Source: Mobula hypostoma
Taxonomy: Eukaryota
NCBI RefSeq assembly: GCF_963921235.1
Contig: NC_086108.1
Span: 19,158,001 to 19,222,000 of the forward strand
Reading direction: 5' to 3'
Length of the DNA stretch: 64,000 nucleotides
Shown here piece by piece: positions 1 to 64,000 of the stretch; positions within the stretch are counted from its first letter, which is position 1, and every line of letters starts with the position of its first letter. A program made the position numbers and the translations under genes. Under the pieces are notes generated by a model that had not been told where the DNA came from, made no database searches, and saw only the letters and a program-made list of their open reading frames with translations.

Positions 1-129
1 ATTCCCAGAAAATGTTGCATAGCATGTTTTTTCCACAAGGTAAAGTGGCTTCTCCTGTGTATATATCAAGAAGGTGAGTTGTGGGTTGTTATGATTTGTG
101 AAGGTGTAAGGGTTCATTTACTTTTATCA

Positions 130-2850
130 GACAGCTGTAACATGGGGTCTCCTGCACCAGTAACTATCAATACTAACACTCTTACAGAGCTGAACATCAA
201 TTCTAAATCTCTATGTCTCTGATTATTAATACAACCACCCTTATAAAGTTGGATATTGATCCTGAATCTAAATACCATGACTAGCACTCGATGCAGCTGG
301 GTATTGATACGAGAGCTTTATACCACTCACTCATCAACATTTCACAACACTAAATTGTACTTCATGTTCCACATCACAAAAATAAATTGTCCTTAGAAAA
401 AAATTCTAACTGTTCTACATACAACTAAATTGATAAGTGAACATTCTACCCCATCTATGCTGCTACTAACTTTCTACAGCAGAGAAAATTAGCCATCTAT
501 ATCAATAAATAGTAACTGTTCATGTACAATGCTGATGGAAACATTGCTATAGCACCAATTGGAACTACGATCATTCAACAGCATTCAAAGTTAATATTAA
601 TCCTCCACATCACTGAATGAAATTATTTATGGTTACATCACTGAAAGCTAATGTTAAACTCCACACTTCAAATGTTAATGCTAACGCTCCACTCCACTGG
701 ATGTTAGCATTAGCAATTAAAACCATTGAATGTTAATTTATCGAAGGTAAATGTCAATGCTCTATATTAGTAAATGTGAATACTAAATAGAAAATCACAG
801 AATTTTAATACATTATACATGTTAATTCTATCACTTCATAGAAATGAACATAAAAACACTCTACACCACTGAAGTCTAATGCAAATGTTCTACACCACTC
901 ACTATTATAACAAACACCTAATACCATATGTGATAAAAATAATGTCCCATGTCATTGAATATTAGTTCAAATATTCTGTGCCACTCTAAGACAACAGTAA
1001 CTCTTCACACTACAGATTTTGAATGTGATCACTGATGCTGTGAATATTGCTCCCAGTTTTCCATGTCCTGAAACATTAAAGTACATATTATTAATTCTTC
1101 ATTCCACTACTATTAATATGAACATCATCACATTAATAATAACACAACAGTAATAAATTAAACTAATACTAGGGTGCTGCAACTCTCAGTACACAATTCT
1201 GATGCCACCCACATCCAACTGAACAATAATATTACTGCTACTACTAACATTCTGCATCACTGAACATTATTAATATTGATCAAAGAACATTAGTAGTATC
1301 AGCACCATACACCATTGCATCTTAAGCTGCAAAGGTTTAAACACAGTGTTACAGATTGCCAATACTATCATGGTAGTTCGTAGATCTGTCTGTGAAAAGG
1401 TACTATTGTCTTTGAATAGCATGAAGTATTTGAAATCATAATCTATAACACAGAATGCATGACTACACTACTGAATGTTAACATCAACTCTCTATACCAG
1501 TGAATGTTAATATCAGCCCTCCGTACTTCTGAAAATCAATACCAATGCTCACTACTATTGAATGTTGCGCACCAACTTCAAAACTGCTTCTTGATAACAC
1601 TACCTTACAGTACCACTGGCCATTAGTGCTGAAGCTCCTTACACTGAGTATTTACTCTTTATTCCACTGAAATGTTCATTCAAAGGTTCTCAATAACAGA
1701 ATATTAATACAAAAATTCCAACACTGTTGTGCATTATGAACACTGTACCACTGAATGCTAACTATAATACTTTCTGTTATTGCATGTGGTCTGTATCACA
1801 AAATATTAATGCTAACTCCCATGCTGCCTGAATATTGTTTCTAAGCCTTTACATCACTATGTTAGTTATAGCACTAAATGTTAATTTTCACACACTATAC
1901 CATGGTTGATATTGGGATATAGACACTGGCCACTTTATTAAGTACACCAGTACACCTGCTCATTAATGCATCTATCTAATCAGCCAATCATATGGCAACA
2001 ACTCAATGCATAAAAGCAAGCAGACACAGTCAAGAGGTTAAGATGTTGCTCAGAATGGGAAAGAACTGTAACCTAAGTGACTTGGACCGTGGAATGATTG
2101 TTAGTGCCAAATGGGGTGGTTTGAGTATCTCAGAAATTCCTCATCTCCCTAGCATTTTCACAGACAACAGTCTCTAGAGTTTACAGAGAATGATGTAAAA
2201 AAAAAGTGAGCAGCAGATTTGTGGGTAAGAATGTCTTTTTAATGAGAGCGGTCGGAAGAGAGTGCCAGACTAGTTAAAGCTGACAGGAAGGGGACAGTGA
2301 CTCAAATAACCACACATTACAACAGTGAAGTGCAGAAGAGCATCTGAGTGCTCAGCGGATCGAATGGGCTACAGCAGCAGAAAACCACGAACATACACTT
2401 AGTGGTCATGTACGAGAGGTAAAGTGCCCACTGTGTATAGTACTAACACTCTGTTACACTGAACTGTAACATAAATGCTTTGGGCCATTGGATGTTAATA
2501 CTATCAATCTCCACAATGATTATTTATCCCCTGAATAGTGATCACAGCATTCCATACCACATAGAGTAAGCAGGAAAAATGTATGCTAATTGATGTTAAT
2601 GCAAGTATTCTATGGCTACTGAAAGTTGATTCTAATACTACATTCTACTGAATTTTAGTTCTAGCATTGCATACAACTTCATTTTAATATAAACACTAAA
2701 TACCATTTAATATTATTCCCTATTCTAATGTACATTAATGTATTGCAAAATGTTAATAGCAGCATCTATCCCCTGAAAATTAATACTAACACTCCACAGC
2801 ACCAAATGAAAGTACTCCGATTCTTCATAATAAATGTTATTGCTCTAATT
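130..2850. repeat. Highly diverged AT-rich ~30-bp tandem repeat (consensus approx. cactgaatgttaatactaacactccaca)
   Basis: CACTGAA / ATGTTAAT / CTAACACTC motifs recur at roughly 30-bp spacing (e.g. 610-740, 1465-1570, 1740-1890, 2455-2800). Interrupted by the Tc1 remnant. Confidence 0.55.
1920..2439 (+). mobile_element. Tc1-like DNA transposon remnant (internally deleted)
   Basis: Ends cactggccactttatt / aaagtgcccactgtgtata are imperfect inverted repeats. The ORF fragment MGKNCNLSDLDRGMIVSAKWGGLSISE resembles a Tc1 transposase N-terminal HTH. Confidence 0.75.
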
Positions 2851-2864
2851 CAGACATAAAATTT

Positions 2865-3190
2865 AGGGTGCTCCTTCCTTCTGCTAGCCTGCAGGTTACC
2901 ATTGAGCAAGGTGTATCACCTGCTTAGTGCCCCAATCAGGGTCACGTGAAGCCATGGAAGCAGGTGGTGGGCGGTCGTATGAACAGCTGGTGCATATCAT
3001 AAGTCCTGGTTATGTGACCACTGATACCAGGCAGATAATCTATGAAGGGTATTGATAATGGCTGGTGTCAACCATCTTCTAAAGACTCTGTCCAGAAGAA
3101 AGCAATAGCAAACCACTTCCGCAGAAAAAATTGCCAAGAATAATCATGATCACGTACATCATTCAACTCATCACATAATGAGGATGATGA
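2865..3190 (+). mobile_element. Probable SINE with RTE-type 3' motif
   Basis: GC-richer block in an AT-rich context, with gaagaaagcaatagcaaaccacttc and a (gat)n tail. Recognised by resemblance only. Confidence 0.4.
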
Positions 3191-3599
3191 TCTATTAATT
3201 AGCAAAAAAGCTTTTGCAAAAAGCCAGTACATCAGAATTGACCGAAAATTCCCATTAACATTAATTATGACCCAAAACTAAGACTGTATGGTGTAAACTC
3301 AACACTGCATCCTCTTTGCCCTCAGCATTCTGTAAAGACAACCTCTCACAAGACCAGAGTTAACTTGATCCACCATCTAGGTTCTCTGGTTCTACAGTCA
3401 GCCTAATCCTCAATCCTATTTTCAATAGACTGTGATTTGAGCTAAAATTTTAGCTAACAGTATTCTGGATGTTTACATTAAATCTTTACAAGACTTATTA
3501 AAGTGAGGTGCATCTAATATATTAATATCACAATGCAGACAAATTTGGGTTAAAGTATAATATCACTTCACCATGTCCTGTTGAAGTTTCTCAAGGTAA

Positions 3600-4130
3600 A
3601 AGTAGAATGAGGTAGAGACAGCATAAAGCTTCCTAAACACGGTTCCATTGCACACTGCCGCAGTAGGGACAGAGAGATTAGGTACAGAGTAAAACTCCCT
3701 CTCCGCTGTCCCATCACACATTCCCAGGGCAAGGACAGAGGAGTTAGATATGGAGTAAATTTCCCTCTCCACTCTCCCATCACACATTCTGAGGTCAGGG
3801 ACAGAGGGGTTAGATACAGAGTAAAACCCCCTCTCCACTGTCCTATCACACATTCCCAGGGCAAGGACACAGGGTTAGATACAGAGTAAAACTCCTTCTC
3901 CACTATCCCATCAGACATACCTAAGGCAAGGACAGAGGGGTTAGATATGGAGTAAAATTCCCTCTCTACTGTCCCATCACACATTCCCAGGGCAAGACAG
4001 AGGGGTTAGAAACAGAGTAAAACTCCCTATCCTCTGTCCCATCACACACTCCCAGGACAAGGACACAGGGTTAGATACAGAGTAAAACTCTCTCTCCACT
4101 GTCCCATCACACATTCCCAGGGCAGGGAAA
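3600..4130. repeat. ~66-bp minisatellite, ~8 copies (ggacagaggggttagatacagagtaaaactccctctccactgtcccatcacacattcccagggcaa)
   Basis: The ggaca motif starts at 3667, 3733, 3799 and 3865. Explains the repetitive ORFs at 3563-3984. Confidence 0.9.
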
Positions 4131-5549
4131 GCACATTATTTTAAATTTTATTTTATATTTGAGTATGGTTCTGTACCTTCCCACAATTTTGAACACCTTT
4201 ATCTTTCACTTTCTCTGCTCTAAGATAAATGCACATTTTAAAAAGTCTCCTTTTTGTAAATTAAGTCCATTATTCCTTGGCACCTGCAACCCCCTTGGAG
4301 TGAACAGGGCCCTAACCACTTGGAAACACTTTTCTTTGCACCAACAAAGAAATCACCAAGTCTCAAAGCAGGGTCTCACCTGAGCAAACAGAGCCAACTA
4401 AATTCAGCGCAGGCAAGCAGGACTTTCACAGAATACAGGTGACATTTAGTTTGTCATTAGAACCCTTCAGTGTTTCATTGCACACAAGCCCTGCTTCACA
4501 TCAAATGAATGGGGTGGTGGAGAATAAGTACGCAAGTCTTTCATGAGCTTGCTGGTGGAGTTTTCTCAAAGTTTTCTTTATCTGCTATTCTAATCACTCA
4601 AGAAAAATAGTTGGAAGGAAACTGGCCCCAGAATTAAAATAACTGGAATGTTGAGGGATGCTTAGTAACCCGAGTGCAGTGACTGAGCGTAAGCTGTGAT
4701 GCTGAAATAAAGTGATTTGTTCCGCTAGTTACTCATGAAAGACCAAACACCTCCAAACAGCTGGACAAGTAAATATGGTTCAAAGGAGAGCCAGGAAGTC
4801 AAAGATAGGGCAGCAGCTGAGAGGGAACTGCATCAGGCTGAGCTCACAAAAGGCTGAAAAAAAGCCTCAGACCTCACACACCAAGCTCCAGTTTATAGCC
4901 CAGCTCTAGGATTCCCAATGCCCCTGGTCAGAGCAATGTTTGAGCAGATAGCTGCTGAACCAGGCCAAGCTAGGAGAAATCAGGACCCCCAGTGCATAGT
5001 CAACTACTTGGAAAAATGCAGAGCCTTTGTATGCAGAGTTGCTAGGTTCCTTTTACTGAGGAGACAGCTGTATCATATAACATAGGAGACCATTTCCTTC
5101 CATCCAGTCCATGTCCAATCACAGAACAATCTCATTCCCCCACTAATTATCTCTGTAACCAATTCAACCACATTTTCATCAAATGCTGATGGAAAATGGA
5201 AGTCCCATCAACTCCCACCAGATTCTGCCCCTCACCATTAAATTCACAACAGTCAATTGACCAGCCAAATCACACACCTTTGGGATATGGAAGGAAACTG
5301 AAGGAGGCGGTGAAGCCTAGGACACATCAGCCATGATCATATTGAATGAACTATTTAAGAACAAGTTCCCTACCACCATCCGATTTCTGAATGGTCCATG
5401 AACCCATGAACACCTATTTGTTTTGTAAATTATAGATTTTTATGTCTTTGCACTGCACTGCTGCCACAAACCAACACATTTCATGTCACATGTCAGTGAT
5501 AATAAATCTAACTCTGGTTCTGATGGGGGTGATCTATGTCAGACTATTA

Positions 5550-7275
5550 ATTACTGACCTCTACTTCACCTTGAATACCACTTTTCCAAGCAAACCCATC
5601 TCCAAACTCTAAGACCTGTGACTCAACACCTCACTTTGCAGCTGGATCCTTGATAGAGCCATAATCAGTAAGGGTAGGCAGTAAAACCTCCACCATGATT
5701 ATTAACATAGAAACATAGAAAATAGGTGCAGGAGTAGGCCATACGGCCCTTCGAGCCTGCACTGCCATTTATTATGATCATGGCTGATCATCCAACTCAG
5801 AACCCCGCCCCAGCCTTCCCTCCATACCCCCTGACCCCTGTAGCCACAAGGGCCATATCTAACTCCCTCTTAAACATAGCCAATGAACTGGCCTCAACAG
5901 TTTGCTGTGGCAGAGAATTCCACAGATTCACCACTCTCTGTGTGAAGAAGTTTTTCCTAATCTCGGTCCTAAAAGGCTTCCCCTCTATCCTCAAACTGTG
6001 ACCCCTCGTTCTGGACTTCCCCAACATCGGGAACAATCTTCCTGCACCTAGCCTGTCCAATCCCTTTAGGATCTTATACGTTTCAATCAGATCCCCCCTC
6101 AATCTTCTAAATTCCAACGAGTACAAGCCCAGTTCATCCAGTCTTTCTTCATATGAAAGTCCTGCCATCCCAGGAATCAATCTGGTGAACCTTGTCTGTA
6201 CTCCCTCTATGGCAAAGATGTCTTTCCTCAGATTATTCTAAACACTGGTGCTCCACAAAGTTTTCCTTTACTTAACTCCCTATAAGCTCAAAACTGTAGG
6301 GTCAGATTCTGCTTTAACTCCAAATGACACCACCATAGTGGGCCAGATCTCAGATGGCAATGAGTACAGGAAGGAGATAGAGAGCTTGACGGCTTGGTGT
6401 CAAGACAATAACCTTTTCCTCAACATCAGAAAAACCAGGAAGCTGGTCACTGACTTAATGAAGCAAGGAAGATCTCACAGCCATTTGCATCAATGGTTCT
6501 GCAGTGGAAACTGAGAGGTTCCTCCGTTAATAATAGGGGTCCACAGCATAAATAAGTTTGGCAACCCCTGGTTTAGAGCTTCAAGTTCATATGTGTAAGC
6601 ATCATCAATAGCTTGCCCTGGTCCAATCATGTACACACCATAGATAAGAAAGTTCACCAGTGACTCTATATCCTCAAAAGCTTAAAGAAATTCAGCACAT
6701 GGTATCTTCGGCGAACCTCACCAGTAGAAGAAGATGCACAGAAGATTACAGATCCACGATAGAAATCAACCTACCCAAATGTATCATGGATTGGTATTGC
6801 AACTGCTCTGCCCAAGAGCACAAGAAACTGCAGAGAGATCTGGACACAGCTCAGTATATCATAAAAATCAGAGTCCCCTCCATTATCATTGTCTGCACTT
6901 ACACTGCCCCAGGAAAGAAGCCAACACAACCACAGACCCCTCCCAGCCCAGTCATTCCCTCTTCTCCCCTCCCCATCACATTTACTTCCCAAAGCCTGAA
7001 GGCGCATACCATCAGGCTCTATCCCACGTTATCAGACTCTTGAATGGACCACGAGTACAATAAAGCTGAAACCCTGATCTCACAATCTACCTTGTTGTGG
7101 CATTTGCACGTTAGCCCACTTCAGCTGTGACTGTAACACTGCATACAGTTATTGCTTATCCTTTGTACAAGTTCAATGCACTGATGTTGTGAAATGATCC
7201 GTATGAATGGCATGCAAAACAAAGTTTTTCACTGCACCTCAGAACATGTGACATTAATACACCAATTTACCAATT
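5550..7275 (+). mobile_element. Decayed Rex1/Babar-type LINE (3' RT region and tail), interrupted by a CR1 insert
   Basis: Fragments DTTIVGQISDGNEYRKEIESLTAWCQDNNLFLNIRKTRKLVTD and CIMDWYCNCSAQEHKKLQR; tail accaatttaccaatt. Confidence 0.8.
5704..6230 (-). mobile_element. 5'-truncated CR1 LINE 3' end with TSD gattatt
   Basis: ORF 5797-6180 (LSYEERL...LEFRRLRGDLIETYKIL...FFTQRVVNLWNSLP) is a typical CR1 ORF2 C-terminus with an (acatagaa)n tail. gattatt occurs at 5697-5703 and 6231-6237. Confidence 0.92.
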
Positions 7276-9199
7276 AATCCTGCTCCTATTTTCTTACGTT
7301 ATACAGTAACAGGGAAAATGTGCAAACTCCACACAAACAGCAGGATAAAACCCAGGTCACCAGAGTTGTGAGGCAGCAGCTCTAACAAATGCATCACCAC
7401 ACCAATGATATAAGTTTATGCACAGCCTTTGCCCCACCAATCATTTCACTGGCATCGATTCTTATTAACAAAAATCACAGGGGCAGATTTAACCATATTT
7501 AAATTGGCACTCCTATTTAATTTATCTTCTCCTGATTTGCCAAGTACTTTTCTTTTGGAAGGAGGCTCCCTTCTATTAATGGATTTTTAATTTCTGCTGA
7601 ATACATAAAAAAGTTGTTTGCTTTGCACACTGAAATAGATTTGCAGTTGACATTCCCCACCTTCACCATGGCCAAAATCCCTCGACTCAGAGTGTTGGGG
7701 TTGGCAGGCAGCTCGGTTGCATTTCACAGCTGCATGAAAGAGAAAACATGGATTTCCACAAAGATAACAATTTGAAGTTATTTTTCCTTAATTATTCATG
7801 GAAGCCAGCCAATTCGGAGACCCTCTGCCTGCAGTGAGAGACACCTTATAATTGGGTCCCTGTGAGTTTCCAACCTTGGCTGAAGGAGAGAGGGAAAGCC
7901 TGATCCAAGGCAGGTTGTCTATGTTAAATTAAATATTTTACCATATGAGTAGAATGAATAAATAAAGGTCATCCCCGTAAATCAGAAAACGCAGAAAAGT
8001 CACTTAATATGGTAACCATACATGTAATGACTGGTATCAAAAGCACATCAGGCAGATAAGAAAGAACAATTGAGAGGGAGAGGGAATGAGTGGGAGGGAA
8101 GTGGAGGGTGCGAGGGGAGTGGGGGTGCGGAGGGGGCGAGGGGAGTGGTGATGGCATGAGAATTAGTTCTGCCGCTTAAAGGAACAAACGTCTGCACATA
8201 CGTTGGACTTTTGAATGTACTGTTATGGCAGCTCATTTGTGTGTAGTGGTGTCCATAAGTTAGGTGGTTGTAATGCAGGCATTTAAAGCAGCTGACAGAC
8301 CAGGCAACTTCAGTGGAAATGGCAGAACACCAAATTCAGCATCTACAGTATATAATGTCCAATACGTGCCCAACACACAAAGAGTTGACCAAACTGGAAC
8401 ATTGCACTCAGCTCAAGTTGACCCATGATAGGAAGGATGTAGAGGCTTGGAGAGGGTGCAGTAGTTTACCAGGAGGCTGCCAAGAAGCTCAAGAAAGGAG
8501 CAGTTTTAAGCCAGTTGTGAGCACCACGTGGGTGTATCAAAAGCAAGGGAGATAGTGACACAGGGTATTGTAGTTCACCAGCAGAGTCTGAGGGGAACTG
8601 GAACAAAAAGGCTGGGTGCTAATGCTTCAGTGCACACACATGATGGAGGGAAATAATTTTTACTGCAAGTAACATATCTATACCAGCACAAAATGAGACT
8701 GTACAGGAGCGCAAGAAAGCTATTCTCCTAACTGAATTGGGTTCTGAAACATACACCACATTGGCGAATCTTTTAACACCGAGGGAAATAAAAGGTGTTT
8801 TGTTCAGTGAAGCTTGGCAGTACAAAAGTTAGAGGATTATTTCACCAGAAGACATGAAGCTTGGAATCAGAAGTCAGGTGGGACATTCAGCAAGGACTGT
8901 GTCTCAATGAACAATCTGTCTCTGTGTGGCAGCCTCAGCATCTTAGACTGCAGTTTGTTTGGCAAGTTCATTTGTGGATTAATCAATGAGTGAATTCAAT
9001 CACAGTTATTGAGCATGCAGGATCTCACATTTGATCTTAAATGCACAGTATTTGCGGAGACGGGCTCAAGAAACACTAAAGAGTCCCGATCAGTGAAAGG
9101 TACAAATACGATGGCAGATTATGCTAGAGTTCAAGAACAGAATCCAAATCACCTGGGTGATGTTGGCATAAATCTCTGTTATCACAGTAGCTTACCCAT

Positions 9200-9455
9200 T
9201 CCAGTGATTCAGGAACAGCTTCTTCCCCTCTGCCATCTGATTTCTGAATGGACACTGAACCCATGAACACTACCTCACTACTATTTTTTAATCTCTGTTT
9301 TTGCACTATTTATTTTAACTATTTAAATAACATATATATACTTACTGTAATTCATTATTTTCTCTATTTATCATGCATTGCATTGTACTGCTACCACAAA
9401 GTTAACAAATTTCAGGACATACACCAATGATATGAAACTGGATTCTGATTCTGTA
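9200..9455 (+). mobile_element. Rex1-type LINE 3' tail fragment
   Basis: ttcaggaacagcttcttcccctctgccatc (FRNSFFPSAI), an AT-rich UTR and a gattctgattctg tail. Confidence 0.65.
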
Positions 9456-9499
9456 CCTTGACTCTTCATTACCTGAGATCTGGCCCACTATGGAGGTTT

Positions 9500-10950
9500 C
9501 ATCTACCAACCTGTAGATGGAATCAGAGCAGAATCTGGTCACACAGTCATGAGTGTGCAAGGAGTTGAGTAGGGGGCAGAGGACTCAACCATGTGGGTCT
9601 CCAACGTTGAGAATAATCATGGCAAAGGTATAAATGCTTATCCTTACTACTTGCAGTCTGTTGGTCAGGAAAATCAAGGATCCATTTGTTGAGGGAGGTG
9701 TTGACTCCCAGGTCTCAGAGTTGGTGATGTATAGCTTGAAATTATAGATTCAGATTCATTTATTGATCACATGTACTGTAGATTGAAACTTACAGTGAAA
9801 TGAGTTGTTTGCATTAACAAGCAACTAAGGATGTGCTGGGGGCAGCCCGCCAATGTCGCCTAACAATCCAGCACCAGCATAATATTCTCCCAACACAGGC
9901 AACAAAAACAACATAACAAAAGCAAAACAAGCCTCCTTTCTTCCTCCCCCCCCCCCCCCCACTCAATCAGACACATAGACAGGCCTCCAACTCCTGCCTG
10001 GCTACCTGCAGGCCAACAACCTCCAGTACTTTGGCTGGACTCGCAGACTCACAGACATCAACTTCTGCTAGCACCAACCCAGGGGCCTCAAATACTGGGC
10101 CACAATTTCTGGGCTTGCCAATGTCGGTATTCAGTTTTTGGGCTTTGAACTTACAGGGTTTTGAACTCTGTACTCGCACGGGCCTCTGACCCCAGGACTT
10201 GCAAACCTAGGGGGGGTCATTCCTAGCAAAGACATGCAAATTCGTGGATATTGGGCCTCCAACCTCCAGGCTGGAGTTAATGCTTGCCACCACCCCTCTC
10301 AAAGGACTTCAAGATGATGAATGTCAAAGCCACTGGCAGTAGTCAAGTTTTTGTTAAATACTGGGAAGATACTTCCCAGGTTGAAAATGCCTGCAAATAC
10401 TCCTGCCAGCTAATCTGCATGGGATCTAAGAGCTCAGCTAGGAACACCATCCAGGCCAGATGCTTTCCACAGGTTCACTCTTTGGAAGACTAATTTTATA
10501 TCCAGAATGTTGACTACAGGTTCAGGTGCACAGAGGTTGTCAGGGTGGGTGGTGGCATTCCAATCCCCTCCTGTTCAAAATGTGCCTAGAACATGTTAAG
10601 CTTATCAAGAAGGGATATGATGTCATTGATGACACTGTCCGACTTAGCTCTGGAGCATGTTATACAACTCAGTTTTGGACTGCCGCAACTAAACTTCCCA
10701 GTATCTCTTCTTAGGTACTGGTTTACTTATACAAACGTTTGTAGATTGAAGCAGAGTGAGGTTGAAAATGCCTGCAAATACTCCTGCCAGCTGATCTGCA
10801 TGGGACCTAAGAGCTCAGCTAGGAACACCATCCAGACCAGATGCTTTCCACAGGATTGTCGTCTTTGGTTCACAGTTCTCAACACACTTACTGATAAAGT
10901 CCATGATGGCCATGGTGTGCTCATCTGGTCTGGCAGCTGAGTCTTTGAAT
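9500..10950 (-). mobile_element. Fragmented Rex1-type LINE with other inserts and an internal 96-bp direct duplication
   Basis: Minus-strand ORF pieces (DEHTMAIMDFISKCVENCEPKTTI; KASGLDGVPS). 10378-10473 is repeated at 10759-10854. Confidence 0.6.
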
Positions 10951-10957
10951 ATGGACA

Positions 10958-11074
10958 CAAGAGATTCTGCAGATGCTGGAAATCCAGAGCAATACACACA
11001 AAATGCTGGAGGAACGCAGCAGGTCAGGCAGCATCTATGGAGAAGAATAAGTCGTTGATGCTTTGGGCACTCAT
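10958..11074 (-). mobile_element. Short Penelope-like pLTR fragment flanked by a 17-bp direct repeat
   Basis: ctgcagatgctggaaatccagagcaatacacacaaaatgctggaggaac is the same family as 43380-43467. Flanks gtctttgaa(t/c)atggaca at 10941-10957 and 11075-11091. Confidence 0.7.
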
Positions 11075-11184
11075 GTCTTTGAACATGGACAAGTCCACCA
11101 ACTTAAAGCAGTCCTATCCTCAATATGTTAGTCTAAAGTAAGGTACCGATCAAAGTAATTCTAGTGGTGTGATTTCTCCACAGA

Positions 11185-11830
11185 ATAGAGTTATAGAACT
11201 CTACAGCACAGAAACAGGCCCTTCAGCCCATCTAGTCAAACTATTAATCTGCCTGATCCCACAGACCTGCACCAAGATCATAGCCCTCCACATCCCTCCA
11301 ATCCATGTACCTATCCAAATTTCCCTTAAATGTTGAAATCAAACCCACATCCACCACTTCCACTGGCAGCAGGTTCCACACTCTCACTCTGAGTGAAGTT
11401 CTGCATCATGTTCCCCTTAAACATGTCACCTTTCACCCCCTACTCATGACCTCTAATTCTAGTCTCATCCAACCTCAGTGGAAAAAGCCTCCTTGCATTT
11501 ACCATATCTATACTCCTCATAATTTTGTATACCTCTATCAAATCTCCCCTCACTCTCCTATGCTCCGGGGAATAAAGTCCTAACCTGTTCAAGCTTCCCT
11601 GTAACCCAGGTCCTCCAGTCCTGGCATCATCCTTGTAAATTTTCTCTGTACTCTTTCAATCTTATTCACAGCTTTCCTGTAGGTAGGTGACCAAAATTGC
11701 ACACAATACTCAAAATTAGGCATCACCAGCATCATAAACTTCAATGTAACATCCAAATCCTGTACTCAATACTTTGATCTATGAAGGCCAATGTGCCAAA
11801 AGCTTTCTTTACGACCCTAACTATCTGTGA
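11185..11830 (-). mobile_element. CR1 LINE 3' fragment
   Basis: atagag tail followed by cagcacagaaacaggcccttcagccca; homologous to 38460-39960. Confidence 0.8.
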
Positions 11831-11919
11831 CAGAATGGAAGTTTTCACAGCATAAAACCAGACAGATTAGTGGGTGAGTACAATGCTTACATTAGTAATG
11901 GGCACATTAAAAAAATAGC

Positions 11920-13300
11920 TCAAAGTTCAAAGTAAGTTTCAAACTTCAGCGTAAATTTATTATCAAAGTGCCTTCTTCCCGATGGCAGCAGTGAGATGAG
12001 ATTATGGCCAGGGTGGAGTGAGTCCTTGATAATAGATGCAGCTTTACTGCGACAGTGCTCCATGTAGATATGCTCAGTGTTGGAGAGAGCTTTACCCATG
12101 ATGTTTACCCACTAAGTTTTGTAGGATTTTTTGTTCAAGGCATTGGTGTATCACTACAGGCTGTGATACTCTCCATCACACATAGAAACATAGAAAATCT
12201 ACAGCACAATACAGGCCCTTCGCCCCACCATGCTGTGCCGAACATGTACTTACTTTAGAAATTACCTGGGGTTACCCATAGCCCCCTATTTTTCTAGGCT
12301 CCATGTGCCTATCCAAGAGTCTCTTAAAAGACTCTACTGTATTCGCAAATTTTTGTCAAAGTTTTAGATGTCATGCTGAATCTTCGCAAGCTTCTAAGGA
12401 AGAAGAGATGCTCTGAAATGATAGCACTGAGGAATTTAAAGTTGCTGACCCTCTCCACCTCTGATCCCCCAATGAAGACTGGTTTCCTTCTCTTGAAGCC
12501 ACTAATCAGCTCCTTGGTCTTGCTGACATTGAGTGAGCCATTGCTGTTGTGGCACCATTCAGCCAGATTTTCAATCTCTCTCCTGTATGCTGATCATCAC
12601 CACCTTTGATTTGGCCGAGTGGAGCCATCAGCAAACTTAAACTTGAATATGGTATTGAAGGTGTGCTTAGCCTGACAGTCATAAGTGCAAAGTGAGTAGA
12701 GCAGGGGGCTAAGCACGTGTGGTGCACCTGTGCTGGTGGAGATTGTGGAGGTGACGTTGCTGCCAATCTGAACTGATGGGGTCTGCAAGTAAGCATATCA
12801 AGGATTCAATTGTACAAGGAGGTATTGAGGCTGAGGCCTTGAATCTTATTGATTAGTTTTGAGGGGATGATAGTGTTGAATGCTGAGCTGTGGTCGATGA
12901 AGAGCATCTCTGCTGTCCAGATATTCCAGCACTGACTGAAGAGCCAATGAAATAGCATCTGCTGTGGATTTCTTGCGCCGGTAGGCGAACTGAAGTGGAA
13001 TCAAATCGCCTGTCAAGCAGGCCTTGATATGTTTAATCACCAACTTCTTAAAGTACTTCATCACAGTGGACGTAACTGCTACTGGATGACAGTCATTGAG
13101 GCAGGTTACGACTGTCTTCTTAGGCACCGGTATAAGTGAACCCTGCTTGAAACAAGTGGGTATCTCAGACTGCCAAAGAGAGAGGTTAATGATATCAGTG
13201 AACACACCAACCAGTTGATCAGCACAGGTCTTTAGTACTCAGCCAGGTAGCCTGTTTGGGCCACATGCTTTCTGTGGGTTCACCCTCCTGAAGAATACTT
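11920..13300 (-). mobile_element. Rex1/Babar-type LINE RT fragment (decayed), with a short CR1 tail inserted at ~12180-12345
   Basis: FTDIINLSLWQSEIPTCFKQGSLIPVPKK...LNDCHPVAVTSTVMK...PLQFAYR...[27 protein letters not shown]...KFADG. Confidence 0.88.
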
Positions 13301-13429
13301 CAGCATGGATGTGCCTTTAAGTGGTCAGTGTGTTAACAGGAACATCAACAAGGCAGCAGATCATTCATTAGGGGTAGAATATAGATCTAACTCAGTTAAA
13401 CCATGTATTACTGATAAAAAAAATACATC

Positions 13430-14145
13430 GAACTTGAAAACATACTGAGGACAACTCACACCCCTCTTTGGCACAGCAGCGGAAAATGCGAGCAGTTTCA
13501 AACTCCTGGCAGTGCACATATCACACAACCTCTCATGGTCCCAGAATACATTCTTCACAGTCGAGAAACTTAACCAATGACTCTATTTTCTGAGGAGGCT
13601 GAAGAGAGCTGGTCTATGCATACCCATCTTAAGAATTTGTACAGATACACAGTAGAGAGCATCCTAACATGATGCATCATTATGTGAAAGGAAACTGCTT
13701 TGTAGCAGACCATAGGGTTCTACAACAGGCTGTTAAAACTGCTCAATGCACCAGCAGCACCAGCCTACCACCATCAAAAGGTGCTAGAAAAAGGCCTGCA
13801 ATATCACAAAGGATCCTTTGCACCTTCTTATGAGCTGCTTGTCCCACTCCAATCAGGGAAGAGATTATGCCGCATCCATGCTAGGACCACTAGACTGAAA
13901 AACAGTTACTTCCCCCAAGCCATCACACCTCCACTCACTACACTCCCCTCCACACAGCATTAACATCATCTGGCATCACTTTGTTGTGTACATACAATCG
14001 GTCTACTGTTATAACAGTTACTTGTACATTGTGTTTTATAAGATTGCTTTTACATTTATATTTATTGTGCTTTTATTGTGTTCTTTATGATTTATGTAAC
14101 AATCATTTCATTCTCCTTTGAAGTGACAACCTTGAATCTTAACTC
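13430..14145 (+). mobile_element. Rex1-type LINE 3' fragment
   Basis: SFKLLAVHISHNLSW; PLQSGKRLCRIHARTTRLKNSYFPQAI; tail cttgaatcttaactcttga. Confidence 0.75.
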
Positions 14146-14802
14146 TTGAAAAGTATAGGTCACAGGTGAATTACCAATAATTATAGTTGATTGTTATTTC
14201 ACCAAAACTGATAGGCAAGGATTGGCTTCGTGAAAACCATACCTAGATACATTATTACAATAGTAAGCAGAAAAGTTGTAAGTCACTTGCACAGATTATG
14301 ACGCTCCTATCTTAATCCAGCCAAATCTAAAATTAATCTCCCGTGAGCCCTGATGTTCAAACTACACAAAAGTGTGGAAAAATTAGGTAAATTATAATGA
14401 AATGGAGTTTCAAGCAAGAGTGACTGGTCAATACCATGTAATGTATTGCTTATAGTGCACAAAAATAAACTACTGAATGAACTCGGCTGGTCAAGCAGCA
14501 TCTCTGGAGGAAAAATAATCCTATATCAGGATTATTGGACCTAGTGGTTTTATTAGTTCCAACAGATCTTTTGCTCCAGATCCCAGCATCTGCAGTCACT
14601 TGTGTCTTCTTAATGTGGGCAACACTATTTGGCAATGCAGTGATTATAAAGTGACACTGAATGGGCACTTAACAACAAAGTGATTCCCACTGCATCCATC
14701 ACAGGATGTTCACACTGAGTTGGAAGGAGGCACAATCTTCACCAAGTTATTTCTGCCATGTGATAATGTTCAGTTGTAGGTGGACCAGGGATACTTGATA
14801 CA

Positions 14803-14925
14803 AGTCTTGATGAAGGGTCTTGGCCAAAAATGAAGGGTCTTTATTCCTCTCAAGACCTGCTAAAGTTCCTCCAGCATTTTGTGTGTGTTACTCTGGATTT
14901 CCAGCATCTGCAGAACCTCTTGTAT
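14803..14925 (+). mobile_element. Penelope-like pLTR fragment with degenerate hammerhead-like motif
   Basis: agtcttgatgaagggtcttggcc...ttcctccagcattttgtgtgtgttactctggatttccagcatctgcagaa. Confidence 0.65.
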
Positions 14926-15298
14926 GTGCAAGGTCTTTATTCATACTGCTGAATGTTGTAAAATCATCACTGAAGATCATCCAGGATACTGTGGAAAGAT
15001 ATAGATTGTTGCCAATTCCATCAAGGTTATGAACTCTATGCTGCACAGCTCAATGATTCTACCAAAGGACACACTATTACAAAAGTAAGGAGAAATATTT
15101 CAAGATACATGCACAAGTTATGAAGCTCAAATTCATATCAAGCCAGATCTAACATTAATTTCCTGCAAGTGAAATGAAACTCACAAGGAAATGCACATTT
15201 GTACAGGACAAAACTATTTATCTAGGGCCAACAGTAGAAGCAAGTGGATTGCCACCAGTTCAAGAAAGGAGTGAAGTCAACTTTATTGTCATTTAACT

Positions 15299-17560
15299 GT
15301 GAAATTAGAAAAAGAGAAGCCGAAATCTGATGTGTCGGTGTTTCAGTGGAGTAAAGGAAACTACAGTGGCATGAGAGAGGAACTGGCCAAAGTTGACTGG
15401 AAAGAGACACTTGGCGGGAAAGACGGCAGAGCAGCAGTAGCTGGAGTTTATGCGAGAAATGAGGAAGGTGCAAGACAGGTATATTCCAAAAAAGAAGAAA
15501 TTTTCGAGTGGAGAAAGGATGCAACCGTGGTTGACAAGAGAAGTCAAAGCCAAAGTTAAAGCTAAGGAGCAAGGAAGCAAAAATTAGTGGGAAGACAGAG
15601 GATTGGGAAGTCTTTAAAACCTTACAAAAGGAAACCAAGAAGGTCATTAAGAGAGAAAAGATTAACTATGAAAGGAAACTAGCAAATAATATCAAAGAGG
15701 ACACTAAAAGCTTTTTCAACTATAAAGAGTAAAAGACAGGTGAGAGTAGATATAGGACCGATAGAAAATGATACTGGAGAAATTGTAATGGGAGATGAGG
15801 AGATGGCAGAGGAACTGAACAAGTATTTTGCATCAGTCTTCACTGAGGAAGACAGCAGGATACCGGACACTCAAGGGTGGCAGGGAAGAGAAGTATGCGC
15901 AGTCACAATTACGACCGAGAAAGTACTCAGGAAGCTGAATAGGCTAAAGGTCGATAAAACTCCTGGACCAGATGGAATGCACCCTCGTGTTCTGAAGGAA
16001 GTAGCTGTGGAGATTGCGGAGTGGAGATTGCGGAGGCATTAACGATGATCTTTCAGAAGTCGATAGATTCTGGCATGGTTCCGGAAGACTGGAAGATTGC
16101 AAATGTCACTCCGCTATTCAAGAAGGGGGCAAGGAAGCAAAAAGGAAATTATAGACCTGTTAGCTTGACATCGGTGGTTGGGAAGTTGTTGGAGTCGATT
16201 GTCAAGGATGAGGTTACAGAGTACCTGGAGGCATATGACAAGATAGGCAGAACTCAGCATGGATTCCTTAAAGGAAAATCCTGCCTGACAAACCTATTAC
16301 AATTTTTTTGAGGAAATTACCAGTAGGCTAGACAAGGGAAATGCAGTGGATGTTGTATATTTGGATTTTCAGAAGGCCTTTGATAAGGTGCCACACATGA
16401 GGCTGCTTAACAAGATAAGAGCCCATGGAATTACAGTAAAGTTACATACGTGGATAGAGCGTTGGCTGATTGGCAGGAAACAGAGAGTGGGAATAAAGGG
16501 ATCCTATTCTGGTTGGCTGCCGGTTACCAGTGGTGTTCCACAGGGATCAGTGTTGGGGCCGCTTCTTTTTACATTGTACATCAACGATTTGGATTATGGA
16601 ATAGATGGCTTTGTGGCTAAGTTTGCTGATGATACGAAGATAGGTGGAGGGGCTGGTAGTGCTGAGGAAACGGAGAGTCTGCAGAGAGACTTGGATAGAT
16701 TGGAAGAATGGGCAGAGAAGTGGCAAATGAAGTACAATGTTGGAAAGTGTATGGTTATGCACTTTGGCAGAAAAAATAAACGGGCAGACTATTATTTAAA
16801 TGGGGAAAAATTCGAAGTTCTGAGATGCAATGGGACTTGGGAGTCCTCGTACAGGATTCCCTTAAAGTTAACCTCCAGGTTGAGTCGGTAGTGAAGAGAG
16901 CGAATGCAATGTTGGCATTCATTTCTAGAGGAATAGAGTATAGGAGCAGGGATGTGATGTTGAGGCTCTGTAAGGCGCTGGTGAGACCTCACTTGGAGTA
17001 CTGTGGGCAGTTTTGGTCTCCTTATTTAAGAAAGGATGTGCTGACGTTGGAGAGGGTACAGAGAAGATTCACTAGAATGATTCAGGGAATGAGAGGGTTA
17101 ACATATGAGGAACGTTTGTCCGCTCTTGTTCTGTATTCCTTGGAGTTTAGGAGAATGAGGGGAGACCTCATAGAAACATTTTGAATGTTAAAAGGCATGG
17201 ACAGAGTGGTTGTGGCAAAGTTGTTTCCCATGATGGGGGAGTCTAGTACGAGAGGGCATGACTTCAGGATTGAAGGGCACCCTTTCAGAACAGAAATGCG
17301 AAAAAATTTTTTTAGTCAGAGGGTGGTGAATCTATGGAATTTGTTGCCTTTGTTGCCACGGGCAGCAGTGGAGGCCAAGTCATTGGGTGTATTTAAGGCA
17401 GAGATTGATAGGTATCTGAGTAGCCAGGGCATCAAAGGTTATGGTGAGAAGGCGGGGCAGTGGGACTAAATAGGACAAAATGGATCAGCTCATGATAAAA
17501 TGGCGGAGCAGACTCGATGGGCCGAATGGCCTACTTCTGCTCCTTTGTCTTATGGTCTTA
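15299..17560 (+). mobile_element. CR1 LINE, 2.3-kb 5'-truncated copy; ORF2 reverse transcriptase pseudogene
   Basis: Consecutive ORFs give KTPGPDGMHPRVLKE, WKIANVTPLFKKG, NYRPVSLTS, QHGFLKGKSCLTNL, YLDFQKAFDKVPH, SGVPQGSVLGPLLF, KFADDTK and FFSQRVVNLWN. Broken by a 14-bp duplication (16007-16034), frameshifts and TGA at 17182-17184. Tail tcttatggtctta. Confidence 0.96.
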
Positions 17561-18660
17561 TATACATGTATACCGTCAAACGAGACAACGTTTCTCCGAA
17601 CCAGGGTGTAAAGCACAACAGTACAGATAACATACATAACACATAATAACTTATGAAAGTAAGGATGAAATCTACAGATGAATTACACATAAATAAACAA
17701 ACTAAAGTGCATAAATTAAGTATTATAAGGTACAGAACAGATTAACCAGTGACACTTTGAATGCGATGTGGCAGGGAGTTCAGAAGCATGATGGCCTGAG
17801 GGAAGAAACTGTTTCCCACCCTGACCATTCCTGTTTCTATGCATCGGAGTCTCCTGTCTGATGGTAGAAAGGCAAAGAGGATGCTGGATGGATAGGTGGG
17901 ATCCTTAATAATAGTAACAGTCCTGCATACACAGCGCTCCTGATAAATATTGCCGATGGATGGTAGGGAGATCCCTATGACCTTCTCAGCCACTCTCACA
18001 GTCCTTTGCAGGGACTTTCAGTATGATGCTCTACAGTACCCATACCAGATGAAGATGCACTTGTCAGGATACTCCCAATGGTGCTCCTGTAAAATGCAGT
18101 TAGGGGCAGGAAGCCTCACTTTCCTCAATCTCCTTAGAAAGTGGAGATGCTGCTATGCCTTCTTGTTCAGGGAGCTGATATTAAGGGACCAGATGAGGGC
18201 ACCTGTGATGAGAACTCCCAGGAACTTGATGCACTTAACTCTCTCTATGGAGGAGCCATGTATTCGCAGAGGGGAATGTTGCATCTGCACCTTCCTGGAA
18301 TCCACAATGGTTTCTTAGGTCTTTGTCATGTTGTCCTTCTCACACCAGTCCACCAGCTGTTCCACTTCCGCTCTGTACTCCGACTCATCATTGTTGTTGA
18401 TGAGGCCAACCACTGTTGTGTCATCCGCAAACACGATGACATGATCTGAACTGAATCCTGCGATTCAATCATGTGTCATGCATCAGCAGTGGCTGAGCAC
18501 ACAGCCATGGGGAGTACCAGTCCTCAGCATAATAGGACTGGGAACATTGCTGCTCAGACGGACTGACTGTGGCCTTTCCGTTAAGAAGTCCAGGATCCAA
18601 TTGAAGAGGGAGGTGTTGAGGTCCAGCAGGAAAGCTTCCCCACCATTTTCTGGGATATGA
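17561..18660 (-). mobile_element. Rex1-type LINE 3' fragment (host of the CR1 copy; its extreme tail lies at ~15272-15298)
   Basis: RVAEKVIGISLPSI..IYQERC..IIKDPTYPSSILFAFLPSDRRLR...[31 protein letters not shown]-like sequence at ~18400-18430. Confidence 0.85.
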
Positions 18661-19967
18661 TCTCAAAGACAATGAAACCTCAAAGAGGGAATCAATCTCT
18701 AAGACAATGCAACTTCAAAGCATTGCAGATGCATTGTTGAGTTTACCTTGTGGTCTTCAGCCAAGACCTTCCCATTCATCCAGAGAACCTTTAGTCACCA
18801 ATGCTCAGTGAGTTAGGGTTCCCTTTTCTCAAACTTCCCCCTATCTCACCCCTCAACCTTGTCATTTCTCAGCCCATTTTCAGAAGTCCTTTCAAAAGCG
18901 AACACATCTTCTGCCCAACTGTGAGTCTAGCCCAATCCTTGATGAAATACTACGTGAGATTGTAAAGCTTTATAAGGCCACAATTCTGAATGCTTATCAT
19001 ACTATTACCTTGAAGAAGCAAATAGTGCTTTCAACTGGCGTAGTGAGGCTTGCGTTGATTTAACATAAGATGCAATATGTATTTTATTAGTAGCTCTTCC
19101 GTCTTAATCTAGAAAAAGTTCCTTTCCAGGCAATTAGAGGATGAACTTTTAAAGACCAGGACTGACCAGACCTATTCCAACAACATGTTGGGTGAGCTGC
19201 CAAATCATTAATTTTATGAGCTTACTCAGGTTTCCAACTTATCTGATTTCAAGGTGGTTTCTGTTTCTGTATCAGATTTTACTTGGGGAAAGATTTGGCC
19301 CAAGCCCAAAGAGAGAATGGCAAAAGAAAACAGGAACTAACTTATATTTTCTGGTACTTTTTGCAACCTTGTGATAGCTCAAGGCCATTTTACAACAAAA
19401 AACAAATACGGGTCTTATAGCTGAAGTTACGGAGGAGATGTGAAAGCCAAGTTCTTCCCTTATAATAGATGACCTCACAAGCCACATTGTTTTTCTTACA
19501 TTGAATAGGTGGTAATAATTGACTGGGACACTAGAAACAACTCCACACCTTCTGTAACTAGAACTACAGCATCTTTTGCAACCTCCAAGAATTGCCTCAA
19601 CTTAAACACAGCAAAGGCTGGTTTGTGACTGCGCAGGTTCTGATTTAGAAACAAGAGCACTGCCCACACAACAGAATAAGGGGCTGCAGCTGGATAAAAG
19701 AGGAACAGTTTGTGTTCACACCTGGCCAGGTGGTAAGTGATGCCTTCTGATGTCCAGCAAACTGGGCACACTCAGTCCTCTTGCAGATTCTTTTTTAAAT
19801 GAATGGAGGAGTCACTGCCCTTAAAGTCACCCTCCAATTTTCTTCCAAACATTCCTAGTCTCTGCTTCCAGCTGTACTTCTTCTTCAATGTCCCATTTCA
19901 AAGAAAAGTCAATAATTGATGACAACTACTTGTGCGTGAAGTGCATCAAATCTCAGCTCAATGAAGA

Positions 19968-20185
19968 CAAAAGAGACTGCAAGTACTAGAATCTAGAGCA
20001 ACACGCAAAGCACTGGAGAAATTCAGTAGGTCAGGCAGCATCTATGTAGGGAAATAAACAGTCAATATTTCAGGTCAAGACACTTCTTCTGGACTGAGGA
20101 TATCCAGATGAAGGGTCTCAGCCTGAAATGTCAACTGCCCTTTCTCTCCTGACCCACTGAGTTCATCCAGTACTTTTTGTGTTAC
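19968..20185. mobile_element. Older Penelope-like inverted pLTR pair
   Basis: The left arm (...cagtcaatatttcaggtcaagacacttcttctggactg) and right arm (ccagatgaagggtctcagcctgaaatgtcaactg...) are diverged inverted copies. Confidence 0.7.
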
Positions 20186-21769
20186 ATCTCAGCTCTAATT
20201 GATCTCAACTATTCCCAATGCTCTTTGTTTTTGATAAAAGTCACTGGATAGAAACTTAGTAAATGTCCACTCGCACTCAAAAGCACTGAAGCTACTTCAC
20301 CTACAAATCTCAGATAAGGATTGCAAACCAACATTAAGGCCTGAGAATCTAATTATTGGAAGAGCTTTACTGCTACAAAGGTGGTGTTGTCTGAAGTATC
20401 TGATGACTGCTCCTCATGTCTGTTCATTCACATCAAACTGGTTTCTACCTAGCCTGTGTAATGATAGATGTAGAGATCTGTATACACCTATCAATTGAAC
20501 ACAAGAAAATAGGAGCAGAAGTAAGCCTCTGGGCCCAACAAGCCTACTGCTCCTTTCAGTATGATCCTGACTGATCTCAGGTTTTGTACAAGCAATGATC
20601 AGTACCAGCCACCAAAAGTATGCAGAAATCTGCAAACATTCCACCACTGCTAAACCACAAAATAATCCTACTAAAGAAGCATTGTCCCATTCTTTCCATG
20701 AGCAATTGGCTTTCCTTTCCCTCCTTGGAAACGCTTAATGGGATCAAATGGCCAAGTTTCCGGCATTTTGCTACAATGAAAGAAAGTGATGGACTTAGTG
20801 CTGAGGCTCAATTAATCGGCTCAAAATGTTAATCTGTTTACTCCACTTCCAAAGAGAAAGAGTTAATTACAGACCGACATCCTCCCCCTGACTGTCAGCT
20901 ATGACTGCTTTCCATAAAAAAAAAGGTAAAAGATTTAGTATGCATTATTTTGCAGCATGGAAGGTAAAGAACAGTGCAGTGGGAGGCTCATCTGCTGTGA
21001 ACACTATCAATTCAGAAGCCCCTGATTATCCGCACTGCTCTTCCCAATAAGTTCCTTCACTTCTCATGTAAATAGTATTCACCTTGAAACCTTCTATGAG
21101 GAATTTCTATCTCGAAGGACTTTTTAACTTTTAAATCCTTGTCCCTTTTTCTGAACAGTTGAAAAATATGACTGACTGAAGAATGAATTGGATTAAATCT
21201 GTCTGCTGGGTGGTATTTAAAAACCTCTCAGTACCTCTTTGAAAAAGAAATGGAGAGTTCTCCATTGTATTCTGCCCAAAATTCATCCCTCAGACCTATA
21301 TGACTTCAAACAATTTAATTGGTGGCACAGGGGTGCAGCTAGTCGATCTGCTGCCTTACAGTTCCTGTGATGTGGGTTCATTTCTGACCTCTGGTGCAGT
21401 TTGCTCATTCTCCCTTTGACCACGTGAGTTTCCCCTGAGTACATCATTTATATCTGCAAACACTGAATTTCAGTGCTTTATCTTATGAGGTTCATAGACA
21501 GCACTTCCACTCTGACAATGGAACAGGTTAACAAGCTTTCCATTCAAAGGAGGCTACCCGCAAGTACTAGGCTGCTCAGCATGGCAACAAAATTCTTTAA
21601 TTTAAAACTGCAAATCGGTTGAAGAGCTGCAAGATTTCCTTTCATAGAAGAACAGCACCTCAAATTCTATCTGTGTAAGCTACAATCCTTCCGGTAAGAT
21701 AGCTATGCACTGGGGCACAATGGCTTCTATGGGGTTAACCAAAGATGTTATTGTCTTTCTTTAAACATA

Positions 21770-22925
21770 TCTTTTACAATCACAAGACCCTGCTAGACAT
21801 TAAGAACTTAAAGAACTGCAGGTCTACCCCATCAGCAGTTTCCTCACTGGCAAAAAAACTGAAGGAGCTGGACTTGGTGTGGATAGTGATACTGCCCGCA
21901 TCAGAGAGGCATCAAAGTCAGTGAAGATTCAAAGAACATTTATTATCAAAGCATATATAAATGATACAACTTTGAAATTTGTCTGCTTACAGGCAGCCAC
22001 AAAACACAAAACCTGAAATAATCCAATTTAAAAAAGACCAACACCCAATGCACAGCGAAAGAGAAAGAAAAACACAAACAATAAAAGCAAGCTACAGCAT
22101 TCCGAACCAAATTCAGTCTTTAGCCCTAAATCCCCGGAGCAACTGGAGTAGGTCCAAAGCTTCGGTCTCAAGTTTATTGTATAGCAGGGCAAGCCACTTC
22201 TAATCTCACGGACACGAAACGCATAGCAGCAAGAGCAGACTCACAGCCTCAGTGCCGTGGAGAGAGGAGGGAACATCGCAGGAGAGTGAGCAAAAGCTGA
22301 CCCTCAGCTCCAGTCCCAGCAGCCTGCCTTTCCAATCTATCTGGGCTGGCGCCTAAATCATCCAAACACCAGGGGTCATATCCAGAAGCCGTGTGCAGTC
22401 TAACAACGAGTGATTATCTTAATCACTTCCCTTGTGTTCACAAGACTCTGTTGGACATTGGTGGCATGGAAAGCTGTAAGTCCAATTCATTGGTTTATTC
22501 ATGAACGATGGTGGGGAGCTGTGTGGACTTTGTCGTAGCAAGGACTAAGCCTCAAGCTGCGGTGTCGTCTATTTGCTGCCGCCCAGGTGGACGCGCCAGA
22601 GTCAGGCGCTCCACCAGAGTGCCAGAGGTGATGTGGCGCAGCATCCATGCAGGAGTCAGTGCAGCCCTCCAGTGTTCATTCGGCAGAAGACAAGCTGCAT
22701 TGTGCTCAAAAGCAGACTGCTGCAACATTCATGGACTTAGGATCTTGGACTATATATTTTTTGTGTGACTGTATTTTACTGCTATCCTGTATGTGCTAAA
22801 TGTGTCTTGTGCTGTGTGGGACTGTTGGTACTGTGTTTTGGACCTTGGCCCCAGAGTAAAGCTGTTTTGTATGTCTGTTCATGGGCATTCATCTATGGTT
22901 GAATGACAATTCAATTTTAACCTGA
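21770..22925. mobile_element. Cluster of unclassified non-autonomous retroelement fragments
   Basis: Related starts caagaccctgctagacatt (21783) and caagactctgttggacatt (22441). A minus-strand tail-like aagattcaaagaacatttattatcaaag at ~21925 and a plus-strand tail gaatgacaatt at ~22900. Confidence 0.4.
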
Positions 22926-22964
22926 AGAATGGCATGAATACTGAGTACTCCATTTTTATGTAGC

Positions 22965-23420
22965 TTGCTCTCCCACTGTCCCTTTCTCTATCTTTCTGAT
23001 CTACCCAGATCCTCTTAAATGCACCTTTGTCCCCAACCCCCAGACTCCTTATCACCTGGTTCCTTTCCCGTTCTCCTATGTGCTCCATCTGTCTATTTCA
23101 TAATCATCCCACTGGGTCCTCTCACTGTTCCCATCTGCCCTGCCAACCTCTCTCCCCTGATTCCATGCTCCAATTTCCTTTCCACTCAGACTCAATCATC
23201 CACATTCCTTTGTCACCTTCACCCATCCCCTCCCAATTGTTATTTGCACTCTTCCCTTCCTCATTCTGAAAATCACTCCTCCTCATGTGGATCCACCTAT
23301 CACTTGCCAGCTCTGGCTCAACCACCCCCCCTCATTTCTTCATACAGTTCATCTTCCCTCTATTCTTTCAGTGAAGATGAAGGACCTTGACTTGACTGAC
23401 CCGAAGCATTAACAAAACTT
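22965..23420 (+). mobile_element. Penelope-like pyrimidine-rich 3' region remnant
   Basis: C/T-rich tract with cacctatcacttgccagct, ending tctttcagtgaagatgaaggacc...cccgaa; same architecture as 42370-42830. Confidence 0.5.
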
Positions 23421-23483
23421 TCTGCATTTTCACTCAAGGAGAACTGCATGTAACGAGAACTGTATAAATCATCTCCTTCTACC

Positions 23484-23681
23484 TTAGGCCACAAACTTAA
23501 CAATCACCCCTGCTGTGGACCATTTCTGAAGGTCCAAGATACTGACTTCTACAAAGAAGGGATCTGTATGCTCCACGACCGCTGGACTAAGTGTGTAAAT
23601 GCAGGAAAAACAAATGTGCCTAGGTTTTCTAAAATTGACTTCTTCTATCTTAGGCCACAAACTTATCAATCACCCCTCGTA
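23484..23681 (+). mobile_element. Mariner transposon 3' remnant with terminal repeat
   Basis: DFYKEGICMLHDRWTKCVNAG resembles a mariner transposase C-terminus. It ends ttaggccacaaacttatcaatcacccctcgTA, and a second same-orientation copy of this terminus lies at 23484-23511. Confidence 0.7.
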
Positions 23682-23779
23682 TTATACACAGATTTGGTCT
23701 CCCTAACTTTTGAAGAATATACTGTACTTGTGATAGAGCAAGAGAAGACAGATTCACCATGCTGATTATTAAGCAGAAA

Positions 23780-24155
23780 TTATGTAGACTTTGCCTGAAC
23801 TCTCTTGGGTTTAAAAGAATGAAAGGTGATCTCATTGAAACCCACAGAACAGTTGCAGAGCTCATCAGGGAAGATGCATATTTGCTGTTTTTCCTGGCTC
23901 ATATGCTCCAGGTGTAATTGAGGGGGTTGGACAGAGAGAAGAAAATTCTTTATCTAGAGGGTGGTGAATCTTTGAAATCCTCTGCTGAGAGGGCTGTGGA
24001 GGATGAGTCACAATATATTAGAGAGTTTATGATCAAGGGGATCAAGGGATGGGCAGCAAAGTAGGGCTGAGGTAAAAGATCTACCTTGATCTGTTTGAAT
24101 GGTAACACAGGGACAAGGGGCATAATGGATTCTTGCCTCTATTTCTTATGTCCTT
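23780..24155 (+). mobile_element. Old CR1 3' fragment
   Basis: aaaagaatgaaaggtgatctcattgaaac; agagggtggtgaatctttg; tail tatttcttatg. Confidence 0.65.
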
Positions 24156-24709
24156 ACCTAATGAGTCATGTAACATTTCTTATTGCTCTGTTAGCACAAG
24201 AGGAATGACATTAATTATCACTCAAATAAAATAGCCAAAGTCAGTTGATTTTAAGAGTGCTAATACAAATGTGTTTGCTGCTTAAATTCTCTCATAGCCT
24301 TGTATGAGCTGTGTACTGCCATCACTTTGCGGAATGTAGTATTGAATAAGTGGACGTCTGGGATCCAAATGTTGGCCTGTTCCTGATGCACCAGATTACA
24401 AATGCAGTTTAACTCTCTGACACCATAAAGCTGACTTTCTGGATCAACATCACCATAAAGACAAGGGGCCTGTGAAGAATGGGTCACATGACAGATCCTC
24501 CTCTCCCTTTCACTCTATTTCCCCATCTGACTCATTCTTAGACAGGAAGGGGGAATGGGGCAGGCTGATGCTGTCACATGACTGGGCAAAGAGACTGTTG
24601 GCAGAGTCTTGGAAACAGTTCCTCTCATCCTCTGCTGTCTGTGACCAGCACCCCCTCCTCCATGGTCAAGCTGGGGAACATAGCTCAACTAGAGAATGAA
24701 CAAGATGGG

Positions 24710-25170
24710 ATCTCAGCACCATTCAGGCCATGCCGTCTTCTCACAGCTACCCACTGGGCAGAAGCATCATCCAGCACCATCCAAGCCATACCAGAACATC
24801 CATCTTAGCACCATCCAGGCCGTGCCATCTTCTCACTATTACCATCAGACTTAAGGTACAGAAGCCTGAAGTCCTACACCACCAGGTTCAAGAGCAGCTA
24901 CTTCCCTTCAACCATCTGATTCTTGAAAAAACCTGCACAACCCTGATTACTACCTCAGTAGAGCAAAATCATGACCACTTTGATCATTTTGCATTAAAAT
25001 TAATTTTTTTTGACCTGTGTTTTTCTTGTAAAAACTTACATATGATTTATGTTTGCTTTTCTCGTGAATGTTATTTACATGATGTCATGTACCTGTAATG
25101 CAGCTGCAAGTAAGTTTTTCATTGCACCCATGGACATCTGCATGCGACAACTCAACTTTGACTTTGACCT
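24710..25170 (+). mobile_element. Rex1-type LINE 3' tail
   Basis: caccaccaggttcaagagcagctacttcccttcaaccatc; tail actttgactttgac. Confidence 0.65.
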
Positions 25171-25671
25171 GGTACATGCAATGAGCCCCAGTGAACAAAA
25201 AACAGGTTTTTGGGACTAAGATGTGTCCTGATGCTATGAGTTGCAGACTGTATGCAAGTATTCCACAAGTTTAGAATCGGTTAAGTTATGGCAATCTTCA
25301 GGCCAAAGCTGGTAATAGTGATGATGGGACAGGGTGTATGGCAGCATTTCAACCTGCCATGCTGGTCAGAAGGTACTTCAGGCGATTGGAGATTGTGAAA
25401 AGTTTGCAATCCCCTTTCTGTTATTCTAGGCATCTGCAGATCAACCTCCCATAGACCTGAGCCACGGTGGAACTCTCAATACCTTGACTTAGCATTGGGA
25501 GAGTGCTCCCCATTGATTCACTGATCCCTAGGGGTAGTAACTTCTAATCCTGCCTTTCTGCAGCAAGTTAGTTAGTGTTCATCATGCAGATTCACCATGA
25601 AATGGAACTCATGGGTTGCGGGAGATTAATGAGGATACCTCTGATTTTCCCTGAGGCTAATGGCCAAGTGA

Positions 25672-26165
25672 TATAGAGCATTGAATATTTCTGCACATGA
25701 ACAGGTCCTTTGGCCCACCTTATTGTATTGAACTGATTTAACTAGTAATTAAATGCTTAACTAAACTAGGCCCTTCTGCGAACACTATGTCCATATCCGT
25801 CCATTTTCTGCACTTTCATATGCCTATTGAACACCCTTTTGAATGCCCCTCTCGTATCTGTCTCCACCATCACTTCTAGCAAGACATTCCAGGCACACTC
25901 TCTCCCCTCACCTTACTCTCTAGTATTAGACATTTTAAACCTAGGAAGAAGGATACCAACTATTATATCTATGCCTCATAATCATAAACCTGGTCTCTCC
26001 TCTGCCACTCTAGAGAAACAAACAAATTTGTCCAACCTCTCTCCTCACAACACATGCTGTCTAATCCAGGCTGCATCCTGGTAAAACTTTTCTTCACCCT
26101 CTCAAAAGCCTCCACGTCCTTCCTATAAAGGGTGACAAGAATGGATGTGACCAAACTAGAGTTTC
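25672..26165 (-). mobile_element. CR1 3' fragment
   Basis: YRKDVEAFERVKKSFTRMQPGL in ORF 25969-26154. Confidence 0.7.
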
Positions 26166-26729
26166 ATAACTCATGTCATCCTTTAAACCACATGGCAGGA
26201 AATGCAACGATTGCAGGTATACACAAGCAACAATGAGGGAAATTCAGAAATCAAAATGATTAGAAAGGGTGATGAGACAAGGTTGCAGACTGCCACCATG
26301 ATAGGAACCAACACTTGGAGCAGACTGAAGGTTTCACATTCTCTCTATACAGCTCATACTGTGCCTGCATCATGGTGTAATCGACATAATAACCCCCGCT
26401 CCACACATTATACACATGCATCCTGTCTAGAGAGACTGTGAATTTGATAAGCAGCTAATGCGTAGTATTAAACAATTCACACCCAAACGTTACAACCAAT
26501 GGTAGTACTGGAAATTCAAAATGTCACCAATGAAAGTTGTTATGTTGCAATCTGTTTGCTCACTGACACGTTTCAATGTTGATTACTGTTTCACAGTAAC
26601 ATGGTCTTCTGCTGCGACTGAATATTGAATCATTCTCAGTACAAGCTCCTGAATGAAAACAGGCTGAGAAAATACAAATTATCAATGACCAGCTAATGTG
26701 AAGTAAAGCGCATTTTTGTGACAAAACCA

Positions 26730-27045
26730 TAAAAGTTTATTTACACAACAAATACCCAAAATACAAACATTCAGTAGTTACAAGACAGTGAATAAATTCA
26801 AATTAAAATATGATTATTACTGTCTATAAAACAATCAACTCCCTAGTAGGCCCACTGCTCCCAGAATCCCCCATTGTGTCCCATGCTCCCTCTCCAAGGA
26901 CAACCGGGCATAAACGTACCCTCGGAAGAGGGGCAGGCAGTTAGCCCTAGCAGAGCCCTTGGCTTTCCACCAACTAGACCTGTGAACGGCCATCCAGGCC
27001 AGGCTCACGAGCAAGCCCACCAGTAGATCCTCTTCGTGACCCACA
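26730..27045 (-). mobile_element. Tx1/L1-type LINE 3' end
   Basis: EDLLVGLLVSLAWMAVHRS...ANCLPLFRGYVYARLSLEREH resembles a Tx1-type ORF2 C-terminus. T-rich UTR with AATAAA on the minus strand near 26740. Confidence 0.6.
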
Positions 27046-27049
27046 AGTA

Positions 27050-28205
27050 ACACACAGTGACCTGCCACACCAACCGGTCATACACACAGCAACCTGCCTC
27101 GCTGACCCATTTCGCCAACCAGTCACACGCACAGCAACCTGTCTCACCAACCAGTTACACATATTGTGATCCATCTCACTAATGGGTCACTCACGGTGAG
27201 CCGTCTCACTGACAGGTCACCCACGGTGAACCGTCTCACCGACAGGTCACCCACGGTGAACCGTCTCACCGACAGGTCACGCACAGTGAACCGTCTCACC
27301 GACAGGTCACGCACAGTGAACCGTCTCACCGACAGGTCACGCACAGTGAACCGTCTCACCGACAGGTCACGCACAGTGAACCGTCTCACCGACAGGTCAC
27401 GCACAGTGAACCGTCTCACCGACAGGTCACGCACAGTGAGCCGTCTCACCGACAGGTCACGCACAGTGAGCCGTCTCACCGATAGGTCACTCACTCACAG
27501 TGACCCGTCTCACCGATAGGTCACACACAGTGACCCGTCTCACCGATAGGTCACACACAGTGACCCGTCTCACCGATAGGTCACACACTGTGACCCATCT
27601 CACCGATAGGTCACACACTGTGACCCGTCTCAGTGACAGGTCACTCACTGTGACCCGTCTCACTGATAGGTCACACACAGTGATCCGTCTCACTGATAGG
27701 TCACTCACAGTAAGCGGTACCGCTGATAGGTCACACACAGTGAGCCATCTCACTGATAGGTCACTCACTCACAGTGACCCATTTCATTGATACATCAATC
27801 ACAGTGACCCGTCTCACCGATAGGTCACACACAGTGACCCGTCTCACCGATAGGTCACACACAGTGACCCGTCTCACCGATAGATCATACACTGTGACCC
27901 GTCTCACCGATAGGTCACACACTGTGACCCGTCTCAGTGACAGGTCACTCACTGTGACCCGTCTCACTGACAGGTCACTCACTGTCAGGTCACTCACTGT
28001 CAGGTCACTCACTGATAGGTCACTCACTGATAGGTCACTCACTGTGACCTGTCTGATAGGTCACTCACTATGACCTGTCTCACTGATAGGTCACTCACTG
28101 TGACCTGTCTCACTGATAGGTCACTCACTGTGACCTGTCTCACTGATAGGTCACTCACTGTGACCTGTCTCACTGATAGGTCACTCACTGTGACCTGTCT
28201 CACTG
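27050..28205. repeat. 30-bp minisatellite (gacaggtcacgcacagtgaaccgtctcacc and variants), ~35 units
   Basis: Perfect 30-bp periodicity at 27241-27420. Variant blocks follow, including a 274-bp higher-order offset (27487 vs 27761) and 16-bp subunits near 27970-28040. Confidence 0.95.
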
Positions 28206-28589
28206 CCCTGTTTTCAATTACCTGTTTCTCTAAAAGGCAATTCACAAGTGTCCAGTCTTTAACTCGTCACATTGGGTAACCTGCCTTGTTAACCAGTCTC
28301 ATTGTAACCCACCTAATAAAGTTTCCTGCCCACTCACACTCAGGCTGTGCCCCCTACATTGTGAGGTGAGTGTAGTCCTTTGAGTGACGTAGCTATGCTA
28401 CGTGGCAACACTTGTGCAGTGCTCACCACTGCTTGGTCTACCTCCTTTTGCTTGATGCACCATTGCATCTCCCACCAACATTTTCTCCCCACCCAGAAAC
28501 ACCCCGATTAGTATCACATGCTTGCATTCAAATCCCACTACAGTCTGCTTCCCATCTTGCAGACCTCATCCAGACACAAGAGCTCTCAG

Positions 28590-28905
28590 CTCCTCCCTCA
28601 CAGCTCCAGAAACCAGGGTATGATCCTGTCCTCTGGTGCTGTCTGTGTGGAGTTTGCATGTTCTCCCTGTGACCACATGCATTACCCCATGCATTTCTAT
28701 TTCCTCCACATCACAAAGATGAGTGACATGGTAGGCTAAATGAAAACTGTAGATTACCTCAGGATGCACTTGAACAAAAATAAAAGGGAAGTTGGTGAGA
28801 GAGAACTTATTGTGTGCCGGTAAAGACAGGCAAAATGGGATTGAATGGGATTGCTGTGCTGGAGCTGGCTGGCATGGACCCAGTGGGCCCCACCGGTATT
28901 CTAAT
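28590..28905 (+). mobile_element. tRNA-derived SINE (HE1-like) copy
   Basis: cctcacagctccagaaaccagggt...ggtgctgtctgtgtggagtttgcatgttctccctgtgacc. Related copies at ~7305-7400(-), 21320-21440(+), 32930-33225(+), 36630-36935(-) and 40370-40630(-). Confidence 0.7.
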
Positions 28906-30686
28906 ATTAGGTTGAATAGCTCACTCACTCAAACTCCCTGGGACATCAGATCTGCACCCACAACTGCCCTCACTGTTGATTGTTGAGAGACCCTGACTGT
29001 GCCTGGTAATTTATTGATGGCCTCATCTCACTGCCTTCTTCACCAGACCCAATGCAGCTTGGGAAATGAAAAATAATTTTCTGAATGCGCTTCCTAACTG
29101 TTGCCACATAAATGTAACTCTGGGATGGTCGGAATGGTTACCAAAGCCTATAAAAAGAAAAACTGATTATCATTCTGTAATAACACCCCGCAACAACCCG
29201 CCAATAACACGGAGCATATTGCTCCCAAAAGCACAGCCCAGCAAAAAGGCTGGTCCTTTACTTGTTCAGCTTTCATCTTTAAAACACAGACAATTATGAA
29301 AGGGAGAGACGGGCTGGCAGGGAAACAGCTTCCAAGCGAAATATAGTGGGTTTTATCTTAATCTTCCTGAACCCCTTCAAAATGAACTTACACAAAGAAG
29401 CCTTTCAATCAAAGCCAGTGCCATGCAGCAGATCTCTTTTGTTACAGTTACTACCTGTTTCTACGGCGATGGATTTCCATGCTTCAGCTATGAAAGTTGA
29501 GGCATTGCCTTTGACCTCCTAAGACCCCATTTGTAGGCCGCTGTGTGCCCAGCCATGAGTCGGAGAAGGTAATGAGTGGGGATCATTGTGTTCAGGCAGG
29601 TTTCTCTGACATGCTGATCCCTGTGGAGCTAGGGAACGTACAGTACTTTCCATATTATATTTTGTCTGTGAAGGCAGGGTCAGGAGTGGAGAAGGGAGGG
29701 ATCGAGCAAGTAAACATGAAGCTGAAAAATGGGCCTTGCAAACTTCAATGACTCCCCTGTGGCCGCAAGGAATGAATCAAAGTACAGAGGGATCCAGTGC
29801 AATTGACATCTAGTCTACTGTTTACATTTTCTTGCATCTATAATTCATCAAAATATCAGAAAGTGGTAAGGCTGTTTGAGGAACAGTCAAGCGAGCAGCC
29901 AGTTGGGAATGAGGAGGTAGGTTCACACTCCCCATTGGAATGGGAAGACAATAAGCATCTAGGATGTCCAACCTGGGTGCAGCCAATCAGGTGAAGGAGA
30001 CTCCCATAGGAAACAGGGGAAAGGAAAGTTCCTCACTCCTGTGTTGTTTTTGGACAGACGCCAGGGTAAGGATTCATCGGTCAAATCGGAATAAGTTTCA
30101 GGAACAGGTCAAGTTTTAATGTTACATTGTTGGTAAAGATGAACATCTCTTCCTGCCACTAGAAGACTTGGGAATTGTCAAGAATCATGCTGACCACAGA
30201 TGGGGTCACACAGTTCACCCCTCCAATTTTGATTGCAGCTGGAAAGAGACTAAATCATGCATGCTGTGTTGGGAGTGTCGGGTGTTAAAGTATGTTAAAG
30301 TATGGTAAAGGATGTTAAATGGAACTTTAACCTCATGAGGCCTGGGATTCAATGCAGTTCAAGAGAAAGCCCTCTTGCTTAAAGGTACAGGGTCCTCCTC
30401 TGATATATTATGGATACTTAATATCACCAACAAGGTTTCCCCCATTTGTAAGCTGGAACTGCTAACTACAAATTAAGACATTCCTGAAAGTTTTGTCACA
30501 TGATCTCCTGGCTCACACGAAGGCCTACCTTAACCATACCACCATCCATTTCTAATCCAATAAGATGCTTGTTGGCTGACCTCATTATTACCAACCTTCG
30601 ACAACCAATAAGATAAAAACATGCTGGGCTGTTGGCAGGGAAGAGCATTTCTTTTGATGCCCCAGAGATTTTTCTCCAGGTTTAAC

Positions 30687-32728
30687 CATAAGACCTAGAA
30701 GCAGCATCAGACCATTTGGCCCATTGAATCTGCTCTGCCATTCCATCATGGCTAATTTACTATCCCTCTCAAGAACCTATCAACCTCCACCTTAAATATA
30801 CCCAATGACTTGGCCTACACAGCCTCATCTGGGGCAAAGAATTCCACAGATTCACCCCCCTTTAACTAAAGAAAATTTTCCTCATATCTGTTCTAAATGG
30901 ATGTCCCTCAATTCTGAGACTGCCCTCTCATCCTAGGCTCCCTCACTACAAGAAACATCCTCTCTACATCCACTCTATCCAGACCTTTCAATATTCAAAT
31001 GGTTTCAATGAGATCCCCTCTTATTCTTCTAAATTCCAGGGAGTACAGGCCCAGAGACACCAAATGCTCCTCACATATTAACTCTTTCATTCCTGGGATC
31101 ATTCTCGTGAACGTCCTCTGGACTCACTCCAATGCCAGCATATTGTTTCTTTGGTAAGGGGCCCAAAGCTGCTTACAGTACTCCAAGTGTGATCTGACCA
31201 GTGCCTTTCTAAAAGTCTCAACATTACTTCCTTGATTTTGTATTCTAGCCCTTTCAAAATGAATTTGCCTTCCTTACTACTAAATCAAACTGCAAATGTG
31301 CCTTTAGGGATTCCTGACCGAGGACCCACAAGTCACTTTGAACCTCTGATTTTTTAATTTTCTCCCATTTAGAAAATAGTCCAGGTCTTTATTCTTTCTA
31401 TCAACGTGGATGACTGTAGAGCTCTTGTGCAGTGTGTTGAAACTCTGACTAATCACCAAGTTAAACAGGAGCCAATGAAGGCAGAGTCGTAGTAAGGTTG
31501 CATTTACTGTGCACTCTTCCACATTAACATCGTATGGTGAAAACTGTTGATAAAAAAATACAAACATATACAGCGTCTGTTTCATTCTGGAAACCAGGCG
31601 CGCTCTCTTTTAGCGAGAGTCTCCAGCCGCCCCGAGTAGCGGGCGAGGGGGTCGCGTCAAACCGCCATCGGGCCCGAGCCCACCCCGCGTCTGAAATTGA
31701 AAAGCCGCCCCAACAGCCGCATCCTTAACAGAAACCGCGTTAATATTTTTACTTCAAATACATTCTTATGAACTTACGGCGTTGCTTCTATAATGTTTCT
31801 TTGTGGGCAGAAACGGAGCTCTTCACGATCACGCTGCACGCAGAGCACCCACCTTCACACCTTCTCCGAGCCGCAGTTACACGTAAGACGCGGCGAAACC
31901 AGAGGTGACGTCATCACGCCGCGATATACCATAGACAATGAATTTACCTTCGTTAAACTGTAACATAATTATCAACTTTTAACTTTAACTAGAAAATAGT
32001 TACAAACAAATTATCTAAAGCATAGACCCAACAAAGTCAAATAAATGCCTTAAGGGCAACACAATGACCATACAGTATAGACTATACTGCCACTTACTTC
32101 TTTGCCCATTCTCCCAATCTGTCCTTCACATACACATTGCAGACACCCTGCTTCCTCAACACTACCTACCCTTCCATCTATTTTTGAATCATCCAAAAGT
32201 TTGGCCACAAAGCCATCAATTCCTTCATCCAAATCATTGACATATAAAATGAAAAAAAGCGGTTCCCACACCAACCCCGACGGAACACCACTAATCACTG
32301 GTAATCAACCAGAAAAGGTTCCCTTTATTCCCTTCTTGCCAGTCTTCTATCCATTCTAGTGCCTTTCCCCTAATACGGTACCATGGGTTCTTATATTGTT
32401 TAACAGTCTCATGTGTGGCACCTTGTCAAAGTCCTTCTGAAAATCCAAGTACACAAGATCCACTGACTTTTCTTTGTCTATCCTGCCTGTTATTTCCTCA
32501 CTGTATTCCCACAGATTTGTCAGGCAAGATTTCCTGTTAAGGAAACCATGCTGACTTTAGCCTATTTTATCATGTGCCTCCAAGTACCCCAAAACCTCAT
32601 CCTTAATAACGGACTCCAGCATCTTTCCATCCACTGAAGTCAGGTTAGATGGCCTTTCATTTCCTTTCTTCTGTCTGCCTCTCCTTCTTAAAGAGTGGGG
32701 AGACATTTCCAATTTTCCAGTCCTCTGA
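30687..32728 (-). mobile_element. CR1 LINE fragment split by a solo LTR
   Basis: SGVPSGLVWEPLFFILYVNDLDEGIDGFVAKLLDDSKI; EDWKIGNVSPLFKK; tail ccataagacc at ~30687. Confidence 0.88.
31415..32063 (-). mobile_element. Solo LTR (649 bp, TGT...ACA) with 5-bp TSD ATGAC
   Basis: atgac at 31410-31414 and 32064-32068; removing the insert restores the CR1 sequence. CpG-rich centre. Orientation is tentative, based on an AGTAAA on the minus strand near 31503-31508. Confidence 0.8.
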
Positions 32729-32925
32729 AACAATGCCATTGTTCAGGGTGGGCACAGGTGGGTGAACAATGCCATTGTTCAAGGTGGGCACAGGTGGGTG
32801 AACGATGCCATTGTTCAGGGTGGGCACAGGTGGGTGAACAATGCCATTGTTCAAGGTGGGCACAGGTGGGTGAACAATGCCATTGTTCAGGGTGGGCACA
32901 GGTGGGTGAACAATGCCATTGTTCA
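32729..32925. repeat. 36-bp minisatellite, 5.5 units (aacaatgccattgttcaRggtgggcacaggtgggtg)
   Basis: Units start at 32729, 32765, 32801, 32837, 32873 and 32909. Confidence 0.95.
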
Positions 32926-33224
32926 ACGTTTGTGCAGCTGAAAAAGCTGCTGCCGCACAACTCCAGTGATCCTGACTGCAGGTGCTGACTATGTGGAGTT
33001 ACACATTCTCTTCATGGTTTTTTTCATGGTTGCTCTGTTTTCCTCCCATACCCCAATGACAAGTGGATTGGTAGGTTATTTGGCTGTTGTCAATTGCCCT
33101 GAGTGTGTGGGTGGGCGGTAGAATCTATGCACAGTTGATGGGAATGTGGGGAGTAAAAGTTACGGGGAAAATTATTTGGGGAATGAGAGCGAATTGAGAG
33201 CTTGCATAGATTTGATGGACTTCA

Positions 33225-33860
33225 AGCCTCAGAGAGACCAGGGGAGTCTGTCTCCTCCACAGTAATGAAAACGTTGGGCATAGGAGTACATTCAGCCAGA
33301 GACTCATTCCACCAAGATGCAACACAGAGCGCCATAGGAAGTCATTCCTGCCTGTGGCCATCAAACTTTACAACTCCTCCCATGGAGGGTCAGACACCCT
33401 GAGCCAATAGGCTGATCCTGGACTTATTTCCTGGTATAATTTACATATTACTATTTAACTATTTATGGTTTTATTACTATTTATTATTTATGGTGCAACT
33501 GTAACGAAAACCAATTTCTCCTGGGATCAATAAAGTATGACTATGACTATATGGGGCTCAGTCTGGACCTCAAGTCTCAGAGAGACCAGGGGAGTCTGTC
33601 TCCTCCACAGTCGGGCTTGATCTGGACCTCAAGTCTCAGAGAGACCAGGGGAGTCTGTCTCCTCCACTGTAATGAAATACGGGGCTCAGTTTGGACTCAG
33701 AGAGACCAGAGGAGTCTGTTTCCTCCACAGTAATGAAATATGGGGCTTGATCTGGACCTCAAGTCTCAGAGAGACCAGGGGAGTTTGTCTTCTCCACAGT
33801 AATGAAATATGGGGCTCAGTCTGGACTCAGAGAGACTAGGGGAGCCTAGAGACCAGAGAC
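33225..33860. repeat. Variable-length (~60-70 bp) tandem repeat (ctcagagagaccaggggagtctgtctcctccacagtaatgaaatatgggg) interrupted by a LINE tail
   Basis: The core is repeated about 6 times; insert at 33271-33549. Confidence 0.85.
33271..33549 (+). mobile_element. Rex1-type LINE 3' end
   Basis: STFSQRLIPPRCNTERHRKSFLPVAIKLYNSS; ends gggatcAATAAAgtatgactatgact. Confidence 0.8.
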
Positions 33861-35461
33861 TATGCCTTCTATTGGAGGAAATACCCTTTTGCAGTCTGAT
33901 TACTGAACTGACACGTTCAGCTCCAAAGAACTCTAGAGGAAGAAGTTTCCTTCACAAACCTGCTCCCACAATTTTCAGTATTGAATCACAGATTGCTCTT
34001 GTTTTTTTTTAAATTTCTAACAACCTTTAAAAACTCTTTAAAAATATTCTCTGTGAATTCTGATAAGTGGAGAGGCAGGTTGATCCCAGCGTAAAGACTC
34101 TCTTCCCCGTGGGTCAACCGTTAAGCCCAGTCTGAGCCAAGGCTCCTGAACGTCAGGTGCTTTTCAAACTAATTCTTTAATCTCTCGGCTCTTCCTCCAT
34201 TCTCCAATGAAGGAACATTAGGAATGCGTTCAGAGTAGGCTGCCCAGTTTTTTCTTCACCACCACCACCACGTCATTGTGCAAGCCCCCCCCCCACTCAC
34301 TCATCCTCCTCCAAACAAAACAGCTTTTCCCCCAGAAGTATCTACAAATTAATTTTCTATCAGAACGATATTTGCGTGTTTACTGATTTTCAGTTGGATC
34401 TGCACTGTGTTGTTCGGCGAAGGACAATAGTCCCATTGTGGAAAGCGAAACGTGAGGCTTGAATTGCTCACTGAAGCTCAGCTGCATGCCACCGACTTCG
34501 GAAAGGTAATACGGCCCACTTAAACAACCCTGCGCGGCTCAAATGACATCGCCACTCGTTACTTTTTAATGCTGCTCCCAAGCATGGCTTGGCTCCTGTT
34601 TGCCAAATGCATTGTCTGGTGAAAGCGGGTCCTGTATCACCTGTTCCACGGACCTGCAGGGGAATGAAGAGGAGAAGGGGGTGGGCGCGGTGTTTACAAA
34701 CACTACTCCGTGTAGGGCCCTGGTTATTGATACCACCGTGACGTTCCTTGAGGTCGGAGACAGGCCAGTGGAAAACAATGGCTTTTCAATCCATTCGGTA
34801 ACTGTACAAGGCTCCTGTCGTTGTGATGGCTTTGTATTGGAGGTGACTTTCTATTTTGGTCCGCATTATGAGGGAGGTTTCGCTCTTGCAGACACTCACT
34901 ACTGTTTCCATTATCCATCATTCCCACAGGGAATTTCATTCCCTCCACTGACTCATTGAGAGAGGGAGTGGGTTTGCTCTGCCATCTCAGCTCTGCTTGG
35001 CTCCACCCAGTCCCAGGTTGTTGCGGTTCTGGCCTTGGAATAGAAGCATGAGTAAATGTTCCGTTCCCGCCCAGTAAAAGGTGCCTACAGCCCCACAGCA
35101 GCTGGCAAATCCATCCCCATCCAGACCTCCGAACAGCCAGCCTGGTGACTCAAACCACAAGTTCCCAATGAAAATATCACCTCCATCTTGGCAATGCAGA
35201 GCTGCACGATTAGGCTCAGCGAGAGCACTGGCTAACTAAGTCACTTAATCTATCTCACACGTGAACCTGTGCTATAAAGTTAAGGAAGTCTCCAAGCATC
35301 CAGAAAGTTCAAACCCACACAAAAGTTCATCGCCAGCTTTTAAGGTTATGCTTCCTGTGTTATTCTAACAACTTTCAGACAAAGTAATTCTTAAGATTTT
35401 TTTTACAGCTTAGTGTTGGGTATATGCAAAATAAGATTTTCATGCTATTAATATATGAACT

Positions 35462-35845
35462 ACATAGAACATAGAATAGTACAGCACCGTACAGGCCCTT
35501 CGGCCCACAATGTTGTGCCGACCCTTAAACCCTGCCTCCCATATAACCCACCTCCACCTTAAATTCCTCCATATACCTGACTAGTAGTCTCTTAAATTTC
35601 ACTAGTGTACCTGCCTCCACCACTGACTCAGGCAGTGCATTCCATGCACCAACCACTCTCTGAGTAAAAAACCCTCTTCTAATATCCCTCTTGAACTTCC
35701 CACCCCTTACCTTAAAGCTATGTCCTCTTGTGGTGCCCTGGGGAAGAGGCACTGGCTGTCCACTCTTATCTATTCCTCTTAATATCTTGTATACCTCTAT
35801 CATGTCTCCTCTTATCCCCCTTCTCTCCAAAGAGCAAAGCCCTAC
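35462..35845 (-). mobile_element. CR1 3' fragment
   Basis: ERRGIRGDMIEVYKILRGID...FFTQRVVGAWNALP; (catagaa)n tail. Confidence 0.88.
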
Positions 35846-37439
35846 CTCGATGGTAATATCCTAACAAATGTGAGCTTATTTACTCTAAGTTATTTGTTTA
35901 AAGACAAGTTTTCTAATGCCATCAAACAGACTGAAATCTGCATCATTTGACCCTTGTTAATAACTCACCCTCCAACGCAAGGCACCAATATTCCCATACA
36001 TTATACAGATAGTTCCCTGATCTAGTCTTATACTATATTTTGTAGTTGTGTATAATTTATATTATGTTGCCCATGAGGCTGCTGCGGACAAGTGTTTCAT
36101 GGCACTGTACCTCACCATACTTGTGCACATGACAATGAAGCTGACAATAAACAATAAAGTATACATTATATAAATTTGCATCAATCCACTTGAATTGCCA
36201 ACACTTGATAAAATGCTTTGCTAAACCAAAATTTGCTTGAAACCCTTCCTACAGTAGCCCTGACTAGATGCTTGAGCCTCTACCGAGACACAAATAACCG
36301 GTCTGTTTGCCAGAAAACGACTAATGAACCGTCCGTTCTGCAACTTCCCTCATTCAATCATGTCCCATTTTGGGAAAGCACTCAGTAGAAATAGGGCTCC
36401 TGTAGATGGGTACATTACTCAGTCTCCATCCAGTATTCACAGGTCGTGTGTCCAGCTGCTTGACGTGAATCCTGAGATGCCACCTGGTTCATTTGGTAGC
36501 ACTCCTGCCTCTGAGCTAATTGCTTAAAAAACAAACGCATCACATGTATGATCGTGAAGGAGCGCTGCATTATCAGAAATAGCTTATTGAGGTTTGTCAT
36601 GTTGCTCCTGTAAGGATAGATTCATAGGGATATCCTGCAGAGAAACAGGCCCCTTGGTACAACATCTCCCATGCTGACCATCAAGTTCCCCTTTTCACAC
36701 TAACCCTATCCTATTCCAGTTTATTTTCCTGCATCACCATCAATGACCAGCCAGATTCTACCAAAATTTACAGACTAATTAACTTACCAACCTGCACACC
36801 TTTAGGATGAGGGGGAAAGGAAATCCATGCAATCACAGGGAGGATGTGCAAACTCCACACAGACAGCACCTGAGGTCTGGATTGAACCTTGGTTACTAGA
36901 ACTGCAATGCAGCGCCTCTACAAGCTGTGCCACTGTGTTTCCCCTGTGTTACAGGTTTCATGATACTTTTCAAAAAGAGGCAGGAATTCTCCATTGCCTC
37001 TGCTTCAAGAAAGGAACAAACTGCTAGAAGCCCTCAGCAGGATGAGCAGCATCTGTGAAGGCAAGTCAACAGCTTTTTACTTTTTAGTTTTCCTACCACC
37101 TCAGTACCACACCCACATCTTTCTTCTGCCACAAGGTTGAAATTACAATGAATACTCAGTGCTTCTCACCCAATTTCATACAGAAAAGAGACATGTTCAT
37201 CTTCGCCCTTCTGGTTTTAATGAAGCCAAAGCTAGTCAACCCATTACAACCTTTACAACATTTCCTCATTCTTCTCCTTTTCAATTTAGTATACATGGCT
37301 AAAGACCCTCCTCTCAGTTACTTTGCTTCTTTCACTCAATAGTTCCACCAGTGAATTACGTAAATGTTTCGAATAATTCAACATTAGGTCATGCTCTTTT
37401 CTGGCTGCTGTTATCAGGAAGAAGCAATATTTGCCTCAG

Positions 37440-37817
37440 GACCCACACCACCAAATTCAGGAACAGTTATTACCCTTCAACCATCACGCTCTTGAACCAG
37501 AGGGGATAATTTCACACAACTTCACTTGGCCCATCACTGAAATGTTCCCATAACCTATGACTCACTTTCAATAACCCTTCATCTTTAGTTCTCGATATTT
37601 TTTCCTCTTTATTTATTATTATTATTATTCAATTTTTTTCTTTCTTTTTGTATTTGCTGTTTGTTGTCTTTTGCACACTGGTTGTCCACCTTATTGGTAC
37701 AGTCTTTCATTGATTATAGTTATTGGATTTATTGAGTATTCCCACAAGAAAATGAAACTCTGGGTTGTATATGGTGACATATATGTACTTTGATAATAAA
37801 TTAACTTTAAACTTTGA
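37440..37817 (+). mobile_element. Rex1-type 3' tail element; second copy at 43770-44090
   Basis: Both copies share caacttcacttg..ccatcactgaaatgttcc...tactttgataataaa..tactttgaactttga. Confidence 0.75.
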
Positions 37818-38464
37818 TTAGGTAACAAAGAACGATGATGATAACCTAGTTTTAAACAACTCTGTGTTCACTGCTGTTTGCTCCCTGTTTATAACCTCCA
37901 TTTTACAGACTGACTGACTTCTTCTGGCTCTTTCCAACTGGTTGCTTAATTGCAGCATTAATGTAGAGTTTATTGGTCTTATGGGAACATCTATAAATTC
38001 TCACACTCAAGCTGATAACATCATTATAACCACCACACACAAGCTGCTTGAATTATGCAAACAAATTTTCCACCCTATTCTCCACACACGCTGTAAACAG
38101 CAGAAAATGACCTGCACAGCAGACTCGTGGTGGGAACCTGTGTTCTCCATACTGCTTTTACTCCCGCACTGTAAAAATGGTATGCTTACTATTGGTCAGC
38201 AAGCACAAAAGCTGACAGGTTGTCACATGCAATGTACTGCTGTAATAGTACTCACTCCTTACGTCATTAGCTGCAAAGTGCTTGAACAAGTCATCAGTTT
38301 ACTAAAAGCAATTGTTTTTTTCAATGTGGCTGGATCAATATGAGCTTTCACCCAAGGATTTCAAAAAGGATAATGTTTGTTCATATTCATCAAAATTATA
38401 TGGTAATAAACTATTTTGTAACATTGGGCCAGTTCTGCAAGGAAGAATCACTAAGTCACTGCTG

Positions 38465-39960
38465 TAGTCAGAGAAAACTACAGCACAGGAACAGCCCATT
38501 GGCCCATCTAGTTCATACTGATCTACTTAAACTGCCAAGTCCCAGTGACCTGCTCCACAACTATAGCCCCCCATACCCTTCCCATTCATGTACCGAATCT
38601 AACCTCTTAAAAATTGAAATTGAAATCACATCCACCACTTGGACTGAGAGCTCATTCCAGACTCTCACTGCCCTCTGAGTGAAGAAGTTTCCCCTCCTGG
38701 TCATCTTAAATATTTTACCTTTCACCTTTAACCAATGACCTCTAGTTGTATCTCACATAACCTCAGTAGAAAAAGCCTGCTTGCATTTACCCTATCTGTA
38801 CCCCTCATAGAAACATAGAAAATGGGTGCAGTAGGCCATTCAGCCCTTCGAGCTTTCACCGCCATTCAGTATGATCATGGCTGATCATCCAACTCAGAAC
38901 CCTGTACCAGCCTTCCCCCCATACCCCCTGATCCCTTTAGCCACAAGGACCATATCTAACTCCCTCTTAAATATAGCCAATGAACTGGCCTCAACTGTTT
39001 CCTGTGGTAGAGAATTCCACAGAAGAAGTTTTTCCTAATCTTGGTCCTAAAAGGCTTCCCTGTTATCCTCAAACTGTGACCCCTTGTTCTGGACTTCCCC
39101 AACATCGGGAACAATCTTCCTGCATCTAGCCTGTCCAATTCCTTTAGGATTTTATATGTTTCAATAAGATCCCCCCTCAATCTTCTAAATTCCAATGAGT
39201 ATAAGCCTAGTCAATCCAGTCTTCCATCATATGAAAGTCCTGCGGTCCCAGGAATCAATCTGGTGAACCTTCTTTGTACTCCCTCTATGGCAAGGATGTC
39301 TTTCCTCAGATTAGGGGACCAAAACTGCACACAATACTCCAGGTGTGGTCTCACCAAGGCCTTGTACAACCGCAGTAGTACCTCCCTGCTCCTGTACTCG
39401 AGTCCTCTTGCATTCGCGTTTTTCACCGCCTGCTGTACCTGCATGCCCACTTTCAATGACTGGTGTATAATGACACCCAGGTCTCATTGCACCTCCCCTT
39501 TTCCTAATCGGCCACCATTCAGATATTAATCTGTTTTCCTGTTTTTGCCACCAAAGTGGATAACCTCTAAAGAAAAAATCTCCCCTCAATCTTCTACATT
39601 CTAGAGAATAAGTTCCAACCTATTCAATCCTTCCTTATAACACAGGTCCTCCAGTCCCAGTAACATCCTTATAATTTTTCTCGATACTCTTCCAATATTA
39701 TTTACATCTTCTCAGGTGACAAAAACTGCACACTATACTCAAAATTAGGCATCACCACTTCAACATAACATCCCAACTCCTGTACTCAATACTTTGATCT
39801 ATGAAAGTCAATGTGCCAAAAGCTTTCTTTAGAACCCTGTCTGTCTGTGATGCCACTTTCAATGAATTACGGAGCTGTATTCCCAGATCCCTCTGTTCTA
39901 CCACACTCCTCATTGTCCTACTGCTCACTGTGTAAGACCTACGTTGGTTGGGCCTGGTCA
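38465..39960 (-). mobile_element. Older CR1 fragment containing a younger CR1 (38806-~39568)
   Basis: The inner copy is near-identical in family to 5704-6230 (catagaaacatagaaaat tail; ORFs 38956-39456). The flanks continue the family seen at 11185-11830. Confidence 0.88.
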
Positions 39961-40193
39961 TTGTTGTATTTTTCATTTGGTCCCAATCTTAGGATCAGAA
40001 TTATATATTATCACTGACACACAGTATGTTGTGAAACTTGTTGCTTTGCTGCAGCAGTTCAGTGCAAGACATAAAATTACTATACGTTAATATTTGTATC
40101 TGACAAATATGTGCTTTCCTGCAAAGCAACATCGTCCTCTTGTCTTCAGCCTTTCACCTGCAGTAAAGCACTTTGATATTTGCTGAAGTGAAA

Positions 40194-40370
40194 AGTACAC
40201 ACACTTCTTAGAGTCATAGAGAGACAAGGAAGTACACACACTACTTAGTCATAGAGAGACAAGGAAGTACACACACTACTTAGTCATAGAGAGACAAGGA
40301 AGTACACACACTACTTAGTCATAGAGTGACAAGGAAGTACACACACTACTTAGTCATAGAGTGACAAGGA
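40194..40370. repeat. 35-bp tandem repeat, ~5 units (gtcatagagWgacaaggaagtacacacactactta)
   Basis: gtcataga starts at 40213, 40248, 40283, 40318 and 40353. Confidence 0.92.
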
Positions 40371-41924
40371 AAGCCCTTGGGCCCACTGACATCCCTGTTC
40401 ATTAAGCTACCCATTTACATTCACCCCAGTTTCTGTTCTCCCACATTTTCATCAACTTATCTCCAGATTTGACCCAGAAATAGGAGTAATTAACAGCAGC
40501 TAATTAAACTACCAATATGCATGTTTCTTTGATGAGGACTCAGAGGGAAAGCATACAGTGATAAGGAGAATCTGCAGACTCCACACAGACAGCACCGGAG
40601 GAGAGGATTGAACCATTGTCTCTGGCATCAAGAAGCTGTGGGTCTACTAGCTTCCCAGCTTGAAGTATAGTGACTGCCTTACTCACTGATTCAGCCACAA
40701 TACCTCATCTCTTTCAATCAACATGTCTTAGGGACCCAAACTAGGTGCCAAACAATCACTCTAATTTCTGTCCATCTTCTTTGCTACTCTCTGGAACGTC
40801 CCGGGGATGCCATTAATCTTGCACCTCTTAAGTCATTCAGTTTTCAGCCTTCCTGGGGCTGAGCATGAAAGGAATGGATATATTGCCACCATCCTGGGAG
40901 GAATCACTAACAGTAACCAGACAGAAATGTATGACTCTGAAACCTGATACCAAAGGCAACAAAAAACAAAACTACTCATAAAGCCCGGGTCAAAAATATA
41001 CTGTGAAGGAACAAACAAGAGCTCAATGGTTCATTATGTCTAGCCAAGGCTGAGAAGTAAAACTGCCTTTTCTACCTAATCTGCCTTTCCCTCCAGTCAC
41101 TGACCCAATTTTTACCAAATTGTTAAACCCCAAGTCATCAAACTGCTGAACATATATACCTGAACATGAACTCTCTCCTGAATCAGTGCAATTAATCAAG
41201 ATAATCAATAGGAATCAATTGATGTCTGGAAGGTGGCATCTTTTAGCACAGCAGGGAGGAGATGTGTCAAGAATGAAGCTAATTCTTAGTTGATTAATTT
41301 AATGCCCTTAATCCTTTTTTAAATGGATTCAATTGGCTGCTCTTATCTGCCATTCAGATATAAAATGTATGAGCCACAGTCAAACGAAGCAATACAGATG
41401 TGTCCAGCTCCACTGTAATTGACTGAATTCAGTCATTTAAACTAGGCTTAAAGTAATTCTAAGTAATTGCAGCAATATCAGAAAAAACACAGCACAGTCT
41501 GCCTGCCATTGATCACAGTCACCATGGATACAGGATATTAATGCAAATTAACAGGACCATGGGTGTCATTGCACCTGAGGTTTTGGCCCAGGTTGATGGA
41601 CGTCTCCATATGGCCACAACTCCTCAGCATTCTGGTGAGGTTGAGTGACTGGGCGTTTGGAGTGCTGAGTACCTTGGGCATGCAGTGATTCTCTAAAGTG
41701 AAAAATTCCATGGTCTGTGACACTATTTCTTTCAAGCATACTATGACCTTACTGCTGGGTGGGCAGATATCATGGGGAGTTCCAGGGCACAGTCTGCAGT
41801 GGAGACCAGAGTCTGAAACAACTCATGCAGAAACAGAAGGAGTATTTAAATATGTAAGGGTGATTTGAAGATAACGTTTTGGCAGGATAAGGTAGGATTT
41901 CCACAGAGACACAACAAAGACGAA

Positions 41925-42830
41925 TAGGGATAGGTTTCCCCTTGATCCTTTGCATCCAACATATCATTCTCTGCAAATTTTGCAATCTCCAACAGGATCC
42001 CATCATGGGACTCATCTCCCCCCCCCACCCCCCCCCCGCAACTCTCTGCTCACTGCTGACATCACTCTTTCCGTGGTTCCCTTGTCCACTCCTCCCTCCC
42101 TGCTAATCCAGGTGAGGCAGTCTTTCACATGTGAATCAACCATTACACCTGGTGCTCCCAGTGAGGTCCATTACAGAGTGGGGATTGCTTCATCAAGCAC
42201 CTTCACTTCATCCTCTGGAACAGCCAGGAAACCCTGGTGGCCAGCCATTTTAATTCCACTTCCCATACCATCACCAAGATGTCTGTCTATGGCCTCTACT
42301 ACTGCTAAATTGAGGCTAGACACAGATTAGAGGATTAGCCCCTCTTATTGGTAGTCAATAAACTGATGGCATGAACATTGATTTTTCAAACTCCTGTCTA
42401 CAACTCCCTTCTGTATCTTTCCCTCCATCTTTTGTTTACCTTTATCCTAGCGGTCCCCATCACCTCTTCTTTTTCCCCTCCCCTCTTCTTTTTCCCCTCC
42501 CATATCCTCTCAATCAGTCCATCGCCCACACTTTCATCCCTCTGGTTTCCCTCCTTATGTCCTTCATTATTTTATTCCACGATCCACTATCATCTCCTTT
42601 CAGATTCCATTTTCTTCACCCCTTTCTATCTTCCATATATCACCTCAAAGCTTCTTACCTTGCCCACTATCACTCCCTTCACCTATCATCTTGCTCCATC
42701 CCTTCCCTCCACCTTTTTATGGTGGCTATCCCCCCTGTTTCTTTCAGTTCCAATGAATGGTCTCAACCCAAAATATCAACTGTCCATTTCCCTCCATAGA
42801 CACTGCATGACTCACTGAGTTCCTCATCCA
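41925..42830 (+). mobile_element. Penelope-like element 3' part: decayed GIY-YIG endonuclease region, pyrimidine-rich UTR, pLTR
   Basis: Manual translation gives DRFPL.., IQHIILCKFCNLQQDP, QVRQSFTCES and VGDCFIKHL...VASHFNSTSH...MSVYGL. It ends with a degenerate version of the 43338 motif (cagttccaatgaatggtctcaacccaaaatatcaactg). Confidence 0.78.
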
Positions 42831-43112
42831 GGATTTCCACAGAGCTCTCCTAATCACTTGTTGTAACTTCAGTAGACATTGGGAGATATAGCAAGAAGTT
42901 TTTGCAAACTCCAAGCAATATCAGATGTAAATCCTATTTTCATCTATCCTTCCCTGGCTGCCACCCAGGACAGACAACTACAGCCATGTGCACTGATGGA
43001 CATTGATGAAAAACTGCACAGTCCTCAAGCTGTGACATTGGTGAATACACCAGCTTAGATTGAAAGGGACGGAATGGGGTATTTCTTTTCAAAGGCAAGT
43101 CAATCATATTTA

Positions 43113-43467
43113 AGTTGCTGGTGAACGCAGCAGGCCAGGCAGCATCTGTAGGAAGAGGTGCAGTCGATGTTTCAGGCCGAGACCCTTCGTCAGGACTCTG
43201 CCTCTCGCCGCTTCTCCCGTCAAGCTCTGAAGGCGACTCTCTCCACCATGAGGAGGTACTTGGTGTCCCTATCCCAGACCCTTCCACACCTTCAGGACAC
43301 TTACTTCGCCGTCTGTAATGGTCAAATTTCTTCAGTTAGTCCTGACGAAGGGTCTCGGCCTGAAACGTCGACTGCACCTCTTCCTACAGATGCTGCCTGG
43401 CCTGCTGCGTTCACCAGCAACTTTGATGTGTGTTGCTTGAAGTTCCAGCATCTGCAGAATTCCTGTT
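43113..43467. mobile_element. Young Penelope-derived unit with 86-bp inverted arms and 14-bp flanking direct repeat
   Basis: Arms 43112-43197 and 43338-43423 differ by one mismatch. gtcaatcatattta occurs at 43099-43112 and 43468-43481. Confidence 0.88.
43338..43373 (+). ncRNA. Minimal type I hammerhead-ribozyme motif (PLE-associated)
   Basis: AGTC-CTGACGA-A-GGGT CTCG GCCT-GAAA-CG-TC-GACT: helix I AGTC/GACT, CUGANGA and GAAA core boxes, a helix II hairpin and a GUC cleavage triplet ending at 43369. Confidence 0.65.
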
Positions 43468-44334
43468 GTCAATCATATTTATTTTGTAATACAAACACTT
43501 GAAAGGATCTTTAAAAAACTCAAATTAACAGATAAAAGGCCACAAAAAATGTGGGTGTACAGGAACATAAAAGAGGTAGTTTTGTTGACGTATCTATTAC
43601 CTGTGGTAATTTTGCAGATATTTGGTTAGGAACTAAAGAAATAACTAAAAATCACATGCCATTAGAGAAGCTAAGGAACAGAAGAAGCCCTTCCACATAG
43701 TCCCACTATCACTTCAAATTTAATCCACCAGCCTGTATGTCCTAATACATTTCACTATTTCTTTGAGTTAACTTCACTCAACTTCACTTGACCCATCACT
43801 GAAATGTTCCTACAACGTATGGTCTCACTTTCAAGGACTCTTCATCTCATGTTCTCAATATTTATTGCTTATTTATTTATTATTATTTCTTTCTTTTTGT
43901 ATTTGCACAGTTTGTTGTCTTTTGCACACTGTTTGAACACCCAAGTTGGTGCAGTCTTTCATTGATCCTATTATGGTTATTATTCTATTAAGGATTTATT
44001 GAGCATGCCGGCAAAAAAAATGAATCTCGGAGTTATCTATGGTAACATATATGTACAATACTTTGATAATAAATTTACTTTGAACTTTGATGAACAATCC
44101 TCTCTCAACAAAGCTTATCACCTGTAATTCTTCTCCCCCACACCATCTGCGGTTGTCACTGTGCACGTGAGGCAGTATTCCATTTTTTACCTATTGTGCT
44201 ATGTGCAGTGCCCAGCATGTTATGAAGCATCTGCTCTTTTGTAGTTGTCTCTGGTTCCATCCTCCACAAAATGTGACCAAATCAATGTGTTTAAGTCTGA
44301 TCTCAACCTACACTACACTACACTACATTAGAAA

Positions 44335-44935
44335 AGAGCATCCATCCACCCTTTTGAATCACAGCTTCACTTTCAGGAATCAACAAGCTTCAAATCCTGG
44401 GCCTCTGTACCTCTCTCTGCAACTGGATCCTTGACTTTCTCACCTGGAGACCACAGTCTATGTGGATTGGAAATAACATCTCCTCCTCACTGACAATCAA
44501 CTCAAGGATGCGTGCTTAGCCCACTGCTCTACTCTCTCTACACACACAACTATGGCTAGGCACAGCTCAAATGGCAACTATAAATTCACTGATGACAAGG
44601 CTGAATCTCAGGTAATGACAAGGAGACTTACAAGACTGAGATAGATCAGTTGGTTAAGTGGTGTTGCAACAACAAATTTGCACTTGCCCTCAAGGAGCTG
44701 ATTGTGGACTTCAGAAAGGGGTTTGTCAGCAGAACACACATCAGTCCTCATCAAGGGGTCAGCACTGAAAAGGGTGAGCAGCCTCAAATCTCTGGGTATC
44801 ATCATCTCTGAGGGTCTATCCTAGGTCCAACATATTGATGTAATCACAAGGAAGGCATGACAACAGCTCTATTTCATTGGGAGTTTGAGGAGACTTGATG
44901 TGTCACCAATGACTGTAGCATAACTACATAGTCAG
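44335..44935 (+). mobile_element. Rex1-type LINE RT fragment
   Basis: ctctgcaactggatccttgacttt (LCNWILDF), caaggatgcgtgcttagcccactgctctac ([10 protein letters not shown]), aaggagctgattgtggacttcag. Confidence 0.8.
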
Positions 44936-45589
44936 GTAGCTTCTGACGAGGACATCTCCTGACAAGAACAGCAAGGTTTGGGAGAGGTCTGGGCCAAACT
45001 CCAGGCAGTATCAGAATTCTATCTGTTCCTGTTTGCTTCCTAGTAAAGGTGCTGATGTTCCTCCAACTCTTGTTGAAATCGCGGACAAAGGGAGTGTAGT
45101 TAAAATTGCATTATTGCACATTTTTTATTCTGAAGAACCTACACAAAACTTCATGGGGAATACATATAGGAGAAAGGTCAGGGCAAGGAAATTAAGAACT
45201 GCGGATAAGGTGACCTGTTGTAGGAAGGGAAGGAGCTTGTGTGGAGCAGAGAACATTTGGATTGAATGGCCGATGGAAGGCCCCACTATACACTTACTTT
45301 GTTTTTTTTTGTTTTGTTAAGCTTCTGTCTACAGGGGATGTAGCCAGGGAGGCAATGAGGAATGCAAGCTGGTGGTGCTGGATGCGGTTAGTAGCATCCT
45401 TTATGTGGAGATGGATTAGCTCTCACTGTGGTGTGATGCCTGGTTTGGGCTGCAGATACTTCCAGTTTCATACCAGAACAAACTACATTCTGTGACTACA
45501 TTTTGAGTGAGTTCCAGAGGCAAAGTTGTCTTTGGTGCAAGTGTCAAAGGGGAATTGTGAGCCAGCAGTCATGATTACAGGCTTTGGTG

Positions 45590-46125
45590 CTAAACAACCC
45601 AGAGACGCACGTTCAAATCCCACCAAGGCAGTTGGCTGCGGACCTTAAATTCAGTTACTAATCTAACATGTTAAAAAATGCTAGTTTTTGATACCAATCA
45701 CAACACAACGATATTGCTGTTCCTTCTCTGTCACTGGATCAAAATGAAGAAATTCCCTCCTTAGCAGCAGGGATATACCAACACCTCAAGGAATGCAATG
45801 TTTAAAGATAGCAGCTCTCCATCACCTTCTCAAGGGAACAAGGGATAGGGAATCAAATGCTGGCTTAATCAGAAAAGCCCACATCCTTTGAATGAACAAA
45901 AAGCTATCAGATCAATATGAAAACCAGCTAGTTGTCTAATGCCCCTTAGCAGGGGAATTCTGGACTCCTTACTTAGTCTGGCCCTAAGGTGACTCAAGAC
46001 CTCTCAATGTAGTTGACGTTTAAAAGACTTCTGAGAGCTGAAGGAAGCTACTCTGCTAAGAGGTAGTTCAGGATGAGCAATAAATGCTGGACTCTCTGGT
46101 GATACTAAATTCCTGAGAAGCAAGT
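45590..46125 (+). mobile_element. Old tRNA-derived SINE with a nested LINE 3' end (~45700-45902) that shares its tail
   Basis: B-box-like gttcaaatccc at 45611. Two related tails: gggataggg..aaatgctggc..cccacatcc..gaatgaacaaaaa and ggatgagcaataaatgctgg..tcctgagaa. Confidence 0.55.
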
Positions 46126-47716
46126 GGTTTTTAAAATTCCACTTGATTTTGTTTTGCATCATCAAACTCAATAGGGTAAAGGCTGAGTGGGGTGAAAAGG
46201 GCACCTCTGACCGCACATTTTGGCAGCAGTGGCCTGGACTGATACCTCCCCCTGTGGACCTAGTACTCACTCACCACATTTCAGATTGCAAAAGTAGCTC
46301 ATTTCTGAGGTGAGAAGTGAGTCCAAGTTGGCAAGGGTGTTCCAGCGTGCGAAAAGAAAAGCCAGTCACTTCATGCTGACTTCCAATGAATCGGTGTAAG
46401 GAGTTACAAGCAGCTGCCTCCGCACCAACTTTCCTCAGTATCAATTAGCCTCAAGCAGACCTTAAACCCGGCCATTAGACTTTGTGACTTTTGCAGAGCA
46501 GGTCAATTTAAACACAATCTTTTCTCAGCAGCACAATAATATACTATGTGTCTCATGATATAATACTCCTATGATTATAAATATTCATTACTTGAATTAC
46601 AGTACACAATGCCACAGGAGTACCTGTTAGTGCTGCTACTTCAGTGCGGTTACAGCATTTGACGTTAAAAGCCAGCAGACAGGAGCATTGAGAACTACAA
46701 CCTTGAAGAGTATCATCTGTTTTACAGCTGCTCACAATATTTTGAGTGATGAACACTACCAACAGATCACCTCCCCAGTCCTTGTTATCTCCCCACAATC
46801 CACATCCCTAATCTCACAGCACCTAGTTCAAAATGAGTAAATTAACCTGCAACTGCACTAACAGTTTTCACACCCTACATCACTCTTGAAGATAGTCAGT
46901 ACTGCACACATCTCAGTGTTTTCATGTCTTCAGTGAGAGAAAGCATCACTTCTGCTGTTACCTAACATTGCCTGTACCTACATTCACAATGGCAGAAGTG
47001 ACCATCCCATTCAAGATGGTTCACAGTGGGTGCAGGTTCTGCTGATCGTGCTGCCAAATGTTTCACACCTAGAATTCCGCTCACAACACTGTGAGCCACC
47101 ACCTTGCATCAATATTGCTATTTTAACAAACCCGTTGACAAGATCCACTGCACCCTAGTCTTAGTGAATCTTTCACACTCGACTTATCTGATCTTTGATA
47201 CAAAAACAAAACATCTTCAATTCAGCAGAAAACATAGCAACATACACAAAGCACTGAGTAAGTGATGCTGGGAATTTTGCTGCCACTGTTCATAAATCCA
47301 GCTAAACAAGGGAGCAATTCCTGCACATGGGCAGCGTTGACTCTGTGCATTACCTGTCACATTCTAAGACATTGCACCATTGACTGTATGAAATCTTTAG
47401 AAAGCGAGTGGTAGTGAACACTAAATGCCGACAATTTACTCCATCTCAGGCATGTCATTCCACTTCTCTCCCAGAGAGAGTGGCACAGTGGGAGGGGAGT
47501 CACTCCCTTTGAGGCTGCTGTCAGTCGAGGTTCAAGCAAGGCACTGAGAGAGACTAAGCAACAGCTGGTCTGCCTGGTCTGCTTGTTGTGATAACAGAAC
47601 ATGGAGATGGGACACACAGAAACATGGGAACATTAGTTCTTATAAAAAGCTGGGGGGGGTGCAGGGGCTGGGTTTACGTTTTTCTTTATTTAGAGAGCAG
47701 ATTGTTTCTCACTTAC

Positions 47717-47903
47717 TTTTCGTAGTCATGCTTGCAGTAAAGCTTCTTGTCTCTGTAGTAGCAAGTGGTGGCAAGGGGCTCCCTGCACCCAGCACATTGC
47801 ACACACTGCTCATGCCAGAAGCTGTCATTCACCCGCAGAAGAAACCGGTCTAGGATCACCCTATCACAGCCCTCGCAGACTGCCCTCTCCTTTCCACTGG
47901 GCC
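47717..47903 (-). CDS. LMX1A: LMX1A-like second coding exon, LIM domain 1: (G)[61 protein letters not shown](K)
   Basis: Manual translation of the reverse complement gives the complete LIM zinc-ligand pattern C-x2-C...H-x2-C-x2-C-x2-C...C-x2-D. Acceptor is ctgtcttttctctccAG and donor is AA|GTAAGT. The 187-nt length and phases 1/2 are as I recall for vertebrate LMX1 genes. [11 protein letters not shown] and RDKKLYCK are LMX1A-type rather than LMX1B-type (ESSWHEECLQC). Confidence 0.93.
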
Positions 47904-48074
47904 CTGGAGAGAAAAGACAGCAGAAATCCCCTGAATCTGCTTATACCACACGTTCCGCCATTTGACAGGTAAAATGTCTGGGATATGGATTATCGACACC
48001 AAACCATGGTGGGAAGGGCTGTGTATATGGTGTAACAAGGGCAACAAGGAAAGAAAGGAGATTGAGATGAAGTG

Positions 48075-48430
48075 ATAGCTAGCTAGCTAGTTGAATCAAT
48101 AGATAGACAGATAAACATATATATCATACCTAAATAAATAGAATGATTGATTACATAGATAGGTTAGAAAGAAACATTACACAGGAAGATAGATAAATAA
48201 ACAGGCAGATTGACACTTAAAGAAATAGATAAACATATGTTATATAAAGATAGATTGATAGATTATATAGGTTGATAAGAGACAGATTGCATATCTATAT
48301 GGATAGATAGATAACTGAACAGATAAACTGGTAATTTGGTATAAAGATAGTTAAATAGATTGAAATGATATATATTTTGTATCAAAAGATAGATTATATA
48401 AGTAGATAGAGATGGATAGAGAGAGAGAGC
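48075..48430. repeat. Degenerate (GATA)n/(TAGA)n low-complexity tract
   Basis: Many atagat / agatag motifs, ending in (GA)n. Confidence 0.75.
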
Positions 48431-50644
48431 AAGAGATTGGTGGATGACTGGTAATGGAGAGAGAAAGTGGAAGAGAAGCAAGGGTAGGGACATGCCTCAG
48501 TGGAAGAAGCCATTTGATTCATGCAGTAATGAAAGAAATAGAGAGCTACAGAATAGGAGAGAAGTAGTTTTAAATGAAGGGATGGGTGAATGTCTTCGGG
48601 AAGGAGAGAGAATGATACACTTAATATGCATCCATTGAATGTTTTGAGAATTGTGTGTACTAATAATAAATACATAATTAAAATTAAAACTCTAAGTCAT
48701 ATCATACAGTTGTGCTCAGAGAAACCTTACAGACAAAACACATTCTATCTATGAAACTGCATGATGAATCTCTCTTCACTTTATTTTCTAGATCAGTAGC
48801 AGGACCTCTCTTGTACATTCTATTCCCACACCACCTCAGTTCTCTGCTGATTAGGGTAAGAAGGATACTTTAAGGAAATAATTTGCAACTTTGCAGATCT
48901 CAGGATATCCAAAAAAAACTTCACAGCTGTTGAGGTATTTTTGCAAACGTAATATTAGTTACAATGCAGGAAAACACAGCAGTCAATGCACAGCTCAGTC
49001 CCACATGCAAGAGCAATGTCCTGTTTCACAGATATCAGTTGACAGGCATTATAATCATCTGTTTAAATTGCCCTTCCTTATTTTACAACAGCCTGAGAAA
49101 GCTGACAAAAGATGTTTCTGCTGGAACTGCTAGGAATACTCATGGTGCTTACAGAGAAGGCTTTCATCCAGTCAGTCTGGGCTACATTCAAAGCCAGCTC
49201 CAGGCCTTGGAAAATCATTCATGTTTATTCTGCAGTACAAACATTTAGGTGGATCTTTACACAGCTCCATATTCAAACATGCATGTTAATTTCAGGTAAA
49301 AACTCTCAGTAAGCAGAGATATACAAGGAAATCATTAAACAGAAGACACCAATGTTGACACAACTATTGCACACAGTATCATACGTATGTACTCCTCCCA
49401 CAAAATCTGGCTTGAAAATCAAAGCAAATTCTCAACAGAAAACAGTGAGAAAAATTCATTCACCAGTAACTTGCCGAATTTACAGTGACAGGTGAGGAGA
49501 CAGTCTTTCCCTCTACTCCATGTCCAGAATCTAAATTGGTAAATTGGTTTATTATTGTCACAAGTACCACAATACAGTGATAAAACTTGTTCTGCGCATA
49601 TCTATACAGATCATTTCATCACATCAGCAGATTAAAGTGGTAAAAACAACAACAGAATGCACTACAGTATATAGTATTATAATGCAGGCACACAATAATG
49701 GGAAAAGTAGGCTATGAGATCAAGACTTAATCAATATCATACAAGGGTTCTGTTCAATATAACCTAAGTACAGTGACTCCCCTGGCCGGTGCAGATAGGC
49801 CATACAATAGTGCCATCTGGTGATACAGGATATGGTGAATGCCATGGGCATGTGTTTGCCCAACCTGGACACACTGAACCCTAATACATATTGATGATAT
49901 ACAGTATGCATAATCAGATAGAGGGGATTGCTAAGGCCATAGTGGGCAACAGGAATGTGCACAGCTAAGGGCATAGGAAGACAATGTACTTGTTGACTGA
50001 TGTGAAAGACAGAAAAGTGAAATTAATATTTAATGGCTATAACTTTGCCACAGTCTTTTCTACCTGATTCTGTAATTAACTCATTTACATCATCCATCCC
50101 TGTCTTGTACACAGAATGGAGTAGAGTTTCCCAACAGAGAGAGCAACTTGCTCAATAGCTGCACAATTCACAAAGGTTTATACAAATCACACACAGAAGA
50201 TTGATGAGTGTGTGTGTTCAAGTGTCACAATATAATTCATTGGAAGGAGTCAGCTTTCCTTGTACTGTCTGTGGGTACCATCTACTTAAAGTTGTTAGCC
50301 ATGAACTATTATAATGTAAGACACATTTTTCTGATGTTGATTTCTGTGTACTATGCAATATGCAATGTATAATGTAGACTTGTAGAATGTATAGTATCAT
50401 TTCACCATAAAGTATCATCAATTGTCTTCTGAGTTAATGTGTTAATCTGGTTCCATGACCCATCGGCTGGCGGGTTTCCTTGAACCAGGCACAGACAGCT
50501 AACCACAGGGGGGATACTGAGCCATATTTAATCACTTATGAGAATGTTGATCCAATGGAAATGTATAGAAATTATCAAACCAAAATGGCAAACATCACTT
50601 CTGTGATAATTTATTGCTTAACATGATAATACTATTTAATATTC

Positions 50645-51580
50645 ACAGACCACAGTCAGTGCAGATCAGTAAAAACATTTCCTCCTGAATGAGGATCAAT
50701 ACGGGCACACCTCAAGAATACTTGGCCCACTTTTCTGCTCTCTCTATATATTCATAACTATGCGGCTAGGCACAGCTCAAACGCCACCTATAAATTCGCC
50801 GATGGCACCACAGTTGTTGGCCAGGTTTCAGACGGTGCTGAGTGAGGTGTACAGGAGTGAGATAGTTCAGCTGGTTGAGCAGTGTCACAACAACAACTTG
50901 GCACTCAGCATCAGCAATACCAAAGAATTGATTGTGGACTTCAGGAAGGAGAAGTTGGAAGAACACACACCAGTCCTCAGTCAGGGGTCAGTGTTGGAAA
51001 GGGTGAACAGCTTCACATTCCTGGCTGTCAATATATCTGGAAATCTATCTAAGGATCAACACATTGATGTAATCGTGAAGAAGGCATGCTAGTGGCTCTT
51101 TTTCAATAAGAGCTTTAAGAGATTCGGTATGTCACTAAAAACTTTTGCAAATTTCTAAGATGTCCAGTGGAGAGTATTCTGGTATGGAGGCTCCAATGTG
51201 CAAGATTGCAAGAGAGTGCAGAGGGTTGTAGACATCCTGTTCCATCATGGGCTCAACCCTCTTCAACATTGAGGATATCTTCAAGAGGCAGTGCCTCAAG
51301 AAAGCAACATCCATCATTAAGGACCCTCAACATCCTATTCTCTTTATTACCATCTGCGAGTTGGTATAGGAACCTAAAGATCCCACTCACTATTTTAGGA
51401 ACAGCTTCTTCTCCTCTGTTCCTCCATGAACAGTGAACACTGTCTTGTTATTCCTCTTTCACAGTATTTATTTATTTCTGTAAATTATAATAACTTCTAT
51501 GTTCTGCACTGTATTGTTGCCACAAAACAACAAATTTAACAACATATATCTGTGATAATAAACCTGATTCTAAATCTGAG
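50645..51580 (+). mobile_element. Rex1-type LINE 3' fragment
   Basis: YKFADGTTVVG; VEQCHNNNLALSISNTKELIVDFRK..ERVNSFTFLAVNIS; tail aataaacctgattct. Confidence 0.85.
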
Positions 51581-53019
51581 TAGAAATCCCAAAAGTTGTG
51601 TGCATGCCACCAAATTCATTAATTGCTGGTAATCTTAAAGGCAACTATAAACAACAGCAATCTCTGTCTAACTCATATCTTCAATAACGTAACTGTTCCA
51701 GAGCTTGGGGACCTGTTGAAGCAAACCTTTCCTATAAATGATATTTTGTGTAAAAATTCACTATACTTAGGTTGAAAGTCTTGATCCTTAAATTATGGTT
51801 TTAGTTATAAACCCACTTTCCCATATCATGAGATGAGCAATGGCTGGAATTTTAATTTATGTTCTTAACCAGCCAGCACATTCATGAACCCTGTTTTTAA
51901 CTTAACCAGATTTATATTATGGAGAAAGAATCGGTTCTTAGTGAGCATGTAGGAGCTTTGTAGAGCTGAGCCAAGCTTCGCAATCTTTAAAATTATTTAT
52001 ATGCTCTCAAACTTCCTGTATCCTATCTCACGGGCAATATATATATTTAAGCAGAGGATGCTAACAAAAGCGGACCACACCAGTGCTATAGGGAGCATAT
52101 GGGGCTCTTTCACAATCGTTATATTTGATATTTTGAGGTGTCTTCTAAAACGGATCACCATGAGGAATTGTTCAATCTCTTAAGTTGTAAACAAACTGTG
52201 ATAGGAAGAGTGTTTTAAAGAGTGAAAATGGTGTGTGCTAAATAAAGACATTACATATATTACTAACTCATCCTTCATGCATTGCAGAGAGCAAGTTGGA
52301 GGGTGTACTGTATTAATACTATTAGATCTTCTATTTCCCTTTTCACATTGTTTGCACAATAACTCTCTTCCTTCAAGAAGGAGATGTTCTGAAGTACTGT
52401 AATGGGGAAACTATTTCCACCAATGCCTTTCCAGCATACCCCATAATCCTACCTTCCCATCCAAAAAGCCTTTTCCAGACACTGTTGTAAAGTAGGAAAT
52501 GCCAGAGTCAATTCGCATATAGTAAGCTCCCAAAAGCAGCTCGGTGATAATGTAATTTTGTGGATAACAATTCATTGGGTATCCAACACTCCTGCTATAT
52601 GGGTGTTATGGAACACTGCCATGGTGTCTTTGTACCATCTAAGTGAACCCACAGTTTAACAGCATATGTAAAGGATAGAACCAGTAACAATGCAACAATT
52701 CTTCAGTGCCAGTTTGGATCCTTGGTCCTCTGAACAATGACTGACTATAGACTAGAAGAGATAAAAACTTTGCCCCCTCAACATGCTAACCATTCTCCCT
52801 TTAAGGTTTTTATTTTCTCTCAGGAGATAAGTTTTTATGGTCATTAAAAATGAATTAGAATGAGAATGCGAACTGAAACTTTTCTCTCTCTCTCACTCTC
52901 TTTTACATAGATGTTAACAATTATAGTGTTTTACAAGGTGAAGGGAAATGGCATTTATCTTTTTAAATAACAATATTAATTTTAAATAATGTTTTAACCA
53001 AAACAATGGTGTTTTCTAA

Positions 53020-53860
53020 GCAATTAGCAGAATAAATAGATCATCTGGAAAATTGAGTGGAGCCATAGGAAATGGAATTTAAGCCAGATAAGTATGAATT
53101 AATGCATTTGGAAGGTCAAATTCTGGTGGGGTGAATGGCAGGCTCCTTATGAGCATTGATGTTCAGATAAATCTTGGGTTCAAGTCCATAGTTTCCTGAA
53201 AGTGGTGACACATGAATAGGGCAGTGAAAAGGGCATTTGATATGCTTGCCTTCATAGGCTGAGGCATTGTGAATTAGAGTAGGGATGTCATGTTGCAGTT
53301 CTACAAAACATGGGTTAGACTGCAGGGAGCATTATGTACAAATCTGGCCACAACAGAACAGGAAGGGTGTGGTAGCAGTGAGAGAGTACAGAAGAGATTC
53401 GCGGGATGCTGTGTGGAATAGACGGCTGTAGTTATAGGGGAAGATTGGGTAAACTTGGATTATTCTAATTGGAATGTAGAAGGGTGGAGAATGACTTTAT
53501 AGAGGATTACAAAATTGTAAAGGGTGTAGGTAGAACAGATAGTCTGAATTTATTTTACCCCGGGAGGGAGAGTTCAGAACTAAAGAGTCCAGGTTTGAGG
53601 TTTATTGGATCAAATGGATGCTTTTCACATGGAGGCTGGGGAATATAGGAATGAACTGCCAGAGGAGGTGGTAGAGGCAAATACAATTTCCATATTTAAC
53701 AGGCGTTTGGACAAGTGCGTGGACAGAAAATGAGTACTGAGGTACGGGCCAAACTCAGATAAGTGAAATAGTGTACACAAGCATCACAGTTGGCATGGAG
53801 AAGTTAAGCCGAAAGACACCGTTTCTGTGCTGTACCAGTCTATGATCGCGGATTCTATGA
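53020..53860 (+). mobile_element. Old CR1 3' fragment
   Basis: ggaatttaagccagataagtatgaa, cttgggttcaagtccatagtttcctgaaagtgg, gtacagaagagattc; tail ctatgatcgcggattctatga. Confidence 0.75.
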
Positions 53861-53936
53861 AAATATATACTCTCGATCCTTCCGAATACCTTTGTCTCGC
53901 TAGTATAATAATATTGTATCTGACAGAGAGGGAGAG

Positions 53937-53938
<2 letters not shown>

Positions 53939-53988
<50 letters not shown>

Positions 53989-53989
53989 G
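53939..53989. repeat. (GT)n(GA)n compound microsatellite
   Basis: Directly visible. Confidence 0.95.
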
Positions 53990-55151
53990 GGAAGCAGAGA
54001 TCCGTATGAATGTGTGAGAGAGATCCATGTGTGGGAGAGTGTGTGTGTTAATGAATTATAACATCCGGTTATTCATATCTTCAGATTAGCCACGAATTTC
54101 AACTTCGTACAGTTTAGGTGGAAATGGTTGAGCAAACGATTAATTTCCTTTTACCTGTGAGGAATCCGGCGAGAAATCATCTGGTGTCAGTTTAGCTTGT
54201 TCGGTCGCAATCTTAGCAGGTAGTGTGTGTTGGAATTGCAATCTAAAACTTGAGATTTACACCCTCGCCTGTCAAGCAGGCCGATGCTGAACATTAGGAA
54301 CATAAGAAGGCCGGATGCGTGTTTTTACAGGTGAAACCGCCACATCCCGCAGGTAACTGAAGACGCCAAAGCGCTAGTCCTAACAGTGACTTCTAGATAC
54401 CTGCAGCAATATTCCCCACGACCAGGATGGTATAAAAATTATCCTGACTAATAAAAAATATCATTGTCCTCCCCAAAGTATAATAATCCTATTTCAAAAT
54501 CACAATTTATTAGTTCGACTGTCAAATACTCGATGTCTGTGAAATACACTTTAAAGCCCTTGCAGCGTTAACTATTGCGTTTTGGCGCAGATTCAACATG
54601 TTTAGAGTTTGCTTCGCCTTACTTAAAAGTATGAATCATTGTTTAAAATATTTATAATAATCTCTTCGACGGGATTACTGGATTGTGCGAACTGGTAACG
54701 CAACAAAATTACACCATTGAACGAAAAATTGTATCATCAGAAAAACATCGAAAATATATCTGTATGCGTTATAAATTAAGTGTGAAAGAAGAAACAGGCG
54801 TTCCCATTGACATGACGGGAATGTCGCGGAGCAAGTTCCTAGATTGGCCCAAACGGCAATAAGTAGTGAATATATTTAAACTTCAAGTCAATAGATGAAG
54901 GAATTGTATGTACAATATCTATGCATCAATCCTTCTCGAGTCTATTATATGCGCCAGTGCATCTACATCTGTGTGCATATCTATTTGGGTGTCTATCTGT
55001 GTGCGTATATGTTTAGGTCAGTGTTTATCTTTGTACGCGCATCTGTGCCTGTGTTGTAGTGCATTTATGTGTATGTATAAGTATTTAATTGTTTGTTTTT
55101 GTGTGTCCATCTCTATATGTGCGTGCGCCTGGGGATCTATTTATCAAAGAT

Positions 55152-55270
<119 letters not shown>

Positions 55271-55399
55271 CAGATATGTCTGTGTGTAATATACGTGTGA
55301 GTCCCTATATGCTCGTATTCATTTATGCCTGGGTGTTTGTGTGTCTACGGCTCCGGGAGTGTTCCTCTATGTTAGCGTGTGCCCGAAATAGTTGGAATT

Positions 55400-55476
55400 A
55401 AAATTTAAACTGATTTGCACTTCATTTCCTCCACAAAAATTTAAACTGATTTGCACTTCATTTCCTCCACAAAATT
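55400..55476. repeat. 36-bp tandem duplication
   Basis: aaaatttaaactgatttgcacttcatttcctccaca occurs twice. Confidence 0.9.
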
Positions 55477-56346
55477 CTCCAAGACAGAGAGACAGACAGC
55501 AGCCTCTTACTGCCCGCTCCCGTCCTGGTAAAGTGGAGACTGCAACCCTGAGATGACTTCCGAATAAATTGGAGCAACCACTTTCGCTCAAACCTAAAGT
55601 CTGGCCTCACTTCGGTAGTGTTTTTACCCACCGGGTCCCTCCCCCTTTGCAAAGTACCGTATGTGAGCAACTCTCCGCACCAGTCTCGGCACACGCAGCA
55701 GTTGTTGCTGCAGTAACAATGGCCCTCCTTCCATCACACCCCAGAGAGGTTGTGGGAGCAGGCGTGGAGACTGGGCACTTCACCCAGGAGGGGAAGGGGT
55801 CGCTGACAAACTTTGAGGGAATCCTTCCCGGTGAAACACGGCTCCCATCTGTCAAGCTGAATTAGAAGATTATCTTCAATTTAAACAAATTTACAAAGCC
55901 ACATATTCCGAATTACACACGTGCACCAAGGCCCCTACAGGGTATTAGACAGTGATCAGAACTCCGCCACCGGTGTTCACCACATGCCGAATATACAGTT
56001 ATCTAGAACTCCGCCGCCGACGTAACATTCGGCCCATAACCTATCCTAAATAGGCATTTACAAATAAATGATTATATTTCACTCCAACCTAATGTCCTGG
56101 AAAATATATAATTACATATAGGGACGATTTGCAATAGGATTGGGTGCGAGGTGTTCATGGTTGGTTAAATCTACCGTTCACGGTTAAATGTAATCCATGC
56201 GGGGACTTTGTTAATCTCTGTCCGATGAACTCCATATTAATAGAGTAGAGTGTGAAATTGCATTAGGTTCGGAGTTTTAATTGCTCTTGGTATCCGACTT
56301 TTACATAGAACGTGCAGTAGTGCATGTTCGATAGGTTCGCGGGTAT

Positions 56347-56348
<2 letters not shown>

Positions 56349-56393
<45 letters not shown>

Positions 56394-56462
56394 TGTGTCC
56401 GCGCGCATGAGTGTGTGTGTGTGTAAGTGTGTGAGTGTATGTGTGAGTGCGTACGCGCGTGT
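56349..56462. repeat. (GT)n microsatellite with degenerate extension
   Basis: Directly visible. Confidence 0.9.
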
Positions 56463-59400
56463 CTTGGTGTGTTTGCATGTAGATGTGCTTTTACAGATGA
56501 CTGGGTGAGAAGCGGATTTGTATAAATGAAAATGTGGCCTTAATGAACAAATGCCGACTGAAGTTCCGAAGAAACAGAGGCAGGGCCGGCGCCGGCCGCT
56601 CCGTTAGTCCGTAAGATCGGGGCATCAACCCCACTTCCCTGCCTTTTCCCCGAATCTCTTTGATTTTGCCTTTGGGCAATAATAAATCAACGCAGACAAA
56701 TTAAGACACGCAATGATTGCCGTTAATGATCCTAAAACGTTGGCGACAGAATCCCCAGGTGGTTTCGAATGTATGGACAGAAATGTAGGTGTATGGCTGA
56801 ATGTACTCAGGTGTAGCTCCGCGCTGCTGTTGGGATCCGTATGTGTAGCCGTCGATGCGCGCTCTGGGTGAATACTTGGGTAGGTAATCCAATAAGAATG
56901 AGTATCTGAATAAGTGTGTGCATCTCATCTACGTGTCTATAAGGCTGTTTATCCGGGCTTCAACATATTGACAATTATTGGTTGTAGCTATCTGTTTAAC
57001 GCATCGCGTTCGTAAAAGTTATTTCATAATACTGCCCTCCCTCTACACATATTAATGATAATGAATGTACAGACTAGCGCGGCTTTTCATTATATATTGC
57101 TCTGGACGTGAGTTGTTTGAAAATGTGAAACCTTTTAAAATAAAACATCCGCTTCACTTGGATATAAATGGATTGTGTACACTAGTATATGTAGAAAATT
57201 CGGGGCTGAATAAAACTTCGAGCCAAACAGCCCCCCGCCACCCAAACCTCTACGAACGAAATGCATAATATTCGCGCTTATACAGCTGTCACTGCCCATC
57301 CCCTGGTGAACCGAAACCCGCCGGCGGGGGATTCATTCGGGGACAACCTTGAGAGACCTGGGTAGTGAGATAATCTCCTCACCCGCTCCTTCCAAGCGCC
57401 GGCCTTTCTTTAGAATAGTTTCCCAGTCTTTCGAAATCACTTTTTGTTTCAGGAGTTAGCGCTAATCGTCAAGTGAGGTGTTTGTGATAATCTTCTGATA
57501 AAATAAACAAAAAAAGTGGAAAAAATTCATGCGCAGGCTGGCAAATTTGGGGAATACGTTATATTCGCTTAATTGCAACAGGTCGATTTAACTTAACTGG
57601 GAGTCAGAAAAGTCGATATACCTTGAGGAAGCAATTGTAACGTTTGGGAGAGCGCCGGGCATGGAGAACACGCCAAGGACACCATAGTTCTCCTTTATAA
57701 CGATCTGGAAAACTCAACACTCCAGGATTAGAGTCATACAATTTACATTAGTTTAGCAATGCCCCCAAACTTCTAAACGACATCCGTGTCAAAACAGTAA
57801 CGTACTGTTTGTGTTCCCTCTTCTGTCTGTATGATTTCGCGCAGAAAATGGTGGAGAGATTCACAATTTTTAAAATTGTAAATAGTATTTAGCACCTGGA
57901 AGTGTACTGGAAAGATGAAATGTGGATTGTTTTTTCCGAAGATAGACACAGACATATCGTGATGGAAAGACAGGGAGAAGTCGGTCCTCTCTTCGGCCCC
58001 ATTCGCCCGGGTCACCTCTTATGCGTTTCAGTTCTCGCATTCTGCCAGAGTCCTATCCATTCTGATTTTCGCGTTCTGTCCTAGGCCCTCCGCTGCTCCC
58101 CTTGCAGCTGCTGGCCTATCCCTGTTTTTTTCGCTATTCTAGTACACACACAAACTCTTTCTCTTTCTCTCCTGTGTCTACCTGCCATCTGCACTCTCGG
58201 TGTCTCAGTGTGTTTGTCGCTGATCTACTGAAGTGTGTATATTTGTCCTTAATGTTTGCAAGTTATCAACTGCACAAGCAAACAATGTGCTCGAAATATT
58301 CTGTTAAAATACTTTTTTTTAACAATGAGGCATATAAAACTACACCACAGCAACATAATCATTTGATGTCAAGATACCTTGAAAGTCTGTCCGTTTAATG
58401 GCGACACTCGCCTGTTGCAAGCACAGAGAGATGTTCACTGAAAATCTCTTTTATCTATTGTTTAAACTTGTTAGCTTTGGGACGGTGCGAGCAGCGGTGC
58501 AGACGGAAGTGAAAGTTCATTAATATTTCTGATGCTCCCCGAGAGCTTCACTGTATTATAAAAATATTCCGAGTATTTAGTATGAATTTGACGGCACTGT
58601 CAATTACGTGGTCTCTATGCACCGACTCTAACCGGTGCCGGCTTTAATATAGCCCTGGATAATTGGAATACCCGCTCGACGCTTCAGATTCTTTCTTCCC
58701 CACACGCTCAAGCCACGCAATTTTACTTGATCGTTTTACTCATTCCCCATAGAGATCGCGATTCCAGCTTCAGACACTGGATTTCATTTAAGCAAAATCA
58801 GTGATGATTTCCAAACTTCAAATATATAGCCCACAGGAGCGGCGTGAACCCCCTAGGATAATACAATGGGTTTATTTTCTAGCAGAAGTTTTAACAGCGA
58901 AAGTTCGACGCGAGTGTATGACGGATTTGCTTTTGTTCCTGCCGATTTGGGAATTACATTGTAAATTCAGAACCGAGAAAGTCTTCTCTGGGGTCATCAG
59001 TACTTCATACCTTGCTCTCTGCAGCGCTCTTCCGCGACAACTCAGTAAATTTGCGTTAAACTGCGACAGCATAAAAGGATTTTTTAAAATTCCGAATTTT
59101 ACAAAATGAGCAGGCATTTTAACATTGCGGGGGAAATTGAGGAGAATTTGAAGGTTTGCAGTTAGAAGTTCAAAATCTGGAAACAACTATGAAAGATTGT
59201 GTGCGTCCTGAAACAGAATCAGACGCGAAATGGCTCCAACGAAAGCAAAGACACCGCTCCACTTCCGTGTCTGAAACTGTAATCAAAGTGCGTACATAGT
59301 TTCCACTTGAACAAGTATGTTCAAAGACAGAAGGTGTGTGAATGAACATGTTTGCCTTTCTATATTATATATACGCTTGCGTTTATCGCTTCGATATCGG

Positions 59401-60339
59401 CTGTGTGTAAGAAGTTCGTTCTGTCTAGATTCAGGGGAATTTACACGTGCCAGTATACAATGGGCATGCACGGTATATATACATTCGCGCAATAATATTG
59501 TTGAACTATCATTTGCAAAAATAATTACATAGGGATTTGTGATATTTCCTGGGAACAGCAGTCGCGCATCCTCGTTTATTTGAGAATGAATATTTCACAA
59601 ACCGTGTATTGAAGACGTTATTTCATTAAATTATGTAAGTTACATACATTCTGTATGGCTTTTGCCGTTTTTTAATGTTTACGAGAAGTGCGATGTAAAT
59701 ATCACAGTGTAAAGTGTGCATTGTACGACAAATTTGGTTTACCAATGTTGTTTTTATGCGCTTATTGTGTATTTCATATAGTATATATGTATTGTATGTA
59801 TATGCCTGTTCCTAAGTTGTATGCGTATTCGGCATTTTGACCATCGTGCATGTAACTAAAATATTCATTGTCTAGAATTTGCATACTGTTGGATATACTG
59901 TAAAATGTTAATTTTATTTATAGATTTGTATATCGTTCGTTCAATTTTGACTTTACGTATATTGAAAATAATATACACCCTGCGTTTATTTTCTTAATAT
60001 TGCGTGATATATATTCTATATTTTGTTTCTACTGCGGTACTGCTTAATATGAATTTTGTATTTGTTTTGACATGCAGGTTGCGTAACGTATTTTGCATAC
60101 TTTCATTTCCAAACGATTCTGCGCATCCTCTATATAATACACCCAAATCTTTCTCTAACATTTTGTTCTTGGTTCGACAAACATCAACATGCAAGTTATG
60201 AGTTTACAAACCGCATGTGAACTGTCTATTCATGTTTTTTAAAAGACTCATTTATATAATTCTGAGTATGAAATCTCTGTGCCGTAACATTAAACCTGGA
60301 ACATAATATGTAAAGCAATGATGGAAATAAGGAACTCAC

Positions 60340-60406
60340 CATGAAGTGAAGCTGGAGTCTGGGCCGAATGCGGCAAACTTCCTTCCATCTTTAGTCCGTC
60401 CAACAT
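60340..60406 (-). CDS. LMX1A: LIM homeobox transcription factor 1-alpha-like, first coding exon (MLDGLKMEGSLPHSAQTPASLH + 1 nt)
   Basis: ATG at 60406-60404. The N-terminus MLDGLKME matches the LMX1A/LMX1B start. The exon ends in a G|GTGAGT donor (actcac at 60334-60339 on +). It is 67 nt, phase 1, and joins in frame to the LIM exon at 47903. Confidence 0.9.
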
Positions 60407-60455
60407 AGTCTCGTGCGAGGGGGCAGCTGAGTAAGGAGAGTAAGGCTTGTCAGCT
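60407..60455 (-). other. Splice acceptor and 20-nt 5'UTR preceding the ATG, implying an upstream exon
   Basis: The minus strand reads CTGAC (branch-like) aagccttactctccttactcAG|ctgccccctcgcacgagactATG, so the exon would start at 60426. Confidence 0.65.
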
Positions 60456-60800
60456 GGGCCAGCGCTAGTGCATGCAACCGGTAATCTCTCGCACTCGGGC
60501 CTGCCTGGTTCCCGGCCTCGGCCCTTCAAGCGGCGCTCGAACAGCCCCGCTGTTCGGCGTGGCACAGGGGAGAGGAGAGGGGCCGTCGGCAGCCGCCAGA
60601 GAGAGAGGTCGCCACACAACTTTCCGCCCGTCTCCTTCCCTCCTTCTCTCACCGCGCCACCCACCCACCTCCACGCCCCTCGCACTCTCCTCCTCAGAGT
60701 TACCGATCTCCCCCAGCGGGACTGACGAGTTCTCTGTGCGGGCAGAACTACGAGAGAAACTCGTTGGAGCACTGATCCGCGAACGGACGCGCAAATTACT
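60420..60800. promoter_or_regulatory. GC/CpG-rich island immediately 5' of the ATG exon
   Basis: Dense CpG/GC (ggcggcgctcg, gccgtcggcagccgcc, ccgcgccac) against an otherwise CpG-poor, AT-rich window. Confidence 0.65.
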
Positions 60801-63310
60801 ATCGAAATAAGAAATAATCAACTCAACTGGGATGCAAATCAAATCTAAGTGTTTGACCCAGGATTTCTGCTAACATTATCAAAGATAAATCATTATTTTT
60901 AAAAAGCACAGCCCGCACGCATAAATAGCAAGCATTTACGTTGCGCCTTTTTACTTTAACTGACTTTGGTTTTCTTCTAACCACGCCCCCAATGGAAAAA
61001 AAATCTCTCTAATGTTGGAAATGAATGAATGAACCCCAACATTTAGACACACATACACGCCCCTCCCCGAACACAATAAATATATAGTTCTGTCACACAA
61101 ATCAACCGACAAGGAAACGGAAAAGGGGGACCTTTTCTGCGTCTTGTGTTCAGCGAGAATATTAATTCTCCGTGACGCGTCTTCTGAAATCGGCAAGGCT
61201 GCACAGGCAGGGAGCGGGAGAAGAGATGATAGCGGACCTGTTCCATCAGATTCACATGCACACCGTCCAAAACAGGGAGCTGAATTAATTTTACACTTCC
61301 GTCCCGAGTAACCGATTTTTAAAATGTCGATCACTGTATGTCGATATAATTGAACTTCGCTCCCCCACCACTAAATAAATCATTCGAATTATCGTTTAGT
61401 AAATCGGTTTAAAATCGTTTAATTATAAAACAAAACAACGACGGTGTCTTGTGCGTTTTTAGCTAAAATTCTACATAGTTTGGCGTGTAACTGATCTCTG
61501 TGAAATTTAAAGAACCATATTTAAAACTAGAAAACGATTTCGATCATTAGTAAAGATGAAAGTACACGTTTGAACAAAGTTCACAATTCTCATTTAAAAC
61601 GCTTTCCGTTTGATTTGATTTTCAAACTTTAAAATGAAAGAATTGGACACGTGAAATAAATGGGTCAGTTTAACAGTGTAGTAAAAACAGAGCGTTACTT
61701 ATTTTGAAAAGAGATTATTATTTATAAAATGAAAATACGAATAAGGGCGGCCTGTAAATATTACACTCGTTTGGATAGTAACATTTTCTTAGAATTAAAA
61801 ATTTAAATGAACCAAAACATTTATGGGAAACTGTAAAAGTTAGCTTACCGATTAATAATTAACTTCAAAAAACAGCGTGTAGTAAGTGGTTTCATATCTG
61901 TCATCAAGACTCTCCGTGAATGCCAGTGGCTATCTGACGGATTCGAGCTAGCTGATAGTGATTGAAATCGCACAATGCCGCAGATCTGCGATTAAAGCTA
62001 CCTGCTTTTTAAAATTTTCCTCCAATAGCTTTCAGATAAAAATAAAGTCTGTCTATGTGGGTTTTGTTTTTGCTCATTAATTCGATCACAAATTACGCGC
62101 ATAGGTAGCAATGTGTATATACAACTCACCGTGATCTCAGGACACACTGACTCTTAAAAGGGAATGGGTTTAACTGGTCATAACTGATCGCCAGATCCCA
62201 GGTAATGTGAAATTCCTCTCGCAGTCCAAAGGTCCCAGCATGTCAAAAGTCCAACTCCCCAAATTCTGGCTCTAATCACCGCTGATGCTAGTCTTCCCTT
62301 CCGTTGTTTGGGGGAGTTAGGAGTGGGGAGGGTGTAGGGTTAACGAGAAAGATTGTCTGATCCTGGCTGCGGCTTCCAGACCTCCCAGTCCCCAAACTTT
62401 CTTCCCAGGGAACCACGCGGTCTTCTGTTGGTCACCTTCACTTCTGGGTTGATCCTGGGGTCCAGCCACTCTGACTGCTGCTCGCTAATCACAAGGCACT
62501 GGGCGGAGGAAGTGTCCACGTTCAGCTGGGTGCAAAAGAATAAATGCTAGCAGAAGACAGGCCCAAGTCTTTCGAGCAAAGATCTCAAAGCGAGGGCAAG
62601 GATGGGCACTGAGCGTGAAGTACCAGAACAAAAGTGCGAAGCTGGGGATGAGGTGGCAACGAGGAGGACAAAATCAATCCGTTTCCGCAGCTTATATTTA
62701 CAGATGCATTTATATATCTTACAACCATTTTACATGCGCGCATAATACACATTTGCCTATTTATTTCCGTAAACGCACACATTTTAATTTACAATGTAAC
62801 TATAAATATACCATGAACATATCCATTTTATTATTTCCAGAAATAATTCTGCTCCCATTCACGTTGCTTAAGGAACGAATAGATCTGTGTATTAAGATTA
62901 TTAACAAAACCAAATCAGTGTGTATCGATAAAAAGGCAAATCTAGCAGAACTACTTAGAAGGGAGGACCGGGCAGCCGCATTCAGTTTCGACAGATTTCA
63001 GTGAATAATTTGCTGTTGCTTTGATGTCTCTGAACTTCCCCTTCTAAGTGAGAGCAGATTCAGGACAGTTGCTCTCCACGCCGCCTGAACACCAAAATAT
63101 CTCTATTTTATTACTGTATAATGAATGTCTGACACCGCGTTTCCCCTTCGTTCTCCGCTTTGACGTCCTATACGGCAGAGATTTCCCGGATCTCGGTGAG
63201 TGTACAACCCGTTATTTATTTTCCCTCAGTCTCTTTTCTCTTTCTCTCTCTCTCTGAGTTTATCTCCCCGAGATTCTGCTTCATAAAACGCCAGAGCCTC
63301 TACCCGGCTC

Positions 63311-63448
63311 CGCGCGCGCACGTGTGTGTGTGCACGTGTGTGTGCACGTGTGTGTGTGCACGTGTGTGTGTGTGTGTGTGTGCACGTGTGTGTGTGCACG
63401 TGTGTGTGTGTGTGTGTGCACGTGTGTGTGTGTGTGTGTGTGTGTGCG

Positions 63449-63502
<54 letters not shown>

Positions 63503-63512
63503 TGTGTGTGTG
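63311..63512. repeat. (CG)n-(TG)n tract with periodic GCAC interruptions
   Basis: Directly visible; repeated CACGTG cores. Confidence 0.95.
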
Positions 63513-64000
63513 ACACACTGCCTATCACCTGCATCTCTCCTTCAGCACCGCATCCCTGTCAGACAATTAAACAACCCCGGGACTCGGTCGCTTAGTTCCC
63601 TTCGGCCAAGTGTGGTGAGCAACAGCACAACCAGATTATCTGGGGGCGGGGGTGGAGAGAAAGTGGGGAAAGCAGGGAGGGAGCACTTCCACAACGAAAG
63701 TGAAATATATCTAGCCGACTAATAGTAGTAACTTTAGTTATTGATCTGTTTTCTCACCCCATTTCTCCTCTCGCTATCGTCTTCTCCCTTCGGCGTTCCC
63801 CTCTCCCTGTTGGCCTATTTACAAGTCCCCTCCATAATCCAAGATTTGTACAGCACAGCCACGGCCCTTCGGCTCATCATATTCATGCCGACCTCTTTGC
63901 CCCTCGACATTTGTACACTCGGGTGAGTATTACCTGAGCGACCGCCTCAGCTCCTCTTGTAGGCGAGACACAGGGACATCAGGGAGGGAGAGTATGTGGA

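Follow-up and report, generated by a model that had tools for sequence, protein, structure and literature searches.

The window analyzed here, a stretch of 64,000 nucleotides, contains at 43099..43481 two inverted arms with opposed hammerhead ribozyme motifs inside an intron, which raises the question whether this is a small mobile unit in its own right, an insertion with a role in the host pre-mRNA or the trace of a larger element. A preliminary description, made from the letters alone, had favored a recent, non-autonomous, Penelope-derived unit. The feature is real, and it is a one-off fold-back stub of a very common Penelope-type element. Its value lies in the record that it keeps of how Penelope-like elements (PLEs) insert.

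Anatomy of the insertion unit and its parent element

The dimensions given in the preliminary description are accurate: the inverted arms (43112-43197 and 43338-43423) match as reverse complements at all but one of 86 positions, the mismatch being at 43168, they enclose a spacer of 140 bp (43198-43337), and the 14-bp direct repeat GTCAATCATATTTA on either side is perfect. On the plus strand, the right arm reads AGTC-CTGACGA-AGGGTCTCGGCCT-GAAA-CGTC-GACT, and the left arm is identical on the minus strand except for CATC in place of CGTC. The right side extends 46 bp past the mirror, a part that we call the tail, and the TSD overlaps in sequence with the element by 2 nt on the right and by 1 nt on the left. 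When mapped to a natural full-length copy of the parent element (L100), with the hammerhead cut counted as position zero, the unit proved to be a patchwork of three parent pieces, namely a piece of an inverted pLTR, 130 bp of the ORF and a tailed pLTR (Table 1), in which the spacer is not neutral filler but parent ORF sequence. The inverted parent sequence in arm A, together with arm C running to +100, bears out the Penelope origin and the inverted pLTR that had been proposed. Arm A and piece B have four bases (GACT) in common as microhomology at their join, and the join between the ORF piece and the pLTR may sit up to 3 nt further right. The outward-facing end is tailless and of the short-start type in arm A and of the long-start type in arm C; the TGTTGYTTG-type repeats of the tail are the places where insertions of the family end, according to the end positions of the sampled insertions.

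Table 1. Features of the insertion unit and the neighboring host exon (positions in the window; parent positions relative to the hammerhead cut).
Feature	Position	Strand	Remarks
TSD, left copy, 14 bp	43099..43112	+	exact repeat; single at the empty site, runs X23, X24
Arm A, inverted pLTR piece, parent -31..+54	43112..43197	-	94% to L100
Minimal hammerhead motif, gene-sense, CATC for CGTC	43162..43197	-	CpG transition at 43168
Piece B, parent ORF, sense, +391..+520, codons about 85-127	43194..43323	+	126/130 identical to L100
Three filler bases, jump from ORF piece to pLTR	43324..43326	+	no parent match
Arm C, pLTR end with tail, sense, parent -42..+100	43327..43469	+	136/143 identical to L100
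Minimal type I hammerhead motif, intact ACGT, antisense to the host gene	43338..43373	+	predicted cut after 43369
One-sided tail	43424..43469	+	two TGTTGYTTG-type repeats, from +62 and +95
TSD, right copy, 14 bp	43468..43481	+	exact repeat; empty site
Host LIM-domain exon, upstream of the unit-bearing intron	47717..47903	-	PF00412, E=1.4e-16

As query for the parent, we used the sequence that precedes the spacer in a related locus; it gave 40 matches (97-100%). The parent is an autonomous Penelope-like element with a unit length of 3,515 bp, RT and GIY-YIG domains and a Neptune-type linker. An open frame of 1,018-1,043 codons was present in seven of the 20 longer copies fetched; the full-length copies with open frame are L093 (G000:C2:157228500-157238400), L099, L100, L103, L105, L106 and L111. 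Under the curated cut-offs of Pfam, the 1,043-codon frame of L100 matched RVT_1 (E=5.4e-5) as well as GIY-YIG (E=0.0025), and 1,432 of 8,000 scored proteins were relatives at E<=1e-20, the best of which, 73% identical, comes from a shark; by this best relative, the host was judged to be a cartilaginous fish. The apparent start of the ORF, at +139, lies downstream of the tail. In a partial-tandem layout, hammerhead motifs lie about 3.5 kb apart around the ORF, with three in a row in L093, whose three tandem pLTRs are identical at all compared sites, indicating that the family was active very recently. All features expected of EN+ Penelope-like insertions were found: an ORF with RT and GIY-YIG, the partial tandem, an inverted 5'-truncated copy, a one-sided tail and a TSD. 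The linker before GIY-YIG, CKRNKCYTC, fits CX4CXXC as well as CX2-5CxxC, the RT-EN linker motif that marks Neptune and Nematis and is absent in Penelope/Poseidon (PMC8557442; this and all other papers identified by PMC number or DOI are cited from excerpts). Judged by its sequence, the parent carries the Neptune/Nematis mark, a motif that leaves the two unseparated. To the left of the unit lie parts of an older, diverged Penelope-like 3' fragment (41955-42005, 42237-42392 and about 42500-42830; 71-80% to L100), and at 20024-20138, a degraded pair of opposed pieces from the pLTR of an older family may be the remains of an old fold-back.

Insertion site and host intron

In each of two related organisms (X23 and X24), one contig continues from 43098 to 43468 without the sequence in between, and the flank, about 530 bp, differs at 33 and 21 bases, respectively. 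Because the empty site is contiguous there, 369 bp were inserted after the split from both lines and the repeat is a true TSD, as had been assumed; with swapped flanks as control for chance, a repeat of at least 9 bp occurred in 0 of 120 trials. The young age suggested earlier agrees with this absence from two relatives and with the 97-99% identity of family copies over the right arm. Of the proposed location in an LMX1A intron, the intron stood: the unit is flanked by two minus-strand LIM exons, and the intron extends over about 247 kb from the exon listed in Table 1 to the next LIM exon. By its peptide sequences, the host gene is probably LMX1A or similar to it; the best PDB matches were Lhx3 and Lhx4.

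Hammerhead motifs

Both arms contain the minimal type I hammerhead motifs recognized before, with the core boxes CUGANGA, GAAA and NUH and helices I and II. An Rfam scan of 42000-45000 returned no hammerhead family at E<=10. Among 15 aligned motifs, 98% of the cells in helix II and 81% in helix I were paired. Instead of G10.1-C11.1, a G-U pair closes helix II in both arms, and a count by eye over the first 100 genome matches gave 70 with U and 28 with C at position 11.1. The palindromic positions 15.2-16.2, expected for cleavage as a dimer, read ACGT in arm C and are lost in arm A (ACAT). In helices I and II, three two-sided changes were seen, each in a single degraded copy, and covariation was weak, with a score of 0.244 that was as high in 3 of 500 shuffles, the sequences being related to each other. 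The motif from -31 to +5 is common to other PLE families, whose flanks differ, a pattern that would fit selection on the ribozyme in active elements. Arm C alone folded no better than shuffled sequences (z=0.38), and its predicted minimum-energy fold is not a hammerhead. Such motifs were reported to show no cleavage as monomers and low cleavage as dimers (PMC4209133), and cleavage by the hammerhead of an anole PLE was observed only together with the protein and was dispensable for insertion in vitro (PMC11167929).

Fold-back insertions of the family

The 33-base hammerhead pattern had 46,852 exact matches in the genome, a looser hammerhead core 106,042 matches versus 3 for a control, and a 19-base family motif 117,759 exact matches. 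The surroundings of the first 100 hammerhead matches and of 98 of the first 100 tail matches on contig C1 were sampled, so that, apart from one intron, the analysis of insertions covers the initial 5.2 Mb of a single contig. This sample contained 133 insertions, 66 fold-backs and 67 simple ones. A TSD of at least 9 bp surrounded 56 of the 59 complete fold-backs (13-15 bp in 48 of these) and 32 of the 62 complete simple insertions, so some simple insertions were resolved otherwise or have decayed. The TSDs of the sampled insertions were 69% AT; a preference for TCAA as target, seen in the first BLAST-ranked loci, vanished in the unbiased sample, leaving TSDs that are merely AT-rich. Opposed neighbors within 2.5 kb, evaluated around the first 100 hammerhead matches, had their tails outward in 12 of 13 cases and the other polarity in one. 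In 264 kb around the unit, seven fold-backs including this one were present, and the six others lie in the same 247-kb intron. Extrapolation from the 5.2 Mb gave roughly 5,600 fold-backs with an exact motif on both arms, and we estimate that such stubs number tens of thousands genome-wide, which makes the locus itself an ordinary one. Two short insertions, L173 (C1:170386) and L132 (C1:2960764), have a common upstream flank and a 5' junction at +9 and probably were duplicated together with host DNA or lie in another repeat.

The outward ends fell into two groups, both in the TGTTGYTTG repeat and 33 nt apart: after correction for the TSD, 45 of 56 long ends were at +99..+106 and 38 of 56 short ends at +63..+69, with a few near +20 or +55. 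Simple insertions were long in 32 and short in 35 cases. Every fold-back with two tail-region ends combined a long with a short one (57/57; P=7e-18 at 50:50), and the same was true for seven of seven in the separate 264-kb stretch, which brings the count to 64 of 64 scorable fold-backs; two with one end outside the tail region (L054 and L149) and seven cut by the fetched stretch were left unscored. The unit, with its ends at +100 and +54, follows this combination too. In four fold-backs (L044, L124, L157 and L169), one end was very short (+17..+24), which may reflect trimming of the short arm or a minor third start site.

Among 58 fold-backs, the short-tail arm reached further 5' in 30, the long-tail arm in 17, and 11 were tied; because either may reach further, neither arm is copied from the other. 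Within fold-backs, the arms differed at 44 of 431 non-CpG diagnostic sites, compared with about 39% in shuffled pairs and with a background of 132 in 5,841 (2.3%), which is below the rate of the arm pairs. Differences were found at 11 of 78 sites in long-armed and 7 of 143 in short-armed pairs (same five sites; P=0.02), eight of 16 long-armed pairs carried different common subfamily alleles, and the tandem pLTRs of full-length copies differed at 6 of 285 diagnostic sites. These sequence differences suggest that some insertion events use two RNAs, with later gene conversion as the alternative. Three long-armed fold-backs (L122, L164 and L192) have 5' ends only 6-16 nt apart far inside the element and arms that differ at 2-5 diagnostic sites, and fit neither a model of two-ended priming nor one of self-copying.

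Positions of the 5' ends were evaluated in 96 tail-anchored arms from the first 3.33 Mb. They concentrate at -27..-36, with 17 ends in 623 arm-positions versus 38 in 6,176 (P=5e-6); in the unit, the 5' ends are at -31 (arm A) and about -40 (arm C). The stop site coincides with helix I and with the sequences TCAGTT and TTAGTC, which resemble initiator motifs. In the simplest reading, the 5' stop represents a transcription start with run-off; stalling of the polymerase is the rival. Template ends at the hammerhead cut were rejected as explanation, with 2 ends at +2..0 versus 1.6 expected in the 96 arms. Genome-wide nested counts dropped by 7.7% from +8 to +3, by 7.3% across the cut (+3 to -3) and by 11.0% from -3 to -8, so there is no strong peak of 5' ends at the cut, and a contribution of a few percent is possible. 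The stretch before helix I (L100:1312-1336; 43327-43341 in the window) reads like a pyrimidine tract with CAG and TAG at its end, similar to a 3' splice site, and the end of an intron of Drosophila Penelope has been placed at helix I (PMC4209133). The junction sequences revealed neither a shared upstream exon nor a spliced junction before the stop at -29..-35.

Discussion

We consider it probable, at roughly 70%, that the unit is a dead-end insertion of three fragments that was laid down by two-ended target-primed reverse transcription; the anatomy and the counts are observed, and the steps are inferred from the insertion ends. The GIY-YIG nuclease of the element would make a staggered double cut of 13-15 nt, and both 3' ends of the target would serve as primers for cDNA synthesis on element RNA, starting at about +101 (far site) for one end and at about +64 (near site) for the other. 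In the unit, the near cDNA would have stopped at -31, the usual stop at the front edge of the hammerhead and probably the 5' end of the RNA. Synthesis of the far cDNA would have continued to about -40 and then, after a jump to position +520 of the ORF, over another 130 nt, both cDNAs would have been joined through the common bases GACT, and the hammerhead motifs would be passengers. A staggered cut leaves two 3' overhangs, and priming from both yields an antisense left and a sense right arm with outward tails, thereby predicting the polarity seen in 12 of 13 opposed neighbors. If each end uses a different start site, every fold-back will be long plus short, and single survivors will be divided half and half, and the sampled insertions agree with both expectations. 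In vitro, the protein of an anole PLE, a predicted dimer, cuts and extends both strands and starts at two adjacent internal sites that bound the tail (PMC11167929). Against the model, the excerpts of this paper report no start-site difference between the strands; pairing within an event lay outside its tests. New here is the pairing of long and short ends in 64 of 64 scorable fold-backs, which suggests that both ends of the target are used as primers, at two sites of the RNA; the literature searched, to which older Penelope papers did not belong, contained no statement on a paired use of both start sites. We lean slightly towards a general rule, by which PLE integration would be obligate, asymmetric and two-ended, with a protein dimer that holds both target ends and always primes one at the near and the other at the far of two UGUUGYUUG repeats 33 nt apart, sometimes on two RNAs, and with short stubs resulting mostly from run-off at the RNA 5' end at helix I. 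If true, this single rule would account for the inversion of the pLTRs, for the tail on one side only and for the length of the TSD.

Inverted arms could also be formed when a cDNA or an antisense RNA folds back and is copied to a hairpin, of which an asymmetric nuclease cut leaves one tail. Self-copying of this kind has been proposed as self-priming on antisense RNA (PMC3846280) and with nuclease resolution of an intermediate (PMC8557442), and it would agree with the short-armed fold-backs, which mostly share alleles, and with the 11 of 58 fold-backs in which both 5' ends lie within 5 nt. However, the tailed arm reached further in 17 fold-backs and less far in 30, so that the tail has no fixed relation to the fold, and the differences between long arms (11/78 sites and 8/16 pairs with different alleles, against a background of 2.3%) would not result from self-copying unless later gene conversion is common. 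As the anole protein additionally extends both target ends in vitro without antisense RNA (PMC11167929), we regard a self-copied hairpin as unlikely. Two independent insertions back to back at one site would account for arms that sometimes derive from different subfamily alleles and might be expected in a dense family, but one TSD surrounds both arms in 56 of 59 fold-backs and long/long or short/short pairs occurred in 0 of 57; for the fold-back class, the common TSD and the end pairing refute this explanation, and the probability that it applies here is practically negligible.

The preliminary description had taken the unit for a non-autonomous one. Membership in a small family of this kind, retrozyme- or MITE-like and mobile as an entire unit, would be in line with the TSD, the small size and the hammerhead motifs, and with five other loci in which the start of the ORF is joined to the end of a pLTR (L002, L003, L005, L006 and L008). 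Each 22-mer across the two inner junctions, however, has this locus as its only match in the genome; a unique junction structure was what the preliminary description had named as refuting a mobile family. Every one of the other junctions has a different sequence, and the two hammerheads are opposed and not in direct tandem as in retrozymes. A landing hot spot for jumps from the ORF to the pLTR near +520 was not supported either, with 8 matches to a gapped pattern, three of them loci known as real joins, versus 3 and 4 at control ORF positions. We therefore regard a family of such units as extremely improbable; the unit is a single dead-end insertion that lacks an ORF and gives no indication of moving further or of serving the host. 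Three of the loci contain mini partial tandems with a period of about 560 bp (L002:1082-1776, L003:1501-2214 and L008:1078-1756), in the order hammerhead, tail, ORF start, jump, hammerhead and with an own junction in each, which are a possible birth route for retrozyme-like units. That the insertion was retained or modified because it serves the host pre-mRNA, as substrate of dsRNA editing or dicing or as masked ribozyme, and that selection disabled the sense ribozyme, seems very improbable to us. The long hairpin postulated for the minus-strand RNA is indeed predicted, with a near-perfect stem of 86 bp; only the arm A hammerhead is in sense in the host pre-mRNA, where it is predicted to be buried in this stem, and the broken motif is the gene-sense one. 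Against such a role stand the absence of the insertion in two relatives and the six other fold-backs and five intact gene-sense motifs in the same intron. The broken sense palindrome, which had been singled out as special, is ordinary CpG decay: CATC occurs in nine of the first 100 copies, exactly one palindrome is broken in nine of 31 fold-backs with two cores, and five of eight gene-sense motifs in this intron keep CGTC. As a side consequence, near-perfect hairpins may be very numerous in the introns of sharks and rays, where they could correspond to inverted Alu pairs as substrates of RNA editing.

Comparison with known systems

In twin priming of L1, the second target end primes a second cDNA, and an inversion inside one TSD with a microhomology join is the result. 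There, the arms are non-overlapping parts of the RNA, whereas here both arms copy the same stretch from two fixed starts. Opposed minimal hammerheads, inverted pLTRs and one-sided tails with TSD are already published, including dual hammerhead motifs on opposite strands, 100-700 bp apart (PMC4209133). With the minimal hammerheads of metazoan PLEs, the unit has in common CUGANGA, GAAA, the short helix I, an extra base before helix II and the palindromic remnant of helix III, but its G10.1 faces U instead of the conserved C (PMC4209133). Complex insertions of EN+ PLEs such as Pen2a_Av likewise combine a pLTR with an adjacent inverted 5'-truncated copy, tails out, with a one-sided tail of 30-40 bp and a TSD around the whole (PMC3846280; PMC8557442). 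In the excerpts of both papers, the tail is optional or often one-sided, whereas it was one-sided in 64 of 64 scorable fold-backs here. The unit is far shorter than a full copy, its TSD of 14 bp exceeds the 8-10 bp of the rotifer examples, and it differs from the EN+ PLE insertions described in the excerpts by the internal ORF piece from a template jump. Non-LTR retrozymes are also non-coding, derived from PLE pLTRs and equipped with type I hammerheads, but they consist of direct tandem units and form families, whereas the unit is inverted and single-copy (bioRxiv 10.64898/2026.07.22.740005).

The closest experimental counterpart is Poseidon PAc of the green anole (PMC11167929), in which, as in the family analyzed here, two internal RT start sites downstream of the hammerhead bound the tail, targets are AT-rich and there is no sign, in the excerpts, that the cleaved RNA is the main template. 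The family differs from PAc by the CX4CXXC linker, which is lacking in Penelope/Poseidon, by starts that lie 33 nt apart in a TGTTGYTTG repeat and by an ORF that appears to begin past the tail (+139). That start sites are strictly paired is a precise prediction, and the published in vitro system of the anole element allows a direct test of it.
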